A DNA stretch of 64,000 bases from positions 186,001 through 250,000 of the forward strand of contig NW_020845843.1 in NCBI RefSeq assembly GCF_003704095.1. Direction: 5' to 3'. The position numbers and the translations under genes were made by a program. Below are positions 1 through 64,000 of the stretch, in pieces. Under the pieces are notes generated by a model that saw nothing but the letters and a program-made list of their open reading frames with translations, did not search any database and had not been told where the DNA came from. Each line of letters starts with the position of its first letter. Position 1 is the stretch's first letter. Source of the stretch: Pocillopora damicornis (taxonomy: Eukaryota).

Positions 1-151
1 ACAGATCTTCAGGATTTAAAAAAAAAAATCATAGAAATTTGAGGCTTAAACCGATCCAAAAATTTATTTGTAGGAAAAGTACAGATAACAAGAAAAGAAG
101 AGTTTTGAGGCATCAGGCACACTTAAAGAATTGTCTAAGCCTGTAACTTAC

Positions 152-3100
152 CCAGTGGACTTGACTGTGTGCTGCGGTCTTCTTCACCATTTTCAATGTT
201 AGATTTTCCTCGAGATAAACTTCCCAGTAGAAGTGCTGTGTCAGCTGAAGTGAAAAGAAAAATAACACTATTTTGAGCCACCTCATTTTTTCCAAAAATA
301 AAATATGAAACACACAAACCACACTAATTGATCTGTTGTTGCATGAATGTCTTATGTTTAGAACCTTTCCGCACTAGCCAAAAGAATTGTTCATTTAGAC
401 AAATTTTCAATCACTTGCAACAAAATTTGTCCTGGGTAAAAACTGGACAAAATCAACTAAATAAACAAATCCCTGTGAAACTTGTCTATCATTTGTGGTA
501 AAAGCTACAACTGGTGAGTAATTGAACTGAAATCAGATTACTAGAAAGGCAAAAATTGTCTTTTAATGTAAAACTCAGGGATTATAAATTTTTAAGATGA
601 TTTAGGATAAATCCTTGAAATTGGAGGTGGAATCCTCTGAAAAGCTATTCTGGCCAGTCTTATGAACGAATGACACCGCTGAGACATTGATGGAATTTGA
701 CAGCTTCAAACACTTTTGATGTGGATGCAACAGACAAAACAAAAATTTTGTCAAGTCAAAATGTTTTTTTTTAAATTTTGTTTGGACAATTCTAGTTTTG
801 TTCACTAGTGCAGAAAGGCCCTTGGCAAAGTTACATGCTAAATTTTAAGTTACAAGAGCAGGCTGCTTGAATTTTCTTTGAGGTTGCAATGAACCCTTTA
901 GTCTAAGATAAGCAAATCTTTAGGTATACAATGCTGTTTTTACCCATCGTGCAGTCTCAAACAATTCAAAGGATAGAAATCAAAGTTTTATGCAAAACTT
1001 ATGACAAAATTTCACAAGAGTAAATGATTAAGTGTCACAAAAACAATCTGCATTCTTCTTGCAAACTACTATATAATTAGGAAAGGTGTTTTTTGTCTGA
1101 TCACAAGCATGGGACAAAGAAAAACTTTTGAGTCCCCATGAGGAATCAAAACTCAGACCTTTGGATTCAGCACTTCGATGCTCAACCACTGAGCCACAGA
1201 GACTACAGTGAGCAAGGACTATTCCAAAGTTCTTATGACACATCCTGTATACTGCTAGAATCAACAATGTCAATAGCGTCATGTTTGTAAACAGAATAAG
1301 AGAGATGGTTAGTTTTGAGCTTGGTAAAGAAATATATAGATTTCATAGTCCCTTAATCAAAGGAATTATATAATTCCTTTATATACAAAAAAAGGTTTTT
1401 TGCAAAACTTATGGCAAAATTTCACAAGAGGAAATGATTAAGTGTGACTATAACAACTTGCATTCTTCTTGCAAACTACATTATAATTCCACTGTGAATA
1501 TATGAAAGTCAAATATTATTGAACTGCAGATAAAGATGTGAATAGGAAAGCGATCTTCACACTAATGAACAGTACTCGAGCAGTAGTGAAAATAAGGCTT
1601 GATAAAAACTCAGCCCTGTTTGGGATTTGAACCCATGACCTCTGTAATACAGGTGCAGAGGTTACTGAAAGAATAGGTAATTTTGACATGCTTAACAACA
1701 GACTGGAAAACATGTGAAACTTCCAACCACTCTTCCTAATCCCTCACCTTTTCTTCTTTATTTAATTTTTTTAATCACTAAGTTGATATTATTGCAAGCC
1801 TTTTTCTGGCTTGATGCCTGCAACAGGCCACTCTCTTGAGAAAAAAATTAATATCTTAATTCTCTGAAGATTTGGTACATTAAAGGAGAAATTTTCCTTG
1901 ATTCTATGAGTGCAGTAAATATCAAAAAAAAATAAAGGCAACAAAGTGTGACATCACTTCAAGGCTGGGGATGACTAACACAGATCTCAAAAAAACAGCA
2001 ACACAATATGGTTATGACAGTGTTCAATAACACAGGACCCCAAAACTCAAGCAAGACTCACATAAATATCACATCAATTCAACTCCAAGCACAGGAAAAG
2101 AGAATTGTGCAACCTTTCTACAGACAAATCAAAAACAAAAACTACTTCAGCAAAAACAAAGCGATGCATAGCTTTTCATGCAAACCTTGCCACCTCCAGT
2201 TAGTATTCAAAATAACCACAGGTTACAGCATTTATATGAGAAAATCTTGACAAGCTAGGAATCAAAATAAGACACTAACTTATAACTTTAAGTGAAGCAT
2301 TATGTGGATTAATAGTGAAGTGTTACTACCACAAATACTGCCTGCCTTGTTAAAAAGTTTGGATTCCCTGAAACACATTCAAGGCCAAAGCATATGTTAA
2401 GCACATTATCATAACAATTAAATGTTGTGGTTATTTAGACTCAGAAACAAACTGTTTTTGAGTTATTAAAGATACATGATAGCCAAATATATTCTCTGAA
2501 CATCACCTCTCTTCAAATATCTCTTAGTAGAAGATAAAGTTTTATCCACATAACCACTTGCTATAAGCAATAGACTTAAAGCTCCAAACAAGGTATTCAA
2601 ATTTACATATAATGTCAATGCTGTATTTCTTATCAGAGATGCAAATAAACTAATGTTAAAATCATACACAAAGAGTTGACTCATTCTCAATTCCAATAAA
2701 AATAAGTGGAAAAATGTTATCGGGGAGTGATGCTGACACTAAATCAATGCATTTGTGATCCAGTGTAAAATTTATCGCTATCTAAAAATACAGAACACCA
2801 CCGAATGATTGAGTGTGTTAATTTCCGAAAAGATGTCTATATTTCCTTAAACCTAAAACGTACAAGTGATATATTTATAAGCTGCTCTCGACCAGAACTT
2901 TTAACTGATAACCAGGGCATACAAGGAATCAAAAAGCCTTTTCACACAATATTCTACTGATTCAAACAACTGAGAAAGGCCGTGTCGAAAATCTCACTTT
3001 CGATATTAAAACTTAGTCAATACACAATGCTCAATGTTGTTTTGAGACACTTACCGAGTGAAAACGAACGAAACTTTTTTCGTTTTGGGGTGTTTTTGAT

Positions 3101-5033
3101 TTTCTTTCCTTCTCCAACATCTGCTTTGGACTCTTCGTCGTTATTAGTCGACATTATCCGAACAAAACTTAGGAGAATGCCGATAGAAAGCTCATAACCA
3201 GATTTGCTCTGTTCCTAACAGCGACAAATGGGAACCAGTTCCGTTGGCTTACCGCAAAAAGGTTCTGGGACTATCCAACCCTTTGCATCTCACAAATAAT
3301 TCATTTCCTCTTTAACGAGATCGCAGACGGCAATATTTTGCTACTTGGTTCGTAAAAACAGCTATATTTCTTTCTGTGGAACCCCCACAGATTAGGACAA
3401 AGGAAAACAGTCAATAGTTGTTCAGCGCAAAAGAAATTAAGGCAGATGCAGTTGGTTCTATGCAAATTCAAAACCGAAAATTTTTTAGGATGTTTTTAGT
3501 TCACCTTCCTGAAACACTGATTCTTCCCTGTAAGCGATAATCACATTTTTTTAATTTAAGCAAAGAAATAAAAATCTTTACACGTAGATAATCAAATATT
3601 ATTTTCGTGAGAACTAAGTCGTTACCAAGCTGAAGAGCGTCGCTAACTCTTAACAGTTAATTGCCGATATATTTAAAAGGAGTCACCATTTTAAAATGAA
3701 TCACCTTGTGGGAAATGGAACGTAAAATTAATGTACTTTAAGGGAGGGCACAGTCAGTAAGGAAAACACGAACCCTCTACTCAAAATTATGTCACTGCTC
3801 GCCAACAAGTTCATATTTGGTGGTGTGTCTAACTGACTCGAGCACAACAAGCCTTTGAACATAACAAACAAACTATTTCGTACATTTTGAGCAAAAGATT
3901 ATACAGAATTTTATGACAATTACCATAATCAATTGGGAAAAGTATAAAGAAGGGTAACATTTGTATAGATGAGCATCGTTACCTACGATCTTGGGGATGT
4001 GTGATCCCAGGGTTTGGTGGGAGTCAACTGGGCGATCTCTCCCAAGTCATAAATGTATTCCCAGAGGATCACAAAAGAACAAAATAGAATAAGGGAAGAA
4101 AAAAATTAGGCACCTTTCTCCTCGTTCTTTCGTGTACTCATTTCTGGGTGCGATCCACCGACTGGCTTGGCTGACCAAGACCTGAACGGTCGGTTTGCAA
4201 TTCAACTTACTTCAATATGGCGGCCTATGGCAACTCAACTCAGTAGAAATTTGACGTCAATTTCCAAGCCAGAAGAGATTGACAAAGACTGTACTATGCA
4301 TATTTTAAAGCGAGTCAATGTTGATTTTATGCTATAGGCACTGGTGCGAAAGCCTTCGGTCTTAGAAAGTAAAAGAGGTTTGGAAGCGGCCAGTTGTCGT
4401 TATCGATCACAAATGTACCGGCGAAAGAAAATATGCGCGCCCGCTGTATACACAAATTTTACGTTTTTCCATGTCATTACGACATTTCCGGTGAAACCTT
4501 GAGATGCGACCTCCCACCAACAAAATTCAAGAATAACTGAGAGCTATGATATCAGTAATATTGTCCGATAGAAGCTGCAAATATGGAAATTGACCCTTCA
4601 GATGCTCGAATACAAACACAAATTGCCGAACAAAGAATCCTTAAGGGTTTTATTTCATACCATGGTGTATCGGAACAAAACCAGCCGCCAACGAGTCTTC
4701 GATCTCACTGCAGTCGCTTTCTGCAGAGCTGTCCGTCTGAAAATGACAAACAGAAGAAATTTATGTGTCACTTGATACTCTTAAAATATAACTGGCATAA
4801 TAATTATAAACATTCATTCTGTAGCAACATAAAGTTTACGTAGACTGTACAAAAACCACAGCATTAAAATGAATAACAAGTCGTCACATTGTTTTGGTTA
4901 CAGGACTTACATCGTGACCACTCATTCCCGTGGTAACTGGTTCGGTTAAACCCCTTTCTTGCTCAAATTCGAACGGATTGTCGTCGGACGCCCTGATCGT
5001 TGGCGTGAACTGCGTAGAGTCGTTGAGATCCAT
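152..5033 (-). CDS. 5' exons of an unidentified gene that continues off the left edge; probably two alternative first-exon sets
   Basis: Exon 3154-3055 (MSTNNDEESKADVGEGKKIKNTPKRKKFRSFSL, donor G|GTAAGT, phase 1). Exon 244-152 (polypyrimidine acceptor ttcacttcag, ADTALLLGSLSRGKSNIENGEEDRSTQSSPL, donor G|GTAAGT, phase 1-1). Upstream exons 5033-4911 (MDLNDSTQFTPTIRASDDNPFEFEQ..., phase 0) and 4736-4661 (TDSSAESDCSEIEDSLAAGFVPIHH, donor G|GTATGA, phase 1) also join the 244 exon in frame. No homology recognised. Confidence 0.45.
985..1488 (+). repeat. Imperfect ~95 bp direct repeat (copies ~985-1078 and ~1395-1488)
   Basis: tgcaaaacttatg(a/g)caaaatttcacaagag(t/g)aaatgattaagtgt...tgcattcttcttgcaaactac...tataatt occurs twice. 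Confidence 0.85.
1080..1335 (-). mobile_element. tRNA-derived SINE-like interspersed repeat
   Basis: Minus strand reads tRNA-like A/B boxes (gtggctcagtggttgagcatcgaagtgctgaatccaaaggtctgagttttgattcctcatgggg). A decayed inverted copy lies at ~33420-33570. Confidence 0.7.
1493..1660 (-). mobile_element. Second tRNA-derived SINE-like repeat (partial)
   Basis: Minus strand B-box-like gaggtcatgggttcaaatcccaaacagggctgagttttt followed by a body; similar layout to 24090-24232. Confidence 0.6.
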
Positions 5034-6401
5034 ACCACTTCGCCTGCTTTATCCTGCGTCAATGGCTTACAACTAACGTAATGCACATGTAAATTTTCCC
5101 TTGTAATCCCGGGAGAGCAGTAAACCACTGAATAAATTAACAAAACATCGACTCTCGGGGGTAGTGAACGTTATTATTGCCGTTTCTATGAAAAATGGTA
5201 ATGGTCAAGATATCAAATCTAAACAAACAAACAAAACTAATCAGGCGAAGTTCTTCCCAAAGACATAATGATTATGGTAACTATTGCAGGCGTTACTTGG
5301 TTGTTTTTTTTCTTCTGTTTGCAACGCCAGATGGGAAATTGCCGAACATTGTCTTCTGATTCTGATTATCTGATTATCTGTATGCTGCCAAAGAGTAACC
5401 AATGTCGAGCATAGTTTGAAGCAATCATTGAAACAATGACCAGGCTCTGTCCAGTAACTTGAGGATGATGTCAGCATCAGACCCTTGTCTGTTGAAAGTA
5501 ATGCTGTATTGCAAAGTTGTCCACGAGAACCCTACGAGGACAAAGGCTTTAAAACAAAGTACGCCTTGTCTATAATGAATTGTTTTGGAAAATAATTTCC
5601 ATTATCTAGATCCCTTTACCATCCCTTTGTGTCCGCCCTTCAAAGATTGTAAACATTCGAGCAAGGTAAAATCGCTGAGCTACTTAGGCGGTAAAATGAA
5701 ACCAGTCAACGTAATCATAAGAAGTCCCGACTTAAGAGGTTTAAGCTGGCTGTCGAGCCAGGAAACAACCTCATACCTGACATACAGTATGAGACTTTCT
5801 AATCTTGCCTGAATTTCTGTAGCACCACCAAGCTTAAGCAATCTGCACTGCCCTTGGAAAATCCAAAGGGTGCGTGAAGTATATTGTGACCTTCAAGAAA
5901 ATCTCGACATCACGGCACAAATGATGAATCTGACACCATCAGCTAAAGTTGAATACGATAAAACAGATTGTTCTTTCAGCCCAATGGCCAGATGATGCCT
6001 TCGTTAGCTTCTCCCTCGCGCCTCTTAGAGATGTAGCAGTCAGCAAGGGTCCTCGAGAAATTGATTCGGAAAAAGCTCCGAAGTAGAAAAAGAATAAGTT
6101 TTTCTTCGTCATTTTTGTTGGCGTGCACGACTAATTTTTGCTTTTTTTTCCTTGCTTTTTTTCTTTTATTTCTGTAAAGGTACTTTCATTTATTTAATAA
6201 TATTGGCATCGGTGACTGTAACGAAACTAAGTGCTAGATGGTTAACAACTTTTATTTATTTGTTCCTTTCCAATGTCTAACGGTCTGGCAATTACTTACG
6301 TTAAATTGATGAAATAAACCTGCTCTTGAAAGGTAATTTCAAGAAGAGGACTTGTTAAGGACTGTGAACAGTTGCTGATTACGCTCCAAAAGAAGCTGAT
6401 T

Positions 6402-6519
6402 GGTACACAGCCTACATAAGTAAAAGTTTAGCGTGTGCAAAGATTAAAAGATCAAAAGAAAATCGGTACACAGCCTACATAAGGGAAGTTTTAGCGTTGA
6501 AAGATTAAAAGATTAAAGG
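6402..6519 (+). repeat. Tandem repeat, ~63 bp unit x ~2
   Basis: ggtacacagcctacataag...tttagcgt...aaagattaaaagat occurs twice in tandem. Confidence 0.8.
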
Positions 6520-8602
6520 CTAGTGATGATGGTCGCCACGGATTAAACATCCTTGGTTCCAAGAAAACTACGGAAACTCACTTGCGCTCTGTATTGGCTT
6601 GTACTGAGAACTCTTTTGGTAACTTCACACATGATGTTAATCAAAGCTATTATTTGATCACCAGAATATAATGATTAATATTGCTCAGGTTCAAAGTACG
6701 AATACTGCGGAAGTGAGTGTGCACAGTTAGCTAGAAAAGCAGCCACGAAAATGATAATAATGAAGGACATTATAATACTTCCTGCTGTGGATTACTTTCC
6801 TTTCATTTTAAATTCACCAAGTGGCAAAAATTCGTGTAATTCATAAATGATCTTAAACTGGAACATCCTATCGTGACAAAAAGGCCAAATTCCCTAAGCT
6901 AAATGTATGATTGATTGATCATGGGGATGAAAACGAAGTTTTCCACAAAGACATATACATCAGGTGATACATGTCTATCAAAATTGGGGATGAAAGATGT
7001 TTGACACTTTTCCCAGAAATCAGTCATTTTAGACCCACATGAGCAAACTGCAGTTCCCGGACTGAATATATTTTCCACATGCTTGATATTGAATACTTGT
7101 TATCAGTCCAAAGAACACGCTATTTCACGTGAATTTCATTTGTTCTTGATGGATTCAAAGCGTGTCGCCATTGTATTGTAATTTCTCGTGACAGGGACAT
7201 TTGCTAGGAATAAAAAAAAACTTCGATTGCATCATTGAATTTTTAAGATAAACAAATGACAAATTGGTTAATCTCATAGTGGTTTCAAGTGGTTTCAGAT
7301 TCGACTTTTTTCGCTAAATGGTCAAGGTCGCAAAGATCTTAAGTGCAACATCGAAAGTTTGCTGAAGTTGGAAGCTTATCCAGTCTTATTCCTGACGTAA
7401 CAGGAGTTTCTAAGAGGTCACGAAGCGCCGGGTGAGTGAAATTCTGGCTTTGTAGGTTTTTCTTTCAACGATTGTCACATTCACTTGACGGTATCATTCT
7501 TGAGTGCGGTCTGAAAGTTTGTCCGCCATGCAGCTCGTCGGTTTACTCTTGCGTTTGAGTTTACATGTTCGCCGCAGTCCTTCCAAAACCAATCCTACGA
7601 CGTGTTTGCTTAAAGAGCCTCGGGATTAAGATTAAGTGTTATCCACGTAAATTATAAGTTGCATTATTAGCTTTGTGTTGATAAAAGGTTAATATTTACG
7701 GAGAAAAACCTCTCCCGTTGCATGTTTCGCACCTAAACTTGTTCTTTATAACGGGTAGTATATTTCGTTCGACTGTCAGAGATTCCACTGATACAAAAGC
7801 TGGTCAACATAACGAAATCAGTCGGCCTTCAGTTGCAAGGCCAGCTTTACCAAAAAATGATTTCATATTTACTAACTTAATGGTTGCCTTTGTCCCCTTA
7901 TTTTGGCTTTCACGGTCCCCATGACCTTGATATGAAAAAGCAATGAAAAGCACCGAAGCCTTGACCATGGCTACAACGAAAATTGGAGGGAAATCTACCG
8001 TGCGTGACTGAATCGCTGCATTGTTGATCAGTTGTTAATTCTGTTAAAGTACCGAGTTCTTAGTCAGTGAAGAACTGCTGTTCATTTGCCAAAACTAACT
8101 TTTAAATTTTAACTTAATTTGAATTCTTAGCTTACTCTTCCGTAGTCCTTCAGTGCCTTACAAGCTAAGCAACTCATCACTTACGTAACAAGGGTGATCG
8201 TGCCTCATCATGCTTTGAGTTAAACGAATGGACTTTCTTATTTAAGAAAATATTTTTATGTTCAGTGTATTCTTTTAACACGCGTACGATTAATTTTTGT
8301 ATTCCAATGGGTCTATGGTATATCAGGTGAGCCCTTCCCACACCCCTCTATATACCATATACGGCGGTGATTTCCTTTGCTATAAATAAACTGACACCAA
8401 ACAATAAACAATGATATCAAAATTCGTGCAACATAATCCAACAAAATTATTCAATCTTTCTTCAACCCACTTACGCGTTTCATGATTATTTCCCTATTTC
8501 GTTTTCATTTTTAGGCCTTCATTTGGAGCTGAAATATCAAGAGTTTCCTACAGTCAGTGACAGTGACATTTAACTACAAGAACTAACAGGGAAGCTTATA
8601 AA

Positions 8603-11600
8603 ATGTGTGATAAATTGAAGCACAAGATCGTTAAAAGCGAAGCAAAACCAGATAAAGTCACGGCAGTCGCACTTCATGTAGACGAAGATTGTCCTGATGG
8701 CGGGTACGGTTGGATCATTTGTATGGCTGCTGCCATCATTCAGTTCATTATCCTGGGTATTCATAACAACTTTGGAATTCTCTACACCTCTTTGATAAGC
8801 GATCTTCATTTTAAACCTTCAGATGCAGGTAAAAATTTCAATTTTCAAAGATTTACAGGGGAACTGACTGATTAGTTGTTCAAAAATTTTGTCGGGTAAT
8901 CCGGGTTATGATTGCATGCAAAACAAAAATTATTCTGCGCCTTCGAGACGAAGGGCTCTCTTCTCTTTTTTATATTATTTTCAATACTATATTTGCGTCG
9001 TACGCGAATGAACTTGTTCATCAAGGGAAAGTCTGTCTGTACGGGGCGCCAAGAGCGAATGAATTATTAAGCCGTTTTTATTTACATCTATCGAAAGAGT
9101 CAACTCGAAGATTTTTCTATCATAGTTAGAAAAATGTTGTCGTTTAGGAAAGGAAATAAATTGAAGTAGAAAAGGGGTTGCACATTTTTTTTTCTACATG
9201 GCGATCCGTTATTTGAGACCTCTAGTGAATATAAATTTTCTACTTACGTAACATATTAATAAGTTACTTGTATCGTCGGGAAAACCCTATGCCCAGTAGA
9301 GATAAACGCTCAGGTGGCGTGATCAATGTATATTCCACATTCGCTACCTCTGCCTTCTTCTTAGGCCTCTCTGGGTATACAAGGCAATATTTGTTATGTA
9401 CCATAGATTCTTAAGTAGCGTTACTTCATTTCAATTTATCGGTGAACTGCAATTTGCAAGAAAAACAAAGGTCGCAACAACTCGTGATTTCTTTAAGGTC
9501 TCAAAGTCGATAAATCTGGTTAGTGCTTTTTTGCAGTCACGACTGAAAGGATATGCTTGAATTTCGGTGATTGACCTGACTTGTTAATTACCATATTCGC
9601 CATATCCAATTGAATATTAACGGAAAGAGTATAGAGCAATGTTTAATTTTGAAAATTCTTCGGTCCAGACTTGGATGAAGAGGCCGGTCATGCGCGATCC
9701 AACGTCATTGATCAGTTTTCTTGTGAAAGTTTACTCGACAAATGTTCTGTGTTAGGGCCAAGTTGCTGAGTCACTATAGTTATGTGCCATGTTTTGGTTT
9801 GATCTGACTAGCATAATCCCACAATTATTTTCAAAACTGTGCGCCAATTTAGACAAATTAAGTGAAACAATCATTTTTACCGTCGTTCGTGAAGATTGGC
9901 TGCGTGTATTGGAAGAACTTAGGCATGAAGCAACGAAGGATAAAAGGTTTAAGTGCGTAGTCTGTGATTAAAGAGTGACCGCGCTAATAACACTTCACTC
10001 CCTACTCTTTAGCTTGGGTTGGTTCCATTGCGTTTGGGATGAACTTCCTCTGTGGTCCAATCACCAGCAGCTTATGTCAGAGATACGGCATTCGTTTGGT
10101 GGCGGCGGCTGGAGGTTTTATTGCTTCCCTGGGCCTCTTCCTAACGTCATTCACTAACAGCCTCTACGTCATTTACCTCACTTACAGTTTCCTTTGGGGC
10201 TTTGGCTCCAGTCTAAACTATGCTCCAACTATGCTTGTATTGGGTAAGTAAGAGATCTGTGGCTCAAATGAAAGTTTTTACATGAGAAAGCCAACAACAG
10301 ACACTGCATCGCTGCATTCTCTTTTCACAACTGTTTACTTTCATAAGAGGCCATGAAATCGAAAGGTTGGAGATAGGATAGTCTGAAAACTTTCTTCATT
10401 TTCTATTTACTTCTCCAGGTCAATATTTCAAAAGGTATCTTCCATTAGCAAACGGAATAGTTACAGCTGGAAGTGGTGTCGGCACCTTAGCAATGGGACC
10501 ATTGTTTCATGTCATTCTCTCATCAATGGGCTGGAAAAAAATGCTCAGGATTTTCTCTTGTTTAGGAATTGTCATGTTCATATGCGCTCTGCTTTACCGT
10601 CCCCTCCCTGCTAAGTATAAACGTGCTCAAAAACAGCCTGAAAAGAAGACAAAGTTGTTTGACTTTTCTGTGTGGAAAATGAAGTCATTTGTGTTCTGGG
10701 TGATCTCCATGTCTCTCTTGTTTATTGGCTATTTTGTTCCGTTTATTCATTTGGTAAGTTCGGCAATTTTTATTATAATAAAATCTTATAGTTGAATCTA
10801 TTTCAACAGCAATTCAGATGATGCAAAGGTCTTTACTTGCGTGGGGGTTTCATTGTTTCACTGAAGTGAAACCTTAAGAGACTTCGAGATTCTGAAGCTG
10901 ATGAAAGAACCTTTTTATCGTGCTCTTGATTTGTTGCTCGTGCTAACTTTCATCATTTATTTTGAATAACGCTGAATTACAGTGGTTTAGGTTAAGCGAT
11001 AAAAGGGAACTCGGTAACCGCATATTGACTCAAATAACGTGAATGATCATTTCCTTAGAAGGTCAAATACAAATTTAAATCATACAACAGTGTGACAAAC
11101 AAAAACAGAAAGCTTAAACCGATCGGACTATTTTGCTTAAAACAGCAATTGTATGTGTAAGTTTTGCAGTGAGAAGAATTCCATTCAGTCTACTTGGGCT
11201 TAATACTTTGACACTTAAACAAACATTCTACGTTTCTTTCTTTAAGCCCAATCACGCAAAAAATCTTGGAGTGCCTGGTTATCAGTCCTCTCTTCTGGTC
11301 GGTTATTTGTCTGTCGCCTCTACCGTATCACGGGTTCTATTTGGTCTTATTCTTAATCATCCCAGAGTGAACCGCTTTTACGTGTTACAGGTATTACTTG
11401 CACATCTCTCTTATTTTAATTTTCAGCAGCACACTTTCGATTAATTTGGACGGTATCCAGGGTACTGGATCGAGCCCATGAACTCGACGCTAGCTCGAGT
11501 TCCTGAGTTCAACTCTGGCTACTTGATACCAAATTTAAACATCTGAATGAAATCTTTTATTCTCTTTTAGCTCTGTTTCCTCATGATGTCAGTGACCACC

Positions 11601-12692
11601 ACTTTATGTCCCCTTGCACAAGATTATACTGGTCTCATTCTCTATGCAGTAGGATTTGGAGCATTTGATGGTTGCTTCGTTCTGTTGATTGCTATCACTA
11701 CAAGTGATATAGTTGGAGCTGGAAAACTCCCTGAAGCTTTAGGAGGCTTATATGGGGTTATCGCCATTCCAATGATATGTGGTTCGCCGCTTGCAGGTTT
11801 GTAGATGTTACTAATAGGGGAGGGGGGGNNNNNNNNNNNNNNNNNNNNNNNNNNNNNNNNNNNNNNNNNNNNNNNNNNNNNNNNNNNNNNNNNNNNNNNN
11901 NNNNNNNNNNNNNNNNNNNNNNNNNNNNCTAATAGGGGAGGGGGGATGGATTATAGGAACACATATGTGGCATTTATGTGGGCTTGTTACTAATAGGGGA
12001 GGGGGGATGGATTATAGGAACACATTTGTGGCATTTATGTGGGTGCGGTGATATGTCCTAAAGAAACTTGAAGTGTTATTGGGTTCCATTTCAGCCAAGT
12101 ATCGGAATTTTCTTCTGCAAAATCTCTTGCACCATCATTTCTCACTATTTGCAAAATATTTGCATTAGTTTCGATCTTTCTTTTTTCTTTGAAACTTTCC
12201 TTTCCACGGTTACTCTAATGGACTACTCTAATGGACTACTCTAATGGGCAGTGAACCCGATATGTTAGAACTTTTTGGGAAGTTACTTTTTGAATCTTAC
12301 AATTTTTTTCGTTCGTTTCTTTCCAAGGGTTAATTTTCCAAGTAACTGGCTCATATCAGAATGCTTTCTTCGTTGCTGGTGGAGCAATAGCGTTAGGTAC
12401 TTGTACCTTGTCTCTAATCCCACTCTTTATGACGCGGGACGTACATGAAGAGATACCTACTGTTCGTGTCGAGCTTTGTGCAGATCATTTAGATAAAGAA
12501 GACAAAAGTCAAGACATTCTGGACGTAGTTTATCACTCTTCAGGAAAACAAAGGAACTCTGGTTTTCTTTACGACACGAGTAATTTTGCACTCAGGCGCT
12601 CTTTGTCGTGCTTGGCTCTTAGCAGGATCGGGGAATCCGTCTGTGGAACACAGTGTATATTGGAAATGCTTGAAAGAGAGTCCAATGTATAA
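8603..12692 (+). CDS. SLC16A10-like: SLC16 monocarboxylate-transporter family protein, MCT10/MCT8-like; 6 coding exons
   Basis: Exons 8603-8828, 10013-10243, 10419-10753, 11247-11390, 11571-11796, 12328-12692 join in frame. SLC16 signatures: PDGGYGW, AWVGSI, GQYFKRYLPLANGIVTAGSGVG, GYFVPFIHL, SRVLFG, FDGCF. Confidence 0.93.
11806..12043 (+). repeat. G-rich minisatellite (~61 bp unit) spanning a 100-N assembly gap (11829-11928) in the last MCT intron
   Basis: The unit tgttactaataggggagggggg-atggattataggaacacat(a/t)tgtggcatttatgtgggct begins before the gap and repeats after it. Confidence 0.85.
12211..12247 (+). repeat. 13 bp tandem repeat x ~3 (tactctaatggac)
   Basis: Directly visible. Confidence 0.85.
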
Positions 12693-14000
12693 CGAACAAT
12701 GTATTCGTCTTTTGATTCAACATTCAGTCACCATCAACCTCAGGAGTAATTAAGTATCGATCGGGAACGCTTGCGCTGAATCTACAACGCCATTTTTACA
12801 ATTCGTTGATTCGCAAAATGTAAGGGGAATTCTCAAGATTTTAACATGCATATAGGAGCTACGTAAATGTTTATATTTCATGTTGAAAAAGTTACTTATT
12901 ACACCCTAGTAGGGTAAAATGAAAAAATAATTTACAAACAAACATAGTGTATGCATTACAACTGGTTTGAAACTTTTGATCTGTGGTCACACGTGTGCAA
13001 AAAGATTTAATTACTGGCTTTAAAGTGATCTGCGGGTAACAGGGAAACCGGTACTTCGATTTTGTAGATGAAATCTGTAGGATGATCGTTCGTCGATCGG
13101 TGAAATAACTTGCTGACCACTTGGCCGAGGGGAATTGGGTTCAAGGGGCGGCGAGTCTTTCCAATTCGGGACGAATTTGAGCATATCGTTAAGAAGATTA
13201 GGTGGGTGTTTAGCGTTGAAACTTTATAACTTTCTGATTAGCCAGAGAAAATAAAAGACAGCCACTAAGAGTAAAGAAGCATTCATTTCCATGATTCAAC
13301 GGCAAACAGACTTAAAAATTTTTCTTGGCAACATTCTATAAGCTCTTTGTTTTCCGGCAAGTCCCTCCCTGGACAACTGGAATCTACAAAAAAGCAATGG
13401 TTCCCTCAAAAAGGGAACTGTAGCTATAAGGGCTAATCTAAGCCACTGAAGCATAATAAAAACAGTTTCCTGGTGCTATCCTAAACTTTCTCTCTATCTA
13501 AGACTTGCGCTTTGAAGTGTCATTATCCCCATAAACGTGATAATTAAACCAAATTGTTACGAAAAATTATCGTAACTGGTTGACCTCCTCAATAGAAAGT
13601 GCATCCTACAAATGATGATTACGTCTGCCAACTGCTCCTGCAAAGAATTTTAATCGGATATCATTGGTAAGTGAAGGAGTTAGTGCACGGCTTTCACAGG
13701 CTCAGTAACACACAGGCTCATTACTTAGGCTCATTGCTTAAAGCTGTTTCAAGTCATTTTCCCGAATTCCACCAGATTTTAGTTTTGGCTTTCTGCATTG
13801 CATAGAAATGATTTAATGGTCTAACAAACTTTACAAACTAGTATCGTGATAACAGGTAATTTGATTCTTGCTCGCTTTTGGTTTTTATCAACTATGATAA
13901 TATAAGAGCGCAAAAATTTACCCCTCAGCGAGTATTAGCCTTCCAACACTAAAAGTTTCCTCCCGTACTAGTTTATGTCGTGTTAATCAAGGATGCTTGA

Positions 14001-17000
14001 TTATTTACCTCTTTTTTCTCGCTTTTCGGCAGTATTTTGTTTAGTGATGATCCTTTTCCACAGTGCAGGGTATTTGCCGTCCTTTTCTCGCATACACGAA
14101 ACTCCACAACATGGTTCCTGGCCTTGTTCTTTCAGATAGTTCTGTACAAAAGAAATTAAATAAAGAGATGGCATCTTATACATAAGTCCATCACCTTACT
14201 TTTATGTCACTCCCGATATCAGAAAACTTACAATGAACTAGAGATAGCTCATTGCGTCTGGGTGCAAATTCAACTCATGGAGGCAACCACCACGTGTAGA
14301 TATTATTCATTTCCCGCGAAACATCCAAGAAAAACAGTGCTTCGAATATGTCTAAATTCTGGAGACCAGATACTTTGCGTCAGTAACCGTCAGGACCCAA
14401 TCGCAAGGTACAACTATCTCGCATAAGACAAATTTTTCTTACAACTTTTTCGGAGGAAGAGACAGAGAAATTAATTTCACCGCGGAGTGAGGAAAAAGTC
14501 CTGTTCAATAGCCAGTACAAGAACTATTTTAAAAGGGATTTAAGACAAAATTCGACCAATCACATTTAGGCTCATGGAAAGCTACTGTTGCTTGTTGTCA
14601 GCAATGCATGGCAAGTTTCCTTTAGCTCATTTCATTCATGTATTCGTCCATTCATAATTACTAACTTACTTGTGCATAAGAAAGAGCATTTTGTTTTTCG
14701 CGAGAACTGGCATTTTTCCCAATCCACACAAACAAACGATCAGGTGCCTCAAGCAGAAATACTGTGAATGAAAACATAACAGTTTGTAATTAACTAGGGT
14801 ATTATGTATAGGCGAATGAGCTACTCTAAAGACATGCAAAATTTTTAAATGAATACAATTCATATTTTAACTTATAAGCTTCTCCATAACCTAGACAAAG
14901 GCCAGTTCACAGGAATGGTATTTTTAGATCTGTTTAAAGCATTTGACACTATAGATCATGGCATTATGCTGCATAAATTGCTTTCCCTCGGTTTTTCTGA
15001 TTGTTCGGTCGTATAGTTAAAAACTTATCTGTCAAACCGGACTCAAAGTATTTGTGTTTATAGGGTTCTTTCTGAACCCCAGTGAACTCAACTTTATGCG
15101 GATGACACTCTGCTTTTCTTTAATGGTAGTTCCATCAGAGAAATCGAGTCTTACCTTTCTGCCGATCTAAGAAACATCATAAGCTGGCTGGATAGTAACT
15201 ATCTGTTTCTTAACTACTCTAAAACAAAAGTAATACTTGTGGGAAAACATCAAAGGCTCTCGAGAGTTGTTATTTTTAGCGTTTCAGCTTTTGACAAGAC
15301 CTTTAAAATAGGGTCTACCAGTTCAAGTATCTCAGTGTCATGCTCGATCCAGGCCTCTCTTGGAGTGATCACATCGACCATGTTGCCTCCAAAATATCTG
15401 CCAGGCTGGGCATGCCGCGGAAAGCCTGCAAAGTCATTCCTCGAGAGGCCTGTATCACACACTATGACTCCATGATACTTCCACTGTTCGACTAAAGCTG
15501 TGTAGTCTGGGATGGCTGCAGAAAAACAAATCGGGACCACTGGACAGATTGCAACTGCGAGCACCTCGTATCATCGAAGGGCGTAAAGGAGAAAATACAG
15601 GCAGTACTTTTAGCTGGCCTTCCTTAGAAAATCGCAGGAAATATCACACTTGCCTGCAACTTTTTAAGTGCCTACACGGTCTCGTTTTCGCCTATCTTTT
15701 GAATAAAACTGGTTTTTCCCGCCGATATCATGCCTACAATACCAGATATAGAGACCTTTTGCGATTACCCCTGCATGGCATAACATCTAAATGTCAAGGT
15801 TCCTTTCGCTACAAAGGTGCAAAGCAAGAAATACTCTAACTAGTAAACTGCGAAACAACTTCTCTACCTAATTTTGAGAAACTTATCAAACATCATCATT
15901 GATGTAGTATTCTTTGTAATGTAACGTATATTGTATATCTTATGTGTAAATTATCTGTGTTGTAGGCTCCCTTTGTATTTTATATTTCTAAAAAAATTTT
16001 GTTCTATGTCTTAAGCAGGCCCCCATTCAAACCAGCTTGAAGCTGAACTGGGCCAGCCTGCATACATATCGCTGATAAATAAATAAATAAATATAAATAA
16101 ATAAATAAATATAAATAAATAAAGATATATAAATAAATAAACCACTGCTTTTATGAGCTTAAAAGAAAACAACAAACCATCATCGCTGTCCAGTAAATCT
16201 TCACTGATATTTTCGATTCCCTCAGCCACAACTCGAAACTCTGCTTTACTTTTATCGGTGAGGACTCTGAAAAAGGCCAAGGTCGTTACAATTTAGCAAG
16301 ATATACTTCAAATATTTTGTATGTGCCAAACACCTTTCTAAATGTGCACCGGGCTTGATATTAAACATTGAATGCTTTACAAGGTTACAGAGAGTCTGTT
16401 AACGATGCAAAGCGGCTGGCACCCTCGGCCAATAATCGTGTTTGAATGAGTAAGTTAACGTTTCCTCTGGATTTTGTGAATTCTTCTTCCATCTTTTACT
16501 TACTGCGTTTTATCCAAAAGGGGATTATTTGAGTTATATCGCGAACGCTACTTTGTAACCTATTTTGGTTATATTATATGTTCATCATCCTTTTGGATTA
16601 ACTATATTATTGAATAGTGCAAATTATGCAGCTCTCCTTTGCAAATAAAATTGTGCTTTTATTTGCTGCCTGAAGCTAAAATCATTGGTCTAATAAGCAT
16701 CTACCACTGCTTTTCAACATCCTAAATGTTGATTTTTGAGCCGTAGAATAAAAAGTTATTAATAGTGTAACCTGATCAACTTCACCACAAAATCGGCTGG
16801 AGCATTCTGTAGAAAAAAAAAAGAAAAGATTCAGTGATGTAATGAACTTTCCAAACGTTGCTGTTAAATTTTAGATTCATGTAGCTTGGTAAGAGGTTCA
16901 GAATCAGCAAAATAACTTATTTAAAAAGCTTGTCTTACAAAATTTACTTTCGTTCTGTGAAAGGGAAATAAATCTCGTGAATAATAAAAAAATTAACAGA

Positions 17001-20000
17001 GTTTTTGTTAATTATAGGATGGATCCCAAATTTACTTCAACTATTCATGTCTTTGAAATAGCGCACAGGACTGCCTTCTATTTGATATGATTGATTGTCA
17101 AAGCTCCAAAGCAAGGCAGACAATGCACAAAGGCCAAAACTGTCACATTCGTCTTCACAGAAAAAGAAGTGAATGAAGTGAAATAAAGTGAAGCACATTA
17201 CTGATTAGTAGCTATGGACAGCTTAGTTCCAAACTTTTAAGTGTTTTTTTCGCATAGCATAGCCTTAAAATGAAGTCTGAAGGGTGTGTTTCCATCATGA
17301 AAATATAACCCTCTTGAGTTATTAATTGTAGAAGAACTTTGCCTGTGCTCAGACAGGCGTGCTTTTGAAGGGAAATGAAATACTGACCCTAAACATGAAA
17401 CTAAATCGTGAGTGCTTATACTCAGAATGGAGATAAAAAACATTATCATCATCATAATTAGTGACAAAACAAATCATTGTTAGTGATAATAAGTTCCTGT
17501 TAGAGAGTAAAAAACTCTTAAAAATAGTCGGCGAAAAAACAATTGTTTGGTACCTTGTAAACTTCAGTGCCAAAAAGCTCGTTCAGACTCTCTGAAAGAA
17601 AGAAAATTATTTTTGCTGGTCAAAAATGAGTGAGACATTACCGACTTCTTTCGTTAACACAACACTGGTAGATGAGACCAATAGGCAAAAAAATAGTGGC
17701 AATTTTACTAATACCACACTTAAGCTAAGGTTTTTATAGCAGACGTTATGCTTGAGCTTTTAGACATCAACTAGCAACTTGCTTTTAAATGCATTTTGGC
17801 TGAATGTGGTAACCTCAAAGGCCAATAAAAATGGAAAAGTGTCAAACACGACTAGGTTTGCCTCTGATTAGTAAAGAAGGAGGCCACATTTTTTCGGTCA
17901 ATTAAAATAAACCAATGTGACACAAAGCCAATTCCAGCAATCATAGATTACTTTCCACTTTAACTGAAAATTTCCTTTGATATTATGATTAATCATCTTC
18001 CTTTAAGAAATTAACGTGGGTTTTAGCTTAGAGAAAGTGCTGTTTATAAAAATATTAGTTTTGATAACATTCTTCCTTTAAGGAGAATAGACACGAGAAG
18101 GTAACCTTGTACTTGGGACGTGAAAGTTGAAAAAGATGAAACTTACCATAAACTTGTAGCTTAGCTCTTGGATGCTCATGCTAAGGAAGGGAAAAGAATA
18201 ATCAGGAATCACTTTAATCCTTTGAAATCAAATGACAATCCGTGATTGAATGGTCAACTTGTTTTTCCATCTTTTTGGTCATACCTTTTGAACAGACATC
18301 CACTCATTGAATGGGCAAATGGAATCAATTTTGGCATTTTTGCCCTTGACCTGTGAAAAAATTGACAAAAGAACAAATAAGAGATTCAAGTACAAGGCGT
18401 GCTGCCATAATTCCACTTGAGAGCTAAAATAGTATAACTATTTATGTGTCTGCAGAGTTCTTTTCAGCCACATGGAATTGTGATGAAAAGCCTGAATTCT
18501 CCTCAATTGTTATTATGAAATAGAACAGTTTGTGTTGAGGAAATTTAAATAATTTTGAGGAAAGTGCTAACTATTTACAGTGGTTCCCTTGTGGAGAAAT
18601 AGGACATATTTTTATTTAAGATGTCAGTAAGATTACCTGATACATTTTGTCTTCTGAGAAGATCACCACATACCCATCATCACAACACAGATTCTTTTGA
18701 GTGTATGGCATATCCACCGCGTGATACTCCATCTTCTAATGTTTTCACACAAAAAAAGAACACGGTGTCATTTCAGATCGATAATAGACATAGAATATTC
18801 CTGCATGTTTGAAAGATTATACTGTAACCCGGTGGGAGGTTTTGATAAGGAATCACCCTATTCTGAGACACCAATTGATTGATTTTCACCCAGGAAAGCA
18901 AATTAAAAGTTTAAGGGAAAAAAACTGGTTCAGTTTACTTGAAAACAGGAGACGAAACATTGAAAAGCTTGATGACTTCAATTAGCAGAAGTTTTCTTAC
19001 CCCTTCCTTGTTTGGTATTTTCTTAAAATGTTTCAAAAGGTTCCTCGTGAAAGGTAGTCTTTCTTCGCTTGGCACTACATGGTTAAATCCGGAATCAATT
19101 CTGTAAAAGAATAATCACAAATTTCAACATTCTCCCACGAGATCCCATTCTCTAATAACTGAAAGATTATCTGAAATGTCAGCACTCAGAGCTTCTTGTC
19201 ATTCGTGACCGGAGCCAAATCAGTTTGCGCGGCACAAAACTCGCGCCGTTTCGGTCACATGACCATATAGTGCAGAACTTACGCAATAAGTTCGATTTGC
19301 GTATAAATTTACAGATAGATTGTGCGTCGGACTCTTTCGTCTCCATACCAGTCAAAGTGCTGGAAAAGTTGAATAATATTTTGTCTTTTTTTCTTTTCTC
19401 ACTTTAGTTCGTTTCCATTGTAACTGTGTTTGTATTTTTTCATTGTTTTACATGTAGCATTGAATGACGAGTCTTTATTTTCATTTCATTTTAATTTCAC
19501 GGTTTACGTTTTTTTGCAGTTACGACTTGCAACTATAACTTAAGTGGTTCTTTAAATTGATGTAATAGCAGTTTGATAGGACCTAGAAATATACCAAATT
19601 TCCACACTGTCATCAGCGTAATATGATAATGATAACTTTCAATTCTCTGTGTATCGAAGATATCTCTTTCCCTTCAAAGTTTGGCTCGGGCTTCAACAGG
19701 ATATGGAGTTGTTGATATTGCTTTATCCACTTACCCGCCCTCCTCAATGGTGATTTTTCCACCAAAATAATCAAGAAATTCTTCTGACTCTTTACCACCA
19801 ACTTCACGATGCTGAACAGCTTTGTCATCCAGCTAAAGAAAAAATAGATCAAAGGTGAATATTTGTGCTCGTGATAAAAGCTAACTTAATTAATTGAGCG
19901 CCCCGTTTTTGCTAGTCTGAAATATTTTGGAGGCCATCTTAACGCACGCCCCTCACCAAAACTCAGTAGGAACTCTCACACAGACTCTCTATCTTCACTT

Positions 20001-21767
20001 TCCCGTCAGTAGCCAGACACTTTTAGGCTTCAGATGTTTCTTTTGCGATTAAGTTTCCGTAAAACGACATCTGGAGGGAAATCTCATCGGCAACCTCATC
20101 ATTTTCGAGCGATTAAAGCAAGCCACGGTAAACTGGTTGCAATGCCAAAGTTTTGTTTCTGTTTTTGGTGCTATGTTTTTTTTTTTTGGCCGTTATACAC
20201 GCTCGTTTGCCTTAAAGAGCACTATTTAGCTGAGATATCTCTTGACGAGAGCTTTTAATCAGTAGTAATTATCTTACATATGTGTCCAGCTCTAAAGTTT
20301 TGTAAGCTGCAGCCCCATATTCATCTTGGGTGGAGGAACCGCCAATCCAGAAATGAACATCGAAGTCTAACTCCTAAAGAAAGGGAAATATTAAACTGGT
20401 AAAAAAGTTGCAAAGTGCATAAACCATAAGTTGCGCACAAGTTTACACTTTTTAAAAAACCCACACAATTCATAAAACGAAGAAAGGTCTGAAAGATAAT
20501 TGTTGACAAACGGTTTCTCTCCTTTATAGTGATTTTCATTTATCATATTTTGTAACTTATGTAACAGCGACCAAAATTCATTGTTGTAATATGTTGGTAA
20601 GACCTTGTATTAACACTCCGAAAGCGAGCTGGTTACTTCTAGATAAGATAAGTTAACGCACATTTGAGTCTGGATCCTTTTCACTGTGAAGAATTATGTA
20701 AGAATCACCGTCGAAAAATTTTCCATATTCTGACTTTGGCCAGTCTTTGACCTGCGCATTAAGAAAAAAACAGAATAGGTAAGGCCAGAGAAATAAAATT
20801 AACCCTGCGACATCCCTGTTCAAATTCTTCTTACTGGTCTGCATACGTTTATCAAAAATAGCCGTTTTGAAAATATGTTAACGATCAGGGTAAGTGTTCT
20901 TTGGTGATCAGTTCAACCAAATCAGAAGTTCAACCGGTCTCTGTAACACGTTGCAATGATCAGATGTAGCAACATTTCGTCCCTTACTGCAGACTTTTCA
21001 AGCATGCTTTCTTGTTTTATTCATCAAAATTACATTTTTTAAGAGTCTTGGAAAATTGAGTTTTCAAGACGGCGACAATAAAGAGAGGTGATTTATTCTA
21101 ACAAGAAATCCCCACCAAATATGGTAATTTGTTTTTTTGACTTTTGAAAGAAAAAAACACTTGTTTGCGATGGCTTCAAAGAAAGACGCCACAGGAAGTC
21201 TCTCTGCTCGTAGGAGATTTTTATATTTTTCCTTTTATGGTGCAAATCAGAGAAATGTTGAGAAACTTCTAAAAATACTTGAATAGTTTCTAAATTTTGA
21301 TTCAGTGGAATAAAAAAAAAATAAAAGATTTATCTTGCTCTTAAGAAATTGGTGACGATTTTCGCTCGCTATTACATTTTTAACGTAGTTAGAATTGAAT
21401 CACGTTTGAGTAATCACGAGATCTTGACTGAAACTGCAATTGAAACAAGCTGCCATAATACGAGTGCAAATTGTAGAAAAATTATTGTCACCTTAAACTT
21501 TTCAATCCTCCAGATTTTTGTACCTTCGAAATTTTCACATCCTGTCCATGCCGGCTCTTTCATGGCAGCAGATTTTTTTAACTACATAAAAACAAGAATC
21601 ATCGTTATAGATGTTATTTGTGATATACTGAGGATTTCTCGCATTTCAAACTTTAATAACTTTTTTGCTCTTGTAAGAGAACTCACCTTTTTCTCTTCGT
21701 CGCTACCAAACATGGCAAGGTTAGAATCTTTCCAGTCATATTGCTTTGGTTTCACCAAGCCACTCAT
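14001..21767 (-). CDS. Three-domain gelsolin/severin-like protein A (~382 aa, 14 exons)
   Basis: Exons 21767-21687, 21581-21492, 20751-20662, 20373-20278, 19832-19735, 19100-19001, 18735-18637, 18350-18285, 18180-18147, 17591-17554, 16806-16772, 16266-16178, 14761-14670, 14141-14001 give an open frame. Motifs: [98 protein letters not shown]. Confidence 0.92.
14882..16140 (+). mobile_element. Decayed, 5'-truncated non-LTR retrotransposon (CR1/L2-like) RT fragment in gelsolin A intron 12, antisense to the host gene
   Basis: Translates to [37 protein letters not shown] and LYADDTLL. Contains stops and frameshifts, lacks the PQG segment at ~15082, and ends in a GC-rich hairpin-like 3' segment plus an (AAAT)n tail at 16075-16140. 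Confidence 0.88.
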
Positions 21768-23827
21768 GATTGTTTTTAATCACTGAAAAACCTTTGCAAC
21801 GCGATCAATAAAGGAAGTTTTCCACGGCGGCAGATAGTTAATGGCTGCACCTAGCTTATAAACTTCTCAATATGCATAAGATATGCTAGTCACCTGACGG
21901 ATCATCTCACCACCCGCTGTAATCTGGGCTGTGATTGGCCTTGCGGTGTATTTGTACCGTAACCTTGGTTAAACGCTATTGTTTTTTATCTTTGACTTTT
22001 TTGTTTATTTAACCATATATGTTTTGAATATTTTATTTCAGCACCTGGTGTCTGGGATTCGTAGAGTTGCCCCTCATGGCGGAAGGTTCTAGATCCCGCA
22101 TGAAACCGATTGAGGCCAGTCAACGTAACAAAACTTTAGGAGAAAGTCGAGAACCCTGATAATCTGGGTGGCAGTCTTTACACGAAAAGCTCGCGGAATT
22201 TCGAGTGGACAAGGTTAAAGTAATATTTCCACTTACTCAACTGTTTTAAATGAACTTAATGCGATTTATACACCTTAAAATAGATTCACATTTTGTGGGT
22301 ATTTTCTATTTTATGAACGCAATTCATAACAGTTGTAATTGTGGTATACCGAATGGTGATGGGTGAAAATCAAGCATCTTATTTTTGATTTTTCATCTTT
22401 CCCAAGAAATATGTATCATAAACGTGTGTCAGTAGTAAGGGATAGAGGAAAAATCGGAATCTCCCGGGAGCATTCGAGCCTCACCGAGCCAGTTTTGTTA
22501 TCGCACTCGGATACGGGTCCAATTTTATTATATACTTATGCCGTTTGGTGTTGGAGGCATGTTCATCGGTCTGGAAAGCCAAAATTTTCTTCAATAGATT
22601 TCCGAATTCTCCCCCTTGCTAAGATATGTAAAGTTTAGAACATACTTTGACGAACTCCCCTAACTTCTGAGACTGAGCCTCACTCCCCAACACGCCCGCC
22701 ATTTTGTTGAAACAACCAAAAACTTGCTAAATGCAGAGTATTTCTCAAGTAACGTGGCCGAAAAAACCAAACAGAACGAAAAGAAGTATTTCCCGCTGAT
22801 TTCCCAAAAGGCGTTCACGGCGAGAAACTTCTACAAGAAGTCTGAAGTCCCTTGAAATGGCAAAATACGGGAACATGTCTTGTGACTAAGCCTGTGTCGA
22901 GTAACTTTTGGTCTCGTAAACATTTTTAGGGCACAGTTTTATGATGTATTGCTATGGACAAGTTTTAACCAGCATCCATTTGCCTGAGAGTCATTTTGAC
23001 TAGTTCAGCCTCTACTTGCGCGCAGGACTTAGAGAGGTTATAATCCACCAGCTCGATGGTAAAATCTTTTAGCGTCGAGCAATCGGACTTGACAGCTGTC
23101 TACAAATCATGGAATAGTAGCTTTTTTATACGTCTAAAAGCGGGGCTCTAAAAATGAAAAAGTCTCTTTAGGTTTAATGCTTTTATTGTTCTCAACTTCT
23201 AGACAAAACTTCTCATTAGTCTGTAAACCTGCATTATTAAAACAAAGCAGTTTGCCTTTTACTATGATATTGAAATTCAAGGAGTTCCTAGAATTGCATT
23301 GCATAAGTGGAAGAAACAATGGATTTTTCTTTATTTGGAATCTAAACTAATCTTGTGATTAATCTTCGAGGACTTGCTTTGATACGACGGTTGAATCTGG
23401 AAAAAATGATGATTCAATCAGAAATAATGTTAGCTCGTTTGCATTTACGGAATATGCCTCCCTTTTTTTTATTTAACACGAATTCTTCAAATCAGTTTTA
23501 CACGTCAAGTCACGTCGTCAGGTGAGGTTATTAAACAATCACGAACGTAATTGTAGGAGAGTGCATCTGGTGAGTATGACCATAGAAAGCTTTACATCTT
23601 GGGTCTAGCACTTAAAACGGTATCATCTAAAAACCTCTTTCGTAATAAAGTTAGGTTTCTCGTAGACTGAGATAAGTTGCGCATGTCTAATACCTCGATG
23701 GAAGGAAATGAGTTAACAATCTCTCCTCATGCAAACAGTGTATCAGATCGCTAACAGATACCCCAGAGTGTGATTGTGCACTGATGCTACCTTTCTTGTG
23801 TCAGTGCAAGTCAAAGTTATTGCTTAC

Positions 23828-26800
23828 CTATGAGCTTATTGCGCCATTCAATTGAGTGGACAGTTGTCCTTCCTTGACCACAGTGACGGCAATAGTGGGA
23901 TGCTGGTCCACATCTGGGCACTGCTTAAGGTAGTGCTGTTAATGAATCAAAATGTTTCACTTGAGTTCCTTACATTGCTGACCTTTTCACTTTTCTTTTA
24001 CCTTTCATAAAATTATCATTTCAGCCCAACGAAGATTTCATAATCAAGTAAAACCCTCTCTAATGTCCCCCCGTTGCATTACGTGAACGTGCGGTTTCGT
24101 AGCTCAGTTGATAGTAGCACCCAACTATTACCTGGGAGGCAGGGATTGAATTCCGTGGAAGCCTGAATTTTTAAGGCTTCTTTTCTGAAATTGCTGAAAA
24201 TTGCAGCTCACCTGCGAGCATCATTCCTTTACTTACATGTGCATACATCAAGCCACTGTTCTTGTCGCCTGCCCAGTCTTCTCCAACTCGAACGAACAAA
24301 TGGTCTTCTGCATCCATTTTTCCGAAACGCACATCAACAAGGGTCACTGTAGAAATATTAATAATAAATCCGCATCAAAAAGGAATGAGATCACATTCCT
24401 AAAGGATGCTGCACCATCATGAGGGCGACTTTACGAGGGGCGGCACAGCAAGAGGATTACGTGATATGTTTCTGGTTACATCAATCGTTCAGGATAAAAG
24501 TAGACATCACATCGAGCAAGTTAAGGCTGTAGGGCTGGCCCCAAGAGAAAGCTTGAGTACGTGACGTGGAGATATGACTGGTTTTATTAATGCATATCAA
24601 TGGTTGAAAAAGTACGATCGAGTTTTTCCTTAAACAAACCGTTGGGCGTTGGGATGCAGTCCAATAAAATAAAGGATTATAACTTGAATTTATGAAACAG
24701 GATCGAAAACCACCACGATACATGTATCAGATTAGAAACATTGAATACTATGCAAGAGAAGGCAGGTTGCAGCCACAGACAATAAGTAGTGGACAATATG
24801 AAGTTTTCCCTAGCGCAGGAAATCCAAAAATATTCTTCTGAGTTTTGAACTATAGTATCTCTTTACAAAGTGCAAATGAACTGTCATGTAGGATGTCGCC
24901 TCCGATCTGTTGTTATCATAATAATCTCAGACCTTCTTCAGATTTCATCCTTCGGCTGCACAGATCTGCTCCTTCAGCAACTTTCTTGAATTCCAGTCGA
25001 GGAGTCCTGGGTGATATGGTTGGCAAATATTAAGATTTCTCACTGTTTCCCCTATGTGTTTAATCATTCATCCATTCATTCGTTCATTCACTGAATGAAC
25101 GAATTAATGGCAATCTTTGATCCAAAAATTCACTCATTTATATATTGATGATTGATTAAATTAAGTTTCATTCCTCCCTAAATTCAATAGTTACATTGCC
25201 TCTTTACTGAGGTGACACGCACAGTTCTGACCATAGATGCTGGATTATGGTTTAGTCTCTCGTGATAAAAATTATTCCTGAAACACTTACAAACTGACGG
25301 TAAACATCATTTTTTTCTTCTGAAGTTGTCCAACAGTTAGTGCAATAGACTGTAAGAATAATGAAGTTATCAAAGGTGATTAATTAACTCACATAAATTA
25401 GAAGGCTGATGGCTCTATAAAGTCATTGAATGCCATATAACAAAATTAAACTGTTAAATTCGATTCCAGCTTACCTCTTGTCTGGATGGTTTTCGCTTTT
25501 TAGCCTGATATGGGAAAAGATCGTACAAAGCATGGTTCTTTGTCTTCTCGCTTTCATCTAATGAGAAAAATAAAATATGAATCGTTCTTCAATGATCGAG
25601 AGACGCATGAAAAGAAAGTTGTGGAATGTTGAGAAGGATTGAGACTTTTCAGTTCAAGTCACATTTTAGGGAATCATGAATTACGTTCGAGTTGCACTCT
25701 TAACTTGATGTTCTCAGGCACATACCAGTGTTTTTGTTGTATTTAAAAACAACGTTAGAGGAAATAACTCTCTAGTCATCAAACAATAAGATTTCGGTTT
25801 CCATTTTGAAGATCAGGTTGGGAACCTTTAATTGGGCGTTATAGGCCATAAACTTGCGTCAACCAATTAGATTATACATTTTTGACCAGGGCATTCTGGC
25901 ATTCGCACACGTGTCATCAACATTCAACAGAGCTGTAAGTAGTACTACATATATGATACAACCAGAACAGAACAACAACTCACCAACAATGACCACAGTG
26001 AATCCTGATGTTCCACGCTCAGCCTTCAATGAGAGAATCAATTGAAGTTAGACCCAGAGGCTCAAACTTAAAACTCTATACTCGTCATAGCAGGCAGCGA
26101 GCACAAGCTTTGTTTACTCTAGCTTGACCTTGAAAGTATAGATCATGGAGTTCAACATGAAAGACTACAATGCATGGAGCTCAAACCAGAATCTTTCATC
26201 AGAAAAGTTTACGTTTCACTGAAGTTAAGAGCCACGTCTTGAAAGCTGAGGAGGGAGGAAATATTTTTAACGTTGTGCGAGCCTATTTCCCTCTCCTATA
26301 CCGTGAGAGCTTGCCTGTTTTCCTACTGCAAAGGAGCATGCTAAGCGAGCTATTACACGGTTTAATTTGTTGTGAAACAGACAGAACTTGAGTTGTTTAC
26401 CTGAAGCTGTTTGGCGTATTCAGTAGCTTTCTCAGCCTTCTTTCTATCTTTGTTAAACATACCATTCCACTGAAAACCAAGGAAATGATATAATAATTCT
26501 GTGTACTTTTTTAAATATAATTTTTGCTGATAGCAATAATGGGAATAAAGAAAACCAAAATTTTCAGACGAGAAAAAAAAATGTTTTCATGCAAATCCAT
26601 CATAAATAACATCTTGTGCCATCGAAGGTATTTAGTACAATGCTTACCCATGCGAGGCGTCATTACCTGGTAAATTTTGAGTCCACTGTCAATTATAAAC
26701 ACATCATTCGAGTCCAGTGCTCCCCTCTTCGTTGCCGTCTCTCGAACGCAAATCTTTCCCTATAGGATAGAGGAGAAATCAAATTTTCTTGAGGGTCTGA

Positions 26801-29800
26801 GGAAAAAAATTTCAATTGAGTTTTTAAAGTATTCCAGGATGATTGTATTGTTTTTTTCCTGCACTACAAATTTTCGCTGTTCTCAGCTGCGAGACTGAAG
26901 TCAATCGCGACCACGTGACATGGTTATTTTGGTTTTCGCGCGCGTTAGACATGCACTTGTTTTTAGTTTAATTTCTTATTGGGTGATTATTACCATTTGA
27001 TTTCCAATTATTTTTTAATATACCAATAACACGGAAAGAAATCACATAATTTATATTTAAAACGTAAAGCCCTGTCTATATGTCGTGTTAAATCCTGGAA
27101 TCTTACAGGCGAACACGAGTGCGATAATGGCTTGTGACGCACTATTTCGTGCGTCGATGTTTTCCTTGGCAACATTTTGCCAACATTTTCATAGAGTTTA
27201 AGGGATAACTTTACCTTGATCTGACCTACATTTCTGAGATGCAAGAAACTGTCGAAAGTTAAAAGCTTTTCGGCCGCCTTTTTATGCTTGCATCAGAATT
27301 ATTTTAAGGAATAATTTGTCATGAGGTCTTTCCAATTGATTGTCTGATATTAAAGCGCATCAAAATTATTTGCATTCTCCTTCCGTTCGAGTATCAAAAA
27401 CGACTGAGCTGTAGCTCCCTGATGATAGAATTTGTACTTTCTGTTGAACTTTACCGCAGCATTTGGTCCAGTCAAACGGAGAAGCCGTGTCTTGTATTCA
27501 GAGCGGAGGTCACAGTTTGCCATTTGATCAGATCTAGAGAACCAAAATATCAATTTAATCCCTTTGAAAAAGTGATAAGTGGTCTTTTCAAAACAGCCAT
27601 ATCCTGGACAGCACAACCCATGAAGACTTGTATCATGATGCATCACTCGAAAGGGATGCCGGTACATTTGGGGCCTGCGGAAAATATCACTAGTTGAAGC
27701 ATGGGTAGGGGTTGTCTTTGTCGAAATATTTGAAGGGGATGTCGTCTTTTACGGAAGGTGCAAAAGGGTTACCTTGAAATCTTGTACCGTGTAATAACTG
27801 TTAATATATACTCTGCGTTTTCTGGCCTGGGAGTGATCGCAGAAAGACCGCTAGTGATCAAATCAGTTCTATACTTCATTTCTTTTCTGCACTACTTTCG
27901 CACCGCCCCTGTACGCCTGGTACAGGCGATCTCATCAGGTCCTTGAGGTATTTCCTTTTTTCTTACTTGATGTGGTACTTTGACTTTTCTTTACTACACT
28001 CGGCGTAAAAGCGCGCTTAACGGGGTTATATGGCATCGGTGAAGAAAAGCTATCGATAATCAAGTGTTTTGTGAAGGAAGAACACTACTTACTCTCCTTT
28101 TAAAACCGTAAAATATTGAAAATAATTAATAAACCGCTTTGATTCAAAGTCTTGAACTTCTCGGTGAACAAGTGCTCTGCCTTCCATCTGTAGATAAAAC
28201 AGTGAACGACAAAAATCAGCAGAAATAATTATCATAACTGATCATGATAAAGATGATGGCTAAGTTCACACTCGAGCAGCTAATCGACAATACTATAACA
28301 TCACTGAAACATAAAGTATAACGAAAGAGTTAAGCACAGAGTTTTCTTGTTAATTTTTAATGAAACTTGTCTGGCTGGAATAATTATTGCTGAATTGCAG
28401 CTAGAACACTAGCCACGTTTTCAGATCTGGTATTTCCAATTTCACTTTCAATACAACCTACGGCGAAAGAAGTTTCGAAAAATAATAAAACTTCTGAACG
28501 TCTTTTTTATGACAATGCAGTTTTCTCGTGCTTGTAAAAATGAACATAAATACAAAAGACGTCTCTTTTGTGCCGGGAAAAGTTACTCGAGGATAACCAA
28601 CAGTTATGAGGCGGAAACTCTCTGGAATTCAAACAATAGCGAGCAAATCAAAAAGAAAGACTTTGAGTTAAAGGGTTCTCACCGCCTCGCCAAACGCAGT
28701 AGCATTATACAAAGCCTTTTTGTACAACTCGGACGAGGCTTGCTTACCAATCCAGCAGTGGATATCACAACTGGTCTGCAAAACAAAAAAAAACAAAAAA
28801 AAAAAAAAGCGAGGGAAAAAGTCAATTGCTCTTTACTAAAAGCAGTGAACCTTCAGCCGTGACTGCCCATATTTTCTAGTTACATTAATGGTTTGATGGG
28901 CGATGGAGAAAGACTTGAGCCAGATATTTTTGAAATCTGCCAGGAATTAGCTTTTCAAAAAGGAAGCCAGAATTTGAACTTGGCTTTGGTTCTTCAAGTC
29001 ATTTCGACTAATGTTCCCATTTAGGTAAGGAGTTATGTCTTAACACTGTTAAACTTTTCCGTTTCGGACTCTTAAAGGGTCTTTCTTGTGTTAAAATACG
29101 TAAGAAGAACAAAGCGAGATGAACATTTTAAATTGTTCTACTTCATCATCGAATATTGCTCTCTTGAGTCAGTGAGTTCACTGTCGGGTCACTGATGATG
29201 ACAAAACTGCTTCATAGCTTTGGTGTAGTATACTTTTCTTTATACTCACTGATGTTTTAAGAGATGTACGATTCAACACTATGTACACTTCTTGGCTGAA
29301 GAATTTTCCTTTGGCGGCTAAACTCCATTCTACGATCTGTGACAAGGAAAAAAGATTACTGTAATCAATAAGCAACTACGCCCACTACTGGAACGCAAAA
29401 CAGAACACACGGGAATCCCGCGGGATTCACGACGCAGAAAAAAGTTTGTTTTCACTTAAATTACACTTGGGCGAGATAAGAAAATCTATGTCAAATCAAG
29501 AAAACCTCGCTTCTTAAGCGAATTTTAGCTGGCAATGAATGTGGGTGATATGAATCTCAGCAAAGAAAAAGTTCTGTAGTTCTTTTGGCCAGTGAGTTAA
29601 AAAGTTGAATGTTGAATGTTGAAACTGAATTCTGTAAAAAGTGAAGCATAGGATTTCACACGGTCTGCATTCACCCCTGCAGATTGTAAAGTTGTTTTTA
29701 TTATTATTACTTAACAAGCGTTGAAATTTTTTCCTTATTTGGAAAAACGCAAGTATCTACATAATGCACTCAGATCAGTTGTTTTAAAACAAAAATATTC

Positions 29801-30517
29801 TCTAGCATGACTTCTACATCATTAGACAATAAGTTAAATTTTCAGTGCACGAAATCCTACAAAACTCTATATCAACAATCAACATATTCTAAATAGGTTT
29901 TTTTTCGTAACGGTCGATCCCCATATGGCAAAAATCGAGATCTTACAGTAATTTTTACGAAACAAATCAGCCCATACAGTCTTACGAAAAAGCTGAAAGG
30001 AATTTGGAGAGAAAGACAAGAGGAAAAAACTTCTAATGAAAGAAAGCAGGTGTTGCACGGTCGTTGATAAAAATATAAAGCTTTAAAAGTGGTTAAATCC
30101 CGCTCTCGAGGGTAGAGTCTGCGTTGTTGTACATACTGACTCTGCGCATTAATTTGACAAAGTGACCCACTGAATAGTAAACAAACTTTAGATTGCGATA
30201 TTTTTTGACAGCCTTCAAGCTACTTACACTAGAGTCGGTGATTTTCCAGGCCCGTGGTTTGTCAGTCGCAGGTTCAGCAGAAATTGCTATCCAATCCTTC
30301 AATCAGTAAATTATAAAGTGACGTTAGATGAGGTCAATTGCACTCATTATATACAGTTCATCTCAAACTCTCACCAGCGCATTACAAGCAACAAAGTCAA
30401 AGAATGGTTTTAAGAGACCTTAACGTCTATATCACGGTCTACATAAATTGGTATCTCTGCTTCTTTCCAGCGGTAATCCGAAAGTCCTTCTATGTAATTG
30501 GAATCTAGGTCTGCCAT
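23828..30517 (-). CDS. Three-domain gelsolin/severin-like protein B (~385 aa, 14 exons), divergent tandem paralogue of A
   Basis: Exons 30517-30419, 30296-30228, 29336-29250, 28775-28683, 28187-28093, 27533-27455, 26759-26667, 26469-26401, 26023-25984, 25557-25475, 25349-25291, 25006-24933, 24346-24237, 23935-23828 give an open frame with the same 13 intron phases as gene A. Motifs: YRWKE, GKFFSQEVYIVL, DIHCWIG, VHREVQDFES, EYKTRLL, LDSNDVFIIDSGLKIYQWNG, VTVVKEGQ. The exon 1 donor (GTCTCT) is weak. Confidence 0.85.
24090..24232 (+). mobile_element. tRNA-derived SINE-like repeat in the last intron of gelsolin B
   Basis: A box tagctcagttgatag and B-box-like gattgaattcc, then gaagcctgaatttt...aattgc...cacctgcgagcatcattc. 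Confidence 0.65.
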
Positions 30518-31644
30518 TTTGATGCGACACTGCGAATAAATCGTTGCACTATCCGTCGGCTCGAGGACGCCTCTAAAGGTTCCAGTCCAATGGGTAGATT
30601 CCCTTCATTTATGATGTTTAAAGTATTATTTTAATCATGAGCGATACTATTGGTCGTTATTTTAAGACGGGCCTTTATCTTAAATTGTCAAGCAGTAACT
30701 ATTGTGAAGGATTAATTAAACAATGCTTCTCATTTGTGCCTCGCAAGCACCTTTCATGTATTCACAGCAGGTAGTTCAGTTACTAAACAGAAATACGAAT
30801 GCTTGTAGAGTTAGTTTGCGGTGTTAATATGCAGCAGCAGTTCAGAAATAAAAGACCCTTTTGAAATCATGTCTTTATAACCAGGTCTCTTGACTTATGT
30901 TATTTTTGGTTTAAATAAAAGGTTTCTTGCTTAGATAAAACTTGGTGTCTTCCTGGGAATTATTGCAAAGCGTGTCAAACAGCTAAAAAGATGAATAAAA
31001 TAAACATGAATTTTAATATTTAAAAATCTGTCCTAGAGTGGCAACTTTTCAAGTCAGTTAGTTGATAAAAGTCTGTATTGAGGTGTCACGGTGAGTGAAA
31101 TTAAAAAATTTGTCGAAACTGTTTATCACTGTGGTGATTGACATTCTCTCTCACGGAAAGAGAAATCTAAATAAACATTTGAAATCAAAGGTAGGTGTGA
31201 CGGCCAGCCAATTTTGAAACTGATAAACGTATGAGCCGATGAACGTGCAAACGACTAAAATCATTTAAACTATGGTCGCATGGGATTTTCATAGTGCAAA
31301 ATCGTGAACAGACCGCAAAGACTAGGAATAAAAATGGTTAAGTCAGCTTATGAGCCAGAGGCTCCATCCTGTCGTAGAGTGTCCTAGTTTAGTGACATTA
31401 AGTGACTTATAGCAATGAAAAAGAAAAGAAAAGATGTGACTGATAAACCGTTAAAGGAAAAGCACGAAACGGAAAACTCACAGATAACGTGATGGGGCCT
31501 TCACGCGAGCAATTTGTCACGTAAACTCGTGTTTCGCAATGCATGGTGGGATATTCAATTCTTGCTGTGCTGGCTTTTGCTTCCTTGTTTGACGACATTG
31601 GAAAGGTCTCGCAGGAAAAATTTAGACTCTGGTTATTCACGAAG

Positions 31645-34118
31645 ATGGTCGATGATCATTGGGCTGCTCGTCATGACAGAAACAAAGTTGACCTCGTCTT
31701 CATTGTCGACTGTACAGGTTCCATGGGTCTTCATATCAAGCAAGCGCAAAAACACGTTCGAAGTATCGCCGAAACTGTTTCGCGAACTGCATTCAACGTG
31801 AAGCTTGGGCTGGTAGAGTACAGAGATCACCCTCCCCAGGATAACTCATTTATAACGAAAGTTCACGATTTTACACATTCCGTAGAGGAAATGAAAAAAT
31901 GGGTGGATGGTATGAGCGCAAGAGGCGGTGGAGATGGTCCTGAGTCAGTGGCTTGTGCTTTGGACGCAGCTTCCAAACTCAACTACAGAAAAGATGCTAC
32001 CAAGATTTGTGTTCTCATTGGTAAGTTGAAGCTTTACGAATAGTGTGGACAGGTAAGAACAGGTACATTAAATATTATGTGAAATTTTTCAGATGATCTC
32101 TGCACCTTGGAACAGTTTTGATAAAAATGTTACAAACGATTGTGTAGGAACGAGCTCGATGGGAAAAAATCCGAATAGATATCACTGGTGTTGGAGAACT
32201 TTAATTACTGGTGTTCACTTTTTCACGTGGCATTTTTAATTTTGTCGTATTTCTCTTCAAAATCTGTTGTGAAAGCCGTATTTATCTGGATCCTCGTGGA
32301 GAGGTCATAGTTTTACGAAGGAAAATAGTTTGAATGGTAAACATCACCCTGGATATTTGTATTCTTGTAAATAAAATTCAGATCATTACTCACATATTAT
32401 TGTAGACACAGTCGTTTGTTCACTTTCTTTATTAATTAGTTTACAGGATTATACTTATTTTTAACACCAATTTTGAGCAGTGATGTACTTCGTTATGGAA
32501 TTATTTGATCCTATCAACATACTATGTACATATACATCCTAAAACCACTTCATTTGAAATTATAACACTGCTGTATTAAGCTCTGATTCTCAGAGTAATT
32601 CCCAGTCTCCATTTTAAGCTTCCCAGCAGTACCTTATTGTTTTGGTGATTATAATATCGTTTTAATGTGACAGACATGTATCTTCAGATTTACATTTACT
32701 GATGCTTACATTTAAAATTTACCATTTTGATAATAAAAACTACAACTCTGACTGGGAAGTACTTGATGAGAGCAATTCCACAAGATAGGGCACTGTAGGT
32801 TATTATCTGATAATAATGTCATAATTGAGGTGATGAATGGTAAATTTACTGGAGTCTTCTTTATTCTTTCAGCTGATGCCCCTCCTCATGGACTTGGACT
32901 AGAGCATGATGGTTTCCCTGATGGCTGTCCAACAGGCAATGACCCTCTACAGGCTTGTAGAGCTATGGTGGAGAAGGGAATTGTACTGTACTGTGTTGGA
33001 TGTGAACCAAACATCCTACGCTACAAAGATTTCTTTATGGGTTTGGCATACATAACTGGTGGCCAGTATGTTCCTCTCTCCAAAGCTCAGGGATTATCAA
33101 AGGTTGGAATTTAAGTTAAAGGAGCCACAGTGTGTTTAATTCATGTCGTTAAAGGTAGATTGCTATTTAAGAAAATTTGTGCCAAATTTATGCTGAAATT
33201 TACCTGATAAAATTTTCACATCCACCATTTTTAAGACATGTTGTTTTTTGTTAGCCATCTCATTACATCTATTAAATATATTACTGCTTAAAATTCATGA
33301 CAAAAGTAGGTGACACACCGTATTGAACTCACTAGTACATACAATTTTTTTTAAAAAAGGCATTTTTTAAACAAACAAAGCAAGTCTTACTAATGTGACT
33401 GCAGTGTGCTGGAGAGTAGACTTGGCATAGCTCACCACAGAGTTCTTCACAGTAGAGAGTCAGAGTATCAGAATATGGAATGTAAAGGTTTAGGGTTGGA
33501 TTGTTTGTGGGGTACTTAAATGTTTTCTTTGTGTCATGTTCTTGACAACAGGAGTAACATCTTTCTTTAATTGATGCTCCAACTAAAAAGCTATAATCAT
33601 CTGTCTTATTTTATCATTAACTTCCTGTTTTGTAGGTAATAATAAATGCCTCACTTGAGGAGGTTGCCCATGAGAACATTATGGGATATGTTGAAGACTT
33701 CTTAAACATGGCCCTTGAAGAAATGAAAGGAAAGAAACAGAAGGTAACAGTAGATGACTTGGCTGAAAAACTTCAAGAGCATTTGAACCTGAGAAATGTC
33801 AAATCCCGCCAACTTCAGTGCAACTCTGCAGAACTCCAGCCCCCCACACCAACAGCAAAGAGAATTTCTGGGTTAAAAAAATTGTCACAAGTTCAGCAGT
33901 TCCTGGAGAAAGACACTCCAATGGACTACAGATTATTTTACATGAACAATGTCACAGTGGAGGTCACCATAACTGAGCCAGCAGAAGTTACTAAACTCTT
34001 GTCTGAAAGGTTACTTACGAAGGCACTTGGCAGGCAGAAAATACCTGTGGAACATGATGAAGAAACTGGTGAGATAACCATTGAGCCATTTATGTCTGGA
34101 GCAAGTCCTGCAGTGTAA
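31645..34118 (+). CDS. Stand-alone VwkA-type von Willebrand A domain protein (~362 aa, 3 exons) with intact MIDAS
   Basis: Exons 31645-32020, 32873-33102, 33636-34118. Motifs: DLVFIVDCTGSM, LGLVEYRDHPPQD, ARGGGDGPE, KICVLIADAPPHG, DGFPDGCP, TGGQYVPL. An in-frame upstream ATG exists at 31543. Confidence 0.9.
33420..33570 (+). mobile_element. Decayed SINE copy (same family as 1080-1335)
   Basis: catagctcaccacagagt...aaaggttt...gtgggg...ttttctttgtgtcatg..cttgacaa resembles the reverse complement of the 1080-1220 segment. Confidence 0.5.
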
Positions 34119-35302
34119 CTGAATGACATTTTTATGAAAAGGGTTTCAAGAATTTTTGACACAGATTCATGACATGTGCGGAAGTATTCAAGTGGACTCC
34201 TACAACACAGTTTATTTTAGCCAAGAACCAACTTTCTCAAAAGCTTTTTCCTTTTCCTGAACAGCAGTAGGTTAGCCCCTTATCCAGCACATAACTTCAA
34301 GTATCGCCAAATATCAATTTATGGGAACCATGAGGGAACCCATGTATGGTTACTATTTTGTTGTGAATTGTAACATAGGAAATATCCTTGAGTAAGGAGT
34401 AAAGAAACTTGACAATGAATTATATTAATAGTGGTAGAGTGTTGTTAGTCTCCAATGAGACAACTTTATTTTGCTTGTTATGAGGTTTAAAAGGCCTCAA
34501 ATTCTTTAAGTTCAATTATTTTACCATCAAGTTTTTTTTATGAATGGGAAGATTAGCAGCTTTTCTCTGCAGTTCAATAACAAAGTTGACACAAGTGATG
34601 CAGTTACATTATGTATTCAGCAGTTCATTTAAGAGGTTACAAACATAAATGTTATGATTACCTTCTTCGGAAGAACAACTGTTAACCTAGGTCTTTTTTG
34701 TCTCACCACATTTAATGATCTCCTTTTTAAAAATCCATTTAATTTTCTTTTCTCTTTGATTATTGTTACAAAGTAAATACTCCTGTAAACATGACATTTA
34801 TGAACTGAATAATGTTAATGCTATTTTTAACTGAACTTATACTTAAATTATGATCCTGTAGAAAAACTGTACCTCCATTCAGTCCTCAATTAACTTTGAT
34901 TATCATTTCGAACTGAATATCATTATTTTTTTGCATCTATCGAGTAGGATGTTACTCTGCGTTGAAGTACATTTACCTTTTCGTTCCAGCCCTTCTCCCC
35001 TATCTCGGGAGAAACTAGATCTCAGTTCACCTCTTCCATTTGCAGTCCTCGTGAGGCTCTGTGCGGTTTCCCAAATGTCGCGAGGTTGTGCTATTGTGTT
35101 GAAAATCTTTTATGATACTAATGGCACTAAAGTTTCTTCTTTAAAGAATGCAAAATTGGTAACACTTGGGAATAGTTTCTCTTGAGTTGAAATAATCTTA
35201 CATTGGAAAGCACACTTCAACTCTCGAACACTGGGAGAAGATTGAGGATGGAGGTTGGAAACTAGAGCATCACTTCCGTCTCTCGTAATCGTTGCTCGAT
35301 CC

Positions 35303-38300
35303 ATGGCTACCCATGGAACTGCGTCAAGAGTAGTTGTCTCGGGAAAGCGTCTTTTGAACCCTTTCCGTACTTTTCTACATCGTGTATCCTCTGAAATCTT
35401 AGAAGAAGACTTGAAGTCTTTGAAATTTATTTTGGCAGATGAAATTCCTGAGGGAATTTTGGAAAATTGTCAGAAGTCTACGGATTTGTTTTCCTACATG
35501 ATAAAGAAGTGTCTTATAGGAGAGAACGATCTGGATTTCCTTGCAGAACTTTTCCATTGCATTAACCGATCTGATCTTGCAGAGCGTGTTAAAGTTTTTA
35601 TAAGTAAGTCTCCCTCATCACTAGGAATGGGCAGCGCACCCATAGCACAGGTGACTCGTGAATTGCCAGGTAAATTTCATATTCCTACCTCCAACCCTAA
35701 ACTATCAATCTTAATTATTAATTTTCATTGTGTGACCAGCTATTTAAATTAAAATTGAAGTAATCAGTCGTAAGGAATGACAGCAAACAAAGAGCAACAA
35801 GTTGTCGTAGTGAGCGAATTCGAAGTCGGGAGGGTCGATGGGGTGAATGCAGATGCTAGTATAAGGATTATTGTCAGTGAGGGATTGTGCCGTGCCAGTG
35901 AAGGGAAACCTGACTCAACCAGAAACCTTAAAAAAATTTGCTCATGTATCTGTCAGAAAGTTTCTCCATCTAGTGCAGATTGTGGTGAATGGATAAATTT
36001 ACAAAAACCGTGACTTTCGGTCTGTTGAAAAAAAAACTCATGGACTCACTCTGTGATGTGTGAGCAGCTTAATTTCAAGGCCTCTTTATTTGAGCTCTGT
36101 TAAGAACACCTGACCTGGATTCTTAGATCCTTTTTCAACACTGTTTTTTCTTTGGAAAGATTGTGACAAGTTGATATAGATAGGCCAGGCTGGCCTGATT
36201 TCTAAGTCTTGGTTTTTTTTTTTGTGATTGATTTATGTGTTTTATATACAATCAATACAGTTGATCGAATGGTACCCAAAACTGTTTATCAGCCCAAAAA
36301 AATAGACATATCTACAATAAAGGGGAACACCATGTGTATGATTAGGACATAGTAACATTTTCTTTTCTTTCTTTTCAGCCATGGGAAAGGCTATGGTTCG
36401 CTTCATGTTATCTGGTAATAATATTGACCAAAGAGCCACCCTCCAACAATTGAAAATTGGAATTTGTGCAGCTCTTCGAATAAAAAATTCTGATATCAAC
36501 TTTGTTAAAACAGAGGAGGAAGCTAATAACTCAGCCTGCTTCACCTTTCAAATCCCAAAGAATGATGGGCTGTTAAATTCACTCCGTAATGATGCCCTTC
36601 AAAAAGAGGACTGGCTTTGTCAATGTGGAATCCAGGCAGTGAGGGTTGGTGGAGATGCAAGTTACATTTGTCTTGTTCAGCCACTCACCCATCCACCTAA
36701 GGATACCCAAGCCAGACTTTCACAACTACTTCAGGCAGAAAGTGGTGCAGGTATTTACATGTGTAGTATGACATCTTGTAAGCTATCACTGTGGAGTTAT
36801 CTGACCCCTCTAAGAAATATTTTTCTTGGTGAGGTTATGAATTGACCTGACTGATCTTCCTGTTGGTATAGGGGTGCCACCCATGGCTCAGAACTGTGAC
36901 CTTAAATAGGCCAAAAAGAAAAAAGAATACCTAGCCTGTGAATAACAGGAACTGATCAGCAACAAATATCTAGCTTTGATCTCAACTGCAACTGAAAAGG
37001 CTGATTGAGGCTTCTATTTTATGTATATGTGATGTAACAGGAGTCAATTACCTGTTCCCTGCTGCCTATGGCCCTTCTTTGAAATAGAATTTACCAAAGA
37101 AAGAGATCAAAACCTGGGGCAGGAGTATCTGAACAGAGATGGATACAAAGTGATAACTGAATGGTATTATGAAAAAGCCTTTACCTAAGGGGGTATAAAT
37201 GCAGAGGGGGGAGGGGGTGGAGTATTTGGAACCCCTTGATACTTGAATTTGATTTTTAAACTTATTTTTCCCTATACTAGATTTGAAGTGGAAAGACTTT
37301 GTTAACAAAGACAACCTGGATTTGATTGTTGTTGTTGAGCGTACTAAGAATCGTAAGTTTCATACAAGACTTAAAACTCAACTGGCTCACTTGGTTGAAA
37401 TGATTTGTGTAAGAGATTACAACTTCCGACTTGCCCTAGTTTGTTATCAGGATCACACTTTTCCTGTTTCCAATGCTATCACTTGGTGGTTTACTAAAGA
37501 AAAAGATGTCATGAAGTCCCACATACATTACCTTAATGAATCTAGAATACCATGTTCAGAAAATGGGTTGGCTGATGGTCTTGCACTGGTACAAGATTTA
37601 GCAACTAAAGAAGATTCAAAATCATGCCGGAAAGATGCCAATAGAGTTTGCATACTACTGCGTAAGTACTGTATGATGGTTAGATGTAGTGAACTGAACA
37701 GTTAATATGCTGGACTCTAAGTTGAGAAGTAGAGTTTGGAGACCTGGCTTTGAGTCATTGTGTCGTGTTCTTGTGCAAGACACTTTACTCTCCCAGTCCC
37801 TCTCTCCACCCAAGAGTATAAATAGGTACTGTACCTGTGAATTGTCAGGGAAATCCAATGAAAAGCTGGATAACCTGTGGTAGACTAGCATCCTATCCAA
37901 CTTGAGTAAAACATAATGAAAAAGCTGACAAAACCACCAGCTAGGGCCACTTGGTTTGAGTGCTGACTATAATGGAATTTACATGATGGAACCTGATATG
38001 AGTTTTCCCAAACTTTACTATCACAGTTATTCTTTCCACCCAAGAGTATACACTATAGGTGAATATCAGTGAACCATTCCCAAGTGATTGCTGGGTGTGG
38101 ATCCTAAGGTGGCTTAACACCCTGTCTTCAAAGGGAGGGTGTAGCAATATTCTTAAACATGTCATGCCTTAGGAAACAGAGATTATGACTGGCTCCTACT
38201 TTTAGTAGAGTTTATATTATTTGTAAGGGTTTAATGCTTATGAATTAACCAATCTATTGGTTTTTTTAGCTTCAGTGAACGAGAGAACCTCCCTAGAAAC

Positions 38301-39550
38301 ATACAAGTGTTCACATGGCCACGATGTGATGAAAATTTGCAGACAGTTGGCAGAAAATTCCGTCACCCTTTACACAGTTGGAATCATGCAACCCACAACT
38401 GCATCCCCTTTTGGAAGAAACCCATTGCCAGAATTTTTTTCAGGAATATCACTCAAAACTGGAGGTCGTTACATCCAAACACAAAACATCAAGCAGCTAC
38501 CAGTGGTAATTTTCAACATTTGATAAGAAAACTTTTTTTAGTAATTTTATTGTGCACGTTCTGCATCCAATTCATTAGTCCCTCTTTCCACATACCAGCT
38601 CTTCTGAATTTTACTTAGACAAATTACATGCAACATTGGTCTCTATTGACTCAAAATTTGCCATCTTTGGGACCTACTTTTATAACTTGATGATGGAGTG
38701 TGACCTAAATTTTCAATTTTATGCTTGCATGAGAGAATAAATCAAACTCACAGTCCTGATTTTTTGTAGTCAGTCAATTGCCTACCATACCAATCCTGAA
38801 ATGTCTTTCAGATAGAAAGGCGTCACATAGCCTCACAAAGAGTGTAGGTGAAAACTGGGTTTGGTGACTGCTGTGTGATATCATTTGGGAATTTGTGTAA
38901 AAACAAATTCTTATTTTGCAAGTTTCTTTTAAAATCTATTCCATGTTTGGAGCCACCTAATTTTTTTCAAACTATTTAGAGATTTATTTTTCTGGAAAGA
39001 CATTTATGGCATTGGTGCTGATTAAGAGTTATATCCTAAATCCTAATTCTGTCATCCTTGTTGTTAAGAATCTACAATATTTCTCCACTCACAGATTATA
39101 ATGTGTGCCATTAAAGAAGATCTATCCTTGGAGCGTCTCATTGGCACTGCACATGATATAGTCCTACCACATGTGATTGAGAAATATGGAGATGTTAATG
39201 TAGAAGAGCTTACCAAGATGCTTAGAGAAGAACTTAATCGAAGATCCTGCCTCGCAAAAAGCATTGTACTGCAAAACGGTGTGAGTGTTCTGCGTGAATC
39301 TGAGTTAGCGCAGAAGTTGTCTTATGATGAGGACTTGGAGAGTGCTTGTTGCACTTTTAGAGAAGGTGTTAAAAGATTGCAGCAAGCAGAAATGCCTACA
39401 AATGGATTACCACAAGATGTGGACATGGAGAAGGTGACTAGTGACCTGGCGAGAATTACAATATCAAAAGATCAGGAAATCACTGATGATTTGTCAGAGC
39501 GACTTGTTCGCAAAGTTGGACATCGGGCTTTTTACTGCACTTCATCCTAG
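35303..39550 (+). CDS. DED + putative TRADD-N-like domain + degenerate vWA protein (~603 aa, 5 exons)
   Basis: Exons 35303-35669, 36379-36750, 37281-37661, 38270-38505, 39095-39550 join in frame. Exon 1 is a death effector domain (FRTFLHRVSSEILEEDLKSLKFIL..DLF..LDFLAELFHCINRSDL, RxDL motif). Exons 3-5 align with the neighbouring vWA gene and share both of its intron positions. Confidence 0.88.
37690..37900 (+). mobile_element. tRNA-headed SINE with a conserved central domain (ancient metazoan SINE type); second partial copy at ~38030-38190
   Basis: gtcattgtgtcgtgttcttgtgcaagacactttactctcccagtccctctctccacccaagagtataaataggtac...gactagcatcctatcca. Family recognised from memory, not from a search. 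Confidence 0.65.
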
Positions 39551-40618
39551 GACTGATTGAAATAGGTATTTACTTTTGTCAATAAACAAAATGCTGGAAT
39601 CTAATTGGTTCTTAACTGCCTTCACATGTTCCTTAATTTGCAATGTTTGCGCAGCACCAAACAGTCCAGTTTGATCTACCTTATTTCAACCACCTTGTAT
39701 TTGGTAAGATCAAATCAGTTATTTTAAAGAGGTATTGAAAATACAGTACTAAAAGGCACCAGCCAATGTCATTCAACCACTCCACTGATACTAACCAATC
39801 AAAAGCAAGGAGACTTATAAGTAAGTAACGTTGTTAATTTCAGCCTGGAAACATGAAATTGATGAGAATGATTGGTTGAGCTTTTTGCTAATGCATGAAA
39901 TGAGATGCCTGTCTTGTCATTTGACACTTCATGCCTGAGTTTCTTGCATTTTGTTACTGACAAAAATTAATTAGTAATATGACTGAGAAGTGAATACTTC
40001 AGGTGTAAAAAGATAGGCTGTTGGATATTCCAACGTCTAGCTTTTTTTAACAAGTCAAAAAGTTATCACAGTTTTCACTTATCATACATGTTAATATTTT
40101 TAATGTTACCTAAGAGTTAGTGACATTAAACTGATCTCTGGAGAACTTTCTCAAAGCTAAGAACTGCACAGGTATTAAACACTGCTGTACTAATAATAAA
40201 TTCAATTTATGAGTTACAAACACATTATAACTTTCTTGAAAACTAGCATATATATGTGACTCTGCTGAAATGCTACAACTCCTTTTTAGAACTAAAATTT
40301 GACATTAAAGGCCTTTCATCTTGTCAAAAAGTTTTATTAAAATAAACCTTGTAGTTAAAAGGGTTATTCCTTGCAATTTAACTTTCTCTGTATCAATTTG
40401 CCTAGAGCTACTCAAAGTACCTTGCATTTTACATCTACATCCTCTTTACATTGGTATTCCAAATCCTCTTGAGATACATAAGGAACCTGCCAACATAATG
40501 TTGTGGAAAATTCCAGGAGGGTCAATTTGCAGTTTGGCAATCATTGTTCCCTTTTGCTTCAAGGTGTTAGCATTCTTCTGAAGTGACAAGTGCACATAGC
40601 ACATAGGCCATGTTAGGC

Positions 40619-40991
40619 TCACTGTTGAACAGACACATTTGAATGAAGTGGTTTAACTCGCACATTTCTTGAAAGTCCAAGACGTATTGGAGGGCCAGTG
40701 TTGTTGATTTTAACTCCACCAAGATTTACAGTTTGCATTCCTGGATTGTTTTTGTTGAGTGAGGTGGAGTGCACCTTCACTTGCTGTAAAGGTTGATGTC
40801 TTGTGATGGACACAACTATGACAAAATACAACAAAGCCTTCATGTTATTTTGACTTCTCTTAGTATTATAGGCAACTTCTTTCCTTCATTTCTACACTGC
40901 TTTATTATCATTTAAAGTTTATAATTAACTTTAGTTATACCCAAGGATGATCATGTTTAGGCTAATATCACTTTGTATACATACATATATT

Positions 40992-41048
<57 letters not shown>

Positions 41049-42249
41049 TTAAAATAACATGATTGCAATTATAGGCAATTTGTATTACCTTTTCAAGGAA
41101 TAATGAAAAAATCCTTTTATCTTCAGAAGAAACCTGTGAAAACACAGGAGACAAAAAGAGAGAGAAAGTGGCTTTATTGTTCATTTGGCTTTATTTTTAA
41201 GAACTAAGTGGCCAGCCAGCCTTTTAACAATTTTTGCACAGCTTATTCAGTTTTAGAGTTTATTCAGGTTTAACATTTGTGTTTGATGCCATCAGCCATC
41301 ATATTACTTAGCCTGGGAAAAAGCAAAGGATCATTAACAGAAACCTTCAGTGTGATTTACTACCGAGAGTACTTGTATTGTTAATTTCATGGTTAAACCC
41401 TGACCCTAAAATGCACACAATATAACATCTCCCTTAAGTCTTTTTACAATGACTTGAGTAGCACCAGGTTTCCTGTGGTTTGTCCCAGGCCTCTATCAAA
41501 AAGTAAAGTTATTTAAGTGAAACATGAGACTTATATCTCAAACAGCATTCAGGGTATGTATATAAGTATTAGTTTGATTATTAATTCTTTAACAATTCTC
41601 AACAATTTTAATCCCAGGATCTCCTCCCTCCTCACCCCCACTCATTTACTTGGGCACTTGGGCATTTTTATCTTTCTCCAACTTTTCTTGATCAAAAATT
41701 ATTTAAGCATAATTTAATAACTATTTTCTGTTAGGTACAAGCCCCAAAGTACCATGTGAGGCTGGCTCTCAAAAAGGTAGACTAAGACAATAGTAACAGC
41801 TTGACATACTTGATGGTGAGTTTGATGCAGAACTTGACACTGAGTGGCTGCTGTTTGCAGATGAAACCTTTCCTTTACCACTGCCTTTCCCCTTTAACAT
41901 CTTGATTGGTGTAACTGAGATGTGTGAACACAAATTTGGATCAAAAATGTGGTTAAAGAACATGATTGTTTTGCAGTAAAAAAGATACAAAATGAGTTCT
42001 GTAACCCCAAACTTCAATCAACAATTCCATAAAGTGAGCCTGTGAAGATGCTGTAGCCATGGTAACTTTTCATTTAAAAGAAATTACCACTACCTGTTGG
42101 GCTTTGATTACATATTTCTATGATACTAAAACCACCTTCGAAGAGGGAAATTGAAAAGTGTAGAATCATTGCACCATTGAAGAATTATAATGTTAAAATA
42201 AAAGACACTTAGCCACCATAAATGTTAAAATGCCACTCTCCAGCTACAA

Positions 42250-42299
<50 letters not shown>

Positions 42300-45200
42300 A
42301 AGTGAACTACCAATTAACAATCCTCTAAAATATATTAAAGTTCACACAGCAACCAGGTGGACAATCCGACATGGTTTGATGCTACTCTGGTTTACAGACT
42401 TAATGAATGTAACTGAAGAAGTTACAACTCATGGACACAACATTTTGACACTCCTGTCTAGTGCCTTCATCAGGGGTGATCTAAATGCTGCAACAATAGG
42501 TCCTTTTATATGATCACTAATTAGCAGCCTTTCAATGACCTCTTGACGCTCCTTTAAATCGTGACAATGGTGGTTTGCTTCCTGATGCCTATTTACACCT
42601 CCTCAGAAAAAAAGGCCGCTAATTGGTGATCATATAAAAGGACCTCTTGTTGCAGTGTTTAGATCACCCCTGATGAAGGCACTTAACAGGAGTGTCGAAA
42701 TGTTGGGTCTATGAATTGTAACTTCATCAGTTACATTCATTAAATCTGTAAACCAGAGTAGCATCAAACCATGTCTAACAATCCTCTGTTAAGTTACCTC
42801 AAACTAACATCCTGGTGGCCATACTACCAGTTACAACATGAAGCACCAGTCACCCAAAACAACAGACTTTACCCTGCAATACAGTTGATATCTGGGGGTT
42901 TACACACTCCAAGTATCCAGTACTGACAATAAAGACCCAAATGGTTAAATTAAAGTTGTTATCATTTCACCAACCTGTCACACTTGTTCTTGGTTTAATA
43001 CTTGGTTTGGCTGGTGAACTCACAGCTGACTTTCCTCGCCCTTTGCCCTTATTTGTTTTCTTTAGTTCTGTTTCCTCATCAAAATCACTGTCATCTCCCT
43101 CACTTACGCTTTCCTCATTGCTCAACTCTTCACTAAGTTCAAAATCACTATCTTAAAACAAAAGAGTACACAAAATTCATTGAGTATCTGTTGGGGAACA
43201 TATCAACTTCAAGAATCTTACCAAGACCATCATCTTCCTCTTGTTCTTGTTGTAAAACCTCTTTCTTGACATCTGATGTTGTTCTGCTTTGTTTCTTTTT
43301 TATGTCATCATTTCTTCTTTCCTCCACTTCGATGTTTGGAACTTTTTTGTCTGTATTAGTGTGCGAGCCACTGCTGCAATCCACATATTTATTACATTTA
43401 AATGTCTGCTAACATAAAATTCACTTTAAAATGTAATATGAACACCAAGCCATTATGACAGCAATGAAAATTTTCAAGATCAACAACACTGAAAGTAATG
43501 ACATCAGAGTCAATCAAACTATGACTGCAAAGAAGGGAAAAATGCAACAGCCACTGAGTATATAATAATGGCTGAACCCAAACAATAGAGTTCTATTTTG
43601 GTTGTTCATGCACTTGAACTATTATTTTATATGGAGCTTCTAATGATATATCAGCAAATAAAATATAAATTATCTTACACATTGTTCTCTTTGTTGTTGT
43701 CTTCTATCTCCAAAGGAGGAAGTAACCTGGGCTTTTTCGATTTGGATGATGCAACTTCTACTTCATCATCTGAAAATTCTTCCTGGTTATCATGTGTAGT
43801 ACTACTACCAGATGATAGCTGAGAGTCTTCTATGGAAGCTTTCAGTGCAGCCTCTAATTCTTTCTGGTACAGCTTTTCATCTCTTGACAATCTGAGTAAA
43901 ATGCAGACAAAAAAAACTCCCAATGACAATAATTTATTGCTCTTAAATAGCAGAATGCTTGTAACCAGAAACAAGTTTAAATCAATTAAAAGCTTCAACA
44001 ACCCCACAATAACCCCCAGGTCCACCTCACACACAGGTTCAAATTCTCCACCCATGAGGACACAGACAACAGCATCCCCTCAGGGAGGGATGCAGAAGCT
44101 TCAAATTGATCAGAGTGTAATGACTTATGAATTGTAAACCCACACATAGAGGTAAAACACCAACTAAGGTCAACAGACAATGAAGCAAGTTAGCCATGAG
44201 TCCCTTTGAAATCTATGATCTTGATTCTGTATCAAGTTACAATTGATAACCCTGCTAAACAGTTATTATTTTGAAACTCAATCAAAAGGCCAATCAGACA
44301 TCCCTTAAAATGAGCCAGTCATCAGTAAGCAAGTTACAGTTGAGAAACTCATGTTAACCATGAAGTCTGCTTTGATTCAGGTTTGTCACATGTGAATCTA
44401 CCTTGACTCAGAAGGAGAGAGATACACAAAAGGAAAAAACATCTTGTGTCAAATATTACTTTCCCTTATAATTATCCCTTAAAAATTAACAACAACCATG
44501 TCAAAAACAAAAAACAAAACACAACACACTTTGCTATTGAAAGGCCATGTTCCTACCTAAAATACAAGAATCATGGAAGCCAATTTATCAATGAAGATTC
44601 CCCAGTAAGTACATATATGATCCTAGTAAACAATACTGGTAATCAAAGTTGTAATTGCTTCCTCAAAACCCCCTTACTTTCAATGTGCTTTCCAATCACA
44701 TGTGCACAAACCTTTCTTTCCTTTTTAAACTTCCTGATTCTTTACTCTTTGTCTCTTCTTGTTTTGATTTAATATTTGACTTGGCTTTTGATTTCGTTTT
44801 CTTTGGTGGTGGTGGCGGCCCTGCTTCATCTTGGAAATCATCTTTGAAAACCAGAAAACAAAACATGAAAAGCTATTTTTTGTCACCCCAAATCCCAACA
44901 ATTCCTTGTCAAATTAATGTAGTGGTCTATTTTATGTAAAATGGGCTCATGTTTGTTGTGGCATTATATAAAAAAGTTGAAAGTAAAATCACTTAGATTA
45001 AATTGCTTGACCCAGCATGGATAAAAATTTATTTCTGGAAATCCTTCTAATTAGAAATGCACATAACAAAGCTTCCTTCTAATGACGTTTAAAATGTCGA
45101 GACTAGAAATGTTGAACTGCCATGAGGAACCAGACATCACAAATCTTTTGATCACATGTAATGCAAATAAAACTGACTGTCATCTATCATAAAAGCGACT

Positions 45201-45409
45201 CCAAGCTGTGGTCTGAGGTACGAGTTCAAGTCAAAGATAATCACGGTCGCGGGAAATAGTTAACGAATCATTAGGGATACGAGAGCCAAAACAATTAGTC
45301 AAAGTAATGTATCCAAAATGTGTTTACCATCACTATTGTTGCTGCTGTTGTCTTCTTCTTGACAAAACTTTGCATAATCTACTTTTTTACGCACTCTACG
45401 GAGAGACAT
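40619..45409 (-). CDS. RAD51AP1: RAD51-associated protein 1-like
   Basis: N-terminus MSLRRVRKKVDYAKF..SDDDF, internal RLSRDEKLYQKELEAALKAS, C-terminal IRLGLSRNVRVKPLH (RAD51-interacting motif). Exons 45409-45328, 44841-44712, 43891-~43681, ~43405-43222, 43151-42975, 41914-41810 and a last exon ~40800-40619. Some 3' junctions are unresolved. Confidence 0.85.
40975..41044. repeat. (TA)n microsatellite
   Basis: Directly visible. Confidence 0.95.
42253..42297. repeat. (TA)n microsatellite
   Basis: Directly visible. Confidence 0.95.
42368..42775. mobile_element. Long inverted repeat (arms ~42368-42532 and ~42611-42775); Penelope-like terminal-repeat relic with decayed hammerhead ribozyme cores
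   Basis: The arms are near reverse complements (gacatggtttgatgctactctggtttacaga... / ...tctgtaaaccagagtagcatcaaaccatgtc). The right arm contains ccc-CTGATGA-a-GGCACT-loop-AGTGTC-GAAA-tgtt-ggg. Confidence 0.75.
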
Positions 45410-46084
45410 TCGAGGAAGAAGAACAAAATAAGATGTACACCGCGAAAGACTATCGGTAACTGGACTTAGATTAGACGTTGAAGCACGTATGAGCGATAGC
45501 TGACAGATGTCTGTTGTTGGAAATGCAAATTAAAGCTACGCTTTCACTTAAAGTAAAACATTGTCAGGTACTAATATATTCAACGTTTTTTCATGAACTA
45601 GCGATATGTCACACCCACACTATAATTGTACACTGATTGAATGTTGGCGACTTTGTTTTCGTTTCACTAATGGAAATATTCAACCAAAATGAAAACAACA
45701 AAGGGCATTCTGTTTTCGCATGTGGATACCACAGTTTCCTTTCCCTTGAAAGTGTGTGGAATTCGGTTGTTACCTGTCAGATCGCCTCCCCAGTGACATA
45801 CCAGTACTTGTACACACTTCAAAATGAGTAAAATAATGTAGACTTATTGTTAATTCCCAAATTCTCTTTATTTTTAATTGATTTGTCAGTCGTGCTGATG
45901 GAGGTTGGCGCCAAAACACCATCGACGAGCTTACTACGGCATACAATCTCAGCGGACTTATGTATGAGCTGACGATATGTTGTGTACCAGTCATGTATAG
46001 TAGTCAAACGCCTTCACACCTGCGCAGTAAACCCCTTAAAGTTTGGCTGATCACTCGTCCGAAATTGGCAAATTCTTCTTCATC
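45410..46084. promoter_or_regulatory. Probable bidirectional promoter for RAD51AP1-like and MRPL28
   Basis: The two start codons are divergent and 675 bp apart. Confidence 0.6.
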
Positions 46085-46949
46085 ATGGTACGCCTTGGTC
46101 TTCGCTTCTTGCTCTTTGGTAGGACGGTCGCACAGAAAGCAAAAGGACGCGCTCTATTGAAAGAGTCTCGCGAAGCACCACATAAAGGTCTTTACCACGG
46201 AGAAACTTATGTGTTTGGCTACAGAACAACATGGTCTGGCAAAAAGTAAGCTCAATAACTCAAAACTTAAATTCAAGGCATAATCCTGGTATGATTGAGT
46301 ACTTTTATGAGAATGAGTCAAGCAACGGTTCTAAAAACAGTAACCTTGAATAAAATATGAATGTTAAACTTAGTTACTCACCTCAAGAAAAATTTAGCAT
46401 ACTATAGAATAAAAATAATTGAATATTGTTCCAGTTGACCTATTTATTTAACAATGTAATTTATTTTATGTACTTGATGTGTTAGAATTGTAGATAAATA
46501 TCAAGTGAAGTGGTGGCTTGTGAGAACATTTGTATAATTTGTAAAACTTTTTACTAAAATATGTTTTACCTATTATCACTTTACCAAGAACTCCACGAGT
46601 GTGGAAGCCAAATGTCTTTGAAAAGACATTCTACAGTCAAGTGTTAGAACAAGACTTGTCACTGAAGGTCAGTGTGCCTGCTCTGAGATGTATTGACAAA
46701 GCTGGTGGACTTGACAATTACATCATTAACACACCTGAAAGAACTCTGCATTCTAAATTAGCTATTGATCTCAAGAAACTTATGGTGTGGGTTGTCAAAT
46801 GTAAAGAAGAAGGTGTGGAAATGGAGCAGATCAGGAGTGAGGTTTTTCCCAAACCAAGAATAAGTCGTCATGTTCACATTCCAAAAGAATATACCAACAG
46901 ATTTTACTTTGATTGGAAAGGACCTCGCAAACAGATGGTGTTTTGTTAG
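46085..46949 (+). CDS. MRPL28: Mitochondrial ribosomal protein bL28m (~173 aa, 2 exons)
   Basis: Exons 46085-46245 and 46589-46949. Arg/Leu-rich presequence-like N-terminus; L28 motifs KGLYHGE..FG..KKTPRVWKPNV..FYSQVL..ALRCIDKAGGLDNYII. Confidence 0.92.
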
Positions 46950-47102
46950 GGAAAGTATGTGTATTGACCCTAAGTGTGTGAAATCGTCATGTTCACATTC
47001 CAAAAGAATATACCAACAGATTTTACTTTGATTGGAAAGGACCTTGCAAACAGATGGTGTTTTGTCAGGGAAAGTATATGTACCGAATCTAAGTATGTAA
47101 AA
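46865..47102 (+). repeat. 119 bp tandem duplication of the MRPL28 3' end and stop codon
   Basis: tcgtcatgttcacattccaaaagaatataccaacagattttactttgattggaaaggacct... starts at both 46865 and 46984. Confidence 0.92.
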
Positions 47103-48017
47103 TATTGGTGGTTGTTTTAAACTTGGAATGGATTTAGAGAGTAGAAGACTGAACCTGAAAAGGTACCTCCTTTCCTTCATGGGTCTAGTAACAAAGTGAA
47201 TCAGGTGTTAAGTTACTTAACAAGTTGTTGGACTAACCCGCAGCACATTTCATGTATTGATGCCTGATTACCTCTTGTTACAGTGTTGGGTGCATTTTGA
47301 CACCTGGAAACTCTCATAAATGCTACTGAATGTTTCTTATGATGGGGCAGAAATCACACAAAAGTGTGAGGAAAGAGATCTGATCAGTAATTACAGTAAA
47401 CATGACATTCCAACTTTGAAGAAATCTGGTTTATGAAGTTTTATACGTTAAATGGTGAAAATTTGAGGTGTTACAAACAGTTCCATAACAGTCTTAAAAG
47501 TTCAATGGAGTTTGCCATTTCCTACTGCTTTTAAATTTCATTTGGAATGGGGTTAATTTTAATGTTCTTCAGGGATTCGAGGAGATAGATATGTTTTCCT
47601 ATTCATGTTCCCTTGGCAAATCTAATGTTCCAATCCCAGAGTCTATTAAGAAATTTTTTCCTAGACCTTATCCTGACCTGTGGTACCAAGATCAATTAAG
47701 AAATACTAGCTCTTGCCTGTGATTAGTGCAAGCAGCATCATTTGTTTTCAATACTTGTTGAATATATTAAATATTATGCAACTTTAATTAATTCAAATCT
47801 TTGTTGATAGAATATGTAGCAGTGTTAAAAAACTTGCTGCAAGATGTGTCTAGGACTATCTATCCTTAAAGAAGTTATCATTGTTTTTTTGTTTTGAACC
47901 AACAATAATCAGTGGTGCAGTTGTACATAAGGTGATCGCACATAATGATTCTAAATTGACCCATTATGAAAATGTTTTAGACAAGCAGTCAATGAGTGTA
48001 GCTTGTTTAGTTTCATT

Positions 48018-51000
48018 TCATGCCATTTGGTATTTCCCAAGGAGTTTGGTTAGCACTTGCACTGGTTTGCTTATAATTTCCCTCACTCTATTAGCCAATT
48101 CCTGGCATTCTTGGTGGTTGAATGATTCAAACAAATTTAAACCTTCAATAAAATAATGGGCACAACTCTTTGAGCGTAGACACTTTTCCAACCTCTTAAG
48201 GAGGCCCATGAATCGAACATCCAAGGTATCTCTCCACTCTGAGGCATTAGGGTGGGACTCGCACTCATAGAGTAAGAGTGTTTTTAGATGATATGACTTC
48301 AATGGCTTCAGGTTAAGTTCTTCTCGAAGAGCCTTCACTATTCGGAGAACTTTCTTTCGGCAAGAGTTGGCTTCATGTTGCCCTCCTTGAAGGAATAGCC
48401 TCTTTTCAGCCGCTGAGAAGGAATAACGCCACAGGAATCCTTTCTCTTTGTAAGCAATGTTGTGACCCTTTGGTTGCTTACCTACCAGATGACATCCCTC
48501 TCTGCAAATTTCTCTCACAAGATTGTTATTGGGCCAACCTTTTCATAAGTAAAAAAAAAGCCAATGTTAAAAACTTTACTGAAAAATAACATACAGCTAG
48601 AATAATACAATCTTTCACAAAATATTTTGTGTTAAATATTGTGAACCAATAACTAAGAAGCACTGCCCTGTATATTTTAATAAAATAATCTCTGTAGATG
48701 TTAGTGTTTCTTTCACATTTAAGTGATTTCAGTGCATGTTTAAATAACTGTCTTTCCATGCCAATGAAAATTCATTAAGTGCTTCAACAAAACTTTTCAG
48801 ATTATATTTTGTTAGTTTATTTCTATGATAGAAATAATTTTTTTTCAACCATTTTGAATGTTAGACAGCAATAAGTGCAAGTAGTTGACAAATAATTGGT
48901 ATAGAAAAGTTTGCTGATTCCTGAACTTTATGGCCATTAGGTAAGTTAAGGTGTCAATAGTGATATTACCAGTTCTGGGCCTTGTTTTCCATTCTTCAGC
49001 TTCTTCTGGCCAGGTTTTCTCCTTGATGGCAAGTGTCAAATCAATAGAATATTCTATTCTATTTGTGCTAGTTATTTTCAAGGTCACTGCTGGGCCTTCA
49101 GACTTAACAGCAACATTCCTAAATTTCAGAATTATTAGAGTATCAGGTTACTTTTTCGGCTAGGCATTATTTCCCACTATGATCCTTTAAAACATTTTGT
49201 TATGATAGATTGTATAACAAGGTGGCTGCCTCTGCACAAAGTAGGCAAGATAAAGACAAACCCTTGTTCTGATTAACCTAAATCCCTAACCCAGTAATAA
49301 TTCTCTATCCAAAAATTCATGGGACTGTTGTCATTGTTGCTTTTATGTTTCTAAGTCCTTTTCTTTCCAGCTGAGTACTCTTTGACACATTTCCTCTCAT
49401 TTTAGAGGGCTACATCAGTGTTTTGATCAAGGATGGAGCCAAAGGAAAGAAAAACCACCTTAATGATTTTAGGGTATGGATGCCATTTTGGAATAAGTTG
49501 ATCACTCCATGCACTTAGGGAGAAATTTACACCTATGTTCCCCCCTTTCCCCTCCTCCCCAGATACATGAACAGAACACAATCACAAGACTTTGCGCACA
49601 GAACCAAACCTAGTAAGGGAGCCAGGGGAAAATGAGTTAAATTCACATTTAATACATGAATTGATGAGAATGGAGTGAGTAAGTGAATTTTATTTCCATA
49701 CCAAAACCTCATGGTATGACAGTCATACCACGTGGTAAAAACTGTGTCAGCCCATCCTTATTAAAAAAGCCTTGTACAACATTATTTTTCTATCCAGCAC
49801 TTACAATTGCTGAATAGTTCTTTGAGATTTTAATCATATGCCTGCTCTTTTCCTTTCTTCTTGCATTTTGCCACTCCCAGGGCCTTACTTAAGACTGTCT
49901 TGCTGTTTCCAGTCCCACTCACACTATTGCATATGGCCCTTGCACTAGGTTACTCTTATTATGTTTTTCCTTTATAGGGAACATGCTTGCTTGTCCAGAT
50001 AATATACTCATTAACCCTTTTTTACCTTAAATGCTTTTTTTCCCTGATGGCTTTATCCACAAGCCTTTTAAAAACTGCTTTAACCTGTGAGGCATTCAGC
50101 ATTCCTCTATGGTTCACACAGCTGTCTCTCTTCCAAAGCCATTCTTCGCCCTCGTCAATCATTACAGTGGTAAATCCTGCATTAGAAGGAAACAAAAGTT
50201 TCTGCCCGTGACTCAGCCTGAATGGCAAGGGTATTTCTGGTTATTGCTTTTCCTTCACCTGACCTATTTCCAGTGGTCACTTCTTGCTTGCCAATATATT
50301 TCTTTCCAAGCAGTGAGAAGCAACAACCCAAAATTAGTCTTTCTAACAAGTAACTTGACTAAAATACCCCCTGACTTGTTGGTATTGCAAAGTGAGGAAA
50401 ACTTGATCATACTCTTGTATTTTTTAACACTTGATCATTGTTGTGGTCTATTGAACAATAGGACTTACAACAGAAGAAATACTGGAAAGGAATAAAACAA
50501 GTTGACCCTTATTAATCTGGTGGAGTTTAGGTGACATTTTTAAAAATAGGACTTTTAGATAAGAACCTTATGGCTGAGAGGACATAGTGGTTGTAGACTT
50601 AATTTTTATTTTGATATGTATTACCTTGATGGTACAGAAATGGTTTTCTCGACTTGAAATGTATATCATTAGCTGATCATCAGACATAAAAAATACCTTG
50701 TCTTGGGAAAATCCAAAGGTTTCATTGAGGGCAAGGCGTCGGCCAAATTGACAAACTGTAAGCCTTGATGTAACCCTTGAAATCCACCTCCTTTCAAGAA
50801 TTTTTAGTAAGTGATAATGTCGATGTCCTAACACAGAGTCATCATGGTTCTTCCCCCATTTTAAATCACGTATCTCTACATTGTACATTTTTCCGTACAA
50901 AACGCACTTATGGCGGAATTGATCAAGCTCTGCAATTTTGAATGGCTAAGATGCGGTTTCAGCCTCCAACTATTCAGTTAGGTAAACTAAAAGTTCGGCT

Positions 51001-51581
51001 TCTGAATCATTTAGAGCGGCTAATTGAACTTGGAACGGCAAGAGTGTTCTTACCGTTGTGCTTGGTCGGGGAATTTGGACACATTTCAAACGGTTTTGAA
51101 GCGGCTCTAGCATGAATCAGACACCGAACCCTACATTTCCCAAACCAAATCCTGAATCATAACATTTACGAAGATTTCCTTGAACTGTATTACTGGCACA
51201 CTTCTTGGAGTTTGAATCGGTCCAAATTCAAATAAGGTCTTCTTCATGAAAAGTCAGTGTCTAAACAGGCCTAATCTTACCGATTGGTGGCTCGCTGAAG
51301 CCATCGTCTTCTTCAAATGGTGCGTCATCCAGTTCTAAATTATCCATGATTAACATCAGGTCGAATTCATCGGGCTCTTTTACTTTGGCCCTTTCATAAT
51401 AGCTTCCTGTGGGTAAGATTTGAAGAGCACTGAATCGGTCATCATTCGTTTTCACATATTCTAAGATTTCTTTCACGATAGGCTCCCAACAGTTTAGGGC
51501 TTCTATTTTCCTTTGTTGACGAAGCTGAACAATATTAGCAGTAAAACGATTTAAGATAGTGTTTAAATTCTGTTCACTCAT
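48018..51581 (-). CDS. cGAS-like receptor (cGLR; Mab21-family nucleotidyltransferase), ~373 aa, 4 exons
   Basis: Exons 51581-51281, 50176-50026, 49118-48970, 48538-48018 join in frame. TGSYYERAKVKEPDEFDLML (GS plus ExD), third acidic residue in YSIDLTLAI, WP..W..GWP, WRYSFSAAEK, LKSYHLKTLLL, CAHYFIEGLNLF. Confidence 0.93.
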
Positions 51582-51701
51582 TTTTCCAGTAAGGATCACC
51601 GTTGCAACGCTTTCTCTTATGTATATTTTCTGAAATTTCTTGCAAGTGAAAAAGTGCTTATGGAAGCAATCTTTGATATCACAAACAAGCATCCGGTGGT
51701 T

Positions 51702-51905
51702 TTCTGGGAAATTTCCCTACAGGTGTTTTCTAAATATCACTTCCGGTTGCAACTACCTATGTTCACGTACTTAAGAGGCTCAGTATACAAAGCTAAAATC
51801 TGTTCTCTCAACTATTATATCGCTGTATTCATGCATTTGCATAGTTACACGCACGAAAATCTCTTTACAATTTCACAGTTCTGTGAAATAACCCATTTCT
51901 GGGAA
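51702..51905. promoter_or_regulatory. Cluster of candidate NF-kB, STAT (GAS) and ETS sites upstream of the cGLR
   Basis: Palindrome GGGAAATTTCCC at 51706-51717. TTCTGGGAA at 51702-51710 and 51897-51905. TTCTGTGAA at 51879-51887. ACTTCCGG at 51739-51746. Confidence 0.5.
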
Positions 51906-51961
51906 CGTTCAATTGTTAGCCTAACTACTTTCGGCCCAAATAAAATATTCAGTTCTTTATC

Positions 51962-52030
51962 TATTATTATTATTATTATTATTATTATTGTTATTTATCA
52001 TCATCATCATTATCATCATCATTGTTATTA
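51962..52030. repeat. (ATT)n/(ATC)n microsatellite
   Basis: Directly visible. Confidence 0.9.

Positions 52031-64000: not shown

Follow-up and report, generated by a model that had tools for sequence, protein, structure and literature searches.

A coral death effector domain gene with a MIDAS-degenerate vWA domain lies directly downstream of a conserved vWA gene of its own lineage

The locus described here raises the question of what becomes of a vWA gene when a copy of it loses its metal-site residues and is joined to a death effector domain (DED), and whether such a copy acts together with the intact gene beside it. The window, by which we mean the whole 64,000-nucleotide stretch of Pocillopora damicornis DNA that was analyzed (contig NW_020845843.1, positions 186,001 to 250,000), contains one such pair of genes on the forward strand, which the original prediction cast as a sensor and a decoy in a candidate cell-death module. 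Cnidarian repertoires of death-fold adaptors are large and barely studied, and the choice between survival and death in coral cells bears on bleaching and disease.

The upstream gene (gene 1, 31645-34118, + strand) was read from the sequence as three exons encoding 362 amino acids. Exon 1 (31645..32020, ending in phase 1) holds the start codon and the N-terminal 125 amino acids of a vWA domain, including the D-C-T-G-S and GGGDGPE loops; exon 2 (32873..33102, ending in phase 0) supplies the second half of the domain, with DAPPHG, CPTGNDP and TGGQY; and exon 3 (33636..34118) encodes a C-terminal helical region (C-ter) with the motif ...T..LSERLL.K and closes with a TAA stop. In the Acropora-type and Montipora-type orthologues, in-frame stops lie shortly before the start codon and support its placement. 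The junction of exons 2 and 3 is borne out by RNA contigs from four poly-A runs, as in a contig at 33634-34918 that covers exon 3 with an overhang equal to the end of exon 2, and the 3' UTR extends to about 34884-34918. A Pfam profile search matched exon 1 to VWA_4 (PF25106, E 2.7e-11) and to VWA (E 3.1e-6). With a functional MIDAS defined by a vWA profile match together with DxSxS, a loop Thr or Asp and a later Asp, the vWA of gene 1 is apparently MIDAS-competent as judged from its residues, all of which are present (D-C-T-G-S, with Thr replacing the first Ser; GGGDGPE; A-D-A-PPH); the loops are kept in all orthologues seen, with one small change in each in the Acropora-type copy. Identity to other corals is 73-91% for exon 1 and 78-95% for exon 2, and the vWA exons retain 54-66% identity to mollusc and rotifer members of a family of 703 homologues (340-440 aa) found in cnidarians, molluscs, rotifers and an annelid, with conservation of the C-terminal region confined to Anthozoa. 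Gene 1, with its length of about 360 aa and its D-C-T-G-S/GGGDGPE/DAPPHG motifs, is a typical member of these vwkA-like stand-alone vWA proteins (Pfam VWA_4). Mollusc members are annotated as 'VWKA-like' or 'Alpha-protein kinase vwkA', a label from which gene 1 departs in having no kinase domain; the family is functionally uncharacterized. Gene 1 is the ancestral-type protein of the pair and its transcript is separate from that of gene 2, with no RNA contig from the four poly-A runs spanning gene 1 into gene 2.

The downstream gene (gene 2, 35303-39550, + strand), read from the sequence and RNA contigs, has five exons and encodes 603 amino acids. The start codon and the DED lie in exon 1 (35303..35669, ending in phase 1), which is followed by a symmetric exon, phase 1-1 and 372 nt long, for a middle domain and short linker (exon 2, 36379..36750), the first half of a pseudo-vWA with E-R-T-K-N and GLADGLAL (exon 3, 37281..37661, ending in phase 1), the second half, where DAPPH is absent and C..GHD and TGGRY are kept (exon 4, 38270..38505, ending in phase 0), and the C-terminal helical region (...IT..LSERLVRK) with a TAG stop (exon 5, 39095..39550). 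All introns of both genes are GT..AG, and the contigs of the four poly-A runs bear out each gene 2 junction (35669|36379, 36750|37281, 37661|38270, 38505|39095), with one contig running into exon 5 from 39094. The contigs begin at 35045-35133, placing the start of the 5' UTR at about 35045. Spliced contigs connect exons 1-2 to exon 3, and the reading frame is open and spliced as modelled through all five exons, as the original prediction had held. Gene 2 is a genuine, expressed gene on a single spliced mRNA, and its exon domain assignments together with the spliced contigs place four modules, DED, TRADD-N, vWA and C-ter, in that order on one polypeptide. We favor the reading, at a probability of roughly 0.6, that gene 2 is a member of an anthozoan family with this architecture and a DED adaptor derived from the gene 1 lineage, most likely with an output in apoptosis or immune signalling.

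The DED said to have been added to the copy is confirmed, matching Pfam PF01335 at E 1.5e-21 and 76.8 bits against a curated cut-off of 35.9. The hydrophobic patch and the RxDL motif of DEDs serve homotypic assembly in FADD and caspase-8, and both have counterparts in gene 2: an F-L type patch in helix 2, here with F-I ('slkfi', aligned to the 'slkfl'/'sfkfl' of caspase-8) and R-S-D-L in helix 6 ('nrsdl', aligned to 'nrldl'). The best matches by score are caspase-8 DED1/DED2 (E 1.7e-17) and FADD (E 2.5e-8), and the family profile also matches the DEDs of PEA-15 and cFLIP.

The further domain of about 120 aa that had been claimed is present on the phase 1-1 exon, and both hhalign and an AF2 model lead us to name this 124-aa module, on profile-profile and fold-class grounds, as a predicted TRADD-N domain of the NCOA6 clade. 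The exon was also an atlas lead, with a score of 0.86. Its family profile aligned with the TRADD-N exon of the genome's own NCOA6 at 93.9% probability (E 1.6e-7) over 44 columns in the C-terminal half of the domain only; that NCOA6 exon is the only PF13820 match in the genome (33.7 bits against a cut-off of 22.5). Direct profile search gave no PF13820 match in gene 2 exon 2 at E<=1, and among 12 members of the middle-domain family one matched (E 0.093). The model predicts a beta-alpha-beta-beta-alpha-beta order (strands at 3-11, 40-47, 51-59 and 84-89, helices at 17-32 and 62-73; decile-mean pLDDT 79-90 over residues 1-90) and is ferredoxin-like, with matches to ACT and S6 at Z 7-8.3 that denote a generic fold class; TRADD is absent among the structural matches listed. 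In the part of Kaur et al. 2021 (PMC8195603) available to us, a conserved motif of a tiny residue plus Ser is described in the beta2-beta3 turn of TRADD-N. In the window copy the corresponding turn is A-N-N-S. The Porites and Montipora-type copies have A-S at this place, Acropora has A-P and the P. verrucosa paralogue has G-V.

Gene 2 might instead be an inhibitory DED regulator which, like cFLIP, PEA-15 or DEDD2, caps or sequesters DED assemblies, or is nuclear, and so dampens caspase-8-type signalling; the profile matches to PEA-15 and cFLIP would fit this, as would the single DED without an enzymatic effector domain and the precedent of vertebrate DEDD2, a negative regulator with DED and TRADD-N according to the same source as far as it was available. 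The caspase-8 and FADD DEDs nevertheless score as closer than those of cFLIP and PEA-15, and the TRADD-N of gene 2 is assigned to the NCOA6 rather than the DEDD2 clade. We regard an inhibitory role as unlikely.

The remainder of gene 2 is a copy of gene 1, and the tandem paralogy that had been proposed is upheld by BLASTP alignments of exon 1 with exon 3 (27% identity, E 8e-10), exon 2 with exon 4 (30%, E 7e-10) and exon 3 with exon 5 (27%, E 3e-7) of genes 1 and 2, respectively. These alignments reach the exon ends, and both shared introns are therefore identical in position and phase. No Pfam VWA match was obtained for gene 2 exon 3 by profile search, and it is only through gene 1 that vWA homology is assigned to exons 3-4; two members of the fused clade match Pfam VWA at E 0.017. 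The AF2 model of the C-ter is helical at low confidence (pLDDT 46.5), with no confident fold. The change of D-C-T-G-S to E-R-T-K-N at the DxSxS position is evident in the BLASTP alignment, as had been described, and of the two loops thought to be lost, DAPPH, which holds the later Asp, is truly gone, but GGGDGPE has been replaced by GLADGLAL rather than simply lost. The replacement recurs in the fused clade with minor variants (GLAAGL in the Acropora-type copy, GLADAL in Porites), and its G..DG spacing is kept in most members. The MIDAS is degenerate in nearly every member (clade consensus D-C-A-T-T), and one (P0004) retains a canonical D-x-S-x-S loop. From these residues we infer that the vWA of gene 2 has lost metal binding.

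Such losses, together with the missing Pfam vWA match and a very long branch, could be taken to mean that gene 2 is a pseudogene or a duplicate near loss and its fusion an annotation artefact, and the TRADD-N exon of one dispersed paralogue in the same genome is indeed interrupted by an in-frame stop. For the gene 2 of the window this explanation is practically untenable, and is refuted by its splicing in four RNA runs and by a dN/dS for exons 3-5 (pseudo-vWA and C-ter) of 0.27 at dS 0.66, rather than a value near 1; full-length collinear orthologues across Scleractinia likewise count against decay. The ratio is 0.28 at dS of about 0.7 for the whole of gene 2, and 0.34, 0.15 and 0.28 for exons 3, 4 and 5, and the pseudo-vWA is under purifying selection. 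The corresponding values for gene 1 are 0.05 for the vWA core, 0.056 for exon 2 and 0.29 for exon 3, and the fused vWA has about 3-7 times the dN of the gene 1 vWA core. In the phylogeny the pseudo-vWA clade is monophyletic (support 100/100) and nested, on a stem of 2.3-2.6 substitutions per site, in the anthozoan gene 1 clade, itself supported at 100/95 against molluscs and rotifers.

Gene 2 has full-length collinear homologues of 551-611 aa in Acropora, Montipora, Pocillopora verrucosa and Porites, and in Acropora cervicornis an uninterrupted 565-aa open reading frame of this type lies on an RNA-type Logan contig. The head-to-tail arrangement recurs in Pocillopora (the window; L001), a relative at about 70% identity (L011/L012), an Acropora-type assembly (L016), Orbicella (L018) and one further assembly, which places the two genes side by side across both major scleractinian clades. 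No gene-1-type match lies beside the two dispersed gene 2 paralogues of the genome from which the window comes, and no vWA gene lies within 10 kb of the P. verrucosa counterpart of gene 2.

The suggestion that the architecture was new does not stand, as a DED-(TRADD-N)-vWA fusion was described in 2021 and is widespread in hexacorals. In the material available to us, Kaur et al. (PMC8195603) catalogue DED + TRADD-N (NCOA6 clade) + vWA + C-ter in cnidarians, and the source data 1 for their Fig. 4 list it in Stylophora (XP_022799237.1, 603 aa), Orbicella (XP_020605636.1, 599 aa), Nematostella (XP_001635271.1, 619 aa) and also Exaiptasia. Gene 2 has the same four modules in the same order as this family and the same length as the Stylophora entry, of which it is probably the Pocillopora counterpart; by its length and the adjacent gene number, the Orbicella entry is the 599-aa DED gene that follows the gene 1 orthologue in L018. 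The portion of the table available to us holds no Pocillopora entry with this architecture, and the corresponding text makes no mention of a degenerate MIDAS, an adjoining DED-less and MIDAS-intact paralogue or a difference in rate. We found no earlier report of the recurring head-to-tail pair, the MIDAS degeneracy of nearly every clade member or the several-fold faster vWA of gene 2. The function of the fusion has never been characterized.

Under the favored reading of gene 2 as a DED adaptor, an anthozoan copy of the widespread, strongly conserved vwkA-like vWA gene would have gained a DED exon and the symmetric TRADD-N exon at its 5' end, diverged very fast with loss of the canonical MIDAS residues, and stayed under purifying selection directly downstream of its parent. 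The protein would be a cytoplasmic adaptor in which the MIDAS-degenerate vWA and the helical C-ter form a metal-independent module for protein binding or oligomerization. Engagement of a partner by this module may bring the N-terminal DEDs into proximity and nucleate homotypic assemblies with coral FADD- or caspase-8-type proteins, with the TRADD-N at the junction offering a second docking or switch surface. Functional coupling of the two genes is not required by this mechanism.

Such coupling is the substance of the guard/decoy proposal, in which a pathogen factor or stress signal targets or modifies the conserved host protein of gene 1 and the fused copy, by mimicry or by heteromerization through vWA/C-ter, triggers DED-driven caspase activation. 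The recurrence of the pair in several coral assemblies, the descent of the fused copy from the gene 1 lineage with an anthozoan-specific C-ter in common, the loss of biochemical residues in a maintained frame and the faster dN would all suit it. However, a tandem duplication that arose long ago and has stayed intact explains synteny and rate asymmetry equally well, with adjacency as its default outcome; the dispersed paralogues and the P. verrucosa counterpart stand apart from any such neighbor, a dN/dS of 0.27 gives no hint of an arms race, and decoy families typically expand, whereas this one is ancient and of low copy number. We regard the proposal as improbable.

The locus is a transcript-verified example of a catalogued but uncharacterized architecture, to which three testable facts are added: the vWA of gene 2 lost its metal-site residues yet remains under constraint, its ancestor was a vwkA-like vWA gene that is strongly conserved, and parent and derivative are still adjacent in both major scleractinian clades. 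The hypothesis that this opens is that binding between the two proteins controls DED assembly; if it does not, gene 2 is one more adaptor of a known family.

Among known systems, vertebrate TRADD and DEDD2 resemble gene 2 in combining a Death-superfamily adaptor domain and a TRADD-N in one polypeptide, and DEDD2 has the same order of DED then TRADD-N. They differ in the clade of their TRADD-N and in lacking a counterpart of the C-terminal vWA and C-ter, and neither was matched to gene 2 by sequence profile. In plants, integrated-decoy NLR pairs such as RRS1/RPS4 and RGA5/RGA4 offer a looser parallel. Unlike these pairs, genes 1 and 2 carry no NLR or STAND module and lie head-to-tail rather than head-to-head, and the partner, gene 1, is the paralogue that would itself be the putative 'target' and not a helper receptor, with no pathogen link known. 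By extension of this parallel, and as an improbable proposal, the pair could be a two-gene surveillance module maintained from a time before the two main scleractinian clades diverged, in which the slow gene 1 is a hub or pathogen target, the fast MIDAS-degenerate DED-TRADD-N paralogue heteromerizes with or mimics it, and interference with the vWA/C-ter surface of gene 1 would lead to DED-dependent caspase activation, as an animal counterpart of plant integrated decoys. What the coral and plant pairs have in common, by analogy only, is a catalytically or biochemically disabled copy of a host domain fused to a death-signalling scaffold, encoded by linked genes.

The two neighbouring genes singled out in the original prediction, a MIDAS-intact, vwkA-like vWA gene (gene 1) and a DED gene carrying a second, degenerate vWA (gene 2), are a real, expressed gene pair, and that observation was correct. 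As read from the sequence, gene 1 comprises three forward-strand exons (31645-32020, 32873-33102 and 33636-34118; 362 aa) and gene 2 five (35303-35669, 36379-36750, 37281-37661, 38270-38505 and 39095-39550; 603 aa), with GT..AG at every intron of both. Searches with the window proteins were made exon by exon, never as joined spliced models, and otherwise used database proteins by identifier. Pfam identifies a vWA domain in exon 1 of gene 1 (VWA_4, E 2.7e-11; VWA, E 3.1e-6) and a DED in exon 1 of gene 2 (E 1.5e-21; 76.8 bits, cut-off 35.9), and returned no significant match for gene 2 exons 2-5. The DED exon ends in phase 1 and is followed by a symmetric exon (phase 1-1, 372 nt), after which the start of exon 3 marks the exact onset of homology with the first codons of gene 1. 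From there on, each of the three exon pairs can be aligned over its full length, with identities of 27%, 30% and 27% (E 8e-10, 7e-10 and 3e-7), so that both common introns are equal in position and in phase (1, then 0), and the predicted tandem vWA pair with aligned exons and identical introns is borne out. The same alignment confirms the predicted change of the MIDAS loop from D-C-T-G-S in gene 1 to E-R-T-K-N in gene 2 and the absence of the DAPPH loop from gene 2. The GGGDGPE loop, by contrast, is not simply lost as had been claimed: GLADGLAL stands in its place and recurs among the DED-TRADD-N-pseudo-vWA homologues (the fused clade), with the variants GLAAGL in Acropora types and GLADAL in Porites. 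Starting at an in-frame ATG upstream, gene 1 would be extended by 34 aa of hydrophobic, signal-peptide-like sequence (31543-31644). We rejected a signal peptide starting at 31543 because the extension is not conserved, being kept only in the 98%-identical relative and interrupted by in-frame stops in the Acropora-type and Montipora-type orthologues; by this comparison the segment is probably 5' UTR.

Transcription was assessed from RNA contigs of four poly-A runs, from two studies, placed on 33600-39599. In all four runs, spliced contigs omit exactly 35670-36378, 36751-37280, 37662-38269 and 38506-39094, and exons 1 to 4 of gene 2 are carried on single contigs, bearing out the junctions between exons 1-2 and exon 3 on which the fusion depends. 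The contig of gene 1 exon 3 has an overhang that corresponds to the end of exon 2 and a 3' end at ~34884-34918, and gene 2 contigs start at ~35045-35133. A single read-through transcript was rejected because no contig of the four runs bridges 34918-35045; gene 1 and gene 2 are two transcripts. An RNA-type Logan contig of Acropora cervicornis contains an uninterrupted 565-aa ORF with the same architecture as gene 2. We also observed, in 4/4 runs, an unspliced contig that joins the 3' portion of intron 4 to exon 5 (38554-39123), and the word depth of exon 5 contigs lies above that of the upstream exons; intron retention, an internal start yielding an isoform of the C-terminal helical region only, or 3' bias could each account for this.

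Comparison of the window with an orthologous locus of another assembly (L011/L012, a ~70%-identity relative; Nei-Gojobori, dS 0.6-0.7) gave dN/dS values of 0.05 and 0.06 for the two vWA exons of gene 1 and 0.29 for its C-terminal region, and of 0.35, 0.25, 0.34, 0.15 and 0.28 for exons 1 to 5 of gene 2. Pooled over exons 3-5 the value is 0.27, not near 1, and the pseudo-vWA is under constraint, at a nonsynonymous rate ~3-7 times that of the gene 1 vWA core. Together with the exact splicing in the RNA runs, these ratios exclude the reading of gene 2 as a decaying pseudogene. The C-terminal helical region common to both genes was modelled by AF2 with low confidence (pLDDT 46.5).

The identity of the 124-aa middle domain, encoded by exon 2 of gene 2, had to be approached through its family. 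The ESM atlas suggested TRADD-N, as no more than a lead (0.86); TRADD-N was not detected by single-sequence Pfam in exon 2, and member-by-member Pfam gave a PF13820 match in 1 of 12 family members only (E 0.093). A sequence-profile search of the PDB with the family alignment returned DEDs only, neither TRADD nor vWA. An AF2 model based on this alignment has a beta-alpha-beta-beta-alpha-beta order (overall pLDDT 75.5; decile means 79-90 over residues 1-90), and Foldseek and VIA-align matched it to ferredoxin-like/ACT structures (Z 7-8.3, best E 2e-3), with TRADD absent from both match lists; the predicted fold class is compatible with TRADD-N but generic and not diagnostic. The discriminating test was the comparison with the NCOA6 orthologue, which holds the only PF13820 match in the window's genome (33.7 bits against a cut-off of 22.5). 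Aligned by hhalign to the middle-domain profile, this match gave a probability of 93.9% (E 1.6e-7) over 44 columns in the C-terminal half of the domain, and at the level of sequence profiles we assign the middle domain of gene 2 as a TRADD-N domain.

Full-length collinear fused proteins of 551-611 aa are present in Acropora cervicornis, A. palmata, Montipora, Pocillopora verrucosa and Porites lobata, and a phmmer search of 1.84 billion representatives with gene 2 exon 3 gave 13 matches only, all of them fused-clade fragments. The gene 1 family is far broader. Its full-length Orbicella orthologue, XP_020605639.1 (354 aa, found via cluster membership), has 703 homologues at E<=1e-5, including "VWFA domain-containing" or "VWKA-like" proteins of 340-440 aa; gene 1-type homologues were found in scleractinians, Nematostella, octocorals, many molluscs, rotifers and one annelid, with 54-66% identity to mollusc and rotifer members in the vWA exons, a C-terminal region recognisable within Anthozoa only, and more distant relatives such as the vWA in fungal proteins that carry the annotation "elongation factor-2 kinase". 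In trees built from the first vWA exon only, the vWAs of the fused clade form a monophyletic group (100/100) whose stem measures 2.3-2.6 substitutions per site. With molluscs and rotifers as outgroup, this group nests within the gene 1 clade of Anthozoa (100/95), with no single placement favoured inside it (AU p 0.37). Taken together, the common introns, the anthozoan-only C-terminal region and the presence of actiniarian proteins in the published list indicate that the gene 1 lineage was duplicated in an anthozoan ancestor and that the copy then gained its 5' exons and diverged in a burst. A separate long branch unites the window copy with its closest orthologue, and these two have the most derived MIDAS loop (Asp to Glu). 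In the otherwise MIDAS-degenerate fused clade, one member, a 143-aa exon fragment from Logan (P0004), combines GLADGLAL with a canonical D-C-S-M-S loop, which means that MIDAS loss is not uniform in the clade.

Gene 1 followed head-to-tail by gene 2 recurs in five other assemblies: a Tara Pacific scaffold 98% identical to the window, the ~70%-identity relative, an Acropora-type assembly (its fused gene corresponds to the protein of A. cervicornis), Orbicella faveolata (a 354-aa gene, then a 599-aa DED gene) and one further assembly. Both major scleractinian clades are thus represented among the assemblies with the pairing. The Porites sequence compared reaches 600 bp upstream of the fused gene, and the Montipora-type loci end short on the side of the expected partner. 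As a rival and less likely reading, gene 2 might act with gene 1 as a guard/decoy pair. The conserved order, the unequal rates and the lost biochemical residues are compatible with this, but tandem duplication gives adjacency by default, and there are dispersed paralogues without a gene-1-type neighbour. The window's genome has three fused copies, the window copy and two in tandem, ~18 kb apart, on the reverse strand of another contig (C1500:44315-47882 and 62600-65965); in the latter, the TRADD-N exon is interrupted by an in-frame stop, which may mark a pseudogene or stem from an error in the assembly. A paralogue exon is ~95% identical to its counterpart in P. verrucosa. The P. verrucosa counterpart of the C1500 copies (L009:6431-7759, GCA_036669915.2), around which no vWA gene was found within 10 kb, has a Bcl-2-family gene directly upstream and a TMEM183-type gene downstream, so that two apoptosis-related genes adjoin there. 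In the ~70%-identity relative, the stop of the fused gene is followed at a distance of ~4.2 kb by a further DED exon (L011:19002-19295; 46% identity with the DED of gene 2); no counterpart was found in the window. The window also holds a Mab-21/cGAS-like gene on the reverse strand ~8.5 kb downstream of gene 2 (48018-51692; Mab-21_C on the 48021-48518 ORF, Pfam E 6.4e-30, with weak Mab-21 NTase matches on two exons) and, as ordinary neighbours on the forward strand, a ribosomal L28 family protein exon (46599-46949, E 3.7e-8) and MFS transporter exons (10493-11444, E 2.2e-5).

The best-supported reading is that gene 2 encodes a cytoplasmic adaptor. Its MIDAS-degenerate vWA and helical C-terminal region would serve metal-free partner binding or oligomerisation, upon which the DED, which keeps the hydrophobic patch and RxDL motif when aligned with caspase-8 DED1/DED2 and FADD, may nucleate assembly, through homotypic contacts, with proteins of the FADD or caspase-8 type. 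A second docking or switch surface could be provided at the junction by the TRADD-N domain, as proposed for this class by Kaur et al. (PMC8195603). An inhibitory, cFLIP/DEDD2-like role is an alternative to the adaptor on which the sequence does not decide. The architecture was originally thought novel, which does not hold, and a literature search on TRADD-N plus coral found no functional study. The new facts are modest, namely the conserved pairing, of which we found no mention in the available text of the 2021 paper, the degenerate MIDAS and the rate asymmetry, and they make the pair hypothesis testable. The layout of gene 2 is itself known, catalogued in 2021 though uncharacterised: the available text of Kaur, Iyer, Burroughs and Aravind (eLife 2021, PMC8195603), in treating cnidarian NCOA6-clade TRADD-N proteins, gives the same architecture for Orbicella XP_020605636.1 (599 aa), Nematostella XP_001635271.1 (619 aa), two Exaiptasia genes and Stylophora XP_022799237.1, which at 603 aa equals our gene 2 model in length.
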